From Candidatus Methylomirabilota bacterium (GTDB lineage: Bacteria; Methylomirabilota; Methylomirabilia; Rokubacteriales; CSP1-6): a stretch of DNA of 64,000 nucleotides. Under the pieces are notes generated by a model. The model saw only the letters and a list, made by a program, of their open reading frames with translations. It was not told the DNA's origin and made no database searches. The position numbers were made by a program, and so were the translations under genes. Below are positions 1 to 64,000 of this stretch, piece after piece (positions within the stretch are counted from its first letter, which is position 1; every line of letters starts with the position of its first letter). The stretch lies in assembly GCA_035315345.1 (NCBI GenBank), contig DATFYA010000187.1, positions 3,436 through 67,435 of the forward strand. The letters are read 5' to 3'.

Positions 1-1079
<1,079 letters not shown>

Positions 1080-1085
1080 TCCGCC

Positions 1086-1928
1086 ATGCGCGAGATCCAC
1101 GTCTCCTCCATCGTCGACGCGGTCAAGAAACTCTGCATGGAGGCGAACTATTCGCTGGAGCCCGACATGCTGCGGGCCTTCGCGGGCGCGCTCGAGAAGG
1201 AGCGCTCCCCGGCGGGCCGGCAGGTGCTGCAGATCCTCCAGCAGAACGCGGAGCTGGCGCGGACGAAGAAGATCCCGTACTGCCAGGACACCGGCTTCGT
1301 GGTCTGCTTCGTCGAGCTGGGGCAGGACGTGCACGTGACCGGTGGCGGCCTCTACGAGGCGATCAACGATGGGGTGCGGCAGGGGTACCAGGAAGGATAC
1401 CTGCGCGCGTCGATCGTCCGCTCGCCCTTCGACCGGGTGAACACCGGCGACAACACGCCCGCGGTGATCCACCTGGACGTGGTGGCCGGGTCGGAGCTCA
1501 AGATCTCGATCATGGCCAAGGGGGGCGGCTGCGAGAACCGCTCGAAGTACAAGATGCTCACTCCCGCCGAGGGCGTGGAGGGCGTCAAGGAGTGGATCCT
1601 CGAGTGCATCCGCACCGCCGGTCCCGACGCCTGCCCGCCGCTCATCGCGGGGGTCGGCGTCGGCGGCACCTTCGAGCAGGCGGCACGGCTCAGCAAGAAG
1701 GCGCTCTTCCGCGAGCTGGGCGCGTCCCACCCGGATCCGGCGGTGGCCGCGATCGAACGCGAGGTCCTGGACCGCGCCAACCGACTCGGCATCGGCCCGC
1801 AGGGCTACGGCGGCGACACCACCGCGTTCGGCATCCACATCCTCACGTACCCGTGTCACATCACCAGCCTCCCGGTCGCGGTGACCATCGAGTGCCACGC
1901 GCACCGGCACAAGGAGGCGGTGCTGTGA
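1086..1928 (+). CDS. fumA: class I (Fe-S) fumarate hydratase, alpha subunit (FumA/TtdA N-terminal catalytic domain)
   Basis: 280 aa. Motifs are typical of the Fe-S hydro-lyase tartrate/fumarate alpha type (KIPYCQDTG, GGGCEN). It sits inside the TCA operon. Confidence 0.82.
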   Translation: MREIHVSSIVDAVKKLCMEANYSLEPDMLRAFAGALEKERSPAGRQVLQILQQNAELARTKKIPYCQDTGFVVCFVELGQDVHVTGGGLYEAINDGVRQGYQEGYLRASIVRSPFDRVNTGDNTPAVIHLDVVAGSELKISIMAKGGGCENRSKYKMLTPAEGVEGVKEWILECIRTAGPDACPPLIAGVGVGGTFEQAARLSKKALFRELGASHPDPAVAAIEREVLDRANRLGIGPQGYGGDTTAFGIHILTYPCHITSLPVAVTIECHAHRHKEAVL

Positions 1929-2506
1929 TCACGACCGGGACCGACGGGATCAAGGAGGTGACGCCGCCGCTCAGCGACGAGGACGTCGCCTCGCTGAAGG
2001 CGGGCGACCGCGTGCGGATCACCGGCGTGATGTACACCGCCCGCGACGCGGCCCACGCGCGCTTGCTGCCGCTGATGGAGGCGGGGACGCCGCTGCCCAT
2101 CGACGTGCGCGGCCAGATCATCTACTACACGGGCCCCTCGCCGGCGCGCCCGGGCCACGTGGTCGGCTCCATCGGCCCGACCACCGGCGGGCGCATGGAC
2201 AAATTCACCCCGAAGCTGCTGAGCCTGGGCCTCAAGGGCACCTTGGGCAAGGGCGCCCGCTCGCAGCCGGTGAAGGACGCGCTTCGCCAGCACAAGGCGG
2301 TCTACTTCGGGGCGATCGGGGGCGCGGGCGCGGTGCTCTCCGCCTTCGTGAAGAAGCTCGAGGTGGTGGCCTACGAGGACCTCGGCACCGAGGCGATCCG
2401 CCGGCTCGAGGTCGCGGGATTTCCCGCCATCGTGGTCAACGACTGCCACGGCGGCGATCTCTACCAGGATGGCATGAAGGCTTACGCGAGGGAGGAGCGG
2501 TCATGA
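1925..2506 (+). CDS. fumB: class I fumarate hydratase, beta subunit (FumB/TtdB C-terminal domain)
   Basis: The GTG at 1925 overlaps the fumA stop (GTGA). The 193-aa product (VITTGTDGIKEVTPPLSDEDVASLKAGDRVRITGVMYTARDAAHARL...) matches beta-subunit signatures. The upstream part of ORF 1592..2506 is compositional read-through. Confidence 0.78.
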   Translation: MITTGTDGIKEVTPPLSDEDVASLKAGDRVRITGVMYTARDAAHARLLPLMEAGTPLPIDVRGQIIYYTGPSPARPGHVVGSIGPTTGGRMDKFTPKLLSLGLKGTLGKGARSQPVKDALRQHKAVYFGAIGGAGAVLSAFVKKLEVVAYEDLGTEAIRRLEVAGFPAIVVNDCHGGDLYQDGMKAYAREERS

Positions 2507-3324
2507 ACGGGGCAACCGCGCAGAGGCAGGGCGGACGCATCCTCGGGGAGGCGCGCGCGCCGATCGCGGCCGCGACGCTGCGCCGGGATTCGTGGTGGGC
2601 GCTGCCGGTGACGGTGGTGGTGGTGCTGCTGGCCTTCATCATCTACTCGACGTGGGCCGCGTTCCAGAACGCGCACTACTTCGCGGACCCGTACCTGTCG
2701 CCCTTCTATTCCCCGTGCATCACCAAGGCCTGCCTGCATCACAGCTTCGGCTCGTGGACCGTGCCGGACGTGTCGCTGCCGATCGTCGGCGTGCTGTCGC
2801 CCGCGTTCCTGATCCTGGCCGGCCCGGGCCTCTTCCGGCTGAGCTGCTACTACTACCGCAAGGCCTACTACCGCTCGTTCTGGCTGGCTCCGCCCGCGTG
2901 CGCGGTGCGGGACACCAAGGCCGGCTACACCGGGGAGACCCGCTTCCCCCTGTTCCTGCAGAACTTCCACCGCTACATCTGGTACGTCGCGGTGCTCTTC
3001 ATCGGGATGCTCACCTGGGACGCGATCCTCGCCTTCCGCTTCCCGGACGGCTTCGGCATCGGGGTCGGCACCATCGTCATGTGGATCAACGTGCTGTTCC
3101 TGGCCGGGTACACCTTCTCCTGCCACTCCTGCCGCCACGTGTGCGGCGGCCACGTGGACGTCTTCTCCAAGGCCCCCGCGCGGTACGGAGTCTGGAAGTT
3201 CTTCACCCGGCTCAACGAGCGGCACCCGATGTTCGCCTGGCTCTCGCTGTTCAGCGTGGGCCTGACGGATCTCTACATCCGGCTGGTCTCGATGGGGATC
3301 ATCCGCGACTGGAGGATCATCTGA
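2503..3324 (+). CDS. succinate dehydrogenase membrane-anchor / cytochrome b-like subunit (mycobacterial Sdh1-type, about 273 aa)
   Basis: Multi-pass hydrophobic protein with conserved His/Cys residues. It sits immediately upstream of sdhA and sdhB with ATGA coupling. Gene order anchor-flavoprotein-FeS as in Rv0249c-Rv0247c (recalled, not checked). Confidence 0.65.
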   Translation: MNGATAQRQGGRILGEARAPIAAATLRRDSWWALPVTVVVVLLAFIIYSTWAAFQNAHYFADPYLSPFYSPCITKACLHHSFGSWTVPDVSLPIVGVLSPAFLILAGPGLFRLSCYYYRKAYYRSFWLAPPACAVRDTKAGYTGETRFPLFLQNFHRYIWYVAVLFIGMLTWDAILAFRFPDGFGIGVGTIVMWINVLFLAGYTFSCHSCRHVCGGHVDVFSKAPARYGVWKFFTRLNERHPMFAWLSLFSVGLTDLYIRLVSMGIIRDWRII

Positions 3325-5126
3325 TGGCGACCGTCGAATACGAGACCCACGAGCACGACGTCCTGGTCATCGGCGCGGGCGGCGCCGGGCTGCGGGCGGC
3401 CATCGAGGCGGCGGCCCAGGGCGTGTCGGTCGGGCTGGTCTGCAAGTCGCTCCTCGGCAAGGCCCACACCGTCATGGCCGAGGGCGGGATCGCCGCCGCG
3501 ATGGGCAACGTGTGGCCGGAGGACAACTGGCAGGTCCACTTCCGCGACACCATGCGCGGCGGCAAGATGCTGAACAACTGGCGCATGGCCCAGCTTCACG
3601 CCCAGGAGAGCCCGGAGCGCGTGCTGGAGCTCGAGCGCTACGGCGCGCTCTTCGACCGGACCAAGGACGGGCTCATCTCGCAGCGCGACTTCGGCGGCCA
3701 CCGCTACGCGCGGCTGGCCCACGTGGGCGACCGCACCGGGCTCGAGATGATCCGCACGCTCCAGTACCACGCGATCCACCAGGCCATCGAGGTGTACATG
3801 GAGTGCAAGATCGAGCGCCTGCTCAAGGACGGCGACCGGGTGTGCGGGGCCTTCGGCTACTGGCGCAACACCGGCAAGTTCGTCCTCTTCAAGGCCAAGG
3901 CCATCGTGCTGGCCACCGGCGGCATCGGCAAGGCGTGGAAGTACACCTCGAACTCCTGGGAGTACAGCGGCGACGGCCACTCGCTCGCCTTCTGGGCGGG
4001 CGCGGACCTCATCGACATGGAGTTCGTGCAGTTCCACCCGACCGGGATGGTGTGGCCCCCCTCGGTGCGCGGCATCCTGGTGACCGAGGGCGTGCGCGGC
4101 GACGGCGGGACGCTGAAGAACACCGCGGGCGAGCGGTTCATGTTCAACTACATCCCCGAGTTCTTCAAGGCCGAGACCGCGGACAGCCAGGAGGAGGCCG
4201 ACCGCTGGTACCAGGACAAGAAGAACAACCGGCGGACCCCGGATCTCCTGCCGCGCGACGAGGTGGCCCGCGCCATCAATTCCGAGGTGAAGGCGGGCCG
4301 CGGGACCGTGCACGGCGGGGTGTTCCTCGACATCTGCACGCGGCGCGACGCCGATTACATCCGCAAGCGCCTGCCCTCGATGTACCACCAGTTCAAGGAG
4401 CTGGCCGGCGTCGACATCACCAAGGAGCCGATGGAGGTGGGGCCCACCATGCACTACGTCATGGGCGGGGTGCGGGTGGACGCCGACTCCACCGCGGCCA
4501 CCGTGCCCGGCCTCTTCGCGGCCGGCGAGGTGGCGGGCGGGCTCCACGGCAGCAACCGCCTCGGCGGCAACTCCCTCGGCGACCTGCTCGTGTTCGGGCG
4601 CCGGGCCGGGCTGCACGCCGCGCTCTACTGCAAGAACCTGGGCGGTCGGCTCACGGTGGACGGCGGTCAGGTGGAGTCCATCGCGCGCACCCTGCTCGAG
4701 CCCTTCACCCGCTCGGGCAGCGAGAATCCGTACACCATCCAGGCCGACCTGCAGGACACCATGCACAACCTGGTCGGCATCATCCGGGTCGAGGCCGAGC
4801 TCCAACAGGCGCTCGAGAAGCTCGCGGTGCTCAAGCAGCGCGCGGCCCGGGTGCACGTCGACGGCGGCCGCGTCTACAACCCGGGCTGGCACGTGGCGCT
4901 GGACCTGGCCTCGCTCCTGACCGTGTCGGAATGCTGCGCGCTCGCCGCGCTGGAGCGCAAGGAGAGCCGGGGCGGCCACACCCGCGAGGACCACCCGTAC
5001 ACCGACGACACCTGGGGGGCGGTCAATCTGGTCTCCCGGCAGCAGGGCGACCGGATCGATCTGCGGCGCGAGCCGCTGCCCCAGATGCCTCCCGAGCTGA
5101 AGGCCCTCGTCCAGGAGAGGCAGTGA
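3324..5126 (+). CDS. sdhA: succinate dehydrogenase / fumarate reductase flavoprotein subunit
   Basis: MATVEYETHEHDVLVIGAGGAGLRAAIEAA... with an FAD-binding GxGxxG and the covalent-FAD histidine motif (FHPTG). About 600 aa. The start overlaps the upstream stop (ATGA). Confidence 0.9.
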   Translation: MATVEYETHEHDVLVIGAGGAGLRAAIEAAAQGVSVGLVCKSLLGKAHTVMAEGGIAAAMGNVWPEDNWQVHFRDTMRGGKMLNNWRMAQLHAQESPERVLELERYGALFDRTKDGLISQRDFGGHRYARLAHVGDRTGLEMIRTLQYHAIHQAIEVYMECKIERLLKDGDRVCGAFGYWRNTGKFVLFKAKAIVLATGGIGKAWKYTSNSWEYSGDGHSLAFWAGADLIDMEFVQFHPTGMVWPPSVRGILVTEGVRGDGGTLKNTAGERFMFNYIPEFFKAETADSQEEADRWYQDKKNNRRTPDLLPRDEVARAINSEVKAGRGTVHGGVFLDICTRRDADYIRKRLPSMYHQFKELAGVDITKEPMEVGPTMHYVMGGVRVDADSTAATVPGLFAAGEVAGGLHGSNRLGGNSLGDLLVFGRRAGLHAALYCKNLGGRLTVDGGQVESIARTLLEPFTRSGSENPYTIQADLQDTMHNLVGIIRVEAELQQALEKLAVLKQRAARVHVDGGRVYNPGWHVALDLASLLTVSECCALAALERKESRGGHTREDHPYTDDTWGAVNLVSRQQGDRIDLRREPLPQMPPELKALVQERQ

Positions 5127-5884
5127 TGGCAAAGACCTTCACGATGCGGGTGTTCCGCGGCGACGCCGCCGGCGGCGACTTCAAGGAGTACACCGTCGAG
5201 GGTGGCGAGGGGATGGTGGTGCTGGACGTGGTCCACCGGATCCAGGCCACCCACGCCCCCGACCTGGCGTGCCGGTGGAACTGCAAGGCGGGCAAGTGCG
5301 GCTCGTGCAGCGCGGAGATCAACGGCAAGCCGCGGCTGATGTGCATGACCCGCATGGACATCTTCGAGGAGAACGAGGTCGTGTCGGTCGCGCCGATGCG
5401 GACGTTCCCGATCATCCGCGACCTGGTGACCGACGTCTCCTACAACTACGAGAAGGCCAAGCAGGTGCCGCCGCTGCGCCTGAAGCCCGCGGATCCGGAC
5501 GGCCGCTACCGGATGATGCAGGAGGACGTGGAGCGCGGCCAGGAATTCCACAAGTGCATCGAGTGCTTCCTGTGCCAGAACGTCTGCCACGTTATCCGCG
5601 ACCACGAAGGCCTCAAGAAGTCCTTCTCGGGCCCGCGTTTCTTCATCAAGATCGCCGGGCTCGAGATGCATCCGATGGACACCCGCGACCGGACCGACTT
5701 CGTGCGCGAGCAGGCCGGGGTCGGGTTCTGCAACATCACCAAGTGCTGCACCGAGGTCTGCCCGGAGCACATCCACATCACCGACAACGGCATCATCCCG
5801 ATGAAGGAGCGGATGGCCGACAACTTCGACCCGGTGGTGTGGGTGCTGCGGAAGATCAGGGGCTCCAAGAAAGCCGCGCCCTGA
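5126..5884 (+). CDS. sdhB: succinate dehydrogenase iron-sulfur subunit
   Basis: MAKTFTMRVFRGD... with 2Fe-2S (CRWNCKAGKCGSCS) and 4Fe-4S/3Fe-4S cysteine clusters (CIECFLCQNVC, CNITKCCTEVCP). ATGA overlap with sdhA. Confidence 0.9.
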   Translation: MAKTFTMRVFRGDAAGGDFKEYTVEGGEGMVVLDVVHRIQATHAPDLACRWNCKAGKCGSCSAEINGKPRLMCMTRMDIFEENEVVSVAPMRTFPIIRDLVTDVSYNYEKAKQVPPLRLKPADPDGRYRMMQEDVERGQEFHKCIECFLCQNVCHVIRDHEGLKKSFSGPRFFIKIAGLEMHPMDTRDRTDFVREQAGVGFCNITKCCTEVCPEHIHITDNGIIPMKERMADNFDPVVWVLRKIRGSKKAAP

Positions 5885-5888
5885 CCGC

Positions 5889-7058
5889 ATGAAGATCCAC
5901 GAGTACCAGGGCAAGGCCATCCTCAAGGCCTACGGCGTCGCCGTGCCCGCCGGCGACGTGGCGGACACCCCCGCGCAGGCGCGCGCCATCGCGCAGCGGC
6001 TCAATGGCCGAGTCGTCGTCAAGGCGCAGGTGCACGCGGGCGGCCGCGGCAAGGCGGGCGGCGTGAAGCTGGCCGACGATCCGGCGGGCGCCGAGGCGGC
6101 GGCCGGGCAGATCCTCGGCATGATGCTGAAGACGCCGCAGACCCCGCCCGAGGGCATCAAGGTGCTGAAAGTCCTCGTCGAGGAGGCCTCCCCGATCGCC
6201 AGCGAGCTCTATCTCTCGATGACGCTCGACCGAGGCAAGGGCACCCACGTGGTGATGGCCTCGCGGGCCGGCGGCATGGACATCGAGGAGGTCGCGGCCA
6301 CCCATCCGGAGAAGATCCTCCGCGAGTGGACCGACCCGGCGCTGGGCCTGCAGGCCTTCCAGGCGCGCAGCCTCGCCTTCGGGCTCGGCCTCTCCGGCGA
6401 CCCCCACAAGCAGGGCGTGGCCTTGATCGCCAACCTCTTCCGCGCCTACCTCGACAAGGATTGCTCGCTGGCGGAGATCAATCCCCTCGTGGTCACCCGC
6501 GACGGCCGGGTGATGGCGCTCGACGCCAAGCTCAACTTCGACGACAACGCGCTCTACCGCCACAAGGACGTGGTGGCCATGCGCGACGTCAACGAGGAGA
6601 CGCCGCTGGACGTCGAGGCCTCGAAGTACAGCCTCAACTACATCAAGCTGGACGGCAACGTCGGCTGCATGGTGAACGGGGCGGGGCTGGCCATGGCCAC
6701 GATGGACATCATCAAGCTGGCCGGCGGTGAGCCCGCGAACTTCCTCGACGTGGGCGGCGGCGCCTCCCCCGAGCAGATCGAGAACGCCTTCCGTATCCTG
6801 TCGTCGGACCCGAGCGTGAAGGCGGTCTTCATCAACGTCTTCGGAGGCATTCTTCGAGTGGACCGGCTCGCCGAGGGGATCATCGCCGCGGTGAAGACGC
6901 TCGGCCTCAAGCTGCCGGTGGTCCTGCGCGCCGAGGGCACCAACGTCGAGCAGGGCAAGAAGATGCTCGCCGAGTCCGGCCTCGCGCTGGTCATGGCCAA
7001 CGACATGGGCGAGGGCGCGAAGAAAGTCGTCGAGCTGGCCCGGAGCTCGCGCCCGTGA
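5889..7058 (+). CDS. sucC: succinyl-CoA synthetase (ADP-forming) beta subunit
   Basis: [20 protein letters not shown]... with an ATP-grasp N-terminus. 389 aa. Confidence 0.92.
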
Positions 7059-7933
7059 GCATTCTGGTCAGTCGCGCGACGCGCGTCCTGGTGCAGGGAA
7101 TCACCGGCAAGGAGGGCGCCTTCCACGCGGCCCGCTGCAAGGAGTACGGCACGCAGGTGGTGGGCGGGGTGACGCCGGGCAAGGGCGGCACCATCCACGA
7201 GGGCTTCCCGGTCTGGAACACGGTGGAGGAGGCGGTGCAGGCGACCGGCGCCGATTGCGCGCTGATCTTCGTGCCCCCGCCGGCAGCCGCAGACGCCATC
7301 ATGGAAGCGGCGGACGCGGGGATCCCGTTGGTCGTCTGCATCACCGAGGGGGTGCCGGTGGCGGACATGGTGCGGGTGAAGGCCTTCCTCGCGCGCACCG
7401 CGAGCCGGCTCATCGGCCCGAACTGCCCGGGCCTGATCACGCCGGGCCAGGCCAAGATCGGCATCATGCCCGGCCACATCCACAAGGTGGGCCACGTGGG
7501 GGTGGTCTCGCGCAGCGGCACGCTCACCTACGAGGTGGTCCATCAGCTCACCCAGCGCGGGCTCGGGCAGTCGTCGTGCGTGGGCATCGGCGGCGATCCG
7601 GTCACCGGCACCACCTTCATCGACGTGCTGCGGCTCTTCCAGGCCGATCCCGAGACGACCTCGATCATGATGATCGGGGAGATCGGCGGCACCGCCGAGG
7701 AGGAGGCCGCCGCCTTCGTCAAGGCCCACGTCACCAAGCCGGTGGTCGGGTTCATCTGCGGCCAGACCGCGCCCCCCGGGCGCCGCATGGGCCACGCCGG
7801 CGCCATCATCGCCGGGGGCAAGGGCACCGCGGCCGAGAAGATGGCCGCGATGGAAGCCGCCGGCATCACCACCGTCAAGAGCCCCGCCGACATGGGCGCC
7901 ACCGTCGCCCGCGTGGTGGGCAAGAAAGGGTAG
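7055..7933 (+). CDS. sucD: succinyl-CoA synthetase alpha subunit
   Basis: GTGA overlap with sucC. CoA-binding motif ITGKEG and the phosphohistidine loop (MGHAGAII). 292 aa. Confidence 0.92.
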
Positions 7934-7945
7934 GGACTCTCCGCG

Positions 7946-8371
7946 ATGGCCGTCCAGCGCACCCTCACCATCATCAAGCCGGACGCCGTCGCCAAGGGCG
8001 TCGCGGGGCAGATCATCGCCCGGTTCGAGAAGGCGGGCCTCCGAGTGCTCGCGGCCAAGCTGATCCAGCTCACCGCCGCGCAGGCGGGCGGCTTCTACAT
8101 CGTGCACAAGGAGCGCCCGTTCTACGGCAGCCTCTGCGCGTTCATGACCCAGGGTCCGTGCATGCCGATCGTCCTCGAGGGCGACCACGCCATCGCGCGG
8201 CTGCGCGAGCTGATGGGTGCCACCGATCCGGCCAAGGCCGACGCGGGGACGATTCGCAAAGACTTCGCGTCGTCCATCGAGGCCAACGCGGTGCACGGCT
8301 CCGACTCGCCCGAGTCGGCCGCCTTCGAGATTCCCTACTTCTTCTCCGCGCTCGAGATCTTCTCGAGGTAG
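7946..8371 (+). CDS. ndk: nucleoside diphosphate kinase
   Basis: [15 protein letters not shown]... with the NDK active-site NAVHGSDS. 141 aa. Confidence 0.92.
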
Positions 8372-8381
8372 CCGCGAGGCG

Positions 8382-8906
8382 GTGCACTTTCCGGCGTCGC
8401 TCGGCCGGAGACAGCGGCTGGTCGCCGGGGTGATCGGCATCGGCCTCGGCTTCGGGCTGCCGTTCCTCCTCTCGGTCGCGATGGTCGCGGCCTCCGGCGA
8501 GCTGAGCCTGCTCATCGTGCCGCTGCCCTTCCTGGGCGCGCTCTGGGTCATCCAGGGCCTGGCGCCGATCGGTTACACCCTCGAGGCGGAGGGCATCCGC
8601 ATCGAGCGGCGCTGGGTCCGACGGCTCATCCCCTACGATGGCATCCTCGGCGGCGACCGGCGGCGGCGTCCGATCGGCGGTCTGCTGGCGACCGGCGCCA
8701 ACAACCTCTTCGGCTCGCACGGGACGCGCTGGAATCCGCGCGTCGGCTGGCACTACCTCGCCATCACCGACACCGAGCACCTGGTGTTCCTCGAGACGCG
8801 CGGCGGCCTGGTGGTGCTGTCGCCCAACGACCCGGACGAGTTCCTGAGCGCGCTGCGCGCGCGGCTCCCCGCCGGCGCTCCCGCATGGCCGACCCGATCG
8901 TCGTGA
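8382..8906 (+). CDS. membrane protein with bacterial PH domain (bPH_2/YdbS-like)
   Basis: Two N-terminal TM helices (VAGVIGIGLGFGLPFLL.., LLIVPLPFLGALWVI) followed by a roughly 100-aa soluble domain. The GTG start was chosen after the ndk stop; the upstream part of ORF 8217..8906 overlaps ndk and is Arg/Pro-rich junk. An alternative GTG lies at 8430. Confidence 0.5.
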   Translation: MHFPASLGRRQRLVAGVIGIGLGFGLPFLLSVAMVAASGELSLLIVPLPFLGALWVIQGLAPIGYTLEAEGIRIERRWVRRLIPYDGILGGDRRRRPIGGLLATGANNLFGSHGTRWNPRVGWHYLAITDTEHLVFLETRGGLVVLSPNDPDEFLSALRARLPAGAPAWPTRSS

Positions 8907-9316
8907 CCGACGCGGTGCGGGTCCCGGCCTCCGCGTTGACCGCGCGCGCGGTGCGCGCCTCGGGCCCGGGCGGACAGAACGTCAACAAGGTCGCGACGCG
9001 GATCGACCTCCGCGTGGATCTGGAGGCCATCGAGGGGCTCTCCGACGCGGCGCGGGCGCGCCTGCGCGCGCTGGCGCGCCGTCGCACCGACGCGGAGGGC
9101 CGTCTCGTCGTCACGAGCCAGGCCACGCGCACCCAGGCCCGCAACCTGGAGGATGCGCGCGCCCGGGTGGCCCACCTGATCCGCGCGGCCCTCGTCGCCC
9201 CCCGTGCGCGCGTGAAGACCGGCCCGTCCGCGGGCGCGCGACGCCGGCGGCTGGCCGGCAAGAAGCAGCGTGCAGAGGTGAAGCGCTGGCGGCGGCGTCC
9301 GGCCGCCGACGACTAG
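8885..9316 (+). CDS. arfB: alternative ribosome-rescue factor ArfB (YaeJ), peptidyl-tRNA hydrolase
   Basis: GGQ motif (GPGGQNVNK) and a basic C-terminal tail (KKQRAEVKRWRRR). 143 aa. Confidence 0.8.
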   Translation: MADPIVVTDAVRVPASALTARAVRASGPGGQNVNKVATRIDLRVDLEAIEGLSDAARARLRALARRRTDAEGRLVVTSQATRTQARNLEDARARVAHLIRAALVAPRARVKTGPSAGARRRRLAGKKQRAEVKRWRRRPAADD

Positions 9317-9717
9317 TGCACGCTGCCCGCGAGCGTCGCGCTCAGCGCGAGCATCGCGAGTACCACGAGGGCGATCAGCGCGTATCGGCGATCGCCGGTG
9401 CACCAGAAGGCGGGCAGGGCGGCGGCCACCGCGACCGCGGGCGTGACCATCAGGATCACGAGACCGAGCGCGCTCAGCGCGAGCGGATCGATCGGCCGGC
9501 TCGCGAGGCCGCCCGTCACTTGCCGGACCGAGACGAAGACGCCGGGGGGATGGCCGGCGGGCCGCCGGGTGAGGTCCAGCACGTGGTGGCGGAAGCCACC
9601 GTGCGCCGCGTAGAGCACGAGCCCAAGCAGCACCACCCCGATCCCGAGGAGCCCGCCGAACAGGAGGATCCGCGAGACCAGGTGCTCGACCGAGAACGTC
9701 GCGCGGAGTCGGCTCAC
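9313..9717 (-). CDS. DUF1634-family small membrane protein, usual partner of TauE/SafE
   Basis: This is the last 135 codons of the otherwise spurious ORF 9313..12015(-): VSRLRATFSVEHLVSRILLFGGLLGIGVVLLGLVLYAAHGG...LALSALGLVILMVTPAVAVAAALPAFW... with 3-4 TM helices. The GTG start overlaps the TauE stop (GTGA). Confidence 0.6.
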   Translation of the reverse strand: MSRLRATFSVEHLVSRILLFGGLLGIGVVLLGLVLYAAHGGFRHHVLDLTRRPAGHPPGVFVSVRQVTGGLASRPIDPLALSALGLVILMVTPAVAVAAALPAFWCTGDRRYALIALVVLAMLALSATLAGSVH

Positions 9718-10568
9718 GGGAGGTGGAGGCCGAGCCCGCGGACGATCATCGAGAGCGCCAGGTAGACCACGACGGGCAGGAACAGCTTGCGCACGGTGGT
9801 GTTGCGCAGCCGGGCCATCACGGTGGTGCCCAGGTAGGCGCCGGCGAGCACGCCGATCGCGACCGGCGCCGCGATGAGGGTATGGATGTCCCCGCGGCTC
9901 CAGTAGATGCTGGCGCTGGCCGCCGCGGTGAGCCCGATCATGAAGTTGCTGGTCGCGGTCGAGACCTTCATGGGCAGCCGCATCAGGTAATCCATCGCGA
10001 GCACCTTGAAGGCGCCGCTGCCGATGCCCAGCATGCCGGACAGCAGTCCAGCCCCGAACATCGCGCAGAAGCCCTGCACGACCCGCTGCGCGCGATAGAC
10101 CACCTCGCGCTCGAGACGCAGGTCGTGGTACGTGCCCTCGAGGTCGAAGCGCAGGGCCAGCGGATCGTCGGGCGGGCTCTCGGGCAGCTCGTCGCGCAGC
10201 TGCTTCACCGTGGTGTAGGCGGAATAGGACAGGGCGAGGCCCAGGATCAGCTCGAGGGCCCGCGTCGGCACCACGCCGGCCAGCAGCGCGCCCACGAGCG
10301 CCCCGCTGATGGTGGCCATGACCAGGAACAGCCCGATGCGGAGATTGCTCAGGCCGGTGCGCAGGTAGGAGGCGGCGGCGCCGCTCGACGTCGCGATGAC
10401 CGAGATGATGCTGGCGCCCATCGCGTAGTGCAGGTCGACGCCGTAGAACACGGTGAGGATCGGAATCAGGAGAATGCCGCCGCCGAGCCCGAGGATGGCG
10501 CCCACCGCGCCGGCGCCGATCGACGTGAAGAGCACGGCGAGCGAGAAGACGGTCAGACTCATGACCAA
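9714..10568 (-). CDS. sulfite/organosulfonate exporter TauE/SafE family permease (DUF81)
   Basis: 284 aa, polytopic, Gly/Ala/Leu-rich with duplicated 4-TM halves (GAGAVGAILGLGGGILLIP... and GAGLLSGMLGIGSGAF...). Confidence 0.8.
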   Translation of the reverse strand: MVMSLTVFSLAVLFTSIGAGAVGAILGLGGGILLIPILTVFYGVDLHYAMGASIISVIATSSGAAASYLRTGLSNLRIGLFLVMATISGALVGALLAGVVPTRALELILGLALSYSAYTTVKQLRDELPESPPDDPLALRFDLEGTYHDLRLEREVVYRAQRVVQGFCAMFGAGLLSGMLGIGSGAFKVLAMDYLMRLPMKVSTATSNFMIGLTAAASASIYWSRGDIHTLIAAPVAIGVLAGAYLGTTVMARLRNTTVRKLFLPVVVYLALSMIVRGLGLHLP

Positions 10569-10599
10569 ACCATGGTAGACCGCGTTGACGCGCGGCGCT

Positions 10600-10638
10600 A
10601 TCGAATGGTCGCCCGTGCTTTCCTGCTAGAATCGCCGC
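10600..10638 (+). promoter_or_regulatory. candidate -10 element TAGAAT (10626-10631) 7 nt upstream of the ligase ATG; possible leaderless transcript
   Basis: TAGAAT lies immediately upstream of ATG 10639 with no Shine-Dalgarno. The -35 is poor (GAATGG). Confidence 0.2.
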
Positions 10639-12192
10639 ATGACCGCGGCCATCGAGGTGCCCGAGCGCTTCAACGCGGCCGCGCACTTCCTCGATCGCCA
10701 CGTCGCCGAAGGCCGCGGCGGCCGTACCGCCTTCCGGTTCGACGGCCGCGCGGTCACCTACGGAGCGATCGCGCTGCGGGCCAACCGCCTGGGCAACGCG
10801 CTCCGGTCGCGCGGAGTCCAGATGGAGCAGCGCGTGCTGCTGGCGTTGCCGGATCGGCCCGAGTTCGCCGAGGCGTTCTGGGGCGCGATGAAGATCGGGG
10901 CGGTGCCGGTGCCGGTGAGCGAGTCGCTGCCCGCCGAGGAGCTGGCGTTCCTGCTCGCGGACAGCCGGGCCCGCGCGGTGGTCGCCTCGGAGACGGCGGT
11001 CGCCGCGATCCTCCCCGTGCGCTCCCGCTGTCCCGCCCTCGAGGCGGTGATCGCGGTGGGCGGCCGGCGGCGCGCGGCCCTCGAGTACGAGCGGCTGCTG
11101 GAGCGCGCCTCGCCGGAGCTCGAGCCGGCCGAGACCAGCCGGGACGACGTGGCCCTGTGGGGCTACACCTCGGGCTCCACCGGCCGCCCCAAGGCCGCGG
11201 TGCACCTGCATCACGATCTCGTGCACTCGGCCGAGCTGGTGGGCCGCGGCATCTTCGGCATCGGGCCCGACGATCTGATCTTCTCGGCGTCCAAGCTGCA
11301 CTTCGCCTTCGGCCTGGGCAACTCGCTCTACTTCCCGGCGCTGGTGGGCGCGGCCTCGCTGCTGGTGCCCGAGCGGCTCGAGGCGGAGCGGATCTTCGAG
11401 CTGATCGAGGCCGAGCGGCCCACCGTGCTCTTCGCGGTGGCCACCGTCTACCGACGGCTGCTCCAGGTGGCGGAGGCGGAGCGGCGCTTCGACTGCTCGT
11501 CGCTGCGGCTCTGCGTCTCGTCGGGCGAGGCGCTGCCGCCCGCCCTCTTCCACGGCTGGAAGTCGCGCTTCGGCCACGAGCTGCTGGACGTGCTCGGCTC
11601 CACCGAGGCCCTGCACGACTACATCGCCAACCGGCCGGGCGAGGCGCGGCCCGGCTCGAGCGGCCGGATCGTCCCGGGCTACGAGGCGCGGCTGGTGGAC
11701 GACGCCGGTCGTCCGGTGGCGCCGGGCATGGTGGGCCAGCTGCTCATCAAGGGCGATTCCACCGCGCCGTGCTACTGGAACCGTCACGAGCGCACCAAGG
11801 CCACGATGCTGGGTGAGTGGCTGCGCACCGGCGACATGTTCTACGCGGACACCGACGGCTACTACTACTTCTGCGGCCGCGCCGACGACATGCTGAAGGT
11901 CGGCGGCATGTGGGTCTCGCCCACCGAGGTCGAGGCCTGCCTGGGCGAGCACGCGGCGATCGCGGAGGTGGCGGTCATCGGTCGGGGCGACGCCGACGGG
12001 CTCACCAAGCCGCATGCCTACTGCGTGCTGCGGGAGGGCGTCGCCGACACCGACGCGCTCGCGGCCGAGCTGCGGGAGTCGGTGCGCGCGCGGCTGGGCG
12101 GCTACAAGTCGCCGCGCTGGATCGACTTCGTGGCGGAGCTGCCCAGGACCGCCACCGGCAAGATCCAGCGGTTCGCGCTGCGCCAGCGGTAG
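10639..12192 (+). CDS. benzoate-CoA ligase family (aryl/4-hydroxybenzoate-CoA ligase-like) AMP-dependent synthetase
   Basis: 517 aa. AMP-binding motif YTSGSTGRPKAAV plus GEWLRTGD and a C-terminal conserved KSPRWIDFVAELPRTATGKIQR. Confidence 0.8.
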   Translation: MTAAIEVPERFNAAAHFLDRHVAEGRGGRTAFRFDGRAVTYGAIALRANRLGNALRSRGVQMEQRVLLALPDRPEFAEAFWGAMKIGAVPVPVSESLPAEELAFLLADSRARAVVASETAVAAILPVRSRCPALEAVIAVGGRRRAALEYERLLERASPELEPAETSRDDVALWGYTSGSTGRPKAAVHLHHDLVHSAELVGRGIFGIGPDDLIFSASKLHFAFGLGNSLYFPALVGAASLLVPERLEAERIFELIEAERPTVLFAVATVYRRLLQVAEAERRFDCSSLRLCVSSGEALPPALFHGWKSRFGHELLDVLGSTEALHDYIANRPGEARPGSSGRIVPGYEARLVDDAGRPVAPGMVGQLLIKGDSTAPCYWNRHERTKATMLGEWLRTGDMFYADTDGYYYFCGRADDMLKVGGMWVSPTEVEACLGEHAAIAEVAVIGRGDADGLTKPHAYCVLREGVADTDALAAELRESVRARLGGYKSPRWIDFVAELPRTATGKIQRFALRQR

Positions 12193-12990
12193 ATGCGCGT
12201 CGTGGTCGAGCGGCTGTCCAAGATCTACGCAGATCGCCGCGGACGCGAAGTGGCCGCCCTGCGCGGCGTCGATCTAAAGGTGGACTCGCAGGAGTTCGTC
12301 GCGCTGCTCGGACCCTCCGGCTGCGGCAAGTCCACGCTGCTCGGCATCATCGCGGGGCTCCTGCCCGCCACGTCCGGGCAGGTCTACTTCGAGGGCGAGG
12401 CGCGGCCCGGCCGGCCCACGTCGGCGACCGTGTTCCAGGAGTTCGCGCTCTTCCCCTGGCGCACCGTGCAGGCCAACGTCGAGTTCGGGCTCGAGGAGCT
12501 GGGCGTCGCCGGAGCCGAGCGTGCCGAGCGGACGCGGCGCTACCTGGCCATGACCGGCCTCGCCGGCTTCGAGGGCAAGTACCCGCACCAGCTCTCGGGG
12601 GGCATGCGCCAGCGGGTGGGCATCGCGCGGGCCCTCGCGGTCGAGCCGGCAGTGCTGCTCATGGACGAGCCGTTCTCGGCCCTGGACGCGCAGACCCGCA
12701 CCCTGATGATGGAGGAATTGCTGGCGATCTGGGCGCGGACGCGCCAGAGCATCCTCTATGTCACCCACAACATCCAGGAGGCCGTGTTCATGGCCGACCG
12801 GGTGATCGTGCTGTCGCGGCGTCCCGGCGAGGTGCTCGACGTGGTGCCGATCGGGCTCGCGCGCCCGCGCCGCGAGAGCCAGCAGACGGACGCCGCCTTC
12901 GCCCAGGCGGCCGCGCGCATCTGGGCCCTGATCAAGTCGCAGGCCCAGGCCGCCCTGCTCGAGAGCGCGCCGGCGGAGCGCGCCGGGTGA
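12193..12990 (+). CDS. ABC transporter ATP-binding protein, NitT/TauT (nitrate/sulfonate/bicarbonate) family
   Basis: Walker [10 protein letters not shown], signature LSGGMRQRV, Walker [12 protein letters not shown]. Confidence 0.85.
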
Positions 12991-13787
12991 TGGCGGTGGA
13001 GCGGCTGGTCGTGGTCGATCGCGCCGCGTTCCTCCGCCGGCCCGAGCACCGGACCGTGCGCGTGCTCGCGCTGGCCGGCCTCGTGCTGCTGTGGGAGGCG
13101 GTCACCCGCACCGGGTGGGTGTCGTCGCTGTTCCTGCCCGCCCCGTCCGCGGTGCTGGCCGAGGGCTACGACATGGCGCGCTCCGGCCAGCTGTTCGTGC
13201 ACCTCGGGACGAGCCTGGCGCGGCTGGCCTGGGGCTTCGGCATCGGCGCGGCCGCCGGCATCGGGGTCGGGGTGGCGGTGGGATTCTTCTCGCTCGCCGA
13301 CGCGGTGGTGCAGCCGATCATCGCGGCCACGTTCCCGATCCCCAAGATCGCGCTGCTGCCGCTGCTGATCCTCTGGCTCGGCATCGGCGAGGCGTCCAAG
13401 GTCGCGGTGGTGGCGCTCGGCGTCTTCTTCCCGATGGCCATCAATACCTACGCGGGCGTCCGCCAGGCCGATCCGCTCCTCATCCGCGCGGCGGTCTCGT
13501 TCGGCGCGGGACGCTGGAGCGTCATCAGGAAAGTCGTGCTGCCGTCGGCGCTGCCCATGGTGTTCGCCGGCCTCAAGCTGGGCGCCGGCATCGCGCTGCT
13601 GCTGCTGGTGGCCGCCGAGCAGATCGCGGCCGACGCGGGCATCGGCTTCCTGATCTTGCAGTCCGGCAACCTGATGGAGACGACCCGGCTCATGGTCGGC
13701 ATCGTGGTGCTCTCGCTGCTGGGCGTGTGTTCGCACTGGGCGCTGGGCGGCCTCGAGCGCGCGGTGATCCGGTGGCGCCACTCGTGA
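12990..13787 (+). CDS. ABC transporter permease, NitT/TauT family (SsuC/TauC-like)
   Basis: The ATG at 12990 overlaps the upstream stop (ATGA). [37 protein letters not shown]... 6 TM helices with the EAA-like loop. The upstream part of ORF 11817..13787 is read-through. Confidence 0.8.
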   Translation: MAVERLVVVDRAAFLRRPEHRTVRVLALAGLVLLWEAVTRTGWVSSLFLPAPSAVLAEGYDMARSGQLFVHLGTSLARLAWGFGIGAAAGIGVGVAVGFFSLADAVVQPIIAATFPIPKIALLPLLILWLGIGEASKVAVVALGVFFPMAINTYAGVRQADPLLIRAAVSFGAGRWSVIRKVVLPSALPMVFAGLKLGAGIALLLLVAAEQIAADAGIGFLILQSGNLMETTRLMVGIVVLSLLGVCSHWALGGLERAVIRWRHS

Positions 13788-13816
13788 ACTCGCGACTCGA
13801 TCGGAGGACGCTTCGC

Positions 13817-14857
13817 ATGCGCGTGATTCGACTGCTCGCCCGGCCGCTCTTCCTCCTCGCCCTCGCCGCCGGCGTCCTCGCCGGGCCGCTCGCCCAGGCT
13901 CAGCCCAAGCCGGCGCCGGTGAAAATCGGCGTCCTCAAGCTCACCTCCTCCGCGCCCGTCTTCGTGGGGGCGGAGAAGGGCTTCTTCCGCGAAGAAGGAA
14001 TCGAGCCCGAGCTGGTGTACTTCCAGGCCGCCGCGCCCATCGCCATCGCGCTGGCCGCGGGCCAGCTGGACGTCGGCGCCACCGGGCTCACCGCCGCCCT
14101 CTACAACATCGTGCTGGGCGGCGAGAAGCTGTGGATCGTCGCCGACAAGGGCCGCGAATGGCCCGGCTATCCGCTCGTGGCGATCGTCGTACAGAAGGAC
14201 CTCTGGGAGAGCGGGCTGCGCTCCATCCGGGACTTGAAGGGCCGGCGGATCGGCGTGACGCAGCTGGGCTCGACGTTCCACTACCACATCGGCAACATCC
14301 TGGAAAAGGACGGGCTCTCGCTGGCCGACGTGAAGATCGTGCCGCTGCAGGCCATGGCCGCCACCATGGAGGCGCTGAAGGGCAAGCAGGTGGACGCCAT
14401 CCTGGTGCCGCAGCCGTTCCCGGGCGCCGCCGAGGCGCAGGGCTTCGGCCGGATCGTGGCGTGGGCGGGCGATCTCTACCCGTGGCAGATCGCCACGATC
14501 TTCTACTCGGGCAAGTTCGCGGGCGACCGGGCGCGCGCGGTGGCGTTCATGAGGGGCTACGTGAAGGCCTCGCGCTATTACTTCGACGCGGCGCTGATCC
14601 AGAAGGACGGCCGCACCGTGCCGGGCGTCCACTACGACGAGGTCGTCGACATCACCGCGCGGTACACCGGCGCGCGGCCCGAGATCATCAAGCTCGGCTT
14701 TCCCTACCAGGACCGCAACGGCCGGCTGCTCGTGCCCGACATCCAGCGGCAGATGGCCTGGTGGGCCGCCAACGGGTTCATGAAGAAGCCGCTGCCGTTG
14801 GCCGGGATCGTCGACACCTCGTTCGTGGAGGAGGCCGTGAGGGCGCTCGATCGCTGA
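13817..14857 (+). CDS. ABC transporter substrate-binding protein, NitT/TauT family (SsuA-like), secreted
   Basis: Signal peptide MRVIRLLARPLFLLALAAGVLAGPLAQAQ followed by an SBP fold. An alternative GTG at 13784 overlaps the permease stop. Confidence 0.72.
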   Translation: MRVIRLLARPLFLLALAAGVLAGPLAQAQPKPAPVKIGVLKLTSSAPVFVGAEKGFFREEGIEPELVYFQAAAPIAIALAAGQLDVGATGLTAALYNIVLGGEKLWIVADKGREWPGYPLVAIVVQKDLWESGLRSIRDLKGRRIGVTQLGSTFHYHIGNILEKDGLSLADVKIVPLQAMAATMEALKGKQVDAILVPQPFPGAAEAQGFGRIVAWAGDLYPWQIATIFYSGKFAGDRARAVAFMRGYVKASRYYFDAALIQKDGRTVPGVHYDEVVDITARYTGARPEIIKLGFPYQDRNGRLLVPDIQRQMAWWAANGFMKKPLPLAGIVDTSFVEEAVRALDR

Positions 14858-14914
14858 ATCGGCGCGGGTTTGCGTTGCGCCGTCCCGGTGGATGCTGCTA
14901 TCATTTCCCCCGAC

Positions 14915-16426
14915 GTGAGTGCCCCGTTCGGGAAGGTCCTCATCGCGAATCGCGGCGAGATCGCCGTGCGGATCATCCGGGCCTGCCGCGAGCTGCACAT
15001 CAAGACCGTCGCCGTCTTCTCCGACGTCGATCGTGAGTCGCTCCACGTCCTGCTGGCCGACGAGGCCGTCGGCATCGGCCCGGCGCCCGCGGTGGAGAGC
15101 TATCTCGTCATCGACCGGCTCATCGCGGCGGCCCGGAGCACGGGTGCCGACGCCGTGCATCCCGGCTATGGATTCCTCGCCGAGAACGCGGCGTTCGCGC
15201 AGGCCTGTCAGGACGCCGGGCTCACGTTCATCGGCCCGCCGCCCGCGGCCATCCGCGCGATGGGCGACAAGATGGCGGCGCGCCGGCTGGCCATCACGAT
15301 GGGCGTGCCGGTGGTGCCGGGCACCGAGCAGCCGATCGCCGACGACGCGGAGGCCGCGCGGGTGGCGGGACGGGTGGGCTACCCGGTCATGCTCAAGGCC
15401 GCGATGGGCGGCGGCGGCAAGGGCATGCGGCTCGTGCGGGCCCCCGGCGAGCTGGCCGGCGCGCTGCGCGCCGCGCGCGCCGAGGCGGGTGCTGCGTTCG
15501 GCGATGCCGCCGTGTACATCGAGCGCTTCGTGGAGGAGCCGCGCCACATCGAGATCCAGGTCCTGGCCGACGCCCACGGCGGCATCGTGTACCTGGGCGA
15601 GCGCGAATGCTCGATCCAGCGTCGGCACCAGAAGCTGGTGGAGGAGAGCCCGTCGTCGTTCGTGACCCCGGAGATGCGGCGGCGCATGGGCGAGGCGGCC
15701 TGCCGGGTGGCCGCGGCGGCCGGCTACGTCAACGCCGGGACCGTGGAGTTCCTGGTCGATCGCGAGCGCAACTTCTACTTCCTCGAGATGAACACCCGGC
15801 TGCAGGTCGAGCACCCGGTGACCGAGCTGGTGACCGGGCGCGACCTGGTGAAGGACCAGCTGCGAATCGCCGCTGGTGAGAAGCTGGGCTTCGGCCAGGA
15901 CGACGTCGCGCTCTCGGGCTGGGCGATCGAGTGCCGGATCAACGCCGAGAATCCCTACGCCTCGTTCATCCCGTCGCCCGGGCACGTGGCCGGGCTGCGG
16001 GTGCCCGGCGGCCCGTGGGTGCGCGACGACACCGGGGTCTACGCCGGCTGCACGATCCCGCGCTTCTACGACACCCTGATGGCCAAGCTGATCGTCTGGG
16101 GGCCCGACCGCGAGGCGGCGACCGCGCGCATGGCGCGGGCGCTCGAGGAGTACAAGGTCGTCGGCGTGCAGACCACGATCCCGATCCTTCAGCGGATCAT
16201 CGCGCATCCGGACTTCTCGGCCGGACGTCTGTCCACCGGGTTCATGGAGCGCCTGCTCGCGGCGGACCGGCCGGAGGCCGCCGGCCGCCACCGCCGGATC
16301 GCGCTGATCGCGGCGGCGCTCACCGCCTACGAGCGGGCCGGCCGTCCGGGCCCGGCGAGCGCCGCGTCTGCCCCCTCGTCGAGCGCGTGGCGGCAAGCGC
16401 TGCGCCCGGGCTGGAGTGAGCGGTGA
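14915..16426 (+). CDS. biotin carboxylase subunit of an acyl-CoA/acetyl-CoA carboxylase (AccC-like, with C-terminal BT-like extension)
   Basis: KVLIANRGEIAVRIIRA..., ATP-grasp, GGGGKGMRLV. About 50 extra C-terminal residues beyond canonical AccC. The GTG 14915 start was chosen to give the canonical N-terminus; TTG 14870 is also possible. Confidence 0.8.
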   Translation: MSAPFGKVLIANRGEIAVRIIRACRELHIKTVAVFSDVDRESLHVLLADEAVGIGPAPAVESYLVIDRLIAAARSTGADAVHPGYGFLAENAAFAQACQDAGLTFIGPPPAAIRAMGDKMAARRLAITMGVPVVPGTEQPIADDAEAARVAGRVGYPVMLKAAMGGGGKGMRLVRAPGELAGALRAARAEAGAAFGDAAVYIERFVEEPRHIEIQVLADAHGGIVYLGERECSIQRRHQKLVEESPSSFVTPEMRRRMGEAACRVAAAAGYVNAGTVEFLVDRERNFYFLEMNTRLQVEHPVTELVTGRDLVKDQLRIAAGEKLGFGQDDVALSGWAIECRINAENPYASFIPSPGHVAGLRVPGGPWVRDDTGVYAGCTIPRFYDTLMAKLIVWGPDREAATARMARALEEYKVVGVQTTIPILQRIIAHPDFSAGRLSTGFMERLLAADRPEAAGRHRRIALIAAALTAYERAGRPGPASAASAPSSSAWRQALRPGWSER

Positions 16427-16920
16427 AGTTCGTGGCCCAGGCCGGCGGGGCGATCACCCCGATCGAGGTGACCGGGGAGGCGGGGCGCTACACCATCGTC
16501 CTCGACGGCGCGACCCTCACGGTGGACGCGCGCCGCGGCGGCGAGGGCATCTGGTCCATCCTGCTCGACGGCGCCTCCCACGTGGCGGAGGTGACGGATC
16601 AGGACGGCACCTGCGCGGTGGACGTCGGCGGCGAGCGCTACGCGATCCGGGTCGAGGAGGAGTCGCGCTACATCATCCGCACCCGCGGGGCCGGCGGGGC
16701 CGAGCCCGGGCAGGTGCTGAAGGCGCCGATGCCGGGCAAGGTGACGGTCATCCAGGTCTCGGTGGGGCAGTCGGTGGCTGCCGGCGACGGGCTCATCGTG
16801 CTGGAGGCCATGAAGATGGAGAACGAGTTCAAGGCGCAGGTGGCGGGCACGGTGAAGGAGATCCGGGTGGCGGCCGGCCAGCCCGTGAACCCCGGCGACG
16901 TGCTGATGGTCATCGAGTAG
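16423..16920 (+). CDS. biotin carboxyl carrier / biotinyl-domain protein with about 90-aa N-terminal beta-rich extension
   Basis: The C-terminal biotinyl-lysine motif EAMKMENE lies in a lipoyl/biotinyl fold. The GTG start overlaps the upstream stop. Confidence 0.75.
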   Translation: MKFVAQAGGAITPIEVTGEAGRYTIVLDGATLTVDARRGGEGIWSILLDGASHVAEVTDQDGTCAVDVGGERYAIRVEEESRYIIRTRGAGGAEPGQVLKAPMPGKVTVIQVSVGQSVAAGDGLIVLEAMKMENEFKAQVAGTVKEIRVAAGQPVNPGDVLMVIE

Positions 16921-16930
16921 CCGAGACGCC

Positions 16931-17668
16931 GTGGCCCCCGCGATCGAGTTCCGAGGCGTCAACAAGTGGTTCGGCGACCACCACGTGCTCACCGACGTGG
17001 ACCTGAGCGTGGACGCCGGCGAGGTCATCGTGGTCTGCGGGCCCTCCGGCTCGGGCAAGAGCACCTTGATCCGCTGCGTGAACCGGCTCGAGCCGATCCA
17101 GAAGGGCGAGATCCGGGTGCACGGCCAGGCCATCTCGGGACAGGGCGTCAACCTGGTCAAGCTGCGCGCCGAGGTGGGGATGGTCTTCCAGTCCTTCAAC
17201 CTCTTCCCCCACATGACGGTGCTGCAGAACATCATGCTGGCCCCCCGCAAGGTGAAGGGCCTGGACGCGGCGGCGGCCGAGAAGATCGCGCGCGGCCTGC
17301 TGGAGCGTGTGCGCATCCCGGACCGCGCGGACTACTATCCGGCGAACCTCTCGGGCGGCCAGCAGCAGCGGGTGGCGATCGCCCGCGCGCTCGCGATGCA
17401 GCCGCGGATCATGCTGTTCGACGAGCCCACCTCGGCGCTCGATCCCGAGATGATCAACGAGGTGCTGGACGTCATGACCGACCTGGCCCGCGAGGGCATG
17501 ACCATGATGGTGGTCACCCACGAGATGGGCTTTGCCCGCCGGGTGGCCAGCCGCGTGGTGTTCATGGACTACGGGCGCGTGGTGGAGGTGCAGGAGCCGG
17601 AATCCTTCTTCGCCGCCCCCCAGTCGGACCGGGCGAAGGACTTCCTGTCCAAGATCCTGTCGCACTGA
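16931..17668 (+). CDS. polar amino-acid ABC transporter ATP-binding protein (GlnQ/HisP family)
   Basis: Walker A GPSGSGKST, LSGGQQQRVAIARAL, MLFDEPTSALD. Confidence 0.88.
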   Translation: MAPAIEFRGVNKWFGDHHVLTDVDLSVDAGEVIVVCGPSGSGKSTLIRCVNRLEPIQKGEIRVHGQAISGQGVNLVKLRAEVGMVFQSFNLFPHMTVLQNIMLAPRKVKGLDAAAAEKIARGLLERVRIPDRADYYPANLSGGQQQRVAIARALAMQPRIMLFDEPTSALDPEMINEVLDVMTDLAREGMTMMVVTHEMGFARRVASRVVFMDYGRVVEVQEPESFFAAPQSDRAKDFLSKILSH

Positions 17669-17694
17669 ACCAACCCAATCCAAGGAGGACGTGA

Positions 17695-18558
17695 ATGCAA
17701 CGACTGATGGGACTCGTGATGGCGCTGGCGCTGCTCGTGGCCGGGATGTCCCCGGCGCTGGCCCAGCAGAAGAGCACGCTGGACAAGATCGGGGAGACGG
17801 GCACGCTCACCATCGGCACCCGCACCGGCTCGCCGCCCTTCGGCTACGTGAACTCGAAGAACGAGTGGGTGGGCTTCTCGATCGACCTGGTGGAGGAATT
17901 GATCAAGCCCGCGCTGGAGAAGAAGCTCGGCAAGCCGATCAAGGTGGAGAAGAAGGAGAGCACCCCGCCCACCCGCATTCCGCTGATCTCCTCGGGCGCG
18001 GTGGACCTCATCGCCGAGACCATGACCGACACCCGGACCCGCCGCGACAGCGTGGACTTCTCGCTCACGTTCTTCGTGACCGGCGCGCAATTCCTGGTCA
18101 AGAAGGGGAGCCCGATCAAGGGCATCAAGAACATCGACGGCAAGCGCATCGCGGCCCAGCAGGGCTCGACCAACGCGCGCATCATCCGGGAGAAGGCGTC
18201 CAAGGCGGTGCTGCGCGAGTTCCCGGACCAGCCCGCCGCCTTCCAGGCGCTGGTGCAGGGGCAGGTGGACGCCTACACCAACGACGGCATCCAGCTCGCA
18301 GGGCTCAAGGCCAAGTCGCCGAACCCGGCGCAGTGGGAGATCGTCGGCGACATGTTCTCCTACGAGCCCTACGGGATGGCGCTGCGCAAGGGTGACTCCG
18401 ACTTCCGCAACGTCGTCAATGCCGGGCTGATGGAGGGCATCGAGTCGGGCAAGTTCTTCGAGATCTACGAGAAGTGGTTCGGGCCCAACGGCGAGCTGCC
18501 GTACCCGATGTCTCCGCAGGTGCGCTCGTTCATGCTGCTGCAGGTCGTCCCCAAGTAG
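17695..18558 (+). CDS. polar amino-acid ABC transporter substrate-binding protein (family 3 SBP)
   Basis: Signal peptide MQRLMGLVMALALLVAGMSPALA followed by an SBP_bac_3-like body. Strong SD (AAGGAGGAC) precedes the ATG. Confidence 0.85.
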   Translation: MQRLMGLVMALALLVAGMSPALAQQKSTLDKIGETGTLTIGTRTGSPPFGYVNSKNEWVGFSIDLVEELIKPALEKKLGKPIKVEKKESTPPTRIPLISSGAVDLIAETMTDTRTRRDSVDFSLTFFVTGAQFLVKKGSPIKGIKNIDGKRIAAQQGSTNARIIREKASKAVLREFPDQPAAFQALVQGQVDAYTNDGIQLAGLKAKSPNPAQWEIVGDMFSYEPYGMALRKGDSDFRNVVNAGLMEGIESGKFFEIYEKWFGPNGELPYPMSPQVRSFMLLQVVPK

Positions 18559-18562
18559 TCTC

Positions 18563-18668
18563 GTTCCCTCTCCCCGGAGGGGAGAGGGCAGGGTGAGGGG
18601 CTGGCGCCGGCGTGAGTCCGCCCACCCTCACCCCGGCCCTCTCCCGGGAAGGGAGAGGGAGGTGGGCG
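18563..18668. repeat. REP-like compound palindromic element, family A (CCCTCTCCCC-GGAGGGGAGAGGG / GGGTGAGGGG...CCCTCACCCC)
   Basis: Three nested perfect hairpins lie between the SBP stop and the permease start. Related copies occur at 62581..62677 and 63684..63836. Confidence 0.7.
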
Positions 18669-18669
18669 C

Positions 18670-19392
18670 GTGAACTACAAGTTCAACTGGTCGGTGCTGT
18701 GGACCGGCGAGTCCGGTCAGTGGCTGCTGAGCGGGCTCATCACCACGCTCGAGCTGTCGGTGGCCGCCTGGCTGCTCGCGGTGACCCTCGGTGTCGTCTC
18801 CGGCGCGCTGCGCACGGTGCGGATGTGGCCGCTCCGCGCCGCCGCGACCCTCTACGTCGAATTCTTCCGGAACGTTCCGCTGCTGGTCTGGATGTTCTTC
18901 TGGTACTTCGCGGTGCCGCCGTTGCTGCCTCAGGCGGGGCAGGACTTCCTGTTCGCGCACGGGCTCGAGTTCTGGGCCGCGGTCTGCGCGCTGGGCGTGT
19001 ACAGCGGCGCCCGCTTCTCCGAGGTGCTGCGCTCGGGCATCCAGGCGATCCCCAGGACGCAGCTCGAGGCCTCGGTGGCCTCGGGCCTGACCACGTTCCA
19101 GGCCTATCGGTACGTGATCCTGCCGGTGGCGCTGCGGCTCATCATCCCGCCCGGCACCAACGAGTCGCTGAACCTGCTCAAGAACTCCTCGGTGGCCCTG
19201 ACCATCAGCGTGGCCGAGCTGACCTTCCAGACGCGCCAGATCGAGACCTACACCGCCAGGGCCATCGAGGCCCTGACCGCGGGCACCCTGATCTACCTGG
19301 TCCTGTGCGTCTCGATCGCCATTTTCATGTCGTGGGTGGAGCGGCGCACCGCGATCCCGGGCCTCATCGTGGGCGGGCGGCCGCGGCGCTAG
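18670..19392 (+). CDS. polar amino-acid ABC transporter permease (HisQ/GltJ-like)
   Basis: 240 aa, 5 TM helices, with the EAA loop motif (ASGLTTFQAYRYVILPVALR). Confidence 0.85.
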   Translation: MNYKFNWSVLWTGESGQWLLSGLITTLELSVAAWLLAVTLGVVSGALRTVRMWPLRAAATLYVEFFRNVPLLVWMFFWYFAVPPLLPQAGQDFLFAHGLEFWAAVCALGVYSGARFSEVLRSGIQAIPRTQLEASVASGLTTFQAYRYVILPVALRLIIPPGTNESLNLLKNSSVALTISVAELTFQTRQIETYTARAIEALTAGTLIYLVLCVSIAIFMSWVERRTAIPGLIVGGRPRR

Positions 19393-19394
19393 CC

Positions 19395-20072
19395 ATGCTC
19401 GACCTCGACGTCATCTGGCGCAACCTGCCGTTCCTGATGCTCCAGGGTTTCCTGGGCATCGGCAACTTCGTGGGCGGCACCCTGCGCCTGGCCATCCCGT
19501 CGATCGTGCTCGGCTTCATCCTGGGCATCTTCATCGGCATCGCGCGCCTGGCCCCGCAGTGGTGGATCCGGCTGCCCGCCACGCTGTACGTGGAGTTCTT
19601 CCGCGGCGTCCCGCTCGTCATGGTGATCTTCTGGATGTGGTTCATCATGCCGATCGTGTTGAAGACGGCGATCCCCGAGTTCGGGGTGGCCCTCACCGCG
19701 TTCGTGGTCTTCGAGGCCGCCTATCTCGGAGAGATCGTGCGCGCGGGCATCCAGTCGGTGCCCCGCGGGCAGGTGGAGGCGGCCACCGCGGTCGGATTGA
19801 CCTCCGCCCAGGGGATGCGCTTCGTGATCCTGCCCCAGGCGCTCAAGAACATGATTCCCTCACTGGTGACCCAGTTCATCGTGCTGTTCAAGGACACCTC
19901 GCTGGCCTCGATCATCGGCTTCATGGACCTGACCAAGGCCGCGCAGGTGGTGAACAACCGCGAGATCCGGCCATTCCCGATCTATCTCTTCATCGCGGTC
20001 GTGTACTGGGTCTGCACGTACTCCATGTCCCGCTACGCGCGCTACCTGGAGAAGAGGATCGGCCCTGCCTGA
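19395..20072 (+). CDS. polar amino-acid ABC transporter permease (HisM/GltK-like)
   Basis: MLDLDVIWRNLPFLMLQGF... with an EAA loop (AVGLTSAQGMRFVILPQALKN). The upstream part of ORF 18612..20072 is read-through. Confidence 0.82.
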   Translation: MLDLDVIWRNLPFLMLQGFLGIGNFVGGTLRLAIPSIVLGFILGIFIGIARLAPQWWIRLPATLYVEFFRGVPLVMVIFWMWFIMPIVLKTAIPEFGVALTAFVVFEAAYLGEIVRAGIQSVPRGQVEAATAVGLTSAQGMRFVILPQALKNMIPSLVTQFIVLFKDTSLASIIGFMDLTKAAQVVNNREIRPFPIYLFIAVVYWVCTYSMSRYARYLEKRIGPA

Positions 20073-20139
20073 AGTCGTCCTGCCGTCCGGCGTCCGCCTG
20101 CACTGGCGCGAGGCTTCGGCCGATGGGGCGCCCGCCGAC

Positions 20140-20997
20140 GTGCCCGCACCGGCGCGACCGGTGGTGGTGTGGATCCACGGCGGCTCGGTGGAGGACTCGT
20201 CGGTGATGGTGGCCGATCTCGAGCCGTTCGTCGGGCGCGTGCGCGCGCTCTTCCCGGATACGCGCGGCCACGGGCTCTCCTCGCGCTTCGAGCGCGTCGA
20301 GGACTACACCTACGCGCGCAAGGCCGAGGACCTGCTGGCGTGGCTGGACGTCCTCGGCGTGCGCGAGGCGGTCTGGGGCGGCGCCTCCATGGGCGGCGCG
20401 CTTTCGCTGTGGATCGCCGCGCACGCGCCGGAGCGCGCGCGGGCGGTGGTCTCGATCAGCGGACCACCCTACGAGCCCAGCGCCGAGGACAAGACGTGGT
20501 GGGCGCGCCACCGGCCGCTCGTCGAGGCCGGCCGCTTCGAGGACTACTTCGACGCCAACGTGCGCCTGCGCATGGGCGAGGCCGCGCTGGCCCGGCTCAA
20601 GGCGCGGCCGGATCGCTACGCCGAGCTGGCCGCCTCGCTGCGCCGCCACTCGGTGGCCTCGCTGCTGGCCCTGCTCGACGAGACGTACAGCCGCCAGGAG
20701 TGGCTCGCGGACTGCCGGCGCATTCGCTGCCCGGTGCAGGTGATCGCCGGCTCGGAGGACAGCTATCCGACCGTGGCCATGTCCCGCCGCGTCGCCGAGG
20801 CGATCCCCGGCGCGCGCTTCCACGTGGTCGAGGGCGGCCCCCACTTCCCCAACCGCACCCACCGTGCCGAAGTCCAGTCCGTCATCGCCACCTTCCTCGA
20901 CACGCTGGGGTCAGGTCTTGCATTACGACATTTTCTGGGACCTGGTGCGGCCGCCCTTCCCTCGAAATGTCGTAATGCAAGACCTGACCCCGGGTAG
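20140..20997 (+). CDS. alpha/beta-fold hydrolase
   Basis: The nucleophile elbow GASMGG and core strand VVVWIHG are present. A conserved-looking upstream in-frame stretch (EVVLPSGVRLHWREASADGA...) has no ATG/GTG/TTG, so the start is uncertain. The last about 30 codons are contributed by a palindromic repeat. Confidence 0.65.
   Translation: MPAPARPVVVWIHGGSVEDSSVMVADLEPFVGRVRALFPDTRGHGLSSRFERVEDYTYARKAEDLLAWLDVLGVREAVWGGASMGGALSLWIAAHAPERARAVVSISGPPYEPSAEDKTWWARHRPLVEAGRFEDYFDANVRLRMGEAALARLKARPDRYAELAASLRRHSVASLLALLDETYSRQEWLADCRRIRCPVQVIAGSEDSYPTVAMSRRVAEAIPGARFHVVEGGPHFPNRTHRAEVQSVIATFLDTLGSGLALRHFLGPGAAALPSKCRNARPDPG
20907..20991. repeat. 85-bp palindromic element: perfect 27-bp inverted repeats (GGGGTCAGGTCTTGCATTACGACATTT) around a 31-bp spacer
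   Basis: Left arm 20907-20933, right arm 20965-20991, exact reverse complements. It is AT-richer than the surrounding sequence. A second, truncated copy lies at 54871..54911. Confidence 0.75.
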
Positions 20998-21008
20998 AAT
21001 CGGCCGCG

Positions 21009-21533
21009 ATGAACGAAGAGCAGCGGCGGATCCGGAGTTATCTCGTGACCCAGGCGGCCAAGCTGACGCCGGCCGCGATCGTGGAGAAGGTCCAGGCCGC
21101 GATGGCCGATCTGCGGGCCGCCGCAGTCGCGGTGCCGCCCGCGCGGTTCGCGGAGCGGCCGGAGCCCGCGGAGTGGAGCGGCAACGAGGTGATGGCCCAC
21201 GTCGTCGCCGCCGACGGTTACTTCGGCGGCGGGATCGGCCGGCTGCTGCGCGGTCAGCCGTCGGTGGGTCGACCGGAGGGCCGCGGCATCGAGGGCGCGC
21301 CGCTCCGTGCCGCCGAGGCCTGGTACGACCTGCTCGCCAGGCAGCGAGAAGACCTGTTCGCCGCGGTCCGGGCCGCCGATCCCGCCGCGGCGCCGGACCA
21401 GCGTATCGAGCATCCGATGTTCGGCCCGCTCACCTGGCGCGAGACGCTACTGTTCACCCGGCTGCACGACCTCGATCACGCCGGCCAGCTGCAGAAGATC
21501 GGCGCCGCCTTCGCGGCTCCGCGTCCGGTCTGA
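21009..21533 (+). CDS. DinB/DUF664-family (DinB_2) metal-dependent protein
   Basis: 174 aa with four-helix-bundle DinB-like spacing and conserved His (HVVAADGYF, HDLDHAGQ). Confidence 0.6.
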   Translation: MNEEQRRIRSYLVTQAAKLTPAAIVEKVQAAMADLRAAAVAVPPARFAERPEPAEWSGNEVMAHVVAADGYFGGGIGRLLRGQPSVGRPEGRGIEGAPLRAAEAWYDLLARQREDLFAAVRAADPAAAPDQRIEHPMFGPLTWRETLLFTRLHDLDHAGQLQKIGAAFAAPRPV

Positions 21534-22567
21534 TGCGCGTCGCCATCTCGCTGCGGCTGGCCCAGACCGACTGGGCCGAGGCCAGCGACTACGTCACCGA
21601 GGCCGAGCGGCTGGGCGTCGACTTCGTCTGGTCCGCGGAGGCCTGGGGCCACGACGGCGTCACCCCGCTGGCCTTCGTGGCCGCGCGCACCTCGCGCATC
21701 CGACTCGGCACTGGGATTCTTCAAGCGGGCACGCGCACCCCCGCGCTCCTCGCCATGACCGCGATGAGCCTCAACGCCATGTCGGGTGGCCGCTTCGTGC
21801 TGGGCCTGGGCGTCAGCGGGCCGCAGGTCATCGAGGGCTGGCACGGCATCCGGTTCGACCGTCCGGTGCTACGCATGCGGGAGACGGTCGAGATCGTCCG
21901 GCGCGCGATCCGCGGCGAGCGTCTTGAGTACAAGGGGCGCATCTACGAGCTGCCGCTGCCGGGCGGCGAGGGCAAGGCCATTCGCTCGGCGGCGCCGCCG
22001 CAGCCCGGCGTCCCGATCTATCTCGCGACGCTCTCGCCGCGAAGCCTCGAGATGACCGGTGAGATCGCCGACGGCTGGCTCGGCACCTCGTTCATGCCCG
22101 AGCACGCGCGCGTCTTCACCGACCACCTGGCCGCCGGCGCGGCGCGGGTCGGCCGCTCGCTGGCCGCGCTCGATCTGCAGGCCGGCGGCTTCGTGGCCTT
22201 CGGCGACGACGCGGCCCGGCTGATCCGCGCGCGCAAGCCCGGCCTCGCCTTCACCCTCGGGGCCATGGGCTCGCGCCAGCACAACTTCTACAACGACGCC
22301 TTCCGTCGCGCCGGCTACGAGGAGGTGGCCCGCGAGGTTCAGCGCCTGTGGCTGGACGGGCGACGCGAGGAGGCGGCCACGCGCGTGCCCGACGAGCTGG
22401 TGCTGGAGACCAACCTGCTCGGCACCGACGCGATGGTGCGCGCGCGCTTGCTCGCCTACCGCGACGCCGGGATCACGACCCTGCGCGTGGAGCCGGCGGG
22501 CGAAGGGCTCGCGGCGCGGCTCGCGACGCTCGGCCGGCTGCTGGACCTGGTCCGCGCGGTGGGATAG
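21533..22567 (+). CDS. LLM-class (luciferase-like) F420/flavin-dependent oxidoreductase
   Basis: ATGA overlap with the upstream stop. MRVAISLRLAQTDWAEA...GVDFVWSAEAWGHDGVTPLAFVAARTSRIRLGTGI... Confidence 0.8.
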   Translation: MRVAISLRLAQTDWAEASDYVTEAERLGVDFVWSAEAWGHDGVTPLAFVAARTSRIRLGTGILQAGTRTPALLAMTAMSLNAMSGGRFVLGLGVSGPQVIEGWHGIRFDRPVLRMRETVEIVRRAIRGERLEYKGRIYELPLPGGEGKAIRSAAPPQPGVPIYLATLSPRSLEMTGEIADGWLGTSFMPEHARVFTDHLAAGAARVGRSLAALDLQAGGFVAFGDDAARLIRARKPGLAFTLGAMGSRQHNFYNDAFRRAGYEEVAREVQRLWLDGRREEAATRVPDELVLETNLLGTDAMVRARLLAYRDAGITTLRVEPAGEGLAARLATLGRLLDLVRAVG

Positions 22568-22618
22568 CATGGCCCCCGGCTCTGCCCGAATGCATCCGCG
22601 ACCCGAGAGGAGTGCCCC

Positions 22619-23800
22619 ATGGATCTGAACTACTCGCCGGACGAGCTGGCGTTCCGTGATGAGGTGCGCGGCTGGCTGCGCGCCAATCTCCCCGACGATC
22701 TTCGCCAGAAGATGGAGAGCTACCAGGAGCTGTCGAGGGAGGAGCTGCTGCGCTGGCACAAGATCCTGGCCAGGAAGGGCTGGGTTGCCCCCGACTGGCC
22801 GCCGGAGTGGGGCGGCACCGACTGGAACGTGGTGCAGCGCTACATCTTCGAGGAGGAGTGCGGCTACGCGGCGACGCCGATGATCGTGCCCTTCGGGGTC
22901 CGGATGTGCGCGCCGGTGCTGCTGCAGTTCGGCACCGAGGCCCAGAAGAAGCGGTTCCTGCCGCGCATCTACCACGGCGAGGACTTCTGGTGCCAGGGCT
23001 ACTCGGAGCCCGGCTCGGGCTCCGACCTCGCCTCGCTCAAGACGCGCGCGGTGCGGGACGGGGACCGCTACGTGGTGACGGGCCAGAAGATCTGGACCAC
23101 GCTGGCCCATCACGCGGACTGGATCTTCTGCCTCGTGCGCACCGATCCCAACACCGGCAAGCGCCAGGACGGCATCTCGTTCCTCCTGATCGACATGAAG
23201 ACGCCCGGCATCACGGTGCGGCCGATCGTGTTGATGGACGGCAGCAAGGAAGTCAACGAGGTCTTCTTCGACGACGTGGCCGTACCGGCGGAGAACCTCG
23301 TCCACGAGGAGGGGAAGGGCTGGACGGTGGCCAAGTACCTGCTGGGCTACGAGCGGATGGGCACCGGCCGCATCGGCGCCTCCAAGCGCGAGCTGGCCCG
23401 GCTCAAGGAGCTGGCCGGCGAGCAGATGAAGGACGGCCGCCCCCTCATCGAGGACGCGCGCTTCCGCGACCGGCTGACCCGGGTGGAGATCGAGCTGATG
23501 GCGCTGGAGATCACCAACCTGCGCTTCCTGGATCAGATGCGGCGCAGCGGCCGGCCCCCCGGTGCCGACGTGTCGATGCTCAAGATCAAGGGCACCGAGA
23601 TCCAGCAGTCCATCACCGAGCTGATGATGCAGGCCGCGGGGCCGCTCGCCCAGGCCTTCCGCCCCGTCGACGCGATGGACTTCGACCACTTCACCGCCCG
23701 CCTGGCGCCGCGGTACTGCAACCTGCGCAAGGCCACGATCTACGCGGGCTCCAACGAGATCCAGCGCAACATCATCGCGAAGGCCACCCTCGGCCTGTAG
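22619..23800 (+). CDS. acyl-CoA dehydrogenase (catalytic-type subunit)
   Basis: 393 aa with N-, middle- and C-terminal ACAD domains. The C-terminal catalytic Glu motif YAGSNEIQRN is present. Good SD. Confidence 0.88.
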   Translation: MDLNYSPDELAFRDEVRGWLRANLPDDLRQKMESYQELSREELLRWHKILARKGWVAPDWPPEWGGTDWNVVQRYIFEEECGYAATPMIVPFGVRMCAPVLLQFGTEAQKKRFLPRIYHGEDFWCQGYSEPGSGSDLASLKTRAVRDGDRYVVTGQKIWTTLAHHADWIFCLVRTDPNTGKRQDGISFLLIDMKTPGITVRPIVLMDGSKEVNEVFFDDVAVPAENLVHEEGKGWTVAKYLLGYERMGTGRIGASKRELARLKELAGEQMKDGRPLIEDARFRDRLTRVEIELMALEITNLRFLDQMRRSGRPPGADVSMLKIKGTEIQQSITELMMQAAGPLAQAFRPVDAMDFDHFTARLAPRYCNLRKATIYAGSNEIQRNIIAKATLGL

Positions 23801-23839
23801 AAGGCGACGCGGCGGGCGGGGGGGCGATGTCCGGCGGGA

Positions 23840-23982
23840 TCGGGGGGTGGTCGTGGGGGGTCCTCTGACCACGTCCCGCGAGTCCGCGGCGACCGGAATT
23901 GGAGTTCCCAAGCTGGGCGCTGGAAGGGCGGTCTTCACCGGGCAGGAACGGGTCAGCCGGACCCCCCACGACCACCCCCCGA
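23840..23982. repeat. 143-bp element bounded by perfect 24-bp inverted repeats (TCGGGGGGTGGTCGTGGGGGGTCC ... GGACCCCCCACGACCACCCCCCGA); MITE-like or long structured RNA
   Basis: The arms at 23840-23863 and 23959-23982 are exact reverse complements. The element occupies the intergenic gap between the two ACAD genes. Confidence 0.7.
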
Positions 23983-24032
23983 CCCCGCCCAGCGTCGCGG
24001 CACGCATGAACCGTCCTCGTCAGGAGTGAGCG

Positions 24033-25178
24033 ATGAATTTCGATCTGAGTGAGGAGCAGCAACTGCTGGCGGACAGCCTCAAGCGGTACCTGGCCAACGA
24101 GTACACGATGGACGCGCGGAGCAAGATCGTGGACTCGCCCACCGGCTGGAGCGAGAAGGTGTGGGCGGCGTTCGCGGAGATGGGGTTGCTCGGCGTGCCT
24201 TTCGCCGAGGAGCACGGCGGCTTCGGGGGCAGCGCGGTGGACGTGATGCTGGTCATGGAGGCGCTGGGCGAGGGGCTCGTGGTCGAGCCCTACTGGGTCA
24301 ACGTGGGGCTGGGCGGCCGGTTGATCGCGCGAGCCGGCTCGGAGGCGCAGCAGAAGCGCATCCTGCCCCCGCTGATCCAGGGCAAGCACCGGCTCGCCTT
24401 CGCCCATACCGAGCGCGGCGCGCGCTACGACCTCGGTCACGTGCAGGCGCGGGCCAAGAAGAGCGGCGCCGGCTACACGCTCGAGGGCGAGAAGCGCGCG
24501 GTGCTGGCAGGCGCCTCGGCCGACACGCTGATCGTCTCCGCCCGCACGAGCGGCGGCGCCACCGATCCGGCCGGCCTCAGCCTCTTCCTGGTCGAGCGCT
24601 CCGCGCCCGGCGTGACGGTCAAGGAGTACCGGACCATCGACGAGCTGCGCGCCGCCGACGTGTGGCTATCGGACGTCTCGGTGCCGGCCGCGGCGCGGCT
24701 CGGCGACGAAGGTCGCGCGCTGCCCCTCATCGAGGACGCGGCCGACTACGCCACCGCGCTGCTCTGCGCCGAGGCGGTGGGTGCCATCCGATTCGCCAAC
24801 GAGGCGACGCTCGAGTACCTCAAGACCCGGCGGCAGTTCGGGGTGCCGATCGGCAGCTTCCAGGCGCTCCAGCACCGGATGGTGGACATGGTGATCAGCT
24901 ACGAGCAGGCGCGATCGATGGCGTGCCTGGCCTGCGTGAAGGTCGACACCGCGCCCCCCGCCGAGCGGCGCCATGCGGTGTCGGCGGCCAAGGTCAAGGT
25001 GGCCGACGCCTGCCGCCACGTGAGCCAGGAGGCGGTGCAGCTGCACGGCGGCATGGGCATGACCGAGGAGCTGAAGATCAGCCATACCTTCCGCCGGCTC
25101 ACCATGATCGGGCAGACCTTCGGCGACGCCGAGCACCATCTCGAGCGCTTCGCACGGAGCGAGGTGGCGGGCGGCTGA
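24033..25178 (+). CDS. acyl-CoA dehydrogenase family protein (partner subunit; canonical C-terminal catalytic-Glu motif not evident)
   Basis: 381 aa with an ACAD fold. The C-terminus (IGQTFGDAEHHLERF) replaces the usual YEGTSEIQ-type motif, suggesting an alpha/beta heteromeric ACAD as in FadE26/27-type pairs. Confidence 0.82.
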   Translation: MNFDLSEEQQLLADSLKRYLANEYTMDARSKIVDSPTGWSEKVWAAFAEMGLLGVPFAEEHGGFGGSAVDVMLVMEALGEGLVVEPYWVNVGLGGRLIARAGSEAQQKRILPPLIQGKHRLAFAHTERGARYDLGHVQARAKKSGAGYTLEGEKRAVLAGASADTLIVSARTSGGATDPAGLSLFLVERSAPGVTVKEYRTIDELRAADVWLSDVSVPAAARLGDEGRALPLIEDAADYATALLCAEAVGAIRFANEATLEYLKTRRQFGVPIGSFQALQHRMVDMVISYEQARSMACLACVKVDTAPPAERRHAVSAAKVKVADACRHVSQEAVQLHGGMGMTEELKISHTFRRLTMIGQTFGDAEHHLERFARSEVAGG

Positions 25179-25228
25179 CGACGTCAAAAGTTGACTCGTC
25201 GCCGGGCTTCCACCCATAGTCGTCCGAT

Positions 25229-26380
25229 ATGGACGGGCAGGAACCGACCGGGCCGCCCTCGTTCTTCCGCAAGCCCGCGCCTCCGGGCGGTCCCGCGTCC
25301 CGATCGATAGAGCCCTCCGCCGCGCCACCACCCCCGCCGCCACCGCCGCCCTCGCTCCCGCCGGCGCCCCCGCTCCCGCCGGCGCCCCCGCTCGGCGGCG
25401 AGCCACCCCGGTTCGGGCCGGCGCCCCCCTCCGACTTCGATGGCATTCGCCACCCGGTGTTCCACGGCACCGGAGGCACACTGTTCGGCATCCACGTCGT
25501 CAATACGCTGCTCATCCTCGTCACGCTCGGGATCTACTACTTCTGGGCGAAGACGCGGGTGCGCCGCTACCTGGCCGGGCAGACGGAGATGGAGCTGGAT
25601 CGCTTCGCCTACCACGGCACCGCGAAGGAGCTCCTGCTGGGCACCTTGAAGGCGGTGGTCGTGTTCGGTCTTCCCGTGCTGCTGCTCAATTTCATCCGCG
25701 ACGTCCTGGAGGTGCCCGCCACCCTGAAGGTCATCGCCGGGGTCATCTCCGGCAGCCTCATCTTCGTGTTCTTCCCGGTGGCGGTGGTAGGGGCCCGCCG
25801 GTATCGCCTGAGCCGCATGTCCTGGCGAGGGATCCGCTTCTCGTTCCGCGGCCGGGTCTGGGACATGGTGAAGATCTTCATCCTCGGCACGTTCCTGACC
25901 GGCGTGACCCTCGGGCTGTACTACCCGTTCTTCCTCGTCGATCGCCAGCGCTTCCTCGTCTCGCACTCCTATTTCGGCAGCGAGCGGTTCGGCTTCACCG
26001 GCCGCGGACGGGAGCTGTTCGGGCCGTTCGTGGTCGCGATCCTGCTGACGCTGCCCACGCTCGGGTTGATCTGGGTATGGTACGTGGCGCGCAAGCGCCG
26101 CTTCTTCTGGGATCACACCAGCCTGGGCCCGGCGCGCTTCTCCTGTCACGTGACCGGCGGCGCGCTGCTGGGACTCTGGATGGTCAACGCGATCCTGCTC
26201 GTGGGCACGCTGGGGATCGCGTGGCCGTGGGTGCGCGTGCGCAACATCGACTTCACCTTCCGCTACCTGGCCCTGGTCGGGCCGCTCGATCTCGCCCGCA
26301 TCGAGCAGCAGGCGCAGCAGGCGGGAAGCACCGGCGAGGGCCTGTCCGGCTTCTTCGACTCCGGCTTCGACCTGGCCTGA
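25229..26380 (+). CDS. DUF898 (YjgN-like) family inner-membrane protein with about 70-aa proline-rich N-terminal extension
   Basis: Repeated (F/Y)xGxGxELF...L.LGIYYPW motifs (FHGTGGTLFGIHVVNTLLILVTLGIYYFWAK, FTGRGRELFG..., GLYYPFF, GIAWPWV). The N-terminus contains PPPPPPPPPSLPPAPPLPPAPPL. Confidence 0.75.
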   Translation: MDGQEPTGPPSFFRKPAPPGGPASRSIEPSAAPPPPPPPPPSLPPAPPLPPAPPLGGEPPRFGPAPPSDFDGIRHPVFHGTGGTLFGIHVVNTLLILVTLGIYYFWAKTRVRRYLAGQTEMELDRFAYHGTAKELLLGTLKAVVVFGLPVLLLNFIRDVLEVPATLKVIAGVISGSLIFVFFPVAVVGARRYRLSRMSWRGIRFSFRGRVWDMVKIFILGTFLTGVTLGLYYPFFLVDRQRFLVSHSYFGSERFGFTGRGRELFGPFVVAILLTLPTLGLIWVWYVARKRRFFWDHTSLGPARFSCHVTGGALLGLWMVNAILLVGTLGIAWPWVRVRNIDFTFRYLALVGPLDLARIEQQAQQAGSTGEGLSGFFDSGFDLA

Positions 26381-26428
26381 GCCGCGGCCTCCGATGGGCC
26401 GGCCGTCGCTCCCGCTGCCCGCCCCCTG

Positions 26429-27523
26429 ATGCGCACCGATTGGGAGGGTGTCTACCTCGACGGCCGCACCGCGGCCCGGCAGCCCGCCACCATCCGGCTC
26501 ATGCGCGAGGCCATCGAGATCACGCCGGCGGGCGGGGCGACGCGGCTCTGGCCCTACCGCGAGCTTCGCCAGACGCAGGGTTTCTACGCGGGCGAGCAGG
26601 TACGCCTGGAGCGAGGCGGCGATCTGCCCGAGACGCTGCTGGTGTCCGACCGCGCGTTCCTCGAGAGCCTCCACGAGGCGGCGCCGCACGTGGGCCCGCG
26701 CTTCCACGACCCGGGCCGGCGTCGCGCGCGACTGCGCTGGACCATCGCGGCCGGGGCCGGGGTGATCGCGGCCGCGGTCGCGATCTACGTGTGGGGGATT
26801 CCCGCGCTGGCCGCGCTGGTGGCGCCGCGGGTGCCGGTCACGTGGGAGGAGAGCGTTGGCCGCGCGGCCATCGCGCACCTGGCGCCGCCGGGCCGGCGCT
26901 GTGGCGATGCCGACCTGGCGCGCGTGATGGACGAGATGGTGCGGCGGCTGACCGCGCCCGGTCCGCCGTCACCGTACACGTTCCGGGTGTCGGTGGTGAA
27001 TCGCCCGGTGGTGAACGCGCTGGCCGTCCCGGGCGGCTACGTGGTGGTGTTCCGCGGGCTGCTCGAGCGGACCGTCACGCCCGAGGAGATGGCCGGCGTC
27101 ATGGCTCACGAGCTACAGCACGTGCTGCATCGCCACGCGACCCGGGCCGTCATCCAGGACGCCTCCACCGGCCTCCTGCTCATGGCCCTCACCGGCGACG
27201 TGACCGGCCCGCTCGCCTACGGCCTGCAGACCGCGCGCACCCTCGGCGACCTGCGATACTCGCGGCGCGCCGAGGAGGAAGCGGATACCGATGGCATGAA
27301 GATGATGCTGGCGGCGCGCCTGGATCCCGCGGGCATGATCACCTTCTTCGAGCGGATCCAGAAGGAGGAAGGCGGTGCCCCGCGCGCGCTGACCTATCTC
27401 TCCACGCATCCGCTCGCCGCCGACCGCCTCCAGCGCCTGAAGGCGATGGCCGCGGCCTGGACCGGCGCGCCCGAGCCCCTCGTGCCCGGTGACCGATGGG
27501 CCGACGTGGCGAAGCGCTGCTGA
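26429..27523 (+). CDS. M48-family zinc metallopeptidase
   Basis: HExxH motif HELQHVLHRH and a downstream Glu (EEEAD). The TM segment WTIAAGAGVIAAAVAIYVWGIPALA is present. Confidence 0.8.
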   Translation: MRTDWEGVYLDGRTAARQPATIRLMREAIEITPAGGATRLWPYRELRQTQGFYAGEQVRLERGGDLPETLLVSDRAFLESLHEAAPHVGPRFHDPGRRRARLRWTIAAGAGVIAAAVAIYVWGIPALAALVAPRVPVTWEESVGRAAIAHLAPPGRRCGDADLARVMDEMVRRLTAPGPPSPYTFRVSVVNRPVVNALAVPGGYVVVFRGLLERTVTPEEMAGVMAHELQHVLHRHATRAVIQDASTGLLLMALTGDVTGPLAYGLQTARTLGDLRYSRRAEEEADTDGMKMMLAARLDPAGMITFFERIQKEEGGAPRALTYLSTHPLAADRLQRLKAMAAAWTGAPEPLVPGDRWADVAKRC

Positions 27524-27529
27524 CCCGCC

Positions 27530-29149
27530 TCAGGTCTTCGGCGTCCAGGCTTTGAAGCGCTCTCGCAGCACCTTCTTGTCGAACTTGCCCACGCTCGTCT
27601 TGGGCACCGCCTCGATGAAGACCACCTCGTCGGGCAGCCACCACTTGGCCACCCGCGGCTTGAGGTATTCGTAGATCTCGTCGGTGGTGAGCCGGCCTCG
27701 ATGCTCGGGCTTGGGCACGACGCAGGCCAGCGGCCGCTCCACCCAGCGCTCGTGCGGCACCGCGATGACCGCGGCCTCCAGGACTTTGGGGTGGCCCATG
27801 ATGGTGGTCTCCATGTCCACGCTCGAGATCCACTCGCCGCCCGACTTGATCAGGTCCTTGGTGCGGTCGGTGATCTGGATGTAGCCGTCGGGATCGAGGG
27901 TGGCCACGTCCCCGGTGCGGAACCAGCCGTCCTCGGTGAACTGGGCCGCACCCTCGGGGTTGTTGTAGTAGCCGCTCGTGATCCACGGCCCGCGCACCTG
28001 GATCTCGCCCGCGCTCTTGCCGTCCCACGGCAGGACGGTGCCGCGGTCGTCGACGATTCGCATGTCCACGCCCGCGACGGGAGCCCCCTGCTTGGCCCGC
28101 ACCGCGTAGCGCTCGTCCTCGGTGAGCGCGTCCATGTAGGAGCGCGGACGGCACACGCTGCCGAGCGGGGTCATCTCGGTCATGCCCCAGGCGTGCAGCA
28201 TGTAGGCGCCGTACTTCTTGTCGAACAGCTCGATGAGCGAGCGGGGCGCCGCCGACCCGCCGATCGGGATGCAGCGGATCGAGGAGATGTCCCACTGCGG
28301 CTCTTTGTCGAGAATCGCCTGGATGGCGATCCAGACCGTGGGCACCGCCCCCACCACCGTGACCTTCTCGTGGTGGACGATCTCGATGATGTCGCGCGGC
28401 TGCGGATTCGGCCCGCCGAAGATCTGGGTCGCCCCGTTCATGACGCCCGCGAAGGGCACGCACCACGCGTTGGCGTGGAACATCGGCACGATGTGCAGGA
28501 TCACGTCGCGCTCGCAGATGCCGAGCACGTCCACCGAGGACGAGGCGAAGCAGTGCAGGTAGATCGCGCGGTGCGTGTAGACGACCCCCTTCGGATGCCC
28601 GGTGGTGCCGGAGGTATAGCAGATGCCGGCCGCGTCGGTCTCCTCGATGCGCGGCCACGCGGTCACCGGCGGAGTGCCCGTCACGAGCTGCTCGTAGTCC
28701 AGGGCGCCCGCGGGGATCACCGCGTCCGGGGTGTCCTTCATCACGATGATGTGCTTGACGGTCGTGAGGTCGCGCCGGATGGGCTCGAGAAGGTGCCAGA
28801 GGCTGGCGTCGACGATCAGCACCTCGTCGCCCGCGTGGTTGACGATGTAGGTGATGTCCTGGGCGGAGAGGCGGATGTTGACGGTGTGGAGCACCAGGCC
28901 CATGAGCGGGGCCGCGAAGTAGACCTCCATGTGCCGGTGCGAGTTCCACGCGAACGTCCCGACCCGCGCCCCTTTCTGGAGGCCCAATCCCCGCAGCGCG
29001 CCGGCGAGGCGGCAGACACGGTCGGCGTAGTCGCCGTACGTGTAGCGCTGCAGGCCCACCCCCGGCACGCGCGTGGCCATGGTCTTCCGGTGGAAGAGCC
29101 GGCGCGTGCGTTCGAAGAACTGCGTGAGGGTGAGGGGGTAGTCCATCAT
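27530..29149 (-). CDS. fadD: long-chain-fatty-acid--CoA ligase (FadD-like AMP-dependent synthetase)
   Basis: AMP motif [12 protein letters not shown] plus [15 protein letters not shown] and SGGEWISS. The start was chosen at [14 protein letters not shown] (an alternative ATG lies at 29161). It converges on the M48 stop with a 6-bp gap. Confidence 0.78.
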
Positions 29150-29165
29150 CAGGCCTCTCATGACG

Positions 29166-30038
29166 TCATCGTCCTCCCAGGTCCTCCGAGGTGGCGCAGC
29201 GAAAGCCCGTGTGGTGATGACCTCGGGCCAGGCCGCGGTGGTCCCCATCATACGAGTAGAAACGGCGGATCGTCACGCGCAGCGCCTCGGCCGGATCGTC
29301 GTGGCTGGCCCCCCGGACCACCCGCGTCGCGCGGAGGGACGACGCCTCTCGGCCGTCGTCGGGCCGGTACGGGTACGGCCGGTACTCGGAGGCCGTCCAT
29401 TCGCGGAGGTTGCCGAGCAGGTCCTGGACGCCGCTCGGCCCCTCGCCGCCCGGCCGGCGGTCGCCGCGGTCGGTGGCGTGGTAGTCCCGGCCGTACACCG
29501 CGAGATCGGGGGCGGGCGGCGCGTCGCCCCAGGGGTAGCGCCGCCGGTCCTCGCCGCGCGCGGCCTTCTCCCACTCGGCCTCGGTGGGCAGGCGCCGGCC
29601 CCGCCAGAGGCAATAGTCGCGCGCGCCGTACCAGGTCACCTCCACCGCCGGGTGATCCTCGAAGCCGGGGTCGGCGACGAAGCGCCCGTCGCGCCGGTGG
29701 ATGCGGGCGTCGGGGTCGTCGTGGTCGAAGTAGTCCAGGCCCTCCGAGCTGCGGAGACCGCGGGCATTCAGGAACCTCGCGAGCTCGCGGTTGGTGACCT
29801 TGTGCCGCTCGAGCCAGAAGTCGCGGACGTACACGCGATGCTGCGGCCTCTCGTCCGGCGCGTCGGTGTCGCTGCCCATCCAGAACGCGCCGGCCTGGAT
29901 GAGCATGATCCCGTCGGCGCGCGCGGCGCGGTCGGTCGATCCCACGAGGAGGAGACCGAGCGCCATCGCCAGCGCGAGAGTCCGGCGCGTCCACGCGGTC
30001 ACGCGCCTACGATAGCGTCCCGCAACCTTTACCGCCAT
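29166..30038 (-). CDS. formylglycine-generating enzyme family protein (FGE/SUMF1 domain), secreted
   Basis: N-terminal signal MAVKVAGRYRRRVTAWTRRTLALAMALGLLLVGS (possible Tat RR). Body motifs include WMGSDT, RHRVYVRDFWLERHKVTNRE, VVRGASH and TGFRC. The upstream 228 codons of ORF 29166..30722 are antisense read-through of the aldolase gene. Confidence 0.68.
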   Translation of the reverse strand: MAVKVAGRYRRRVTAWTRRTLALAMALGLLLVGSTDRAARADGIMLIQAGAFWMGSDTDAPDERPQHRVYVRDFWLERHKVTNRELARFLNARGLRSSEGLDYFDHDDPDARIHRRDGRFVADPGFEDHPAVEVTWYGARDYCLWRGRRLPTEAEWEKAARGEDRRRYPWGDAPPAPDLAVYGRDYHATDRGDRRPGGEGPSGVQDLLGNLREWTASEYRPYPYRPDDGREASSLRATRVVRGASHDDPAEALRVTIRRFYSYDGDHRGLARGHHHTGFRCATSEDLGGR

Positions 30039-30065
30039 GGCGGATTCGGGTATGGTGAGGGCGCC

Positions 30066-32126
30066 ATGAACTCCCGATGGAGCGACGCCGACGCGCAGGA
30101 CAAGAACGATCTCGATCTCCTCGTCTACGCCTCGCGCCTGATCGGCGCCGAGACCACGCTGGTGGTCTGGGGCGGGGGCAACACGTCGGTGAAGCGCGAT
30201 GAGCACGATCACCGCGGCCGGCCGACACGCGTGCTGCGGGTGAAGGGCAGCGGCTCCGATCTCAAGAGCATCCAGAAGAAGGACTTCCCGGGCGTGCGGT
30301 TGGACGATGTGACCGCGCTGCTCGAGCGCGCGGACATGGGCGATCAGGAGATGGTGGACTATCTCGCCCACGCCCTGCAGGAGCCGTCGAGCCCGCGCCC
30401 GTCGATCGAGACGCTGCTCCACGGGTTCCTGCCCGCCACCGCGGTCATCCATACCCACGCGGACGCGGTGGTCTCGCTCACCAACAACGACCGCAGCCGC
30501 GACGTGCTTCGCGAGGTGTACGGCGACGAGGTCATCGCGCTGCCGTACCGGCGCCCCGGCTTCCTGATCTCGCGCGAGGTCGCCGAGGTGTTCGCCGCCC
30601 ATCCGCGCGCGCGGGCCATCCTGCTGGAGAAGCACGGCACGATCTGCTGGGGCGCCTCGGTGAAGGAAGCGTACCTGGCCACCATCGAGCTGATCAGCCG
30701 CGCCGAGGAGGCGATCGCCCATCGCGCCCGCGGCCGCACGCGCTTCGGCGGAGCCTCATTGACCGGTCCGCCCGTCGAGACACGACGGCGCGTGGCGTTG
30801 ACCGTCGCGCCGCACCTGCGCGGCCTCGTCGGGCGGAGCCGGCGTCAGGTGCTGTTCTTCGACGACTCGCCCGAGGTGCTGGAGTTCGCGGCCTCGCGCG
30901 AGGCCGACGCGCTCTGCCGCATCGGGCCGGCCACGCCGGATCATACGATCTTCACCAAGCGGCTGCCGTGCTTCGCGCCGGTGGACGATCCCGCCGATCC
31001 GGACTCGGTGCGGACGGGCGTGACCGCGGCGGTCGAGCGCTTCGTGGCCGACTACACCCGGTACTTCGAGTCGCACAACGACCAGGGCGCGACCCTGGCG
31101 GATCCGTTTCCGCGCGTGATCGTGGTGGGCGGTCTCGGGCTCTTCGCGGCCGGCAAGGACCGCCGCACCGCGGGGATCGTGGACGACATCTACCACCACA
31201 CCATCTCGGTCCTGGGGGCGGCCACCTCGTTCGGCCACTACGTGTCGCTCTCCGCGCGCGAGGCCTTCGACGTCGAGTACTGGCCGCTCGAGCTGTACAA
31301 GCTCTCGCTGGCACCGCCCGAGAAGGAGCTGGCGCGGCGCATCGCCCTGGTCACCGGCGGAGCCAGCGGCATCGGCCGCGCGGTGGCCCAGCGGCTGGCC
31401 GCCGAGGGCGGGCACGTGGTGGTGGCCGATCTCGACGCGGCGGGCGCGCGCAAGGTGGCCGAGGAGATCGTGAGCGCCAACGGTGCCGGCCGCGCCCTCG
31501 GTCTCGGCATGGACGTGACGGGCGAGGCGTCGGTGCGCGCCGCCTTCGAGGAGGCGGTGCTGGCCTACGGTGGCGTGGATATCGTGGTCTCCAACGCGGG
31601 GACCGCGCATTCCGCGCCGGTCGACCGCATGGAGCTGGCCGACTGGGAGCGTTCGTTCGCGGTGAACGCCACCGGCCACTTCCTGGTCGCGCGGGAGGGC
31701 ATGCGCATTCTGAAAACGCAGGGCCTCGGGGGCGCGTTCGTGTTCGTGGCCACCAAGAACGTGATGTCGCCGGGCAAGGATTTCTCCGCGTACTCGGCGT
31801 CGAAGGCGGCCGAGGCGCAGCTGGCCAAGGTGCTCTCCCTGGAGGGCGGGCCACACGGCATCCGCTCGAACATCGTCAACCCCGACGCGGTCTTTCGCGA
31901 CTCCAAGCTGTGGTCGGACGACGTGCGGCGGGAGCGGGCGCGCGCGCAGGGCATCACCGTCGACGAGCTCGAGGACTTCTATCGCAAGCGCAATATCCTC
32001 GCCCGGCCGATCCTGCCCGAGGACGTCGCGGAGGCGGTGCTGTTCCTGGCCTCCGATCGCTCGGCCAAGACCACCGGCTGCACGATCACGGTGGACGGCG
32101 GCGTGAAGGACGCCTTCCCGCGATAG
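30066..32126 (+). CDS. bifunctional class II aldolase (rhamnulose-1-phosphate aldolase/adducin-like) / short-chain dehydrogenase fusion
   Basis: 686 aa. The N-terminal half is an aldolase-II fold (VWGGGNTSVK..., HTHADAVVSL). The C-terminal SDR carries TGGASGIGRA (cofactor) with Tyr-Lys YSASK. The ATG at 30066 lies after 302 read-through codons of ORF 29160..32126. Confidence 0.8.
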   Translation: MNSRWSDADAQDKNDLDLLVYASRLIGAETTLVVWGGGNTSVKRDEHDHRGRPTRVLRVKGSGSDLKSIQKKDFPGVRLDDVTALLERADMGDQEMVDYLAHALQEPSSPRPSIETLLHGFLPATAVIHTHADAVVSLTNNDRSRDVLREVYGDEVIALPYRRPGFLISREVAEVFAAHPRARAILLEKHGTICWGASVKEAYLATIELISRAEEAIAHRARGRTRFGGASLTGPPVETRRRVALTVAPHLRGLVGRSRRQVLFFDDSPEVLEFAASREADALCRIGPATPDHTIFTKRLPCFAPVDDPADPDSVRTGVTAAVERFVADYTRYFESHNDQGATLADPFPRVIVVGGLGLFAAGKDRRTAGIVDDIYHHTISVLGAATSFGHYVSLSAREAFDVEYWPLELYKLSLAPPEKELARRIALVTGGASGIGRAVAQRLAAEGGHVVVADLDAAGARKVAEEIVSANGAGRALGLGMDVTGEASVRAAFEEAVLAYGGVDIVVSNAGTAHSAPVDRMELADWERSFAVNATGHFLVAREGMRILKTQGLGGAFVFVATKNVMSPGKDFSAYSASKAAEAQLAKVLSLEGGPHGIRSNIVNPDAVFRDSKLWSDDVRRERARAQGITVDELEDFYRKRNILARPILPEDVAEAVLFLASDRSAKTTGCTITVDGGVKDAFPR

Positions 32127-32128
32127 CC

Positions 32129-33067
32129 ATGGGCTCGGCCGGTCCGCTCGGGTTCGGCGCGTTCCTGTCGATGCACCCGCCCGAGGAGCAGTTCGCCCTG
32201 GCCCAGCGCTGCGAGGCCCTCGGCCTGGACTCGCTCTGGACGGGCGATCACGTGTCCTTCCACAACCCGCTCTACGAATCGCTCACGCTGCTCGCCGCCT
32301 ACGCCGGCATCACCACGCGCATCCGGCTGGGGAGCGGCGTCTACCTGCTCGCGCTTCGCCAGCCGACCGTAGTGGCCAAGATCACCTCCACGCTCGACAC
32401 GCTGTGCGGTGGTCGGCTGATCTTCGGGGTCGGGGTCGGCGGCGAGAACCCGAAGGAGTTCGAGGCGTGCGGTGTCCCGCACAACGAGCGGGGGGCGCGG
32501 GTCAGCGAGGGCATCGACGTGGTGCGGACGCTGTGGCGCGACACTCCCGCCTCGTTCCGCGGACGCTTCACCCGGTTCGAGAACGTCAGCATCGACCCGA
32601 AGCCTCTGCAGAAGCCGGGCCCGCCCATCTGGATCGGCGGGCGGTCCGACGCGGCCCTGGCCCGCGCGGGGCGCCAGGGGGACGGCTGGATCTCGTACGT
32701 GGTCCAGCCGGAGCGCTACGCCCAGAGCCTGGGGAAGATCCGTCGGGCCGCCGAGGCGGCGGGCCGTGGGCTCGATGGCTTCGTCACCGCCCATCTCACC
32801 TTCGTGACCGTCGGGCGCGACTACGAGACGGCGGAGCGCAGCTGGGTACGCACGCTCTCGAGCCGCTACGCGCAGGACTTCGGGCCGCTGGCCCGCAAGT
32901 ACGGAGTGATCGGCACGCCCGATCAGTGTGCCGAGCAGATCGGCCGCTTCGCGCAGGCCGGTTGCCACTACTTCGTGATGAACCCCATCGGGGATCCCGC
33001 CGACGAGCGCGCCCAGCTGGAGATGATCGCGGGCGAGGTCATCCCGCGCGTCCAGAAGGGCGCATGA
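32129..33067 (+). CDS. LLM-class F420/flavin-dependent oxidoreductase
   Basis: MGSAGPLGFGAFLSMHPP...GLDSLWTGDHVSFHNP... 312 aa. The ATG lies 3 nt after the upstream stop. Confidence 0.8.
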   Translation: MGSAGPLGFGAFLSMHPPEEQFALAQRCEALGLDSLWTGDHVSFHNPLYESLTLLAAYAGITTRIRLGSGVYLLALRQPTVVAKITSTLDTLCGGRLIFGVGVGGENPKEFEACGVPHNERGARVSEGIDVVRTLWRDTPASFRGRFTRFENVSIDPKPLQKPGPPIWIGGRSDAALARAGRQGDGWISYVVQPERYAQSLGKIRRAAEAAGRGLDGFVTAHLTFVTVGRDYETAERSWVRTLSSRYAQDFGPLARKYGVIGTPDQCAEQIGRFAQAGCHYFVMNPIGDPADERAQLEMIAGEVIPRVQKGA

Positions 33068-33110
33068 GCGGAGCGCAGCACCCGGCTCTCCGTGCCGGGC
33101 GGAGGCCCGG

Positions 33111-33812
33111 ATGAAGCCGCGCGAATGCCGGTCCGAGGTCACCGCGGTGCGCGCGCTCACGCCCGAGATCATCGAGGTGGACCTCGAGATCATCGAGCCC
33201 GCCGACTTCACGTTCGAGGCCGGGCAGTGGATCTCGGTGCCCTTCGGGCCCAAGATCGTTCGCGCCTGGAGCATGGTGTCGTCGCCCACCCGCAAGGGCG
33301 CCCTGACGCTCGCGATCGACGTGGCCCCCGGCGGCATCGGCTCGCAGTGGGTGCGGGCGCTCGAGCCCGGCGCGGCGGTCTCGTTCAAGGGGCCGACCGG
33401 CGGCTTCGTGTTCAATCGCGCCGATCCCCGGCGCGTCGTGTTCGTGGCCGAGGAGATCGGCATCGTGCCGATCCGCTCCATGCTCACGCACCTGTACGAG
33501 ACCGGCCACGGCCGCCCCACCGCGCTCATCTACTGGGCCCGAAACCCGGGCTGGCTCGTCTACGACGCCGACTTCCGGTCGCTCGCGCGACGCTACCCGG
33601 CGTTCTCCTATCTGCCGGTGCTGCGCGAGCCGCCCGCCACCTGGCGGGGCGAGAAGGGCGAGCCGGCCGAGGCGGTCGAGCGGCTCGTGTTCGGCGTGGA
33701 TCACCTGGTCGTCTACGCCTGCGGCGGCGGCGAGACCATCAACCGCGTGCGCGACGTGCTCGTGAAGAAGGGGATGGACCGGAAGAGCGTGAAGTGGGAG
33801 AAGTTCTGGTGA
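33111..33812 (+). CDS. ferredoxin-NADP reductase-like FAD/NAD(P)-binding oxidoreductase
   Basis: FAD-binding RAWS(M) motif RAWSMVSSP, a G(T/P)xGG-like GPTGGFVF, and a C-terminal NAD-binding half. Confidence 0.72.
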   Translation: MKPRECRSEVTAVRALTPEIIEVDLEIIEPADFTFEAGQWISVPFGPKIVRAWSMVSSPTRKGALTLAIDVAPGGIGSQWVRALEPGAAVSFKGPTGGFVFNRADPRRVVFVAEEIGIVPIRSMLTHLYETGHGRPTALIYWARNPGWLVYDADFRSLARRYPAFSYLPVLREPPATWRGEKGEPAEAVERLVFGVDHLVVYACGGGETINRVRDVLVKKGMDRKSVKWEKFW

Positions 33813-34228
33813 AGGCGCAGGTCTACCACCTGCTGATCAACGTGCGCGATCCGAAGGTCTCGCTGCCGTTCTACCGCGATCTGCTCGGGTACCTCGAATA
33901 CCGCCCGGTCTACCAGACCGACACGGTGGCCGGCTTCTCGGCCGGGAGCGGCGCCGACATCTGGGTGATGGGAGCCGATCCCGCGCACGTCGGCCACGGG
34001 TTCCACCGGAAGCGCGCCGGACTCAACCATCTGGCCCTCCGCGTCCCGCAGCGAGAGGACGTGGACCGGTTCCGCGACGAGTTCATGGCGCCGCACCGGC
34101 TGCCCTCGCTCTATCAGACCCCGCGCGAGTTTCCGGAGTATCGCCCCGGCTACTACGCGGTGTTCTTCGAGGATCCGGATCGGCTGAAGCTGGAGGTCGT
34201 GCACATCCCGGCCGCCGCGCATGGCTGA
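33809..34228 (+). CDS. VOC-family protein (glyoxalase/bleomycin-resistance/dioxygenase fold)
   Basis: GTGA overlap with the upstream stop. 139 aa with paired beta-alpha-beta-beta-beta modules (HLLINVRD..., HLALRVP...). Confidence 0.65.
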   Translation: MKAQVYHLLINVRDPKVSLPFYRDLLGYLEYRPVYQTDTVAGFSAGSGADIWVMGADPAHVGHGFHRKRAGLNHLALRVPQREDVDRFRDEFMAPHRLPSLYQTPREFPEYRPGYYAVFFEDPDRLKLEVVHIPAAAHG

Positions 34229-35873
34229 GCTCAACGGCGGGCACCTGGTCGCGCGTACCCTGCGCCAGGCCGGCGTCGGTCACGTCTTCACGCTCTGCGG
34301 CGGCCACATCCTGCCGATCTACGACGGCTGCCTCACCGAGGGCGTGCAGATCGTGGACATGCGGCACGAGCAGGCCTGCACCCACGCCGCGGACGCCTAC
34401 GCCCGGCTCACTCGCAATATCGGGGTGGCGCTGGTGACCGCGGGCCCCGGCGTCACCGACGCGGTCACCGGCATCGCCAACGCGCAGTCGGCGCGGAGCC
34501 CGGTCCTGCTCATCGGTGGCGCCGCGCCACTCGGGCTGCGCGGGCTGGGCTCGTTGCAGGAAGTCGAGCAGGTGGACCTGCTGCGGCCGATCACCAAGGG
34601 GTCGTGGACGGTATCCGAGACGCGCCAGATCCCGGAGGTGCTCACCACCGCCATCCGCCACGCGCTCACCGGTCGACCGGGCCCCGTGTTCGTCGAGATC
34701 CCCGTCGACCTCCTCATGACCGTGGTCGAGGACCGCCTCGCTCCGATCCCGACCGCCTACGCCCATCGTCGGCCGAGCGCGCCCGACCCCGAGTCGGTGC
34801 AGCAGCTGGCGAGCCTGCTCGGCCGCGCGGAGCGGCCGGTGGTGATGGCCGGCGGCGGCGTCTACTGGGACGACGCGGCCAAGGAGCTGCAGGCGCTGGC
34901 CGAGGAGGCCGGGGTGCCCGTGTTCATGAACGGCGCGGGCCGGGGCTGCCTGCCGCACGATCACCCGCTCGCCTTCGCGCAGGCGCGCGGCTTCGCGCTG
35001 GGCCAGGCCGACGTCGTGCTGGTACTCGGCACTCCGCTCGACTTCCGGCTCGGCTACGGGCGGCCCCCGTCCTTCGCGGAGACGGCGCAGGTGGCGATGG
35101 TGGATTGCGATCCCGCGGAGCTGGGCCGCAACCGGCCGCTCGCCGTGGGGCTCACGAGCCACATCGGGCTCACGGTGCGCGCGCTCGCCGACGCCCTGCC
35201 GCGCGACCTCGCCACCCGGCTCGAGCCGTGGCGGCAGGCGGTGCGGACGAAGGAGGCCGACGCGCAGGCGCGGCTGATGGTCGAGCGGCAGTCCGACGAC
35301 GTGCCGATCAGCCACTACCGCCTGGCTCACGAGATCGCGGCGATGGTGGACGCGCGCACCGCCGTCGTCGGGGACGGCGGTGACGTGGTCGGCTGCGCCG
35401 CCAAGATCGTGTCGCTCTCTCGACCCGGCCAATGGCTCGATCCCGGCCCCTTCGGCTGCCTGGGGGTCGGCCCGTCCTTCGCGATCGCGGCGAAGCTGCT
35501 GCGTCCGGAGCAGCGCGTGCTGCTGATCGCGGGCGACGGCGCCTTCGGGCTCAACGGTATGGAGATCGAGACCGCGGTGCGGTTCGGCCTGCCGATGACA
35601 GTGGTGATCGGCAACGATGGCGGGTGGGGGCAGATCCGCAACCCGCAGCTGTCGTTCTTCGGCGCCGAGCGCGCGGTGGCGACCTCGCTGCCCTTCACGC
35701 GCTACGATCGGATGGTCGAGGCGCTCGGCGGCAAGGGCATTCACGTGACCGAGCCGCGCCAGCTGAGGCCCGCGCTCGAGCGCGCCCTCGATTCGGACGA
35801 GGTGTACGTCATCGACGTGGTGCTGGACCCCGCCGCCTACCGTCGCACCGGTCAGGTGTCCATGGCGATATGA
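34221..35873 (+). CDS. thiamine-diphosphate-dependent enzyme (acetolactate synthase large subunit/benzoylformate decarboxylase-like)
   Basis: 550 aa with N-terminal Pyr, central and C-terminal PP domains and a ThDP motif GDGAFGLNGMEIETAVR...NDGGWG. Confidence 0.82.
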   Translation: MAELNGGHLVARTLRQAGVGHVFTLCGGHILPIYDGCLTEGVQIVDMRHEQACTHAADAYARLTRNIGVALVTAGPGVTDAVTGIANAQSARSPVLLIGGAAPLGLRGLGSLQEVEQVDLLRPITKGSWTVSETRQIPEVLTTAIRHALTGRPGPVFVEIPVDLLMTVVEDRLAPIPTAYAHRRPSAPDPESVQQLASLLGRAERPVVMAGGGVYWDDAAKELQALAEEAGVPVFMNGAGRGCLPHDHPLAFAQARGFALGQADVVLVLGTPLDFRLGYGRPPSFAETAQVAMVDCDPAELGRNRPLAVGLTSHIGLTVRALADALPRDLATRLEPWRQAVRTKEADAQARLMVERQSDDVPISHYRLAHEIAAMVDARTAVVGDGGDVVGCAAKIVSLSRPGQWLDPGPFGCLGVGPSFAIAAKLLRPEQRVLLIAGDGAFGLNGMEIETAVRFGLPMTVVIGNDGGWGQIRNPQLSFFGAERAVATSLPFTRYDRMVEALGGKGIHVTEPRQLRPALERALDSDEVYVIDVVLDPAAYRRTGQVSMAI

Positions 35874-35883
35874 CCCGGCCGAG

Positions 35884-36903
35884 ATGAAGGTCACGTTCCT
35901 GTGCCCGCACCTGCGCGTCGCGGGCGGCGTCCGGGCGATCCTCATCCACGCCGATCGTCTGGCGCAGCGGGGCCACGAGGTCACGCTGGTCGTGCCGGCG
36001 GGGGGTACGCTCACCGCGGGGTGGCGCAATCGCCGCCCGCGGGGGCCCGACTGGATGCCGGACCTGCGGGCCCGGGTGCGATGGGTGCCCGAGTGGAGTC
36101 CCGCGCGCATCCCCGACGGCGACGCGGTCGTGGCCACCGCGTGGCAGTCGGTCGACGCGGTGGCGGCCGCGTCCGATTCGGCGGGCCGCAAGTTCTACTT
36201 CATCCAGCACCTCGAGAGTCTCTATCACGGTGACGCAGAACGGGTGGATGCGACCTATCGGAGCCCGTTGCGGAAGCTCGTGATCTCAACCTGGCTGGCC
36301 GATGCGATGGCCGAGCGCTTCGACTCGCCGGCGGCGGTGATCGTGACCCCGGTGGACCCGACGCTCTTCCACCCGGTCCCGGTGGACGACGATCGCGCGC
36401 TGCGAGTGCTGATGCTGTTCCACGAGTATCCGTGGAAGGGAGTGGCGGAGGGCATCGAGGCCTTTGCGCGGGTGCGCACGCGCCACCCGCGCGCGATGCT
36501 CGTGGGCTTCGGCGTCAAGCGCCCGAAGTCGCCGCTGCCCTTCGCGGAGTTCCACGAGAACCTGCCGCAGGACCGCCTGGCCTGGCTCTACAGCCGATGC
36601 CCGATCTATCTCTGTCCGTCGTGGGACGAGGGGCTGGGCATGCCCTCCATGGAGGCGATGGCGTGCGGGGCGGCCCTCTGCACCTACGACAACGGCGGCT
36701 CCCGCGACTACGCCATCGACGGCCGGACCGCGCTGGTGGCGCCCCGGCGGGATCTGGACGCCCTGACCCGGGGGCTGAGCCGGCTGCTGGAGGATGCGGA
36801 GCTACGACGGCGAGTGGCGCGGGAGGGGCAGGACTTCGTGAGGACTCAGTTCGACTGGGAGCGCGCTACCGCGCGGCTGGAGTCGATCCTGGCCGCGCGG
36901 TAG
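35884..36903 (+). CDS. glycosyltransferase family 4 (GT-B fold)
   Basis: 339 aa. The C-terminal EGLGMPSMEAMACGAALCTYDNGG matches the GT4 E-x7-E region. Confidence 0.8.
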   Translation: MKVTFLCPHLRVAGGVRAILIHADRLAQRGHEVTLVVPAGGTLTAGWRNRRPRGPDWMPDLRARVRWVPEWSPARIPDGDAVVATAWQSVDAVAAASDSAGRKFYFIQHLESLYHGDAERVDATYRSPLRKLVISTWLADAMAERFDSPAAVIVTPVDPTLFHPVPVDDDRALRVLMLFHEYPWKGVAEGIEAFARVRTRHPRAMLVGFGVKRPKSPLPFAEFHENLPQDRLAWLYSRCPIYLCPSWDEGLGMPSMEAMACGAALCTYDNGGSRDYAIDGRTALVAPRRDLDALTRGLSRLLEDAELRRRVAREGQDFVRTQFDWERATARLESILAAR

Positions 36904-36917
36904 CGGGGAGAATCAGG

Positions 36918-37241
36918 CTAGGCGGAGACTCCGACCTGCTCGACGGCGACGTGGGCCATGCCGGCGCGCCGCGGACGCAGCGTGCGGTTGGTCCACCGCG
37001 CGACCACGTGGCCCAGCGTCTGCTCCTCGATCAGGCCTTCCGACTTCAGCTGCTTGAAGACCTGGGTCCAGCCGGAGCTCTGCTGCGCCAGGAAAAGAAT
37101 CTCGTCGAGGCTCTTCCGCGCCGGCACGGCGGGCGTGCTCTGCGCGTCGTACAGGGCGTGCGCGATCTGCGAATCCGAGGGCATCGCGCTCGGCTCGCGT
37201 CGATACCCGGAGCCGACCAGCAACCGGAGCGTCGTCGTCAT
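36918..37241 (-). CDS. hypothetical small protein (107 aa), possible winged-helix fold
   Basis: A perfect SD GGGGAGGAACGAGCC precedes the ATG. MTTTLRLLVGSGYRREPSAMPSDS...KSLDEILFLAQQSSGWTQVFKQLKSEGLIEEQ. No family assignable by eye. Confidence 0.45.
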   Translation of the reverse strand: MTTTLRLLVGSGYRREPSAMPSDSQIAHALYDAQSTPAVPARKSLDEILFLAQQSSGWTQVFKQLKSEGLIEEQTLGHVVARWTNRTLRPRRAGMAHVAVEQVGVSA

Positions 37242-37691
37242 GGCTCGTTCCTCCCCTGTGGCGATTCCGGCGGAACCCGTCTGGCTCATCGGCCGTGGCC
37301 GCGTTGGTGATGCGGGAGGCGATGGGCTCGGGCGAGCTGACCGGGGTACTCGTGCGGGGACTCCAGGGTATGACGCTCCCGGAGCCCTCCTCGGGCACCG
37401 TGAAGTCCCGCGATGCGGTGCCGGTGGTGACCTGCGCCCGACTTCATCTCGCCGGGCCGGCTTCCACCGGGCCTCGCGCCCTTCACGCTGCTGCCGTCCG
37501 CAAAGTCCGCCATGGCTAATGCCGGTCCTTGCTAGGGCAAACTCGGTGCCAGGCGAAGAACGGTTGGAAACGTCTGCGGCTACCGTGACTTACGAAGCAG
37601 CACGTTCCGGGTCGCCCGGAGGCAGGTGACGAGGAACGCCAGACAGTGTACCGATTTAGGACGCCTCCGGGCTCGCCCGCAGGAACTGCGG

Positions 37692-38480
37692 CTAGCGGGG
37701 CAGCCAGTCCCGCAACGGCTTGACGATCGCGCCGGCCTTGACCAGGCCCTCCCGCACCGCCGCGACGATCTTGTCCGAGCCGGGGCTGTCGCCGTGGATG
37801 CAGATCGTCGCGACGTTCGCGTCGATCACCTTGCCGGTGATGGTGCGGACCTTGCCCTCCATGGCCATGCGCACGGCCTGGTCGGCTGCCTTGGCCGGAT
37901 CGGTGATCAGCGCGTCCTTGCCGAGCTTGCGGGTGACCAGCTGGCCGTCGTCGGCATAGACGCGGTCGGCGAAGCCCTCGGCGGCGATGCGCACGCCCGT
38001 CACCTTCCGCGCCTCCGCGTCGTACTTGGTCATGGCCATCGTCATCAGGATGATCTCGGGGTCCAGCTCGAGCACCTGCTCGGCGCTCGCCCGTCCCAAT
38101 GGCAGATTTTCTTCGAACATGTGGTACTGGATGCCGTGCGGCTTCACGTGCTGGATGCGGGTGCCCGCGGCCTGCGCGAAGGCGGCGAGGGCGCCGACCT
38201 GGTAGCGGTGGATGTCCTTCAGCTCGGCGGGGGACACGTCCATGCGGCGCCGTCCGAAGCCCATCAGATCGGGCAACCCCGGGTGCGCCCCCACCGCGAC
38301 GCCGTGCTGGATGGCCAGCTCCACGGTCCGGCGCATGACGTGCGGGTCACCGCCGTGGAAGCCGCAGGCGATGTTGGCCGAGGTGATGTTGGGCATCACC
38401 TCCTCGTCGTGACCGAGGGTCCAGCGGCCGTAGCTCTCTCCCATGTCGCAGTTGATGTCGATGTGGACGGGCTGGCTCAT
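37692..38480 (-). CDS. pxpA: 5-oxoprolinase subunit A / LamB-YcsF family lactam hydrolase
   Basis: MSQPVHIDINCDMGESYGRWTLGHDEEVMPNITSANIACGFHGGDPHVMRRTVELA... The LamB/YcsF signature extends over 262 aa. Confidence 0.85.
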   Translation of the reverse strand: MSQPVHIDINCDMGESYGRWTLGHDEEVMPNITSANIACGFHGGDPHVMRRTVELAIQHGVAVGAHPGLPDLMGFGRRRMDVSPAELKDIHRYQVGALAAFAQAAGTRIQHVKPHGIQYHMFEENLPLGRASAEQVLELDPEIILMTMAMTKYDAEARKVTGVRIAAEGFADRVYADDGQLVTRKLGKDALITDPAKAADQAVRMAMEGKVRTITGKVIDANVATICIHGDSPGSDKIVAAVREGLVKAGAIVKPLRDWLPR

Positions 38481-47679: not shown

Positions 47680-48370
47680 GGATGTCGGCGTACGCTACGG
47701 ACGCACCCGCGCGCTGGACGGCGTCAGCCTCACCGTGAGCGCCGCCGAGTTCGTGTGCCTCATCGGGGCCAACGGGGCGGGGAAGACGACCACGCTCAAG
47801 GCCATCTCCGGCCTGGTGCGGGCCGCGGCCGGGCGCATCGTGTTCGATGGGCGCGAGATCCAGCGCCTGGCGCCGCAGGAGATCCTGCGCCGGGGCATCG
47901 CGCATTGCCCGGAGGGCCGCCGGGTCTTTCCGTACATGACGGTGGACGAGAACCTCCAGATGGGCGCCTACGTGCGCACCGATGCCGCGGACGTCGCCCG
48001 CGATCGGGAGCGGGTGTTCGCGCACTTTCCGATCCTGGCCGAGCGGCGCCGGCAGCCGGCCGGGACGCTGTCCGGCGGCGAGCAGCAGATGCTGGCGATC
48101 GGCCGCTGCCTCATGGCGCGCCCGCGCCTCATCCTGTTCGACGAGCCGTCGCTGGGACTGGCGCCGACCGTCACCGAGTCCGTGTTCCAGATCATTTCGG
48201 GCATCCAGCGGGAGGGGACGACCGTGCTGATGGTGGAGCAGAATGCCTACATGGCCCTGCAGCTGGCCGGCCGCGCCTACGTCATGGAGACCGGCCGCAT
48301 CACCCTGGAGGGCCCGGCCCGCGACCTCATGCACAACGACCGCGTCAAGCACGCCTACCTCGGCGGCTGA
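47666..48370 (+). CDS. livF: branched-chain amino-acid-type ABC transporter ATP-binding protein
   Basis: MLTLEDVGVRYG... with Walker A GANGAGKTT, signature LSGGEQQMLAIGR, Walker B ILFDEPSLGL. It overlaps livG by 14 nt. Confidence 0.85.
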   Translation: MLTLEDVGVRYGRTRALDGVSLTVSAAEFVCLIGANGAGKTTTLKAISGLVRAAAGRIVFDGREIQRLAPQEILRRGIAHCPEGRRVFPYMTVDENLQMGAYVRTDAADVARDRERVFAHFPILAERRRQPAGTLSGGEQQMLAIGRCLMARPRLILFDEPSLGLAPTVTESVFQIISGIQREGTTVLMVEQNAYMALQLAGRAYVMETGRITLEGPARDLMHNDRVKHAYLGG

Positions 48371-48426
48371 CGACACGAACGAACGAACCCGCATGAACCA
48401 CGAACGAATGTCCGCCGATTGGGGGA

Positions 48427-48458
48427 GTGCGGGGGCCATGTCTGGGCCCCCGCAGCTG
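48427..48458. repeat. REP-B hairpin (GTGCGGGGGCC-N6-GGCCCCCGCAGCTG), inverted-orientation copy of 39471..39502
   Basis: 11-bp G/C stem after the livF stop. GAAC-rich direct repeats (ACGAACGAACGAAC...GAACCACGAACGAA) lie just upstream at 48377-48410. Confidence 0.6.
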
Positions 48459-48475
48459 AACAGGGGTCACGGTTG

Positions 48476-50827
48476 ATGGGCGCAAAGTATTTTGGTGCAT
48501 CGGTCAAGCGCAAGGAAGACCCGCGCTACCTGCGCGGCGAAGGCCGCTACGTGGACGACATCAAGCTGCCCGGCATGCTCCACGCCGCCTTCGTGCGCAG
48601 CCCGTACGCGCACGCCCGCATCACCGCGATCCGCCCCGAGGCGGCCCGACGGCTGCCCGGCGTCGCCCACGTGTTCACGTTCGCGGACCTGGAGCGCTGG
48701 ATGAAGCCGCTGCCGCTCTTCGGCGCGATCCCCCCGGGCCTGGCCGCGCGCGTGCAGGTGACGATGAGACAGGTCGGTCAGCTCGCCATGTGCCGGGACG
48801 AGGTGCGGCACGTGGGCGAGATCGTGGCCATGGTGCTGGCGTCGAGCCGCGCGGTCGCCGAGGACGGCTGCGAGCGGGTGGAGGTGGACTACGAGCCGCT
48901 CCCGGTGCTGGCCGACGTGATCACGGCCGGCGAGCCCGGGGCGCCCGTGCTCTATCCCGAGTGGGGCGACAACGTGGCGCTCTCATTCAAGACCGGCTTC
49001 GGCGACGTCGAGGCGGCGCTGCGCCAGGCCGATGCCCGGGTGCGGGAGCGCTTCGTCATCCCGCGCTACGTGGGCATGCCCATCGAGACGCGCGGGGTGG
49101 TCGCGCAATGGGATCAGCGCGACGGCAGCCTCACCACCTGGAACGGCACCCAGGTCGTGCACTTCGTCCAGCAGGGTCTGGTGGCCGCGCTCGGGCTGCC
49201 GCCGAGCCGCGTTCGCGTCATCGCCCCCGACGTCGGGGGCGGCTTCGGCACCAAGGCCAACGGCTATCCGGAGGACCTGCTCATCCCCGCCGCGGCGATC
49301 GCGTCACGCCGGCCGGTGAAGTGGACCGAGGATCGGCGCGAGCACATGATGGGCTCGGCGCACGCGCGCGCGCAGGTGCACGACATCGAGATCGCGGCCC
49401 GCCGTGACGGCACCATGCTGGCGGTGCGCGACCGCATCTGGGTCGATCTGGGGGCCTACAACTCCTGGGGCATCGTGCTGCCGTACAACACGGTCGCCCA
49501 TCTGCTCGGCCCGCATCGCGTCCCCAATCTGGACGTGGAGTGCCGCGGGATCGTGACCACCAAGACGCCCAACGCGCCGTATCGGGGCGCGGGCCGTCCC
49601 GAGACCGTCTTCGCGATGGACCGCATCGTGGACTGCCTGGCCCGCGAGCTGCGCCTGGACCCGGCCGAGCTGCGCCGGCGCAACTACCTTGCCCAGGCCG
49701 ACATGCCCTACGAGCTGAACATCCCGTACCGCGACGGCAATCCGCTCGTGTACGACAGCGGCGACTGCAAGGCCTCGCTCGAGGACGCGCTTCGTGCGGT
49801 CGGCTACGAGGCCCTGCGTGCCGAGCAGGCCCGGCTCCGCGAGCGGGGCATCTACCGCGGCATCGGTCTCTCCGGCTACGTGGAGGGCACCGCGATCGGG
49901 CCCTACGAGGGCGCGACCGTGAAGCTCGACGCCTCGGGTCATGCCACCGTGGCCACCGGCGCGTGCAGCCAGGGCCAGGGCCACGAGACCTCGTTCGCGC
50001 AGATCGCGGCGGACGCGCTGGGCATCCCGCTCGAGTGGGTGACCGTGGTGGGCGGCGACACCGCGGCCATTCCGTTCGGGGTGGGCACGTTTGCCTCGCG
50101 CAGCGCGGTGAACGCGGGCAGCTCGATCCACGAGGCGTCGGGCCGCGTGCGCGAGAAGATCGTCACCGCGGCGGCCGCCCTGCTCGAGGCCGCGCCCGCC
50201 GACATCGAGGTCGCCGACGGTGTGGTCTCGGTGCGCGGGGCGCCGGGATCGGCCACGCCACTGGCCGGGGTGATCCGGGCCGCGATCCCGACCTTCGCGA
50301 AGCCCGGTGTGGCCTCGCCCGATTTCGAGGCGACGGTCTATCACCATCAGCCCACCGTGACCTACACGAACGCGGTCCACGTGGCGGTGGTGGACGTGGA
50401 TCCGGGCACCGGCGCGGTGAAGCTCCTCCGTTACCTGGTCGCCCACGACTGCGGCAAGCTCATCAATCCGGTGATCGTCGAGGGCCAGATCCACGGGGGC
50501 GTCGCCCAGGGCATCGGCGGCGGGCTGCTCGAGGAGATGGTCTACGACGAGCAGGCCCAGCTCCTCACCGGCACGTTCATGGACTACCTGGTGCCGACCG
50601 CGATGGAAGTGCCCGCCATCGAGACGGTCCACCTCGAGTACCCGTCGCCCCGCAATCCGCTCGGCATCAAGGGCATCGGCGAGGGCGGCGCCATCTCGCC
50701 GCCGGCCGCCATCGCCAACGCGGTGGAGGACGCGCTGTCGCCCTGGGGCGTGCGGGTGACGCGCACGCCGCTGGGCCCGTCGGTCGTGCTCGGGCTGCTG
50801 GAGCGCGCCGGGGCGAAGCCGGCATGA
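48476..50827 (+). CDS. xanthine dehydrogenase family molybdopterin-binding large subunit (CoxL/aldehyde-oxidoreductase-like molybdo-hydroxylase)
   Basis: MGAKYFGASVKRKEDPRYLRGEGRYVDDIKLPGMLHAAFVRSPYAHARI... 783 aa with Ald_Xan_dh_C and C2 domains. Active-site loop GAYNSWG. Confidence 0.85.
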   Translation: MGAKYFGASVKRKEDPRYLRGEGRYVDDIKLPGMLHAAFVRSPYAHARITAIRPEAARRLPGVAHVFTFADLERWMKPLPLFGAIPPGLAARVQVTMRQVGQLAMCRDEVRHVGEIVAMVLASSRAVAEDGCERVEVDYEPLPVLADVITAGEPGAPVLYPEWGDNVALSFKTGFGDVEAALRQADARVRERFVIPRYVGMPIETRGVVAQWDQRDGSLTTWNGTQVVHFVQQGLVAALGLPPSRVRVIAPDVGGGFGTKANGYPEDLLIPAAAIASRRPVKWTEDRREHMMGSAHARAQVHDIEIAARRDGTMLAVRDRIWVDLGAYNSWGIVLPYNTVAHLLGPHRVPNLDVECRGIVTTKTPNAPYRGAGRPETVFAMDRIVDCLARELRLDPAELRRRNYLAQADMPYELNIPYRDGNPLVYDSGDCKASLEDALRAVGYEALRAEQARLRERGIYRGIGLSGYVEGTAIGPYEGATVKLDASGHATVATGACSQGQGHETSFAQIAADALGIPLEWVTVVGGDTAAIPFGVGTFASRSAVNAGSSIHEASGRVREKIVTAAAALLEAAPADIEVADGVVSVRGAPGSATPLAGVIRAAIPTFAKPGVASPDFEATVYHHQPTVTYTNAVHVAVVDVDPGTGAVKLLRYLVAHDCGKLINPVIVEGQIHGGVAQGIGGGLLEEMVYDEQAQLLTGTFMDYLVPTAMEVPAIETVHLEYPSPRNPLGIKGIGEGGAISPPAAIANAVEDALSPWGVRVTRTPLGPSVVLGLLERAGAKPA

Positions 50828-51693
50828 AGGCCGCACCATTCGAGTACGTGGCGCCGGTCACCCTGGACGACGCGGTGGGCGCGCTGGCCGGCGAGGGCGG
50901 GGACGCCAAGGTCCTCGCCGGAGGACAGAGCCTGATCCCGATGCTCGCGCTCCGGCTGGCGCGGCCGACGCTGCTCGTCGACATCAACCACATCGCGGGC
51001 CTCGACGGCCTGCGCGAGTCGTCGGGCACGCTCGAGATCGGCGCGCTCGTGCGGCAGCGCCGTCTCGAGCGCTGGGCCGCGTCGCGCTCCGATCTCTTCG
51101 CCGAGGTGCTGCGCCACGTCGCCCATCCGCCGATCCGCAATCGCGGCACCGTGGTCGGCAACGTGGTCCATGCCGATCCCGCGTCGGAGCTGCCCGCGCT
51201 GCTGCTCTGCCTGGAGGGCGTCGTGGTCGCGCGCGGGCCCCGGGGCGAGCGCACCCTCGCGGCCGATCGGCTCTACCGGGCTCCGTTGACCACCTCACTG
51301 GGCGCCGACGAGGTGGCCACCGCGGTGCGCTTCGCCTTGCCGCCGGCGGGGGCGGGCTGGGGGTTCGCGGAAGTGTCGCGGCGGCACGGCGACTTCGCGC
51401 TGGTCGGCGCCGTCGCGGTTCTGGCCCGCGCGGCCGGCGGGCCGGTCACGCGCGCGCGCCTGGCCTTCTTCGGGGCCGGTGGCACCCCGATGCGGGGCGT
51501 GGCCGCCGAGCGGATCCTGGAAGGCCACGAGCCCACGCCGACCCGGCTCGGTGAGGCCGCGCGGGCGGCGGCGGCCGCGCTGTCGCCGGACGACGACATC
51601 CATGCCACCGCGGCCTACCGGCGGCGGGTGGCCGCGACGCTGGCCGAGCGCACCCTCGCGGCCGCCCTGGCGCGGTGCGGGAGCGGCGCATGA
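50824..51693 (+). CDS. molybdo-hydroxylase FAD-binding medium subunit (CoxM-like)
   Basis: ATGA overlap. [48 protein letters not shown]... with FAD_binding_5 and CO_deh_flav_C domains. Confidence 0.82.
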
Positions 51694-52169
51694 GCCGGAC
51701 GATCCGGTTGACCGTGAACGGCCAGGAGCACGAGCGCGCCGTCGAGCCGCGCACCACCCTGGCCGACTTCCTGAGAGAGGACCTCGAGCTGACCGGCACT
51801 CACGTCGGCTGCGAGCACGGCGTGTGCGGGGCCTGCACGGTGCTGCTCGACGACGAGCCGGTGCGCTCGTGCCTCATGCTCGCGGTGCAGGCCGACTCGC
51901 GGCGCATCACGACCATCGAGGGCGTGGCGCCCGCCGAGGGCCTCCATCCCATCCAGGAGGCGTTCTGGGCCAAGCACGGACTGCAGTGCGGCTACTGCAC
52001 GCCCGGCATCGTCATGAGCGCCTGCGCGTTTCTCCGCGAGCGCCCCGACCCCTCGCCGGAGGAGATCCGCGAGATGCTGGCCGGGCACCTGTGCCGCTGC
52101 ACCGGCTATCACTTCATCGTCGAGGCGATCGAGGCGGCGGCCCGCGCGCTCAGGGCGGCGGACAAGTAG
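51690..52169 (+). CDS. molybdo-hydroxylase (2Fe-2S)-binding small subunit (CoxS-like)
   Basis: ATGA overlap. [11 protein letters not shown] (plant-type 2Fe-2S) and CGYCTPG...CRCTGY (second cluster). 159 aa. Confidence 0.85.
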
Positions 52170-52193
52170 GACGCCATCGGTCGGCCGCGCGGT

Positions 52194-52805
52194 TTACCCG
52201 ACCAGCGACCGCAGGCGCGCCAGGGCGTCGGGGCCGTCGAACTGCAGCGTGCGGAGGCCGATGCGGGCAGCGCCCTCGATGTTGTCGGCGCGGTCGTCGA
52301 CGAAGAGCGCCTGGGGCGGCTCGAGGCCGAGGCGCGCGAGGCAGTGGCGATAGATCCGCGGGTCCGGCTTGGACAGGCCGACCTCGCAGGAGATGACCAC
52401 TGCGTCGAAGAGGCGATCGATCGGTCGCTCGCTCCGCAGCTTTGCCATGACCTCGGGCCCGCTGTTGGACAGGAATGCGGTGCGGCCGCCCCGGGCTCGG
52501 AACCCGGCGGCGAGCGCCCACACCTCGTCGTCGTGGACGAGCCAAGACGCGACATCCTGCTCGATCAGCCAGGCCAGGTCAAGCGCGTCGACGGCGCGGG
52601 CGGAGCCGACTGTGGCGAGCACCCGCTGCCAGTACTCGCGCGCGGGCAGCCCGGCGTCGTACGTCTGGCGATGCTGCCAGTAGGCGGAACGGAGGGTGTC
52701 CGCCGTCGTGCCGATGCGGGCCGCCGCCGGATCGAACCAGCGCTGGTCCTGCGGGCGGCTCAGGACGTTGCCGTAGTCGAGGATCAAGCCGGCCGGACGC
52801 GTCAT
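52194..52805 (-). CDS. HAD-superfamily hydrolase (subfamily IA)
   Basis: Motif I LILDYGNV (DxG-type), motif III K in SKPDPRIY, motif [10 protein letters not shown]. About 203 aa. The upstream 216 codons of ORF 52194..53453 are read-through. Confidence 0.72.
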
Positions 52806-52861
52806 CGAACTTCCTTGGGGCCCGATGCTACGCGAAGACGCGCCCGGCCGTTCGCTTCGGT

Positions 52862-53332
52862 TTACCGGACCATGATGCCCCCGAAGGAGCCGTAGCCGTC
52901 CTGCCCGTAGCCGGTGCTGAAGCCGCCGGCGCAGGAGCCCACGACCTTCCAGCTGCCGGGCGACGTCATCGCGCGGAGCTCGCCCGCCATGCACATCGTC
53001 GCCATGGAGCGAGGCGGGCCGCCCGGATCTCGCGGCGCCGGCGGCGGCACCATGTTGCGGTACCGGATGAGGCCGGCTTCCGCGTTGACGAGGCGCTCGA
53101 TGGCCTCCCAGCGGCGGGCCTGCCGGATCTGCTCCTCGCTGAGGGCCGGCTTGCCGATGCCCACCGGGCCGATCCACTCGGCCGCGTCCCGATGCGTGGT
53201 GGGGATGTCGATCTTGTACTGGGTGACCCGGGTAACGCCACGGTCGTCGGTGTATCTCCACTGCGCGTCGGCGTGACCGGCCAGCAGCAGAAGACCGGCG
53301 CCGAGCCCGATCGTCATCGCAAATCGCTTCAT
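52862..53332 (-). CDS. DUF4124-like small secreted protein
   Basis: Strong SD GAGGGAGAGGAT precedes the ATG. Signal MKRFAMTIGLGAGLLLLAGHADA, then WRYTDDRGVTRVTQYKIDIP (W-Y-x-D-x-G-V motif of DUF4124). Confidence 0.55.
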   Translation of the reverse strand: MKRFAMTIGLGAGLLLLAGHADAQWRYTDDRGVTRVTQYKIDIPTTHRDAAEWIGPVGIGKPALSEEQIRQARRWEAIERLVNAEAGLIRYRNMVPPPAPRDPGGPPRSMATMCMAGELRAMTSPGSWKVVGSCAGGFSTGYGQDGYGSFGGIMVR

Positions 53333-53578
53333 ATCCTCTCCCTCTGAGGGTCGTCTCGACCCGGACTTGTGAAGCGTCTTGACCAGGATGGATGGCAAGA
53401 GGCAGGCCACCCCTGGAGACCTGGTGAATCGGCGCGTTACGCTCAACCCGCAATCATTGCGCCGGGAAGTCTCCCCCTATGCCCAGAAGGGAATTTCCCA
53501 TGTTGGCGACTCGGCCGGTGCCGCGAGGGGGCGTGCTACGATGCGGCGACCGAAATTCTGCACAAGGGGGCGCGAGGG

Positions 53579-54361
53579 GTGTCGAGGCAAGACGAGGTCC
53601 TGGTGACTCGCGACGGGCCGGTGATGACGCTCACGTTCAATCGTCCCGAGGCGCACAACGCGCTCACCTGGAACATGTACGACCGCCTCTACGAGACGTG
53701 TGAAGAAGTCGACCGCGACGATTCGGTACGCGTGCTGGTGCTGCGGGGCGCCGGGGGCAAGGCGTTCGTGGCAGGCACCGACATCAGCCAGTTCCAGGCA
53801 TTCGAGCGGGCCGAGGACGGCATCGCCTACGAGCGCGACGGCGACCGACGCATGGCGCGCCTCGAGGCGGTGCGCAAGCCGGTGATCGCACAGGTCCAGG
53901 GCTTCGCGGTGGGCGGCGGCTTCCGCATCACCACGTGCTGCGATCTCCGTATCGCCACGCCGGAGGCGCGCTTCGGCGCGCCGATCGCCCGCACCCTCGG
54001 CAACTGCCTGTCCATGGCCGCCTACGCACGCTTCGTCGACATGTTCGGCCCCTCGCGCGTGAAGGAATTGCTGTTCACCGCGCGGCTGCTCACCGCGGAG
54101 GAGGCGCACGCGGCGGGCTACGTGCAGGAGATCGTGCCGGCGGACCGGATCGAGGCGCGGGTGGCTACGCTGGCGCGCCAGATCGCCGACCACGCGCCGA
54201 TCACGCTGTGGGTCACCAAGGAATCGATTCGTCGGCTCTCCGCGAGCCGGACGCTGCCCGAGGACGAGGACCTGATCGCCGCCACCTACACCAGCGCCGA
54301 TTTCCGGGAGGGCGTACGCGCCTTTCTCGACAAGCGTCCGCCGCGGTGGACCGGCCGGTGA
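53579..54361 (+). CDS. enoyl-CoA hydratase/isomerase (crotonase) family protein
   Basis: GTG start with SD AAGGGGG. VLVTRDGPVMTLTFNRPEAHNALT... with oxyanion-hole residues (GAGGKAFVAGTDI, GFAVGGG). 260 aa. The upstream 70 codons of ORF 53369 are unlikely to be translated. Confidence 0.75.
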   Translation: MSRQDEVLVTRDGPVMTLTFNRPEAHNALTWNMYDRLYETCEEVDRDDSVRVLVLRGAGGKAFVAGTDISQFQAFERAEDGIAYERDGDRRMARLEAVRKPVIAQVQGFAVGGGFRITTCCDLRIATPEARFGAPIARTLGNCLSMAAYARFVDMFGPSRVKELLFTARLLTAEEAHAAGYVQEIVPADRIEARVATLARQIADHAPITLWVTKESIRRLSASRTLPEDEDLIAATYTSADFREGVRAFLDKRPPRWTGR

Positions 54362-54368
54362 GAGCGCG

Positions 54369-54920
54369 ATGATCCGCGGCGTGCCCGGCCGCACCCCGCG
54401 CGTGCACCCGGAGGCCTACGTGGATCCGGCCGCCCAGGTGATCGGCGACGTGACGATCGACGCGGGGGCCAGCGTGTGGCCGTTCACGGTGCTCCGCGGC
54501 GACCAGGACAACTTCGTCAAGCTCGGCCGCAACTCCAACGTGCAGGACAACTCGGTGCTCCACGTCACCCCCGAGTTCCCGTGCATCGTCGGCGACAACG
54601 TGACGATCGGCCATCGGGCGGTCGTGCACGCGTGCACCGTCATGAGCAACTGCCGCATCGGCATCGGCGCGGTGGTGCTGACCGGGGCGGTCGTGGAGGA
54701 GGGCGCGCAGGTGGGCGCGGGCGCGCTGGTGCCGCCGGGCAAGGTGGTGCCGGCGGGCTGGCTCGTCATGGGCGTGCCGGCCAAGCCGGTGCGGAAGATG
54801 AGCCAGGACGAGCTCGACGACATCCTCCGCAACGCCGTCGAATATCTCGACCTCTGGCACCGCGACTATCGGGGTCAGGTCTTGCATTCCGACATTTCCG
54901 GGTCTGACCCCGGGAGCTGA
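54369..54920 (+). CDS. gamma-class carbonic anhydrase / hexapeptide-repeat (LbH, PaaY/CaiE-like) protein
   Basis: Left-handed beta-helix hexapeptide repeats with the His triad (HVTPEF...IGHRAVVHAC). The last about 16 codons derive from a palindromic repeat. Confidence 0.8.
   Translation: MIRGVPGRTPRVHPEAYVDPAAQVIGDVTIDAGASVWPFTVLRGDQDNFVKLGRNSNVQDNSVLHVTPEFPCIVGDNVTIGHRAVVHACTVMSNCRIGIGAVVLTGAVVEEGAQVGAGALVPPGKVVPAGWLVMGVPAKPVRKMSQDELDDILRNAVEYLDLWHRDYRGQVLHSDISGSDPGS
54871..54911. repeat. second (truncated) copy of the 27-bp-IR palindromic element seen at 20907..20991
   Basis: GGGGTCAGGTCTTGCATTCCGACATTT (1 mismatch versus copy 1) followed by a short complementary arm GGTCTGACCCC. A further CTGACCCC repeat lies at 54921-54932. 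Confidence 0.65.
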
Positions 54921-54935
54921 CGTCCTGACCCCCGA

Positions 54936-55724
54936 TCAGGGGACGTTCGGGGTGGCGCCGAGATCGCGGGCGGTCCGGAGATCGGCGGATTGATCGCGCA
55001 GGATCGTGGGGCTCATCACGATCTCCTCGATCACGGTGCGCGCGGGCAGGGTCACGCACAGCAGGATGGCGCGGGCCACGTCCTCGGCCTGCATCATGGT
55101 GGCCCGCGCCGTCTCGTCGGGCACCAGCGGCCGGTTGTCGAGGATCGGCGTGTCCACCTCGGCCGGCATGATGGTGGTGGCGCGGATGCCCTTCTCGCGC
55201 AGCACGGTGTGCACGTGGCCCATCAGGTTGCGGACGCCGGCCTTGGCCGCCCCGTACGGCGCGCCGCCGATGAGCCCGGGCTTCAGCGCGGCCAGCGAGC
55301 TGACCGTGATGATGGTCCCGCCGCCGCGCGCGATCATGCTGGGCAGGACCGCCTGGGTGAGCGCGTAGACGCCGGTCAGGTTCACGTTGACCACGGCGTC
55401 CCACTCGTCCTGGGGCACCCAGCGCACGTTGCGGGCCTTGCTGGAGTGGCCCGCGTTGTTCACCAGCACGTCCACCCGGCCGTACTGGGCCACCGTCCAC
55501 GCGGCGAGCGCGCGCGCCTCCGCAGGCCGCGCCACGTCGCACACGCGGGCCGCCGCGCGGCCGCCCGCCGCGGTGATCTCGCCGGCCACCGCCTCGATCG
55601 GCGCCTTGCGCCGGCCCGACACCACCACCAGCGCCCCCTCGGCCGCCAGCATCAGGGCCGCCGAGCGGCCGATGCCGGTGCCGCCACCCGTCATGATCGC
55701 CACCTGTCCGTCGAGCACTGCCAT
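54936..55724 (-). CDS. SDR-family short-chain dehydrogenase/reductase
   Basis: SD GGGAGGG. TGGGTGIGRS (cofactor site), NNAG, and catalytic YGAAK. Confidence 0.85.
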   Translation of the reverse strand: MAVLDGQVAIMTGGGTGIGRSAALMLAAEGALVVVSGRRKAPIEAVAGEITAAGGRAAARVCDVARPAEARALAAWTVAQYGRVDVLVNNAGHSSKARNVRWVPQDEWDAVVNVNLTGVYALTQAVLPSMIARGGGTIITVSSLAALKPGLIGGAPYGAAKAGVRNLMGHVHTVLREKGIRATTIMPAEVDTPILDNRPLVPDETARATMMQAEDVARAILLCVTLPARTVIEEIVMSPTILRDQSADLRTARDLGATPNVP

Positions 55725-55757
55725 GACCCGTCCCTCCCGTGATCTCGAGGCGGCGCC

Positions 55758-56381
55758 TCAGCGCCACGCCCAGACCGGCTGTTCGAAATGGTCCACGCGC
55801 GTGGGCCGCCCGTGCACCACGACCTCGCGCATCTGGTAGAGCACCGCCGCGGTGGGCGCGTGGATGAGCGTGCCGAGCAGCGGTAGCTGGATCACCGGCC
55901 GATCGCTCTCCGGGATGCTGATGAGCCGCGGCACGTCCGGCCCGTCCAGCTCGGCGAGCGGCACGCGATAGATCCCGGCGACCTCGTGCGGGTTGGCCAC
56001 CAGCTCGTGGTCGGGCTCGGCCCACACCACCACCGGGGTGATGATGAAGCCGGAGCGCGTGCCGTAGTCGTCGAGCACCCCGAGCACGGTGCTCTCGTCG
56101 AGGGTCAGGCCGACCTCCTCCTGTAGCTCGCGCAGGGCCGCGCGCTCGGCGGTCTCACCGGTGTCGACCCGTCCACCCGGCAGTGCCCACTGACCGGTAT
56201 GCCGGCGCAGCGTGGCGGCCCGCCGGGTGATGAGGAAGCAGGCGCGGCCCTCCTCGTCGGGCAACAGCACCTCCGCGACCGCCGCGCGCCGGCGCCCGTC
56301 GTCCGGCAGCGCGCGCCGCTCGAAGGCGGCCAGGTGGGCGCGCGCCCGGTCGAGCAGCGCGCTGTCCAGCCGCGCCGGCAC
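55758..56381 (-). CDS. NUDIX hydrolase (CoA pyrophosphatase NudL-like)
   Basis: Nudix box GGRVDTGETAERAALRELQEEVGL. The GTG start overlaps the upstream TAG by 1 nt (TAGTG). The upstream 191 codons of ORF 55758..56954 are antisense read-through. Confidence 0.68.
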   Translation of the reverse strand: MPARLDSALLDRARAHLAAFERRALPDDGRRRAAVAEVLLPDEEGRACFLITRRAATLRRHTGQWALPGGRVDTGETAERAALRELQEEVGLTLDESTVLGVLDDYGTRSGFIITPVVVWAEPDHELVANPHEVAGIYRVPLAELDGPDVPRLISIPESDRPVIQLPLLGTLIHAPTAAVLYQMREVVVHGRPTRVDHFEQPVWAWR

Positions 56382-57172
56382 TAGTAGGCCGGCAGCTTCC
56401 CGGTCTTGGTGCCGGTCTTGCGCACGATGCCGACTTCCTCGGCGGCCTTGGCCGCCATGTGCCGGCTGTCGCTGGCGAGGGTCACGAACTGATAGCCCTC
56501 GGCGATCATCTTGAGCGCGTAGGTCGCGGTGGCGTTGTGGATGCCCGCGACCACGTTGTGCCGCTTGCACGCCGCCGCGATCTTCTTCTGGGCGTCCACC
56601 ACCGGGGCGTCGGTCTGGTCGAGCCGGGGCTTCAGCCCCATGGCCAGGCTCAGGTCCGAGGGGCCCACGTAGATGGCGTCCACGCCGTCGACGCTCAGGA
56701 TGTCGTCGAGGTTCTTGAGCGCCTCCGCGGTCTCGATCATCGGCATCACGATGGTCTCGACGTTGGCGTGATCGCCGTAGTCGCCCCCCGCATAGAGGGA
56801 AGCGCGCACCGGTCCCCAGCTCCGGTAGCCGCGGGGCGGATACTTGCACGCGCGCACCATCGCCTCGGCCTCCTGCGGGGTGTTGATCATCGGACAGATG
56901 ACGCCGTAGGCGCCCGCGTCGAGGATCTTCATCAGGCGCGCCGGGTCGTTCCACGGCACCCGGGCCAGCGGCACCACCCCGAGCGTCGAGATGCCCTGCA
57001 GCATGCTCACCGCCACCTGGTAGTCCACCACGCCGTGCTGCATGTCGATGGTGAGCGAGTCGAACCCCTGGTGGGCCATCACCTCGGCCGAGAAGCCGCT
57101 CGGAATGGACAGCCAGCCGTTGACCACCGCCTCACCCCTGCCCCAGATCTTCTTCAGCGCGTTCTCTCTCAT
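56381..57172 (-). CDS. HpcH/HpaI aldolase / citrate-lyase beta-like family protein
   Basis: 263 aa with a TIM-barrel aldolase family signature (GVDAIYVGPSDLS, metal-binding E/D). Confidence 0.82.
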   Translation of the reverse strand: MRENALKKIWGRGEAVVNGWLSIPSGFSAEVMAHQGFDSLTIDMQHGVVDYQVAVSMLQGISTLGVVPLARVPWNDPARLMKILDAGAYGVICPMINTPQEAEAMVRACKYPPRGYRSWGPVRASLYAGGDYGDHANVETIVMPMIETAEALKNLDDILSVDGVDAIYVGPSDLSLAMGLKPRLDQTDAPVVDAQKKIAAACKRHNVVAGIHNATATYALKMIAEGYQFVTLASDSRHMAAKAAEEVGIVRKTGTKTGKLPAY

Positions 57173-57187
57173 GGCTCTCCCGATGGG

Positions 57188-64000: not shown

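What the first reader, a model, noticed from the sequence alone, without database searches (positions are those of the whole stretch)
18563..18668. REP-like palindromic repeat family A (GGGGAGAGGG / GGGTGAGGGG cores), three copies in the window
A compound element made of three nested perfect hairpins sits between two cistrons of the amino-acid ABC operon. Closely related copies occur at 62581-62677 and 63684-63836. Being intragenic in a polycistronic operon, this copy could act as an mRNA stabiliser or attenuator, as classical REPs do. The family appears abundant and mobile, or at least expandable.
Basis: seen in the sequence. Interest (0 to 1): 0.5.

Follow-up and report, generated by a model that had tools for sequence, protein, structure and literature searches.

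The report
BoxC-type three-armed repeat doublet
The palindromes between two transporter genes are a copy of the "BoxC/PIT/TMECO" repeat known from E. coli since the 1990s, here in a distant soil phylum and even inside genes; tracing it showed that the same repeat forms the two ends of tiny elements encoding a DUF559 endonuclease, which suggests where this unexplained repeat comes from.

Summary
The window holds four perfect 34-35 nt units (CCCTCTCCC, loop, GGGAGAGGG, 2-3 nt, GGGTGAGGG) at three sites, against about 0.01 expected by chance. Site 18566-18659 is an inverted pair between the binding-protein and permease genes of an amino-acid ABC operon.

It is not a classical REP. It is the BoxC / PIT / TMECO "intrastrand triplex" repeat: one unit fits the published pattern exactly, and the whole pair aligns to E. 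coli BoxC pairs. The host is a Methylomirabilota MAG. The same unit occurs in at least 16 phyla.

The other two copies are translated in frame inside imuA and imuB, and all three sites vary strongly between close strains.

New lead: YcjD-type DUF559 (Vsr-fold) endonuclease genes directly abut these units. This holds for 7 of 8 genes in unit-selected loci, 16 of 16 genes in DUF559-selected loci, and E. coli ycjD. Terminal inverted repeats made of units flank 11 of 13 genes tested. The third arm covaries with the hairpin as triplex rules predict.

Best reading: a MITE-like derivative of a DUF559 element. At this site it should fold in the mRNA (-82 kcal/mol) and cover the permease ribosome-binding site. 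That effect, and any mobility, are inferred only. No DUF559 gene was found in this lineage.

The parts
18566..18600 (+). BoxC-type unit in + orientation: pyrimidine arm CCCTCTCCCC, loop GGA, purine arm GGGGAGAGGG, loop CA, third (mirror) arm GGGTGAGGGG. The four G-tracts also fit a G-quadruplex pattern.
18601..18624 (.). Central spacer of the inverted pair. Its sequence is not conserved between pairs of this family.
18625..18659 (-). BoxC-type unit in - orientation. Read on the - strand it is CCCTCTCCC TTCCC GGGAGAGGG CCG GGGTGAGGG, an exact fit to the published TMECO pattern (type B, CCG loop).
18556..18558 (+). TAG stop codon of the SBP_bac_3 gene (17695-18558), 7 nt before the first helix.
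18657..18662 (+). GGGAGG Shine-Dalgarno-like sequence of the permease gene, 7 nt before GTG 18670. Its first four bases lie within the outer helix of the predicted mRNA fold.
   Evidence: start position confirmed by orthologues
18670..19392 (+). First permease gene (BPD_transp_1) downstream of the element.
62588..62621 (+). Perfect unit inside the 3' part of the imuA-like ORF (62014-62706), translated as LSPLGRGQGEG.
62612..62675 (+). Tandem amplification of the third arm (15-nt period, 4.3 copies), in frame (GEGAE repeats). Copy number differs between related genomes.
63699..63816 (+). Tandem repeat of 33 nt (3.6 copies) carrying the pyrimidine arm, in frame in imuB. Close strains have 1, 2 or 4 copies.
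63801..63834 (+). Perfect unit inside the imuB ORF (starts at 62703), translated as PSPLRGEGRVRG. It lies in the linker before the conserved C-terminal domain.

Best explanation
The feature is an inverted pair (+ unit, 24-nt spacer, - unit; 18566-18659) of the BoxC / PIT / TMECO repeat.

Anatomy. Each unit has three arms: a pyrimidine arm, its Watson-Crick complement, and a third arm that mirrors the purine arm. As a single strand it can therefore form a hairpin, an intramolecular purine-motif triplex, or a G-quadruplex.

Origin (inferred). The pair is most likely a non-autonomous, MITE-like remnant or derivative of very small elements of 440-660 bp. In those elements the same units, in the same + ... 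- arrangement, form the two inverted ends around a gene for a YcjD-type DUF559 (Vsr-fold) endonuclease.

Effect at this locus (inferred). The pair is co-transcribed with the ABC operon. In the mRNA it should fold into one long three-helix hairpin that starts 7 nt after the binding-protein stop codon and covers part of the permease ribosome-binding site. The expected result is protection of the upstream cistron from 3' exonucleases and reduced translation of the permease, as with REPs in malE-malF and hisJ-hisQ.

Shown: the identity, the anatomy, the distribution, the DUF559 association, the three-arm covariation and the hypervariability. Inferred: the mobility mechanism, the role of the endonuclease and the mRNA effect.
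For: Identity:
- One unit fits the published pattern exactly, and three differ only by a 2-nt second loop.
- The 106-nt pair aligns over 93% of its length to E. coli BoxC pairs in 4179 of 5426 genomes. The alx-sstT alignment shows the same architecture.

Distribution:
Almost every hit carries the upstream complementary arm, and many are inverted pairs.

DUF559 link:
- In unit-selected loci, 7 of 8 DUF559 ORFs overlap a unit.
- In DUF559-selected loci, 12 of 12 close relatives from viral contigs and 4 of 4 from unrelated genomes have units at both ends.
- Terminal inverted repeats of 35-130 nt flank 11 of 13 genes (z 12-51). They are absent from 10 distant relatives (z<3).
- Of 120 diverse DUF559 proteins, 75 end in a unit-encoded tail such as SPSP or PHP..LSP..GRG.
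- The stop codon of E. coli ycjD lies in the loop of a degenerate unit. The original BoxC lies about 170 nt downstream, next to a duplicated piece of the ycjD 3' end.

Structure constraint:
- Thirty non-canonical hairpins have third arms that obey all nine triad rules for their own hairpin. None obeys the canonical rule, and 6 do so at control offsets.

Local fold:
- -81.6 kcal/mol, z -5.4, with the GGGAGG ribosome-binding site partly in the outer helix and no U-tract.

Dynamics:
- The spacer is 75% identical between strains whose flanking genes are 98-99% identical.
- Orthologous spacers carry none, one or two units, in either order, or another palindrome.
Against: - No DUF559 gene was found in the window or in about 400 kb of related Methylomirabilota contigs. 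A partner enzyme in this lineage is therefore unproven.
- E. coli ycjD has units only on its 3' side.
- No target-site duplications were seen.
- A lone PD-(D/E)xK nuclease is not a known transposase, so the association could mean something else: homing into units, gene regulation, or processing of the structure.
- Earlier E. coli work found no promoter or terminator activity and no stable triplex in vivo for these elements (PMC4666352).
- Close relatives manage with a 19-nt spacer and no element (L141), so the mRNA effect, if any, is not needed.
Confidence: 0.55

Rival explanations
1. It is a classical REP/REPIN. On this view the inverted pair is a REP doublet copied by a REP-associated tyrosine transposase (RAYT) encoded elsewhere in the genome.
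For: - The repeat is palindromic, interspersed and mostly intergenic.
- It forms an inverted doublet that folds into a hairpin, which is the REPIN definition (PMC3116915).
Against: - The sequence is BoxC, which differs from the REPs that flank E. coli rayT.
- It has a third, non-palindromic arm that covaries by triplex rules.
- There is no conserved GTAG. The one GTAG, at 18555-18558, overlaps the TAG stop codon and is absent at the other copies.
- tblastn with E. coli RayT finds nothing better than E = 0.65 in the window and 2.4 Mb of element loci.
- The recurrent neighbour is DUF559, not a Y1 transposase.
Confidence: 0.05
2. It is primarily a selected cis-acting RNA element of this operon. 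An intercistronic hairpin would set the ratio of binding protein to membrane components by blocking 3' exonucleases, stalling terminating ribosomes, or hiding the permease ribosome-binding site.
For: - The fold is very stable.
- The first helix starts 7 nt after the stop codon. REPs within 15 nt of a stop codon lower translation in E. coli (cited in PMC12306157).
- The ribosome-binding site is partly paired.
- Of 37 distinct orthologous spacers, 33 hold some strongly folding GC-rich palindrome, of this family or another.
- The position matches malE-malF and hisJ-hisQ (own knowledge).
Against: - Presence, number, order and even family of the palindromes differ between close relatives, and four orthologous spacers are 19-42 nt with no strong hairpin.
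- The same element sits in unrelated contexts and inside coding sequence.
- E. coli studies found no regulatory activity.
- This view is compatible with the best explanation as a secondary effect.
Confidence: 0.25
3. It is a non-B DNA (triplex or G-quadruplex) sequence that spreads and varies through replication slippage, recombination and gene conversion alone, with no dedicated enzyme. On this view it is a source of local genomic instability.
For: - Holder et al. 2015 linked these motifs to variable loci in E. coli.
- Here all three sites are hypervariable. The spacer is 75% identical against 98-99% for the flanking genes.
- The 15-nt and 33-nt tandem arrays adjoining the units change copy number, and the units are deleted in L128 and L130.
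- The mirror-repeat constraint is kept.
Against: - Slippage does not explain the near-identical 35-nt sequence in at least 16 phyla.
- It does not explain the fixed placement of units as inverted ends of DUF559 genes.
Confidence: 0.2
4. These are chance G/C-rich palindromes in a high-GC genome, or an intrinsic transcription terminator.
For: The genome is GC-rich, and the helices are G/C-rich.
Against: - Shuffles expect 0.00-0.01 occurrences where 3-4 are found.
- Identical units occur in hundreds of loci elsewhere.
- No T-run follows any helix, and the terminator scan finds nothing at the site.
Confidence: 0.01

Closest known systems
BoxC / PIT (potential intrastrand triplex) / TMECO repeats of E. 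coli and other Proteobacteria (Bergler 1992; Hoyne & Maher 2000-2002; Holder et al. 2015, PMC4666352; Kaplan et al. 2016, PMC5100583)
   Same: - The same three arms with the same 9-mers.
- The same loop sizes for one unit.
- The same inverted pairing of two loop types, 25-30 nt apart.
- The pair can be aligned directly.
- G-quadruplex potential, and variability of the loci that carry it.
   Different: - The host is Methylomirabilota; the published pattern search reported only proteobacterial genomes.
- Three of the four units have a 2-nt rather than a 3-nt second loop.
- Density is about 1 per 16 kb here, against 23 per 4.6 Mb in K-12.
- Two sites are translated in frame, whereas the E. coli copies are all intergenic.
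REP / REPIN elements with their RAYT transposase
   Same: - Short GC-rich palindromes in intergenic space.
- Inverted doublets that fold into long hairpins.
- One or a few enzyme genes flanked by the repeats, set against many orphan repeats. The logic is the same if DUF559 is the partner.
   Different: - The sequence is different.
- There is an extra third arm.
- There is no GTAG tag.
- No Y1/HUH transposase was found. The neighbouring gene encodes a PD-(D/E)xK Vsr-fold nuclease.
Vsr-fold homing endonucleases (I-Bth0305I, PDB 3R3P) and the DUF559 structure 3HRL
   Same: - The DUF559 profile built here matches 3HRL (E 7e-37).
- It also matches, weakly, the catalytic domain of a mobile-intron homing endonuclease (E 2e-3).
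- These are small selfish genes that insert even inside host genes, such as priA in L045.
   Different: - There is no intron or intein context.
- The genes are bounded by structured inverted repeats.
- No activity is known for YcjD-type proteins.
Rickettsia palindromic elements and other MITEs that insert in frame into genes (own knowledge)
   Same: A short palindromic repeat that is tolerated as an extra peptide segment in proteins. Five of the six reading frames of the unit are open.
   Different: The family and sequence are unrelated. Here the inserted peptide sits in the ImuA tail and the ImuB linker, and is kept across genomes down to 77% protein identity.

Membership tests
BoxC / PIT / TMECO | Sequence pattern CCCTCNCCC N3-6 GGGNGAGGG N3 GGGNGAGGG (Holder et al. 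2015) | tested here: met
   The - strand unit 18625-18659 fits exactly. The three + strand units fit except that the second loop is 2 nt (CA or TA) instead of 3.
BoxC / PIT / TMECO | Direct sequence similarity to E. coli copies, including the inverted pair of two loop types | tested here: met
   blastn of 18560-18665 covers 93% of the query at 76-79% identity in 4179 of 5426 E. coli genomes. The alignment with the alx-sstT pair shows the same layout.
BoxC / PIT / TMECO | Interspersed, multi-copy repeat | tested here: met
   The 64-kb window has 4 units. Related Methylomirabilota contigs have 59 units in 285 kb, though those contigs are centred on a hot spot. The source genome was not scanned as a whole.
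BoxC / PIT / TMECO | Strictly intergenic location (as in E. coli K-12) | tested here: not met
   The units at 62588-62621 and 63801-63834 lie in frame in imuA and imuB. The reading frame is kept across length variants, and the conserved C-terminal motifs follow.
BoxC / PIT / TMECO | Third arm able to form purine-motif triads with the hairpin (mirror repeat) | tested here: met
   The canonical arms obey the C->G, T->A/T rule. Variant families covary in all three arms. Physical triplex formation could not be tested.
REP / REPIN-RAYT | Inverted doublet that forms a hairpin | tested here: met
REP / REPIN-RAYT | Cognate RAYT (Y1 transposase) gene, itself flanked by the repeats | tested here: inconclusive
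   tblastn with E. coli RayT gave no hit in the window or in 332 loci totalling 2.4 Mb (best E 0.65). The rest of the source genome was not available.
REP / REPIN-RAYT | Conserved GTAG/GTGG tetranucleotide at the foot of the palindrome | tested here: not met
   It is absent at 62588 and 63801. The GTAG at 18555-18558 overlaps the TAG stop codon.
Intrinsic terminator | GC-rich hairpin followed by a U-run | tested here: not met
   No terminator-like site at 18560-18670, and no T-run.
G-quadruplex-forming sequence | Four G3 tracts separated by loops of 1-7 nt | tested here: met
   GGG AGA GGG CA GGG TGA GGG at 18580-18599, and likewise at 62602 and 63815. Folding was not tested.
TIR-flanked DUF559 element (proposed here) | DUF559 gene between a + unit and a - unit | tested here: not met
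   The window pair has the + ... - arrangement but only 24 nt between the units. No DUF559 homologue is present in the window. It can therefore only be a gene-less derivative.

The most novel reading that the evidence does not exclude
BoxC/PIT/TMECO repeats have had no known function since 1992. On this reading they are the structured terminal inverted repeats, and the MITE-like orphans, of an unrecognised and very widespread class of 0.45-0.65 kb selfish elements.

The only gene of such an element is a YcjD-type DUF559 Vsr-fold endonuclease. The enzyme would recognise the ends as a folded hairpin-plus-third-strand (triplex-like) structure rather than as plain sequence.

The pair at 18566-18659, and the in-frame copies in imuA and imuB, would then be footprints of that system in Methylomirabilota.
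Probability: 0.35. Interest if true: 0.8.

Novelty: new member of a known kind. Interest (0 to 1): 0.6.

Why it matters
By itself this locus is one more copy of a known repeat, in a new phylum and unusually dense.

Three things raise its value:
- Translated, in-frame copies are kept for a long time inside the SOS mutagenesis genes imuA and imuB. This contradicts the "always intergenic" picture from E. coli.
- The three arms covary exactly as triplex pairing predicts. This is comparative evidence for a structure that had only been shown in vitro.
- The repeat is tied physically to DUF559/YcjD endonuclease genes in many phyla, including the original E. coli BoxC next to ycjD.

The third point turns a thirty-year-old question (what BoxC elements are and how they spread) into a bench experiment with a named protein and a named substrate. 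No paper in the searched library makes this link. That library is not complete, so earlier publication cannot be excluded.

Tried and rejected
- Rfam scan of the whole window: no family matched.
- Promoter and terminator scan around the element: nothing at the site.
- RAYT search by tblastn: nothing.
- Curated phage genomes: no match to the unit. Plasmid matches were mostly rhizobial and Azospirillum chromids.
- Conserved central spacer in pairs: rejected. The spacers are 25-47 nt and unrelated, and the GCCGGC shared with one E. coli pair is chance.
- Target-site duplications around DUF559 elements: none obvious.
- Recurrent neighbour genes other than DUF559: only phage structural genes shared among related viral contigs.
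- The first triad contingency table was biased by its own selection filter. It was replaced by the own-rule against canonical-rule test.
- Papers on REP-mediated ribosome stalling: the primary paper was not retrieved, so it is cited only through PMC12306157.

Full report
**1. What is in the sequence**

Between TAG 18556-18558, which ends an SBP_bac_3 gene (17695-18558), and GTG 18670, which starts a BPD_transp_1 permease, lies a 111-nt spacer. It contains three perfect helices:
- 18566-75 with 18579-88
- 18591-99 with 18625-33
- 18637-45 with 18651-59

Read as repeats, the spacer holds two copies of one unit in inverted orientation. The + unit is CCCTCTCCCC GGA GGGGAGAGGG CA GGGTGAGGGG at 18566-18600. 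The - unit lies at 18625-18659 and reads, on the - strand, CCCTCTCCC TTCCC GGGAGAGGG CCG GGGTGAGGG.

The two-block motif occurs 3 times in the window against 0.01 expected. The hairpin occurs 4 times against 0.00 expected. A tolerant scan finds exactly four units, all perfect. Isolated GGGTGAGGG 9-mers at 29128, 43263 and 45244 are unrelated coding sequence.

Rfam has no match in the window.

**2. The other two copies are inside genes**

The unit at 62588-62621, with a 15-nt tandem array of its third arm (62612-62675), lies in the 3' part of a RecA-fold ImuA-like ORF (62014-62706). That ORF's stop codon overlaps the ImuB start at 62703.

The unit at 63801-63834, preceded by 3.6 copies of a 33-nt repeat (63699-63816), lies in the ImuB ORF. 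It is translated as PSPLRGEGRVRG.

Evidence from ImuB homologues:
- This peptide sits at the same linker position in homologues down to 77% identity.
- Close strains have 1, 2 or 4 copies of the 11-residue repeat.
- Some homologues have a decayed version.

Evidence from the DNA of four relatives:
- Perfect units are present in L128 and L129.
- L127 has one mismatch.
- L130, a close relative of L129, has no unit in imuB.
- In imuA, the unit with 15-nt repeats is present in L129 and L130, decayed in L127 and deleted in L128.
- All length variants keep the reading frame and the conserved C-terminal WxLDWTL motif. The element is therefore translated.

Five of the six frames of the unit are open. 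The two sense frames that are used give LSPxGRGQGEG and PSPxxGEGRVRG.

**3. Which organism**

The ImuB protein is identical to an NCBI entry from a Methylomirabilota (Rokubacteria) MAG. Near-identical soil metagenome contigs carry the same ABC operon.

**4. What family it is**

A full-text search for the two 9-mers led to two papers.
- Holder et al. 2015 (PMC4666352) treat the E. coli repeat first called BoxC and then PIT, which they name TMECO. Their pattern is CCCTCNCCC N3-6 GGGNGAGGG N3 GGGNGAGGG.
- Kaplan et al. 2016 (PMC5100583) describe the same element as a G-quadruplex/hairpin switch.

What these papers report:
- 3610 copies in 262 proteobacterial genomes.
- 23 copies in K-12, all intergenic.
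- Five inverted pairs that each combine a TTA-loop unit with a CCG-loop unit.
- A stable triplex in vitro but not in vivo.
- No promoter or terminator activity.
- No associated transposase.
- Raised variability of the loci that carry the repeat.

How the window compares:
- The - unit fits the pattern exactly. The + units differ by a 2-nt second loop.
- The whole 106-nt pair aligns to E. coli chromosomes at 76-79% identity over 93% of its length, in 4179 of 5426 complete genomes.
- The alignment with the alx-sstT pair shows the same layout.

**5. Distribution**

The hits come from Methylomirabilota, Planctomycetota, Acidobacteriota, Chloroflexota, Nitrospirota, Nitrospinota, Verrucomicrobiota, Elusimicrobiota, Omnitrophota, Armatimonadota, Bacteroidota, Cyanobacteria/Melainabacteria, a CPR lineage, Thermodesulfobacteriota, Myxococcota and the Alpha-, Beta- and Gammaproteobacteria.

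Almost every hit has the complementary pyrimidine arm 3-7 nt upstream. Inverted pairs of both orders occur. Tandem amplification of the third arm recurs in other phyla (L007, L051, L086).

Curated phage genomes have no match. Plasmid matches are mainly chromids. IMG/VR contigs have many matches.

**6. Behaviour at the orthologous site**

Strain comparison:
- L005 and L006 encode the identical binding protein. Their flanking genes are 98-99% identical to the window in DNA, yet the spacer is only 75% identical, with indels. The arm cores are kept apart from a few stem mismatches.

Eighty related loci gave 37 distinct orthologous spacers, 19 to 281 nt long:
- No element (L141, L162, L169, L158).
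- A bare hairpin (L139).
- One + unit (L147, L156, L178).
- Pairs in the opposite order, - then + (L137, L143, L148, L154 and others). These cannot be derived from the window's + then - pair by inversion.
- A different GC-rich palindrome family (L160, L163, L173, L175).

The site is thus a niche for structured repeats. Its content turns over quickly, and the element is dispensable.

**7. Predicted local effect (inferred)**

As RNA, 18553-18675 folds into one long hairpin of three concentric helices. The minimum free energy is -81.6 kcal/mol, with z = -5.4 against shuffles.

The outer helix pairs 18566-75 with 18651-60. It therefore covers the first four bases of the GGGAGG at 18657-62, which lies 7 nt before the GTG. 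The first helix starts 7 nt after the stop codon. No U-run follows, and the terminator scan is negative.

By analogy with REPs, three effects are plausible:
- A 3' exonuclease barrier, as in malE-malF and hisJ-hisQ (own knowledge).
- Lowered translation when a REP lies within 15 nt of a stop codon (as summarised in PMC12306157).
- Occlusion of the ribosome-binding site.

None of these was tested.

**8. Search for a partner enzyme**

E. coli RayT finds nothing in the window or in 2.4 Mb of loci.

I then clustered all ORFs within 1.5 kb of units in 240 loci. One recurrent family overlapped the unit itself, in seven loci from unrelated taxa. All seven are DUF559 (PF04480) proteins. In L045 a DUF559 domain plus a unit are inserted in frame into priA.

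An HMM search of all held DNA found 8 DUF559 ORFs, 7 of which abut a unit. The C-terminal tails (SPHPxLSPxGRG) are the unit read in the - orientation.

Reciprocal test, starting from DUF559 genes:
- All 12 close DUF559 relatives in viral contigs have units on both sides. The 14 distant, AT-rich relatives have none.
- Four more DUF559 genes from unrelated genomes show a + unit upstream and a - unit at or just after the stop codon.
- Upstream and downstream regions form terminal inverted repeats of 35-130 nt in 11 of 13 cases (z 12-51). Ten controls have z below 3.
- The elements are 440-660 bp long, with no clear target-site duplication.

Other evidence:
- Among 120 diverse DUF559 proteins, 75 carry a unit-encoded C-terminal tail. 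Many come from contigs under 1 kb, as expected for repeats that break assemblies.
- In E. coli K-12 the ycjD stop codon lies in the loop of a degenerate unit. The intact BoxC, the original one near fabI/envM, lies about 170 nt downstream beside a duplicated fragment of the ycjD 3' end.
- ycjD is a single-copy accessory gene, present in 3378 of 5426 genomes.
- The DUF559 profile matches PDB 3HRL and, weakly, the homing endonuclease I-Bth0305I.
- No paper in the library links DUF559 or YcjD to these repeats.

**9. Three-arm covariation**

Variant units keep the rule that the third arm mirrors the purine arm: C.G pairs take G, and T.A pairs take A or T. Examples:
- CCTTCTCCC / GGGAGAAGG / GGATGAGGG
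- CCCTCCCCC / GGGGGAGGG / GGGTGGGGG
- TCCCCTCCT / AGGAGGGGA / AGGGGAGGT

There are 169 unique non-canonical perfect hairpins in the held DNA. Of these, 30 are followed at the right distance by a 9-mer that obeys all nine rules for its own hairpin. None obeys the canonical rule, and 6 do so at control offsets.

This is comparative support for a triplex-like constraint, or for a protein that reads such a fold. It argues against a plain RNA hairpin as the selected feature.

**10. Conclusion**

The finding is real and is a member of the BoxC/PIT/TMECO family, not a REP. The + ... - pair at 18566-18659 has the same end arrangement as DUF559 elements but lacks the gene. I therefore read it as a MITE-like derivative whose presence here is evolutionarily transient. 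Its main local consequence is likely an mRNA hairpin.

Limits:
- No DUF559 gene was seen in this lineage.
- The way a lone Vsr-fold nuclease could move DNA is unknown.
- All functional statements are inferences.

Noticed in passing
L045 1774-4404 (Gastranaerophilales MAG): A PriA helicase ORF carries a complete DUF559 domain (aa 235-342), immediately followed by a BoxC unit. Both are inserted in frame between the 3'-DNA-binding domain and the helicase core, much like a selfish insertion.
   Followed up: partly
L160, L163, L173, L175, L182 (orthologous SBP-permease spacers): In these relatives the same spacer holds a different long GC-rich palindromic repeat (for example ...ccgggggcggggggcacactcgctttgctcagtacagcattcgccgcgagcgtaccccccgcccccgg...). 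It folds at about -0.65 kcal/mol per nt. This is a second repeat family using the same niche.
   Followed up: no
L211, L224, L238, L266 (IMG/VR contigs): In a group of related viral contigs the unit lies inside or at the end of a Mu-type portal protein ORF (PF06074). These may be further in-frame copies in phage genes.
   Followed up: no
L362 500-1330 (a 6.5-Mb metagenome contig, between nrdD and a Fer4_12 gene): A DUF559 gene is preceded and followed by tandem arrays of + units with a period of about 75 nt. The TAA stop codon of the gene lies in the second loop of the - unit.
   Followed up: no
window 62014-64000 and L127, L129: The window ends in an imuA-imuB cassette. In relatives it is followed by a dnaE2-type polymerase gene with an intein-splicing domain hit. 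In L128-L130 a HAD-hydrolase gene follows imuB, lying between imuB and the polymerase gene in L129.
   Followed up: no
E. coli K-12, L333 1400-1620 (minus strand, downstream of ycjD): A stretch of about 45 nt that duplicates the ycjD 3' coding end lies between the degenerate unit at the ycjD stop codon and the intact BoxC. This looks like a partial duplication of the element end.
   Followed up: partly
L134, L136, L137, L140, L208 (orthologous spacers): In these relatives the third arm of a + unit runs into GGGGGAGCTCCAC-ATG, so the G-rich arm supplies the ribosome-binding site of the permease. In the window the purine arm of the - unit does this. The G-rich arms resemble Shine-Dalgarno sequences (GGAG/GAGG).
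   Followed up: partly
one search hit table: Many DUF559 proteins come from contigs of only 500-2000 nt, and 7997 of 8000 scored candidates pass E 1e-10. This fits a very abundant, multi-copy element that breaks metagenome assemblies.
   Followed up: no

Follow-up and report, generated by a model that had tools for sequence, protein, structure and literature searches.

A PimC/PimD-like acyl-CoA dehydrogenase gene pair is split by an old copy of a gene-end hairpin family in Methylomirabilota

An uncultured soil Methylomirabilota (Rokubacteria) bacterium carries, in the 64-kb stretch of DNA analyzed here (the window), two adjacent acyl-CoA dehydrogenase (ACAD) genes whose spacer is filled by a long hairpin. 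The reading that we put forward, and to which we give an even chance, is that a PimC/PimD-like pair has been split by an old copy of a gene-end hairpin family that acts in the transcript. ACAD1 (22619..23800, 393 aa) and ACAD2 (24033..25178, 381 aa) lie on the plus strand, and each contains the Pfam domains Acyl-CoA_dh_N, _M and _1. The ORF boundaries confirm the distance given in the original prediction, with an intercistronic spacer of 232 bp (23801..24032). Its upstream hydrolase, DinB-family protein and F420/LLM oxidoreductase are likewise recovered by Pfam as an alpha/beta hydrolase, DinB_2 and a luciferase-like monooxygenase, and the neighborhood also includes DUF898 and M48 peptidase genes.

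The best NCBIfam model for ACAD1 is TIGR03204 (pimC_large; 504.5 bits, cut-off 623.85) and that for ACAD2 is TIGR03203 (pimD_small; 437.1 bits, cut-off 652.7), each matched end to end. Because both scores fall below the equivalog cut-offs, the proteins are PimCD-like and cannot be filed as pimeloyl-CoA dehydrogenase; homologues of ACAD2 are labeled 'pimeloyl-CoA dehydrogenase small subunit' by JGI. The genes share with PimC and PimD their adjacency and their order, large then small, but the neighborhood is unlike a pim operon, the layout of which we take to be that of R. palustris, pimFABCDE. Among solved structures, the best match to ACAD1 is 4x28_A (ChsE4; 3.9e-57), followed by Tcur3483, while ACAD2 matches 6wy8_A (Tcur3481) over its full length and 4x28_D (ChsE5). 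Both are alpha2beta2 steroid ACADs: ChsE4-ChsE5 is FadE26-FadE27 (PDB 4x28), and Tcur3483-Tcur3481 is represented by PDB 6wy8/6wy9. They come nearest to ACAD1 among solved structures and align with ACAD2 over its full length. However, ACAD1 is 35% identical to ChsE4 in a four-way alignment of ACAD1, ACAD2, ChsE4 and isovaleryl-CoA dehydrogenase (IVD), and its gene context is not that of steroid catabolism. The proposal of a steroid FadE pair gives way to PimC/PimD as the closest curated family, in a neighborhood that is not a steroid cluster.

The active-site residues are divided between the two proteins. Yang and co-workers are said to have identified, in 2015, the helix-G Glu of ChsE4 as its catalytic base. 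The candidate base of ACAD1 is Glu245 (GYER, helix G), which aligns with the 'ER' of ChsE4 and IVD and occupies the helix-G base position of the isovaleryl-CoA dehydrogenase type (PMC11153573). The catalytic Glu of ACAD1 had originally been assigned to the motif YAGSNEIQRN. That assignment is wrong, since ACAD1 has Ala where the MCAD-type base, Glu376 (Y-E-G), would lie. In ACAD2, Ala-Thr replaces Glu-Arg on helix G ('DYAT' versus 'DYER', both in the HMMER alignment to IVD and in the four-way alignment), and at the J-K loop position one alignment gives Phe and the four-way alignment Asp, Glu being found in neither. ACAD2 does have a Glu seven residues further along helix G. A MAFFT alignment that placed the Glu of an ACAD2 'CAE' motif under Glu245 was rejected in favor of the HMMER and four-way alignments, which put DYAT under DYER. 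The earlier view of ACAD2 as a non-catalytic partner is supported, since the alignments with IVD and ChsE4 show Glu at neither catalytic position.

Contacts to FAD are partitioned in a complementary manner in the four-way alignment. ACAD1 retains the flavin-ring contact motifs YSEPGSGSD and GQKIWTT; it shares YSEPGxGxD and GQK(I/M)WT with ChsE4, and both are without RxQFGxPI and QxxGGxG. ACAD2 displays the opposite pattern: RRQFGVPIG and QLHGGMG, which contact the ADP part of the FAD of the neighboring subunit, are present, and the isoalloxazine-contact motifs are degenerate (GEKRAVL for GxKxWxT and HTERGARYD for xSEPGxGxD). The ChsE4-ChsE5 type has the same split, with the helix-G Glu and the flavin-ring contacts on alpha and the ADP contacts on beta, in agreement with the division of labor described for the subunits of alpha2beta2 ACADs (PMC11153573).

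From their sequences, ACAD1 looks like a PimC-like/ChsE4-like large (alpha, catalytic) subunit and ACAD2 like a PimD-like small (beta, non-catalytic) subunit. The alpha/beta pairing proposed at the outset is supported in the form of a PimC/PimD-like heteromeric ACAD pair, the heteromer itself being putative. We regard it as very improbable that the two are independent homomeric enzymes that merely lie side by side: such an arrangement would suit genes 232 bp apart with separate ribosome-binding sites and all three ACAD domains in each product, but it sits poorly with a pair in which each protein has lost FAD or catalytic motifs that the other retains, with top models that are a large and a small subunit, respectively, and with the retention of the pairing in every relative examined, whether the genes touch (2–4 bp) or are split (220–241 bp). 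As an enzyme, the pair is ordinary, another PimCD-like two-subunit ACAD.

Within the spacer, a G-rich 5′ arm (23824..23863), a conserved core of ∼90 nt that constitutes the loop (23865..23954) and a C-rich 3′ arm (23959..23998) follow one another on the plus strand. The predicted 24-nt arms (23840-23863 and 23959-23982) are indeed exact complements, separated by 95 nt, and over its full 40 nt the inverted repeat is 88% complementary. Dinucleotide shuffles of the window never reproduced the arm match, and the spacer fold of −147 kcal/mol corresponds to z = −5.3 on the plus strand and z = −6.1 on the minus strand relative to shuffles. The core, defined by ortholog alignment, collection scans, nhmmer and base-pair probabilities, contains the motifs CTGACCACG (23865-23873), AGTTCCCAA (23903-23911) and GGAACGGGTC (23945-23954), of which the first and the last close the stem (TGACC/GGTCA, CG/CG). 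The nhmmer match at 23865-23954 is the only one to the core within the window, and no second copy of the 24-nt arm is found there with up to three mismatches. Downstream of the hairpin, the Shine-Dalgarno sequence AGGAG of ACAD2 (24022..24026) is positioned 6 nt before the ATG, and (A/G)GGAG is retained at this site across all spacer-bearing orthologues in the ortholog alignment. The window yields no Rfam 15 match at the gathering score; an E-value search (E up to 10) returned only sub-threshold miRNA-precursor hairpins (28 bits versus 137), and ARAGORN detected no tRNA or tmRNA.

This copy of the hairpin is old, with compensatory changes maintaining the stem. A spacer of 220–241 bp is found in all syntenic relatives examined (14 lineages, with ACAD2 88–98% identical), whereas relatives with a different gene order or neighborhood have a gap of 2–4 bp between the ACAD genes. 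The near-touching cistrons of the latter, close to the overlap that the original prediction proposed to look for in relatives, mark the spacer as an added feature. Over 49 predicted stem pairs, pairing is maintained at 95%, and 19 pairs differ at both partners; shuffles give 7.4 such pairs (none of 500 reaches 19), and sliding the partners gives 2–6. The original prediction suggested that a fresh insertion may have uncoupled the ACAD pair, a reading under which the hairpin would be a mobile element with repeated 24-bp arms. Relatives with genes 2–4 bp apart are what such an event would lead one to expect, but the spacer is present in every syntenic lineage down to 88% ACAD2 identity, 19 pairs are compensatory, no target-site duplication is found, and among 246 loci the arm occurs only at the ACAD loci; a fresh insertion is scarcely credible and was ruled out. 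Restriction of the 24-nt arm to the ACAD locus also refutes the idea of an arm family. Even so, the hairpin belongs to a repeat family: what is conserved and occurs in many copies is its loop, the sequence that the arms enclose.

Searches of Methylomirabilota sequences brought up ∼200 copies of the element, spread over at least 50 distinct loci (96 stretches in a scan of the genome collection and at least 119 in a metagenome scan). What is repeated is the ∼90-nt loop, CTGACCACG...AGTTCCCAA...GGAACGGGTC, while the stems (30–68 bp, G-rich in the 5′ arm and C-rich in the 3′ arm) differ from copy to copy: the median arm complementarity score is 57.5 for the arms of one copy versus 19.5 for arms taken from different copies. 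The core ranges from 87 to 93 nt in lengths that are not multiples of three, and it is therefore non-coding. Genes upstream of the copies fall into 50 clusters of unrelated functions. Neither base-pair probabilities nor column-pair counts revealed a covarying helix inside the core, and only the closing helix was seen. A GUUCC/GGAAC pairing in the core is possible, both motifs being fixed by the search pattern; when the middle motif was left unconstrained in the metagenome scan, TTCC proved to be the most conserved part of that motif, and compensatory evidence was absent. The papers searched for repeats or RNA motifs of Rokubacteria/Methylomirabilota yielded no such element, and the conserved-loop hairpin family seems not to have been described before.

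The copies hold a characteristic position and orientation relative to genes. The stem starts at a median of 10 nt past a stop codon (range −33 to +35). With the element written on the plus strand, the flanking genes are ++ in 30 cases, +− in 42, −− in one and −+ in none for the genome set, and ++ in 24, +− in 43, −− in five and −+ in none for the metagenome set. In total, co-directional copies are sense (++) in 54 cases and antisense (−−) in 6; convergent gene pairs flank 59% of copies, and divergent pairs flank none. In convergent contexts, the element is nearer to its sense gene in 37 of 43 cases (metagenome set), and pairs of facing elements occur, one for each gene. TAG stop codons are enriched adjoining both ends of the element, with GTAG near 41 of 165 left ends, as part of TAG stops and at variable offsets. 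Closeness to the stop codon and the excess of TAG might suggest a recoding signal (read-through, Sec or Pyl), an idea that we reject in view of the variable spacing and of TGA serving as one in three of the stops.

From these relationships, we infer that the element is a 3′-end or intercistronic RNA hairpin. It would act in the transcript, as a 3′ UTR or intercistronic RNA, in which a very stable hairpin marks the end of the upstream cistron; it may serve as a barrier to 3′ exonucleases, as a double-stranded processing site of the RNase III type, or as a partial transcription stop. The simplest guess for the conserved loop is that it is a candidate binding site for a lineage-specific factor. 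For the ACAD pair, the hairpin would replace the tight stop/start coupling found in relatives, such that ACAD2 is translated independently from its own AGGAG, with both subunits still made from one transcript. Known hairpins offer an analogy of function only. RNase III sites between cistrons and 3′ stabilizer hairpins include the sites in phage T7 early mRNA, the malE-malF REP and lambda sib. Like the element described here, these place long double-stranded RNA on the sense strand, between cistrons or after a stop codon, with continued downstream expression; we know of none, however, that forms a family with a conserved large loop, as this element does.

Another proposal is that the hairpin is an efficient factor-independent terminator, either 'I-shaped' without a U-tract or bidirectional, which would make ACAD1 and ACAD2 two transcription units. 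The high stability of the GC hairpin and its place directly past stop codons would be in keeping with this, as would the preponderance of convergent over divergent settings. Yet TTTT occurs within 15 nt after the stem in just 3 of 94 copies, so the element is not a canonical intrinsic terminator, and a scan of 22400-25400 produced no terminator-like site. It is probably not a strong terminator, because the next gene starts 2–60 nt past the stem in about half of the co-directional cases. A sigma-70 scan of the spacer detected no promoter-like site, and 14 lineages keep the two-subunit enzyme with the hairpin between its genes. We consider separate transcription units improbable.

A weightier rival to a hairpin that acts in the transcript places the element at the level of DNA, as a palindromic repeat that, like REP/REPIN or MITE elements, is selfish or structural and has no RNA function. 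Arm-to-arm correction would maintain the hairpin or cruciform, and copies would survive only where they are harmless, just after genes. Several features speak for this possibility besides the multi-copy nature of the element. Stem mismatches are G·U in 54 cases versus A·C in 59 under symmetric scoring; with no excess of G·U, the stem is without an RNA-strand signature and could be maintained at the DNA level. Among 94 stems, 25 are free of mismatches even though the arms are copy-specific, an outcome that DNA-level correction between the arms explains more readily than RNA selection does. One ACAD locus (L109) combines orthologous arms with a core of another subtype, and at two others (L062 and L038) the arms differ, patterns that hint at exchange between copies of the element. 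Neighboring inverted pairs have a common core subtype, the length of G-runs varies between strains, and the TAG enrichment next to both ends could reflect a target preference. The ratio of 54 sense to 6 antisense copies in co-directional contexts and, in convergent ones, the adjacency to the sense gene are on the other hand hard to obtain from a symmetric DNA hairpin. Target-site duplications were not seen (the longest word shared by the flanks averages 4.36 versus 4.26 in mismatched controls, a comparison that duplications of 2–3 bp would escape), terminal repeats are not common to the copies, and the 0.75 Mb of flanks contained only chance or contig-truncated motif matches in searches for solo ends or a longer, gene-carrying version. 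Copies are also retained at orthologous positions across many genomes. On balance, we judge a purely DNA-level repeat to be unlikely, though a serious contender.

In REP-type families, it is the palindrome itself that is conserved in sequence. The present element resembles REP, BIME and REPIN sequences as a short, multi-copy, GC-rich hairpin that is situated after genes or between convergent genes and is absent from promoter regions, but here the stem of 30–68 bp is copy-specific and a 90-nt loop is conserved, the orientation bias is strong, and no conserved flanking tetranucleotide occurs at a fixed offset. With MITEs, it shares a small size, the lack of coding capacity, repetition, hairpin formation and an intergenic location; it differs in having no common terminal inverted repeats, no target-site duplication that could be found, and copies fixed at orthologous loci.

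The element may constitute a new, phylum-restricted class of gene-end element, in which a conserved ∼90-nt loop is joined to a long duplex that is free in sequence and strictly paired, which always stands in sense, directly past the stop codons of at least 50 unrelated genes, and which is either the substrate of an RNA system or a DNA-corrected mobile unit. We advance this tentatively, as a possibility that falls short of even. On the RNA side, it would call for a dedicated RNA-processing or RNA-binding system that, for example, releases small RNAs derived from the loop; on the DNA side, for an as yet undescribed mechanism that regenerates or corrects the arms of a mobile unit. Either way, a single conserved element of unusual build stands at many gene ends in a soil phylum that is uncultured and abundant. 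If it acts in RNA, the element is a candidate system for 3′-end formation, processing or stability where no genetics exists, and it offers a convenient way into metatranscriptome analysis. Should it act in DNA, the perfect, copy-specific arms point to a process of arm correction or arm generation.

A true MITE-like family with conserved ends is represented at 20907-20991, 3 kb upstream, and provides a contrast to the hairpin. In assemblies, hairpins of the element often coincide with contig ends. They may also induce gene callers to report spurious ORFs, of which an 88-aa minus-strand ORF called across the ACAD spacer would be an example.

The two acyl-CoA dehydrogenase genes, ACAD1 (22619-23800, plus strand, 393 aa) and ACAD2 (24033-25178, plus strand, 381 aa), each encode N-terminal, middle, and C-terminal ACAD domains and are separated by 232 bp on the same strand. 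As the original prediction held, two exact 24-nt arms (23840-23863 and 23959-23982) form an inverted repeat within this gap, and the hydrolase, DinB, and F420/LLM genes reported upstream are present as alpha/beta hydrolase, DinB_2, and luciferase-like genes. Every syntenic relative also has, downstream of ACAD2, the pair formed by a DUF898 membrane protein (25229-26380) and a DUF7092-containing M48 peptidase (26429-27523); DUF898 could start at either 25229 or 25457, the longer form having an extra proline-rich N-terminus that is absent in relatives. Proteins identical to the ACAD pair occur on more than 20 contigs from soil and rhizosphere metagenomes, and MAGs of Methylomirabilota (Rokubacteria) encode close homologues. 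The enzyme pair itself is of a known kind, and the main interest of the locus lies in the family of hairpin elements represented in the spacer.

The top curated models are TIGR03204 (pimC_large) for ACAD1 (504 bits, full length) and TIGR03203 (pimD_small) for ACAD2 (437 bits, full length), with both proteins scoring under the equivalog cut-offs; ACAD2 homologues carry the JGI annotation 'pimeloyl-CoA dehydrogenase small subunit', and we name the pair PimCD-like. The closest solved structures are ChsE4 (4x28_A, 3.9e-57) and Tcur3483 for ACAD1, and Tcur3481 (full length) and ChsE5 for ACAD2. The catalytic Glu had been placed, wrongly, in the 'YAGSNEIQRN' segment of ACAD1: the MCAD-type base lies in the Y-E-G of the J-K loop, where ACAD1 has Ala and ChsE4 has Gly. 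Glu245 of ACAD1 ('GYER') aligns with 'HER' of ChsE4 and 'YER' of isovaleryl-CoA dehydrogenase (IVD), at the helix-G position of the base used by IVD and LCAD (PMC11153573). The expected loss of the base from ACAD2 is borne out, with Ala-Thr at the helix-G position and, varying with the alignment, Phe or Asp at the J-K loop position; ACAD2 also carries a Glu two helical turns further along helix G, a helix that one MAFFT run misaligned in this pair. In a four-way alignment, ACAD1 and ChsE4 keep YSEPGxGxD and GQK(I/M)WT without RxQFGxPI and QxxGGxG, and ACAD2 keeps RRQFGVPIG and QLHGGMG, with HTERGARYD and GEKRAVL at the other motifs. The alignment thus shows reciprocal motif loss, each protein retaining what its partner lost, which matches the division of labor in alpha2beta2 ACADs, where alpha provides flavin-ring binding and the base and beta holds the ADP-ribose part (PMC11153573). 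ACAD1 and ACAD2 are therefore very probably a heteromeric pair, as first proposed, with the catalytic residue corrected and the family specified; the proposed steroid-type substrate is not supported, and nothing in the gene neighborhood indicates steroids.

Including imperfect flanks, the arms of the spacer repeat are each 40 nt long (88% complementary) and stand 95 nt apart, and the predicted fold of the spacer is -147 kcal/mol (z = -5.3 on the plus strand and -6.1 on the minus strand). A fresh, MITE-type insertion had been suggested to split the pair. A homologous spacer, 220-241 bp long, is present in all relatives that share the gene order LLM, ACAD1, ACAD2, DUF898, M48 (ACAD2 88-98% identical to that of the window), and likewise in nine further MAGs. 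RNAalifold over 14 such loci predicted 49 pairs (95% of cells paired), 19 of them kept through changes on both sides; shuffles gave 7.4 ± 1.7 such pairs (none of 500 reached 19) and slid partners 2-6. The presence of the spacer throughout the same-order relatives, together with these 19 compensatory pairs, shows that the insertion is not fresh. In relatives carrying the pair in another neighborhood (ACAD2 86-87% identical), the two genes are separated by 4 bp or 2 bp, the tightly joined arrangement that had been anticipated; the split state is therefore derived, but old. All split loci retain (A/G)GGAG immediately 5' of the ACAD2 start; a scan of the spacer found neither a promoter-like nor a terminator-like consensus. 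When window positions 23801-24032 are compared with near-identical strains (loci L001-L020), the spacer (230-232 bp) varies only in the length of its G or C runs, by 1-2 nt, reflecting either real slippage or a homopolymer assembly artifact. Minus-strand ORFs are called over the hairpin (window 23772-24440; an 88-aa ORF in the public calls for L001 and others), and are almost certainly spurious because the small ORF gave no Pfam hit and lies within a non-coding element.

The 24-nt arm had been expected to recur across the genome. It recurs at ACAD loci only among the 246 loci compared, from other genomes and metagenome contigs, and has no second copy in the window at ≤3 mismatches (shuffles produced none). 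The element is nonetheless a repeat because its loop sequence recurs; the repeated part is the loop, not the arms. This core of about 90 nt (87-93 nt, not in threes) contains, by ortholog alignment, three motifs at fixed spacing, CTGACCACG, 28-29 nt, AGTTCCCAA, 33 nt, and GGAACGGGTC, and is closed by TGACC/GGTCA and CG/CG in every real copy. The flanking stem spans 30-68 bp (median about 45) with ∼94% Watson-Crick pairing; G makes up 61% of the 5' arm and C 63% of the 3' arm. Arms are all different within one genome, and the complementarity score has a median of 57.5 for a copy's own arms versus 19.5 for arms from different copies.

A scan for the three-motif pattern in one genome per species returned 96 stretches, 5-11 per MAG and nearly all from Methylomirabilota/Rokubacteria; the window holds a single copy, in the ACAD spacer. 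A metagenome scan that placed no constraint on the middle motif returned at least 119 stretches; among the matches listed, ∼30 were stemless, of which roughly ten were looked at and resembled chance matches, and the remainder were real copies. The element also occurs in MAGs labeled Nitrosotalea, Acidoferrum, Deferrimicrobiaceae, Dormiibacterota, Limnocylindria, and Verrucomicrobiia (candidate mislabels at L037, L056, L059, L070, L085, L103, L109 [DATIWG01], and other SMAG bins); the taxonomic labels probably reflect errors of binning or classification, and ACAD1 of the 'Nitrosotalea' bin is 95% identical to that of the window.

Genes around the copies were called with a codon-usage caller that reproduces the public gene calls of the window. 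In the genome set, 30 copies lie in sense between co-directional genes, 42 between convergent genes, one in antisense between co-directional genes, and none between divergent genes; the corresponding metagenome counts, among the matches listed, are 24, 43, 5, and 0. Between convergent genes, the element is closer to its sense gene in 37 of 43 cases (metagenome, among the matches listed), and several convergent pairs have two facing elements, one for each gene. Such facing elements (L065, L128, L156, L181, and L203) are about 100-120 bp apart and share a core subtype but differ in their arms. The stem starts at a median of 10 nt past the stop codon (mostly -33 to +35), and the gene following co-directional copies is often only 2-60 nt beyond the stem (metagenome, among the matches listed). 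The upstream genes form 50 clusters, and hence at least 50 distinct loci, each conserved across genomes, with unrelated functions: DctM, LLM oxidoreductase, sulphur transporter, CoA-transferase III, another ACAD, MFS, amidohydrolase, LeuA-like, HtrA-like, and GlgC-like. Across about 170 copies in L032-L246, the gene just upstream of the hairpin ends in TAG in 30 of the 50 clusters, as against 33% of the remaining genes at those loci (Fisher p = 1.7e-4); TAG is also commoner in convergent genes abutting the 3' arm (48% versus 31%).

Because copies lie strictly in sense and next to stop codons, the core is linked to the upstream gene's transcript. As a less likely but live alternative, the element may be a palindrome kept at the DNA level, its arms correcting one another and copies exchanging sequence, and several features speak against an RNA role: stem mismatches show no excess of G.U (54 versus 59 A.C), many stems are perfect (25 of 94 are mismatch-free) although arms diverge fast, and no covarying helix was found inside the core. 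Three other genomes add to this at the same ACAD1-ACAD2 locus: L109 (6670-6871) has orthologous arms around a core of another subtype, and L062 (7307-7507) and L038 (2829-3030) have quite different arms though their ACAD1 is 94-96% identical to that of the window, a pattern that suggests copy-to-copy exchange or very fast arm turnover. By itself, however, a symmetric hairpin in DNA would not give the observed orientation and position, and for this reason we favor, tentatively, a cis-acting RNA of the 3' UTR or intercistronic region. Such an RNA would fold into a very stable hairpin bounding the upstream cistron and could block exonucleases, serve as a double-strand processing site, or partially stop transcription, with the conserved loop as a recognition surface for some factor; at the ACAD locus, ACAD2 would then rely on its own SD for translation instead of stop/start coupling. 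A strong terminator is unlikely because the downstream genes are tight and a two-subunit enzyme is conserved across the hairpin.

In its mode of action the element would be closest to 3' palindromes of the REP/BIME type or to processing hairpins between cistrons. It differs from MITEs, which are defined by shared terminal repeats and target duplication, in having neither (no target-site duplication was found at the copies); from REPs, defined by a conserved palindrome, in that its palindrome is not conserved; and from canonical terminators in having no U-tract 3' of the stem. It matches no Rfam family, no tRNA-like gene was found at it, and the literature searched held no description of such an element. 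As far as these tools show, its architecture, a large conserved loop with free stem sequence, strict orientation, and stop adjacency, is undescribed.

A second hairpin, unrelated to this element, lies at 20907-20991 (34-nt arms, 91% complementarity). It belongs to a family in which the terminal inverted repeats, GGGGTCAGGTCTT(G/A)CATT(A/C)CGACATTT, are conserved and the interiors variable, and on this basis it is a classical MITE-like repeat. Further copies are found at L032, L057, L062, L067, L079, L088, L109, L134, L136, L163, L207, and L233, with a partial copy near window positions 54870-54900. The repeat has a higher AT content than the genome and overlaps the hydrolase ORF (20161-20997) at its called 3' end; the C-terminal tail of that protein may be read-through into the repeat.
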